11,025 bases of DNA, from positions 1 to 11,025 of the forward strand of contig JAZGFI010000002.1 in the NCBI GenBank assembly GCA_036479435.1, given 5' to 3'. The notes under the pieces were generated by a model. It was not told the DNA's origin. It did not search any database and saw only the letters and a list, made by a program, of their open reading frames with translations. Shown here in pieces: positions 1 to 11,025 of the stretch (positions within the stretch are counted from its first letter, which is position 1; each line of letters begins with the position of its first letter). Made by a program: the position numbers and the translations under genes. The stretch is from Planctomycetota bacterium. GTDB taxonomy: Bacteria > Planctomycetota > GCA-002687715 > DRQF01.

Positions 1-1622
1 TCTACGAAACCGGGCACGGCCCGGTGAGGATGCGCGCGGCTTGGAACATCGAGAAAAAAGGACGCCAACAAAGCGTCGTGATCACCTCGATTCCCTATCA
101 GGTCAAAAAGCAAGAACTCGTCGCCAAAATCCGCGATCTCGCCCTCGACAAAAAAGTCCCGCAGATTATCGATGTGCGGGACGAATCGACCAGCGACGTC
201 CGCATGGTGCTGGATCTTAGTTCAGGCTCTGACGCCGACATGGTGATGGCCTTTTTATTCAAGCTCACCGATCTCGCTTGCAACTTCAACTTCAATATGA
301 CCGGCTTAGTCCCGATGCGCGGCACCGACATTGCGGCGCCGCGGCAGCTCGATTTGAAGACCATGCTGCAGGTCTTTTTGGACTTTCGCTTCGAAGTCGT
401 CACCAAGCGTTTTGAGTACGAGCTTCGCCAACTCGAACGACGGATTCACATCCTCGACGGTTTCAACAAGATCTTTAACGACCTCGACGCGGCGATTCGA
501 ATCATCCGCGACTCGAAGGGCAAAAAGGACGCCGCCAATGGTCTTGTCGCGTACTTCATGCTCGACGAGATCCAGGTCAACGCCATTTTGGAGATGATGC
601 TCTATCGGATCGCGACCTTAGAGATCAACCGCATCTTGGATGAGCGGCGTGAAAAACGCGCCCGCGCCAAAGAGATTGGTTCGATCCTCAGTTCAGAGAC
701 GAAGCGTTGGACGATCATCCGCAAAGAGCTCGAAGAGCTGAAAAAAGAGTTCGGAGAGGCCCGTCGCAGTCACATCATCGAGCCCAACTCTGAATCTGAG
801 GTCGAGGTAAGCGCCGACGACTTCATCGTCGAAGAAGATCAATTCGTCATCTTGTCCGAAGGTGGTTGGCTCAAACGCGTCGGTTCGGCAAAGAGCGTCG
901 ATAAGATCCCCGTCAAAAAGGGCGACCATTTGGTAGGCGTGGTCGCCGGAAGCACCCGACACTCAGTGGTCTTCTTTTCGAACTTGGGCACGGCCTACAC
1001 CGCGCGCATTCACGACATCCCGGCGAGTCGCGGCTACGGCGATCCCATCCAAAAGATGTTCCGCTTCAAAGACGGCGAGAAAGTCGTCGCGATGTATTCG
1101 CTCGACCCCAGGGCGATCGGTGACATCTCGATTCCCAAAAACGCCAACAACTGCCCCGACGTCCACACGATTGCGGTCACTTCCAACGGCTACGGCCTCC
1201 GCTTCGGCTTGAGCGGATTCGTCGAACCCTCGACGCGGGTCGGCCGCAAGTTCGCACGCTTGAAAGCGGGCGCCGAGATCATCGGCGTCTACACCATCAA
1301 CGGCGAGGAGACCCTCATCACGGTTAGCGAACAGGCCCGGGCCTTGCTCTGCCCCGCCGCCGAAGTGAACTACTTAGAAGGGCCCGGCCAGGGCGTCTAC
1401 GTGCTGAAAGTAGCTGCCGACGATCGCGTCATCGGAGCGACTGTCAGCAAAAGGGAACACTTGGGCCTCACCGTCTACACCGCGAATGACACGCCGCACA
1501 ACATCAATGCGCGGCGTTACAAGATCACCGGCCGCGGCGGCAAAGGCTTTCAGATCATCAAACGGGGCCAGCTCAAGCGCGTGAGCAGCCCCGAACTCGA
1601 AATCCCGGTACTCAAGGGCTGA
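1..1622 (+). CDS. parC: Type IIA DNA topoisomerase subunit A (ParC/GyrA family, topoisomerase IV-like), 5'-truncated by the window edge
   Basis: The frame is open from position 3 (YETGHGPVRMRA, matching the family motif YETGxG), so the ORF-track start at 24 is not the real start. Motifs present: ITSIPYQV, DVRDES, FLDFR, 'ERRIHILDG', 'QVNAILEMMLYRI'. The C-terminal beta-pinwheel has about 5 blades, no QRRGGKG GyrA-box in the first blade and no acidic tail, which favours ParC over GyrA. Confidence 0.9.
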   Translation, partial: YETGHGPVRMRAAWNIEKKGRQQSVVITSIPYQVKKQELVAKIRDLALDKKVPQIIDVRDESTSDVRMVLDLSSGSDADMVMAFLFKLTDLACNFNFNMTGLVPMRGTDIAAPRQLDLKTMLQVFLDFRFEVVTKRFEYELRQLERRIHILDGFNKIFNDLDAAIRIIRDSKGKKDAANGLVAYFMLDEIQVNAILEMMLYRIATLEINRILDERREKRARAKEIGSILSSETKRWTIIRKELEELKKEFGEARRSHIIEPNSESEVEVSADDFIVEEDQFVILSEGGWLKRVGSAKSVDKIPVKKGDHLVGVVAGSTRHSVVFFSNLGTAYTARIHDIPASRGYGDPIQKMFRFKDGEKVVAMYSLDPRAIGDISIPKNANNCPDVHTIAVTSNGYGLRFGLSGFVEPSTRVGRKFARLKAGAEIIGVYTINGEETLITVSEQARALLCPAAEVNYLEGPGQGVYVLKVAADDRVIGATVSKREHLGLTVYTANDTPHNINARRYKITGRGGKGFQIIKRGQLKRVSSPELEIPVLKG

Positions 1623-1626
1623 TTCC

Positions 1627-3534
1627 ATGGCCACCAATTACACCGCCAAAGACATCCAGGTATTAGAGGGGCTCGAGCCCGTCCGCAAGCGCCCCGCCAT
1701 GTACATCGGTGGCGTCGACCTAAAATCGCTTCATCATTTGTTGACCGAAGTCTTGGACAACTCGATCGACGAAGTCATCAACGGTCATGCGTCGGCGATC
1801 AAGGTGATCTTAGACGCCGACGGTTGCGGTATCACGGTGGTCGACAACGGCCGCGGCATCCCCGTCGACATGCACCCCAAGCACAAAAAGTCCGCGCTTG
1901 AGATCATCATGGCGACGCTGCACGCCGGTGGAAAATTCGAAGGCAAAAACTACGTCCACTCGGGCGGCTTGCACGGCGTAGGTATCTCCGTCGTCAACGC
2001 GCTCTCGAAAAGTCTGACCGCGACGGTGCGCCGCGATGGCTACACCTACGAGATGACCTTTGCCCGCGGCAAGACGACTTCGAAACTAAAGCGCGCGAAA
2101 AGCACCACCCGCGGCACCGGAACGCGCATTCACTTTCGCCCCGATGACCAGATCTTCCCTCGCGTTCGCTTTGAGCCCTCGGGCATTCGCGAGTTGCTTG
2201 ACGCCAAGTCCTACCTTCATGGCGGATTGAAGATCATCTTCGAGGACAAAGTCAACGGCAGCAAAGAAGAGCTCTACAACCCCGGCGGCCTAAAGGCCTT
2301 CCTTGAAAAGACCATCAACGACCGCAACCGCAAGCCGACTAACGACGCGGTGTATCACATCGAAAACGCCAAATCGCCGAAGCTCGAGGCGGTCTTACAG
2401 TGGACCGACGAAACTTCGGAAGCGATCGCCTCTTATGTGAACGGGGTCCGCACGCCGATGGGCGGCACGCACGAGAGCGGGTTCAAAGCTGCGATCACCA
2501 AGGCACTCAGAAACTACATCAGCACGCACAAGCTCACGCCCAAAGGGGTCACGATCGCAACCGAGGATATCCGCGAGGGCATGACCGGCATCTTGTCGAT
2601 TTACATCGCCGAACCGCAGTTCCAAGGCCAGACCAAAGATCGGCTGAACAACCCCGAGGTGACCCCTGAGATCACCGGCTTAGTGAGTTCACACTTCGAA
2701 TCCTGGCTCAACGCAAGTCGCAGCGTCGGTGACTCAATCGTCTACCGCATTGTTTTAGCGTCGAAGGCCCGAGCGGCCTCGCGGGCCGCGGCCAAAGAGG
2801 TCAAGAAAAACTCCAAGCCCATGAGTCGTTTGCGGCTACCTGAAAAGCTCGCGGACTGTTCCGATCGCAAGCCCGAAAACTGCGAAGTTTTCATCGTGGA
2901 GGGAGACTCCGCCGGTGGTTCCGCCAAGCAGGGAAGGAACCGTAAGACTCAAGCCATCTTGCCCCTCAAAGGTAAGATCCTGAACACCTACGACGCCGCG
3001 CTCAGCAAAGTCGTCGCCAACCAAGAGATCTCAAACCTCTTACAATCATTAGGCTGCGGCATCGGCAAGTCCTTCGACATCCGCGGCCTGCGTTACAACA
3101 AGGTCATCATCTTGACCGATGCAGACTCTGACGGTCACCACATCGCAACCTTGTTACTAACCCTGTTTTTCCGCCACCTTCCCGGCCTCATCCAGGGCGG
3201 CCACATCTATTTGGGCCAACCCCCGCTCTACAAAATCCGCATCGGCAAAGAGGTCCACTGGGTCCTCGACGACTACGAAAAAGAAGAGCTCTTGGCGAAA
3301 GTGAAGGGCCGCGCCAAGCCCGAAATCACCCGCTTCAAGGGCCTGGGCGAAATGTCCGCCAAAGAACTCTCCGATACCACCCTCGACCCCAAAAAGCGCA
3401 CCTTGCTCCAGGTCCGCGTCGACAACCCCCTCGACACCGACAAGGTCCTCCAAGAGATGATGGGCAAAGACCCCAGCCCTCGCTTCAAGTTGGTCATGGA
3501 ACGCTTCGCCGAAGCCGACTCCCTCGATCTATAG
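1627..3534 (+). CDS. parE: Type IIA DNA topoisomerase subunit B (ParE/GyrB family, topoisomerase IV-like), 635 aa
   Basis: GHKL ATPase motifs: EGLEPVRKRPAMYIG, EVLDNSIDE, DNGRGIP, HAGGKF, SGGLHGVGISVVNALS. TOPRIM motifs: EGDSAGGSAKQGR, PLKGK, DADSDG. Tail motif: RFKGLGEM. EGLEPVR, GISVVN and DADSDG are ParE-like variants, and there is no long E. coli-GyrB-type insertion. The gene starts 4 nt after the subunit A stop. Confidence 0.92.
   Translation: MATNYTAKDIQVLEGLEPVRKRPAMYIGGVDLKSLHHLLTEVLDNSIDEVINGHASAIKVILDADGCGITVVDNGRGIPVDMHPKHKKSALEIIMATLHAGGKFEGKNYVHSGGLHGVGISVVNALSKSLTATVRRDGYTYEMTFARGKTTSKLKRAKSTTRGTGTRIHFRPDDQIFPRVRFEPSGIRELLDAKSYLHGGLKIIFEDKVNGSKEELYNPGGLKAFLEKTINDRNRKPTNDAVYHIENAKSPKLEAVLQWTDETSEAIASYVNGVRTPMGGTHESGFKAAITKALRNYISTHKLTPKGVTIATEDIREGMTGILSIYIAEPQFQGQTKDRLNNPEVTPEITGLVSSHFESWLNASRSVGDSIVYRIVLASKARAASRAAAKEVKKNSKPMSRLRLPEKLADCSDRKPENCEVFIVEGDSAGGSAKQGRNRKTQAILPLKGKILNTYDAALSKVVANQEISNLLQSLGCGIGKSFDIRGLRYNKVIILTDADSDGHHIATLLLTLFFRHLPGLIQGGHIYLGQPPLYKIRIGKEVHWVLDDYEKEELLAKVKGRAKPEITRFKGLGEMSAKELSDTTLDPKKRTLLQVRVDNPLDTDKVLQEMMGKDPSPRFKLVMERFAEADSLDL
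3352..3534 (+). repeat. Direct repeat copy 1 (183 bp): the 3' end of the intact topoisomerase B gene
   Basis: Aligns without gaps to 7708-7890 at 176/183 identity (manual codon-by-codon comparison). Confidence 0.99.
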
Positions 3535-3689
3535 GCCCCATAATCGAGGCTACCCGCCATCCTGTTCAAGACTTGAGGCGAGGTCTACTCGCCGTTTGCC
3601 GATGACCTGCAAACGACGGCAACGTGCTCTGTCGCTGCTGTGCTCCCAAGATTGGCATCCAACTCCAGGATAGGAATCGCCAGCTTCTC

Positions 3690-3710
3690 TATTGAGAATG
3701 ACTCTCAATA
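3690..3710. promoter_or_regulatory. Fur-family operator-like palindrome TATTGAGAAT-G-ACTCTCAATA
   Basis: A 10-1-10 inverted repeat with 9/10 matching arms. Its core TGAGAATgAcTCTCA matches the Fur 7-1-7 type motif TGAGAATnATTCTCA with one mismatch. It is an AT-rich island in GC-rich DNA, 44 nt upstream of the likely start codon. Confidence 0.72.
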
Positions 3711-3720
3711 TCATTAACTT
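3692..3720 (+). promoter_or_regulatory. Putative sigma70-type promoter for the Kelch gene
   Basis: -35 TTGAGA (3692-3697), 17-nt spacer, -10 TAACTT (3715-3720). It overlaps the Fur-like box, and a GGAG Shine-Dalgarno follows at 3744-3747. Confidence 0.5.
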
Positions 3721-3754
3721 GACGGGCGTCACCTCGGACTCACGGAGAAATCGA

Positions 3755-5764
3755 ATGCCCTTGTTAACTGGCCCCTCACGAAACGGGAGAGCGGTTTGGA
3801 AGCTCGCCATGGTCGTGCTTTGCCTTTTTTGGACGCCAAATCTGTCCTCAGCTCAATCAATACCCTCGGCTCAGCTTGCCGAGACGAAAGGCTTCTTGCT
3901 GCCCACGGCAATCGCCAGTTTTGGGGCGGCGGTCTTGGAAGACCATCTTTATGTATTTGGTGGGCACACCGGTGAAGCCCACGACCACTCCTACGAAACT
4001 CTGAGCCACTTCTTTGGCCGTCGCCGTAGCGATGGCTCTGGAGAATGGGAGCTCTTACCGGGAGGAAAGGCGCTGCAGAGCGCTTCTTTGGTTGCCGCCG
4101 ACGGCCAGCTCTACCGGATTGGCGGCATGACCGCGCTCAATGCGGATTCAGAAGATGAGGATCTCCACTCGGTGGCGAGTGCCAGCCGCTTCGACCCCAA
4201 GTTGAACCGTTGGTTTCCGATGCCGGACTTACCGAAAGCCCGCTCATCCCACGACGTGGTGGTGATCGGGTCCAAGATCTACGTAATCGGCGGTTGGACC
4301 TTGTCGGGTGATGATGCCGGTAAGTGGATCGACTCCGCCTTAGTGCTCAACCTGAAAGCTGCCTATCCAAAGTGGCAAGAGATCGCCGTGCCCTTTTCGC
4401 GACGGGCTCTGGCCGCTGCTGCCTGGCAAGGAGAGCTCTACGCAATCGGCGGTCTCAATGAGATAGGAAAGCCCTCACGACGGGTTTATATTTTCGACAT
4501 CAAAAAACAGCAGTGGCGTAGTGGGCCCGAACTACCGTCAATGGGTTTCGGCGCTTCCGCTTTCTCCACCAAAACTGGTCTTTACACCAGTCTGATGAGC
4601 GGCGAACTCTACCGGCTGAGCGATGACAAGAAATCTTGGGTTGCTATCCGACGCCTAGCGATTCCGAGGTTCTTTCATCGCTTGCTCCCAAGAGCTGACG
4701 GCAAGCTCCTCATCGCGGGTGGGGCCAGTCGTCTGGGCCACCTGCGAAGCGTTGAGATCATCGGTCCTGAAGCAAAAACCAAAATCACGGCGACTGGCTT
4801 CAAACTGACATGGCCCGGGCGCGCCAAAAACCGCCAGGCCATCGGATTCCTCGGCCCTGAACTCATCATTGCGGGCGGAAACGACAGCCTTGAGCAACAC
4901 GATTTTGACGCCGAGAACTTCGTTGACGAAGTTTGGAAGCTAAGTCTCGGCGACATGACGACGGTCGCTGGCCGTTCTATACCTGAACCCCGTCAAAGCC
5001 AAACCTTCATTGCGCACAAGAACAGCCAAGATAACGGCCTTCTTCTCGTCGGGGGTTTCGGACACGACGGCAAGAGCGAACGAAGCTGGAAAGACATTTG
5101 GTCGTTTCGAGAAGAAGACCATCGTTTTAATCAGTACTCAAAAGTGTTGCCTTTGCCCTTGACCCAATTCGGCGCGACAAGACATGGCGACGATCTCTTC
5201 ATCGTGGCCGGTCTGGACTATGACCCTGAACGCGAAGAAGGAGATGAATTCCGCCATCAAAGCCAGGTTTGGAAACTCTCCTTGGCGAAGGACGGGGAAT
5301 TTAAGGCCTTTGGCGAAAAGCTCCCCGTGGGCCGCCGAGCGTTCGGTGGTACTCGCATCGACAACAAGTACTACATCTTCGGTGGGATGACGAAGGACTT
5401 TGGCCTGACGAAGGATGCACTGTGCCTGAATCTCGACGATGGAAAATGGACCGAGATCCCAAGCTCTACCCCGCGCATTTCCCCGCGAGCGGTCGCCGTC
5501 GACGGCAAGATCTGGATTTTGGGTGGTACTTCGCCGAATGAGAACGGTAAAGGGTTTTCGGCGAATGAAAGCGTCGAGGTTTTTGATCCGGCCACCAAAC
5601 GATGGAGTGTGCTCGCGCAAAGCCTGCCTTTCTCCATGCGCCACACCCATGTCCTTCCCTTTTCGGGCCGCGTCTTGCTGCTCTCGACCCACAACAAGAG
5701 CCAATCGCTCGAACTTGTGATCTTGACCCCTCAACCTAGCCTTTCGCCCACCCAGACCCGGTGA
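3755..5764 (+). CDS. Secreted Kelch-repeat protein, about 12 repeats (two 6-bladed beta-propellers), 669 aa
   Basis: Start moved from the ORF-track TTG at 3692 (which lies inside the operator) to ATG 3755, preceded by GGAG with a 7-nt spacer. Signal-peptide-like N-terminus (..KLAMVVLCLFWTPNLSSA|Q). Kelch signatures LYVFGG, LYRIGG, IYVIGG, LYAIGG, LLIAGG, LIIAGG, LLLVGG, YYIFGG, IWILGG with downstream 'FDP...W' motifs. Confidence 0.88.
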   Translation: MPLLTGPSRNGRAVWKLAMVVLCLFWTPNLSSAQSIPSAQLAETKGFLLPTAIASFGAAVLEDHLYVFGGHTGEAHDHSYETLSHFFGRRRSDGSGEWELLPGGKALQSASLVAADGQLYRIGGMTALNADSEDEDLHSVASASRFDPKLNRWFPMPDLPKARSSHDVVVIGSKIYVIGGWTLSGDDAGKWIDSALVLNLKAAYPKWQEIAVPFSRRALAAAAWQGELYAIGGLNEIGKPSRRVYIFDIKKQQWRSGPELPSMGFGASAFSTKTGLYTSLMSGELYRLSDDKKSWVAIRRLAIPRFFHRLLPRADGKLLIAGGASRLGHLRSVEIIGPEAKTKITATGFKLTWPGRAKNRQAIGFLGPELIIAGGNDSLEQHDFDAENFVDEVWKLSLGDMTTVAGRSIPEPRQSQTFIAHKNSQDNGLLLVGGFGHDGKSERSWKDIWSFREEDHRFNQYSKVLPLPLTQFGATRHGDDLFIVAGLDYDPEREEGDEFRHQSQVWKLSLAKDGEFKAFGEKLPVGRRAFGGTRIDNKYYIFGGMTKDFGLTKDALCLNLDDGKWTEIPSSTPRISPRAVAVDGKIWILGGTSPNENGKGFSANESVEVFDPATKRWSVLAQSLPFSMRHTHVLPFSGRVLLLSTHNKSQSLELVILTPQPSLSPTQTR

Positions 5765-5841
5765 GCAGAGCGCTATTGCGCACGCTATTTCATCATTCGC
5801 TTGCCAGAGCCAATTGATTCTTTGCTACAGGAACTCTTCAC

Positions 5842-7476
5842 ATGAATCTAGCCAAAACTCTTTTTGCGGCGGCTACCGCGATCTTGATCCTTTCTTCGCT
5901 GGCCATCAGTCAAATACAGTTCTTGCCCAGCGCCGCGGTTACCACTGGGATCACGGTGCCCGCAAATCCAGCCGACAACGACGCGAGAGGGCTCGAAGTT
6001 GCTGATGTCAATCTCGACGGAAACCTCGATATCGTGGTTTGCGATTCCTTCGTTGATGAGATCGCCGTGCTCTTGGGAGACGGGCTCGGTGCCTTCGTGC
6101 CATTGACAGCCATCACATCTACGGGTGGCCTCCGGGATATCGAGGTCCTCGACGTCAATGGCGACCTGCTGCCGGACCTCGTGATTTCACGCCAAAGCGA
6201 CGACATGGTCGAAGTGTTTCTGGGTGACGGGACCGGGGGGTTCGTCAGTTCGCAGGTCCTAGGCCTTGGAGCTTCGACCGGTCCCCGCGCGCTCGGGTCA
6301 GCCGACTTCGACCTCGACGGCGATCGCGACGTGGTGGTGGCGCTCTTTGCGACCTCACAGTTCATGCTGCTGAGAAACGACTCCGGGATCTTCACACCCA
6401 TTGGTCCCTTCAACACTCTCGGGAGCAACGCTTATGACCTTACGGTGGGGGATCTAAACGGTGATTTTCGGCCCGATGTCATCGTCTCCAACAGCTCGTT
6501 CTCGGGTGGCCCAACCGACAATGTAGCCGTTTTCTTGAACGACAACGCCGGAGGATTCTTGCCCCCGACCACCACGGCGAACGGGTTTTTCAACTCGGGA
6601 GTCATCGTCGCCGACATCAACCTTGACTCCTTTCCGGACGTCGTGGCTTCAAACTTCGTCAACACCACCGGCAACCTGTTCCCGATGCTCGGCGACGGAA
6701 CCGGTGCGCTCACCACGGGCACGCCCGGATCCGGAGGCGTGCACATCAATGGCATTCGCTCAGGCGACTTCGATTTGGACGGCGACATCGACATCGTGGC
6801 CTACGACGTCGGGACCGGAAGCGGTCAGGCGTTCGAGAACAATGGCGGGATGCTTGTCCCCGTTCAAACCCTGCCCACCGTGACCATTCCCGGTGCCACC
6901 GCCACCGGCGACCTTAACGGTGACGGAAGCGTCGACATCGTGATCACGAACCGCGAGGGCGGAAGCATCTCGATCTACTTGAACCAAAACTTCAGCCCGA
7001 GCCTTCCAGACACCTGTGCACAGAGTCATGTTCCCGATGGATTCGGCGGAGTCGAAGATGTGTTGCTCATTCAAGGCAGCACCGGTGGCGCCGACCGCCG
7101 AGTCGATCTCGCTTTGTCGCAGATAGCGGTCTTGGATTTGGTTCAACCGTCTGTCAACGGAGTTCCGTCCTCCTTTTTGATCTGGGGTCAGGTGTTCACG
7201 CCAAGTCAGCAGCTGAGCGTCTTTGTCTTGCCCTTTGGTTTGGGTACGACCTGTCTGATTCCCTCCCAAGCCGACCCTTTGAACCAAAGCCTCATCTTGA
7301 TCGCCAACAACTTCGGTGGCAACGACCCCATGGCCTTGGTGCCCTCGTTCCTGGCTCCCTTTGCGTTGGGGTTCACCGCAACTGGAGTTGACTCGACCAT
7401 CATCCTTCAGGGCTTGATCTCCCTTTCGACCACCGAGGTTGCGATCACCAACGCGATCATGGTTCGTACGTCATAG
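5842..7476 (+). CDS. Secreted FG-GAP/VCBS-repeat protein (7 Ca-binding-type repeats) with an uncharacterised ~155-aa C-terminal domain, 544 aa
   Basis: Signal peptide MNLAKTLFAAATAILILSSLAIS|Q. Seven DxNxDGxxD-type repeats: DVNLDGNLD, DVNGDLLPD, DFDLDGDRD, DLNGDFRPD, DINLDSFPD, DFDLDGDID, DLNGDGSVD. Also 'LLGDG.G.F' motifs. AGGA at 5829-5832 is a possible RBS. Confidence 0.9.
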   Translation: MNLAKTLFAAATAILILSSLAISQIQFLPSAAVTTGITVPANPADNDARGLEVADVNLDGNLDIVVCDSFVDEIAVLLGDGLGAFVPLTAITSTGGLRDIEVLDVNGDLLPDLVISRQSDDMVEVFLGDGTGGFVSSQVLGLGASTGPRALGSADFDLDGDRDVVVALFATSQFMLLRNDSGIFTPIGPFNTLGSNAYDLTVGDLNGDFRPDVIVSNSSFSGGPTDNVAVFLNDNAGGFLPPTTTANGFFNSGVIVADINLDSFPDVVASNFVNTTGNLFPMLGDGTGALTTGTPGSGGVHINGIRSGDFDLDGDIDIVAYDVGTGSGQAFENNGGMLVPVQTLPTVTIPGATATGDLNGDGSVDIVITNREGGSISIYLNQNFSPSLPDTCAQSHVPDGFGGVEDVLLIQGSTGGADRRVDLALSQIAVLDLVQPSVNGVPSSFLIWGQVFTPSQQLSVFVLPFGLGTTCLIPSQADPLNQSLILIANNFGGNDPMALVPSFLAPFALGFTATGVDSTIILQGLISLSTTEVAITNAIMVRTS

Positions 7477-7505
7477 GACTTTCTTGTCGATCGACTTGAA
7501 GGTCG

Positions 7506-7551
7506 AGCTGCGGTTCCTACCGGAAAATGGGAACCGTAGCTTTTCTGTTTT
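7506..7551 (+). terminator. Intrinsic terminator after the FG-GAP gene
   Basis: Stem AGCTGCGGTTCC (7506-7517) pairs with GGAACCGTAGCT (7530-7541) with one G-U pair, followed by TTTCTGTTTT. Confidence 0.8.
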
Positions 7552-7707
7552 GAGTCTTCACTAGTCGGACTGCCTTCGGTGGCCCGATTGACATGAGTTC
7601 ATCCCATGTCGGCGGCGGTTGGCATTTGCGCATGGATGGCGCTTTGCGCTCATGACCACTGCGTTTTTGGTTCGCACTGAGTAGGCACTGCGTTATCAGT
7701 TGGCCTG

Positions 7708-7890
7708 ATGTCGGCCAAAGAACTGTCCGATACCACCCTCGACCCCAAAAAGCGCACCTTGCTCCAGGTCCGCGTCGACAACCCCCTCGATACCGACAAG
7801 GTCCTCCAAGAAATGATGGGCAAAGACCCCAGCCCTCGCTTCAAGTTGGTCATGGAACGCTCCGCCGAAGCCGACTCCCTCGATCTCTAA
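7708..7890 (+). pseudogene. Direct repeat copy 2: displaced 3' fragment of the topoisomerase B gene (intact 60-codon mini-ORF, B-subunit C-terminal tail)
   Basis: 59/60 aa identical to the last 60 aa of 1627-3534 (one F->S change). It begins at the in-frame ATG of the KGLGEM motif and ends in TAA. No clear Shine-Dalgarno upstream. Confidence 0.9.
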
Positions 7891-8030
7891 GCGAGACCAA
7901 GGCCGATTGACCCGCATCTCCCCCCGCCTAGATCAAAACACGGCGATTTTTCCTATTATCTAAAGCGGCAACCGTATTAGCGGCGATGGAGTCGACACGG
8001 CGGATTGCCCGCCGTTATTGAGGTTCGACT

Positions 8031-9143
8031 ATGCAGCGCTCTCGCACCGCCCTCTTCGTCCTGATCGCCCTGGCGATTGTGCCCGTCATTTTTGTGGCCT
8101 GTGGTTCCACAAAGAAGAGAAATCCGCAGCCGGTCTACGAAGACCCGGGTTACGAGGAGCCCCGGCCACGGGGCAACCGCCAGCCAATTCCGCGCCAAGG
8201 TCCAAGAAATCTCAGGCAACGCCGCCTGGCCGAACTCGAAAACCTCGACCGCCAGGGTTGGCTTGACCGCGACACCTACGAGCTCGGTGCACAACTCATC
8301 GGATCGAGAGCCAAAGACCTGCGCCCCTACGACCGCGACTTGCGGGCCGTCTTTGTGGCCCTGACCGATGGGCAACTACATCCGCGCGACTTGACGCGGG
8401 AATTGGATCGCGTCGATCAGGCCTACCGGCCACGCGATCGCCGACCGCGCGTGCCGGTTGTTGATGATCCCAGACCAAATCGCACCCATCCCAATTCAAA
8501 TCGCAATCCCAATCCAAATCGTGGCCGACCCCATGCCCGCGGCCCCGGTGCCAAAAAGCCAAAAGCAACGAGACCGCCTCGCGGCAAGCCCGGCCGAAAG
8601 CCCAATGCCAAGCAAGGCCGGGGTCAGTTCATTGCGGACTTAGCGCGTTTGCGCCAGCGCGGCGACATCACGCCGGAACAGTTTAGAGAAGGCCGGGAAC
8701 TGTCCCTCAAGACTCCCGCCTCACGCACGGCGCAGGAGAATCGGCGCTACGCCCTCTACCGCGCGGTCGCCGCCGGCAACTTGCCGCCAGCGCGCCTCGG
8801 GGGCGGCAACCGCCCCCGACCCGTTGATCGATCCAACCCCAGCGGGCGACGTCCTCCCAAGCAAAAGCCCACTGCGAGGCCAAAACCGCAAAAAAATACG
8901 CCGCCAAGAAAACCCGGGGTGGCGAGTTTGACCCCCAAGCAACGGGTATCCCAGCTCGATGCGCTCTACCGGGACGGGTCGCTGAAGAAAAAGCACTACC
9001 GGCATGGGAGAAATCTGCTGGCTCGGTCGGAGGCCAACATGCAGCTGTATGAGCGCACCTTAAGAGCGGTGTACGTTGACCTTGCGGAAGGTCGACTGGC
9101 TCCCGGAGACTTGGTCGCCGCCATCGACGCAGCGCTGAAATAG
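8031..9143 (+). CDS. Putative lipoprotein with three SHOCT-like helical repeats and Pro/Arg/Lys-rich linkers, 370 aa
   Basis: GAGGT RBS at 8020-8024. Basic N-terminus, hydrophobic stretch and lipobox-like FVA|C (Cys24). Three internal repeats at about aa 64-130, 199-256 and 304-370. Confidence 0.8.
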   Translation: MQRSRTALFVLIALAIVPVIFVACGSTKKRNPQPVYEDPGYEEPRPRGNRQPIPRQGPRNLRQRRLAELENLDRQGWLDRDTYELGAQLIGSRAKDLRPYDRDLRAVFVALTDGQLHPRDLTRELDRVDQAYRPRDRRPRVPVVDDPRPNRTHPNSNRNPNPNRGRPHARGPGAKKPKATRPPRGKPGRKPNAKQGRGQFIADLARLRQRGDITPEQFREGRELSLKTPASRTAQENRRYALYRAVAAGNLPPARLGGGNRPRPVDRSNPSGRRPPKQKPTARPKPQKNTPPRKPGVASLTPKQRVSQLDALYRDGSLKKKHYRHGRNLLARSEANMQLYERTLRAVYVDLAEGRLAPGDLVAAIDAALK

Positions 9144-9194
9144 CCTCCTTAGGGTCGATCCAACTCCGGCAAGCTCCGCCAAGTTCCCCACGAC

Positions 9195-9235
9195 GCCCCC
9201 TCCCCGATCGCAACGATCGAGGAGGGGGCTTTTCT
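9195..9235 (+). terminator. Intrinsic terminator after the lipoprotein gene
   Basis: GCCCCCTCC-C-CGATCG / CAA loop / CGATCG-A-GGAGGGGGC: 15 bp with one mismatch, followed by TTTTCT. Confidence 0.82.
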
Positions 9236-9329
9236 AGGGTGCGACCACAAAGCCTTCGCAAACGGGGCGGTGGCGGCTACGATGCCCGCCCTGTCGCCGC
9301 CGATAACTCCCAATCTGATGAGGTCTTTC

Positions 9330-10502
9330 ATGCTTCGTGCCCTCATGCTCTTTTTGATCTTTGCCTTCGCCACCCTGCCCACCGCCAAAGCCCAGCAAAT
9401 GGAAATGAACAGCCCCGGCGGAAGCCTCACCAGCAATGGCTTAAATCCCACTCCCGGAACCCCCTTTTCGGTGGTGCAAGACGGCAGCCTCAATTTCGAA
9501 ATCACGGGTGACCCGAGTGTGCCCTACATTTTGGTCGGCGGATTGTTGTCGCCTTTTTCAGCCTTTGTACCGGCGCTCAACAACCAGTTTTTCGACATCG
9601 AACTCGCGACAGCCTTCGTTTTCGGCGACGGCATCAACGGTAGTGCCGGATTCTTGCCCGCCACTTTCTTCAGCACGAATTCAGCCGGAGCTTCCAACTG
9701 GTCCTTGCCGGTCAACGGTGCTTTGGTCGGCTCTAGAGTCGCCTTCCAAGGACTCGTCGTGGACCCGACCCAAGGCCCCTTCGCCCTCAACCTCACCGCC
9801 GCCGCCGACTTTGAATTCGTACCAGCCCTGACCATCGTCGGAGCGGGCTTCGACACCTTCAACTTCCCGAGCGGCAACTACGACTTCTACGGCCAAAGCT
9901 TCTCCGGCATCAGCGTTTCATCACAGGGTTGGATCCGTTTTGGCACCGACGTCTTGCTCAACGAATTCAACCCCAGCCTGCCACGCTTCCTCGACGGCAG
10001 CATCGGCGTTCCCGCTGGCACCACCGCCGCCCCATCCATCGCCGCCGCCTGGGACAACTTCGACATGAGCACGGGCACCACCGTCGTCGTTGAAACCGCC
10101 CCTGGCGTCACCGAGATCACCTGGAGTGGAGGCTCCGTCTTCGACGCCATCGTCGGCATCAGCACGCCTTTCGGCTCCTTTAGCTGCGTCATCGACAGCA
10201 CCGGACCGGGCACCGAAGTCATCCTCGACTTCAGCAACGCCACCATCACCACCAGCATTCAAAACGTCGTCGGCCTCATCTTCATCGCCGGAGCCCCCCT
10301 CGTCGGCATCAGCGACGGCGGGACCCTCAACGCCACCGTCCACGAAATCGACATCAGCAACTCCCTCCCCTTCACGCCTCCCGCGGGCCCCAGCCTCATC
10401 TACCAAAGCTTCCTCTCAGGCCTCGGCTCCTTCTTCGACCTCAACGGCCAAACCCTCACCTTCATCGACCCCACCGGCACCGGCGACTTCGAACTCCAGT
10501 AA
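9330..10502 (+). CDS. Secreted, acidic, beta-rich surface-type protein with a nidogen (NIDO)-like motif, 390 aa
   Basis: Start placed at ATG 9330 (GAGGT at 9320-9324; ATG 9318 is an alternative). Signal peptide MLRALMLFLIFAFATLPTAKA|Q. The pattern 'FNF....DFYGQSFSGISVSSQGWIRFG...IAAAWDNFD...ITW' resembles the F.FYG..Y..h.hsSNG.h.F / IA.FW.D pattern of NIDO-like domains. Codon bias is strong in this frame. Confidence 0.8.
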   Translation: MLRALMLFLIFAFATLPTAKAQQMEMNSPGGSLTSNGLNPTPGTPFSVVQDGSLNFEITGDPSVPYILVGGLLSPFSAFVPALNNQFFDIELATAFVFGDGINGSAGFLPATFFSTNSAGASNWSLPVNGALVGSRVAFQGLVVDPTQGPFALNLTAAADFEFVPALTIVGAGFDTFNFPSGNYDFYGQSFSGISVSSQGWIRFGTDVLLNEFNPSLPRFLDGSIGVPAGTTAAPSIAAAWDNFDMSTGTTVVVETAPGVTEITWSGGSVFDAIVGISTPFGSFSCVIDSTGPGTEVILDFSNATITTSIQNVVGLIFIAGAPLVGISDGGTLNATVHEIDISNSLPFTPPAGPSLIYQSFLSGLGSFFDLNGQTLTFIDPTGTGDFELQ

Positions 10503-10577
10503 CCCGCCAACCGGCACCCACATCCCAAGACTCGCATCATCAACCCGGCCCTTACGACTGCCAAAAGCCGAGACCAA

Positions 10578-10620
10578 GAACGCGCCCGCCAGAATGGGCG
10601 CGTTCGTCATTACCATTCTT
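10578..10620 (+). terminator. Probable terminator hairpin after the 9330-10502 gene
   Basis: Perfect 10-bp stem GAACGCGCCC (10578-10587) / GGGCGCGTTC (10596-10605) with an 8-nt loop. The U-tail is weak (GTCATTACCATTCTT). Confidence 0.6.
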
Positions 10621-10916
10621 TCCAAACCGCCCCGCCCCAACCTGCAACCAACACAGCTCACCAAGGCCAAGTCCTCCGCACCATCATTCCGACAACCCTC
10701 CAAATCCACCAAAACGCCTGATTCCACCCGCTCCCCCCAAACTCCGTTATCCAATCCACATATCCCGGACCATTCCTGCCGCACCCACCTCCAACTCACT
10801 CCGTCGAGTCGACTTAAGCGCCCCACCAATTCCAAGCCCCCCAAATATCTTCCCTAGCTACCCCGCTTTCCCGTACTATCCAGTTCCATCGACTTAGAGT
10901 TATACAGGCAGAATGC

Positions 10917-11025
10917 ATGGACGCGCAGTTGGCGTTGACGCGATTCCTTCGGGAAGTTCTCGCGACAAAACGAGATCGGCTTTGTGGATTTGCGTCGAAG
11001 GCAAAGACTCGTCGAAAATTCTTGT
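10917..11025 (+). CDS. Possible 5' end of a hypothetical protein (MDAQLALTRFLREVLATKRDRLCGFASKAKTRRKFL...), runs off the window
   Basis: The frame is open from ATG 10917 to the window end and gives an amphipathic-helix-like translation. A weak AGG lies at 10906-10908, and the C-skew ends just upstream. Only 36 codons are visible. Confidence 0.3.
   Translation, partial: MDAQLALTRFLREVLATKRDRLCGFASKAKTRRKFL

Follow-up and report, generated by a model that had tools for sequence, protein, structure and literature searches.

Islands of the att-flanked type that integrate at 3' gene ends (tRNA, tmRNA, guaA and prfC types) bring a replacement end for the target gene, the original end being displaced beyond the cargo, and they rely on a fixed crossover site and an integrase. 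A different kind of event, called insertion with long target duplication, was reportedly described by Nobusato et al. in 2000. For the latter, Table 3 of Furuta, Abe and Kobayashi 2010 (PMC2853133) collects small inserts bounded by long imperfect direct repeats of 24-423 bp, with no integrase in the cases given there. In that paper, the repeats often span a start or stop codon and the target gene stays intact, most cases come from competent species, and the published inserts carry restriction-modification genes, DNA breakage by which was proposed as the driver. In a Campylobacter case from the same source, the repeats match at 195 of 208 positions and the right-hand copy is identical to the empty site.

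Gene-end duplications have also been obtained experimentally. In E. coli, trimmed and recircularised DNA produced duplications of 109-950 bp by a single crossover (Amarir-Bouhram, Goin and Petit 2011, PMC3240628); duplication rather than deletion was found in 56 of 60 clones, 14 being sequenced, and the events, obtained with conjugated plasmid DNA, were rare (about 6e-9 per recipient). By contrast, homology-facilitated illegitimate recombination is described in the same text as normally leaving a deletion and not a duplicated anchor. Finally, Johnston et al. 2013 (PMC3784515) report transformation-triggered merodiploids of 100-900 kb bordered by partial IS861 copies.

The DNA analysed here, called the window, is the entire contig C2 (11,025 nucleotides) of a planctomycete genome assembly of 5.47 Mb in 299 contigs. 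It begins with a parC-like topoisomerase A subunit gene (3..1622, + strand; Pfam PF00521 and PF03989, NCBIfam), whose 5' part is cut off by the contig start, followed by an intact gene for a parE-like topoisomerase B subunit of 635 aa (1627..3534, + strand; Pfam, NCBIfam). The protein scored above the NCBIfam subfamily cut-off and below both parE equivalog cut-offs. Since a parC-like gene precedes it, and contig C235 carries a separate, longer gyrB together with gyrA, we infer that this type IIA topoisomerase B subunit is probably ParE. The last 183 bp of the gene (3352-3534) recur on the same strand at 7708-7890, as the initial annotation had noticed, with 176 of 183 positions identical and differences at repeat positions 6, 18, 84, 105, 155, 180 and 183. 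The start-to-start distance is 4,356 bp and 4,173 bp separate the copies. BLASTN of the 183-bp unit against the 5.47-Mb assembly, a check proposed in that annotation, found these two copies and no third (E = 5e-81). Copy 1 (3352..3534, + strand) forms the working last 61 codons of parE and has a derived Phe at repeat position 155, whereas copy 2 (7708..7890, + strand) is an orphan parE tail with the ancestral Ser at this position and an intact 60-codon frame from an in-frame ATG.

Between the copies lie genes for a Kelch-repeat beta-propeller protein (3755..5764, + strand; Pfam; start at 3755 or 3809) and for an FG-GAP beta-propeller protein (5842..7476, + strand; Pfam, tblastn), both probably exported, as judged by eye from their signal peptides. 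The nearest homologues of the Kelch protein are 46% identical, and the C-terminal domain of the FG-GAP protein is common to several paralogues in the genome, as detected by tblastn. Upstream of the Kelch gene, a 17-bp palindrome (3692..3708; 2 matches versus 0.01 expected) is a probable operator, which we take to resemble a Fur box; 12 sites similar to it were found in the genome, two of them adjoining a ferritin-like gene. The operon ends at a strong intrinsic terminator (7505..7542, + strand; 15-pair stem and T tail), in a region that folds at z = -4.6, and no Rfam match was found. Codon and GC3 scores did not mark the cargo as foreign, the Kelch gene ranking in the 22nd and the FG-GAP gene in the 62nd percentile. 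The initial description of the insert as holding only an operator, two secreted beta-propeller genes and a terminator is correct regarding the Kelch and FG-GAP domains and the terminator; the word "only" had to be dropped, since positions 7607-7704 are the left end of an IS21-family element.

In several aspects the locus resembles insertion with long target duplication: the repeat is longer than 30 bp and unique (183 bp, 2 copies), the insert is shorter than 20 kb (4,173 bp between the copies), there are no mobility genes, and the repeat lies at the stop codon. The repeat length, which had been regarded as unusual, falls within the ranges of 24-423 bp and 109-950 bp given in the published material (PMC2853133, PMC3240628). 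Unlike that system, the parE locus has an IS fragment at its joint, an essential target and almost solely silent differences between the copies, and its cargo contains neither restriction-modification genes nor a nuclease. No restriction or modification gene was found in the insert, just the Kelch and FG-GAP genes. As restriction-modification cargo is one of the criteria in PMC2853133, the parE-locus insert is a variant, and not a member, of this class.

The IS remnant (7607..7704, + strand) is a truncated left end of 98 bp, identical at 72-78 of 98 positions to three other copies. Its tip points toward the cargo, and its interior is cut after 98 bp and fused to copy 2, the remnant stopping 3 bases before it. 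The left end has 8 other matches in the genome, one of them with a 6-bp target duplication in a CRISPR repeat; a complete sister copy on contig C227 is 921 bp long, with imperfect inverted ends of about 70 bp and a 6-bp target duplication. By sequence comparison we classify the element as IS21-like, because homologues of its small ORF directly precede istA-istB in two of three annotated plasmid loci and a "transposase" in the third; one of them also has a similar end. No assembled copy in this genome combines these ends with istAB, and two homologues of the small ORF from the planctomycete phylum have no istAB neighbour in their 1.5-kb flanks. One of these two homologues lies, by eye, near a tyrosine-recombinase-like ORF. 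Scans of the genome_contigs collection for the IS family gave no match, and the Atlas gave unnamed clusters only.

The contig C2 carries no transposase or recombinase gene, the 98-bp IS end being non-coding, in agreement with the absence of a recombinase in or near the cargo reported initially. Mobilisation catalysed by the IS21 transposase, making the joint or moving the cargo in trans, is quite improbable in our opinion. The family has many recent copies, as indicated by the 8 other left-end matches and by the copy with a 6-bp target duplication, and at a further locus of the genome (contig C121), as well as in genome G173, the second copy is likewise bordered by mobile-element sequence. Against this, the joint lies 98 bp inside the element and not at its tip, therefore transposition did not produce it; at the left border of the cargo no IS end was found; target duplications of this kind span a few bases and not 183; and 5 of the 7 inter-repeat regions examined lacked any IS sequence.

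The arrangement could also be artefactual, either as an assembly chimera of two strains, which the initial annotation had named as an outcome against its own reading, or as an empty chromosome together with a free 4.36-kb circle. Contigs were examined from four of the ten listed sequencing runs (X1, X4, X6 and X8, with X2, X3, X5 and X7 left out). In X1 and X6, which come from different studies, a single contig covers 3476-7755 with 0 differences and crosses both cargo joints, with depths of 81 against 65 and 73 in the flanks for X1, and of 30 against 27 and 29 for X6; as depth is no copy number, these values were read only as no gross loss or amplification. X1 was flagged as a possible source, yet at position 3156 it departs from the window sequence with full depth. 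The longest identical run within the repeat is 65 bp, and the presence of exact 127-bp terminal overlaps on 8 contigs points to an assembler word longer than this run. Furthermore, 4 contigs, of up to 3.99 Mb, are recorded as carrying the 60-aa product of copy 2, and a 3,989,566-bp contig has entries for each of ParE, the two cargo proteins, the 60-aa tail and the downstream-encoded lipoprotein, this being a record of presence and not of order. The unit also lacks a replication gene. In favour of an artefact, two parC alleles occur together at about half depth in X1 and X6, and no listed Logan contig covers a whole repeat copy. With this evidence we consider either artefact barely credible. 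The run contigs, which are a weak test, gave no sign of excision or amplification of the cargo.

The differences between the copies inform about their past. Six of the seven are silent, one of them in the stop codon, and the seventh is the missense change at repeat position 155, where the working copy 1 encodes Phe and copy 2 encodes Ser, the residue found in all 8 family ParE proteins (dS 0.165, dN 0.007). These six silent differences, and the family Ser kept by copy 2, indicate that the two tails were each under coding constraint as parts of working genes, which is most easily explained if they evolved in two strains. The ParE of another assembly shows one further residue difference inside the repeat, and codon preference did not locate the crossover point. 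An in-place tandem duplication of the parE region followed by trimming, after which copy 2 would decay or else persist as a 60-aa peptide of the ParE tail, would account for copy 2 starting exactly at an in-frame ATG, with an intact 60-codon frame and no derived missense change. Nevertheless, in-place duplication with neutral decay of copy 2 was rejected at P = 0.002-0.04, depending on the model, no ribosome-binding site before copy 2 was evident by eye, and the two other orphan 3' copies examined for their first codon do not start at ATG. Such a duplication also leaves unexplained the arrival of the Kelch gene, which is absent from the 8 family genomes, so we regard it as very improbable. That the orphan 60-aa tail is translated and tunes topoisomerase IV seems to us equally far-fetched.

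The polarity of the event could be read from the genes downstream. A repeat lipoprotein-like gene (8031..9143, + strand) lies outside the insert, and its sole homologue among 8 family genomes directly follows parE in the sister genus G003, an order that on this comparison would represent the empty layout. This places copy 2 on the resident side and agrees with the proposed displacement of the original gene end to the far side of the cargo; an insertion with replacement of the gene end is thus supported. We infer that the 3' end in copy 1 is the donor's and that in copy 2 the resident's original. The Kelch gene was detected in 0 of 8 family genomes (81-92% complete) at E<=1e-20. The empty-site comparison rests on the gene order in the sister genus, no same-species empty allele being present among the run contigs examined. 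Among the pieces listed, run X8 shows a second parE allele, differing at 5 positions within 3027-3393, and another sequence beyond 9160, but its depth is uneven and the allele is not counted as empty; run X4 (share 0.06) gave three short low-depth pieces only; and the metagenome scan found no close relative (55-63% identity). Clustered patches of alleles differing by 4-8% were found in parC in two runs, showing that the population includes relatives diverged to a suitable degree.

The anatomy of the locus recalls T6SS/Rhs displacement arrays attributed to homology-facilitated illegitimate recombination (Kirchberger et al. 2017, PMC5361080), in that these also combine one homologous anchor and one illegitimate joint, with resident DNA moved downstream. 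At parE, in contrast, the anchor is duplicated, the old neighbour gene is kept and there is no deletion. The explanation that we favour, and consider probable, is a homology-anchored import with insertion-duplication in which no integrase takes part. The donor would be a related strain, about 4% different in this region, with the Kelch and FG-GAP genes and the IS21 element behind its parE. A donor fragment of 4.36 kb, with one end 183 bp ahead of the parE stop and the other 98 bp into the IS, would have entered the cell, and the joining of its ends would have created the novel IS|parE joint and a circle. One RecA crossover within the common 183 bp could then have integrated this circle with no need for an integrase, leaving parE whole with a donor-derived end and the old end moved 4.36 kb downstream. 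In a non-circular variant, included in the same explanation, capture of the displaced resident strand during strand invasion would give the same product. Among the four routes initially suggested, Campbell integration of a circle and homology-anchored uptake from a relative are therefore jointly the best explanation.

The genome encodes recA, comEC and dprA, although comEC and dprA also match in 10-11 of 14 control genomes, hence their presence is no proof of competence; Ku was not found in the genome. The E. coli insertion-duplications are alike in the gene-end duplication and in the lack of an integrase, and were RecA-dependent; they differ in having used a laboratory plasmid with identical homology, conjugated to E. 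coli, whereas the parE case is natural and 4% diverged (PMC3240628). The IS861 merodiploids share with it the uptake of DNA and a partial IS leading to a duplication that leaves an essential gene intact, and differ in their size of 100-900 kb and in that the repeats are the IS copies themselves (PMC3784515).

The IS fragment at the joint fits equally well with the deletion of a larger island. A decayed site-specific island would have been an integrase-bearing element with a replacement parE tail, from which a later deletion, beginning within the IS21 element, took away the integrase together with the IS body and possibly some of the displaced tail. A replacement tail from another strain would give the same silent divergence, the truncated IS borders directly on copy 2, at the very point where a deletion of this kind would stop, and the genome does contain ordinary att-flanked islands, such as a tRNA island with an integrase on contig C90, while contig C17 has a tmRNA-like end repeat that lacks an integrase. 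The parE locus itself is like these islands in having a replacement gene end with the original displaced beyond the cargo, and unlike them in that no tyrosine or serine recombinase is present on C2 and no reused crossover position was found. Neither 15 class genomes that have parE nor 80 metagenome parE loci (35 reaching at least 4.4 kb downstream) showed a second ParE tail, and 80 viral loci contained no close orphan parE tail (33-52% identity); in none of these sets was an integrase-bearing parE element detected. Weak second matches were seen at metagenome loci L115 and L116, and short frames in 4 of the 80 viral loci, two of these at locus starts.

Partial duplicates of the parE tail do occur, with other boundaries. 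At locus L044, 41 bp of the parE tail and the downstream hairpin region are duplicated 1.2 kb behind parE; at L050 a duplicate of at least 77 bp lies at the contig end; and in genome G173 a 384-bp duplicate, 99% identical, is found on a separate contig with an end consistent with an interrupted insert. These duplicates begin at about -350, -105 and -60 from the stop, in distant taxa, which makes them a weak test of a shared site. A phylum survey of 300 other genomes, in which the 3 with three matches and one more genome were checked, yielded at least 1 candidate. In the literature searched, which covered few subscription journals, no element targeting parE was found, nor this route in planctomycetes.

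The genome itself was also screened for nearby same-strand partial copies, starting from 3,463 ORFs of 180 aa or more and yielding 20 rows, of which 12 were dropped as paralogues, contig-end overlaps, IS-internal or antisense. This left 8 orphan terminal copies. In six of them a 3' end recurs downstream of its gene (parE, uracil-DNA glycosylase, a phosphatase-like lipoprotein, DUF218, an unknown gene and a Fic gene), in two, lexA and an IrrE-like gene, a 5' end recurs upstream, and 0 copies are internal; toxin-antitoxin pairs, YhcG and a methionine synthase cluster are among the cargos. The genome has 13 tyrosine and 3 serine recombinase matches, none of which falls on a contig that holds one of the 8 cases. 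The uracil-DNA glycosylase case shows a silent bias of 6:0 in its 3' part, and the empty gene order was found in 5 of 5 relatives examined. A clear silent bias was seen in only 2 analysed cases and not in the phosphatase-like (5:4), DUF218 (3:8) and C217 (6:11) cases; in older copies it would have been lost by decay.

Because orphan terminal copies exist for seven other genes of the genome as well, with no recombinase nearby, parE is no special target: the events that survive are solely those that restore the gene, and their sequences are unrelated. The proposal of a unit targeting parE is not supported, as the same layout occurs at these seven unrelated genes, and neither is that of a capture hotspot at its 3' end, based on the downstream genes, as the lipoprotein gene is an old parE neighbour common to the sister genus. 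A decayed island would require that eight unrelated targets each lost their own integrase; together with the absence of an integrase-bearing parE element from the loci examined, the different boundaries of the other parE-tail duplicates and the lack of a parE-targeting element in the literature searched, this makes it unlikely.

As a single locus, the parE insert is ordinary, and at the same time it is a clean natural case in which an essential gene was the site of gene gain without an integrase. With it, insertion with long target duplication is extended to nuclease-free cargo, which weakens restriction enzymes as the proposed driver, and island finders that require an integrase overlook such inserts. 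We tentatively suggest, as a possibility rather than an expectation, that tail-swap capture is a routine, enzyme-free way for this lineage and others to acquire accessory genes, by which fragments from relatives, often broken at or inside transposon sequence, would be end-joined and integrated at any gene terminus independently of restriction enzymes. If true, silent-only divergence between the copies would record the donor strain and date each capture.

Topoisomerase B gene ends are also found in duplicate in other genomes. In G173, a distant genome of the planctomycete phylum, the 3' end of a topoisomerase B gene is copied over 384 bp with 99% identity (C37 end and C26:74096-74479; loci L239 and L240), and the copy sits immediately behind an ORF that looks transposase-like by eye and has no Pfam match. 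At another locus (L044:10630-11962), a decayed partial copy of the 3' end of parE, together with the hairpin that follows it, lies 1.2 kb behind the gene, so that one lipoprotein-like gene is enclosed by the duplicate.

Within the genome that carries the window (G000), the 3' half of the uracil-DNA glycosylase gene is present again 6 kb downstream (C117:65012-71784, L127), decayed by a stop codon and an internal deletion, with a porin-like gene, a transglutaminase, TusA-domain genes and a methionine synthase as cargo. All five relatives examined at this locus showed the empty order, without the cargo. Partial duplicates of gene ends or intergenic sequence also flank small cargos at C154:23743-25670 (PIN-HTH pair), C206:73157-75408 (RES-HTH pair), C217:8589-14452 (unknown genes), C224:811-3125 (YhcG, before lexA) and C121:10129-12512 (AbiEi-AbiEii pair). 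At C17:13256-19128, a 60-bp repeat, which we take to resemble a tmRNA 3' end, encloses genes for Tex and for a kinase, with no integrase present.

Regarding mobile elements in G000, a CRISPR array carries a non-autonomous IS21-like element of 921 bp inserted in its last repeat (C227:12258-13178, L133), with a target duplication of 6 bp. Near the contig end, a 150-bp stretch (window 10756-10902) has 79% similarity to C63:3780-3928, a tandemly repeated region adjoining a tyrosine recombinase gene; the stretch may mark where a further mobile element borders the window.

The window contig begins within parC, for which two alleles were detected at 98-284 and 650-836, with 8 and 15 clustered differences; both were found together at around half depth each in runs from two studies. 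In run X8, one contig departs from the window at 9160 (region 9144-9160 and beyond), so a second strain has different DNA behind the lipoprotein gene. The lipoprotein itself (8031-9143) contains a short helical domain in three copies, without a match in Pfam or NCBIfam, and its homologue in the sister-genus genome G003 has more copies.

Upstream of the Kelch gene there is a palindrome (3692-3708), presumably Fur-box-like. Similar sites precede a gene encoding a ferritin-like protein and an efflux operon, so the cargo genes may be responsive to iron or to a different metal.
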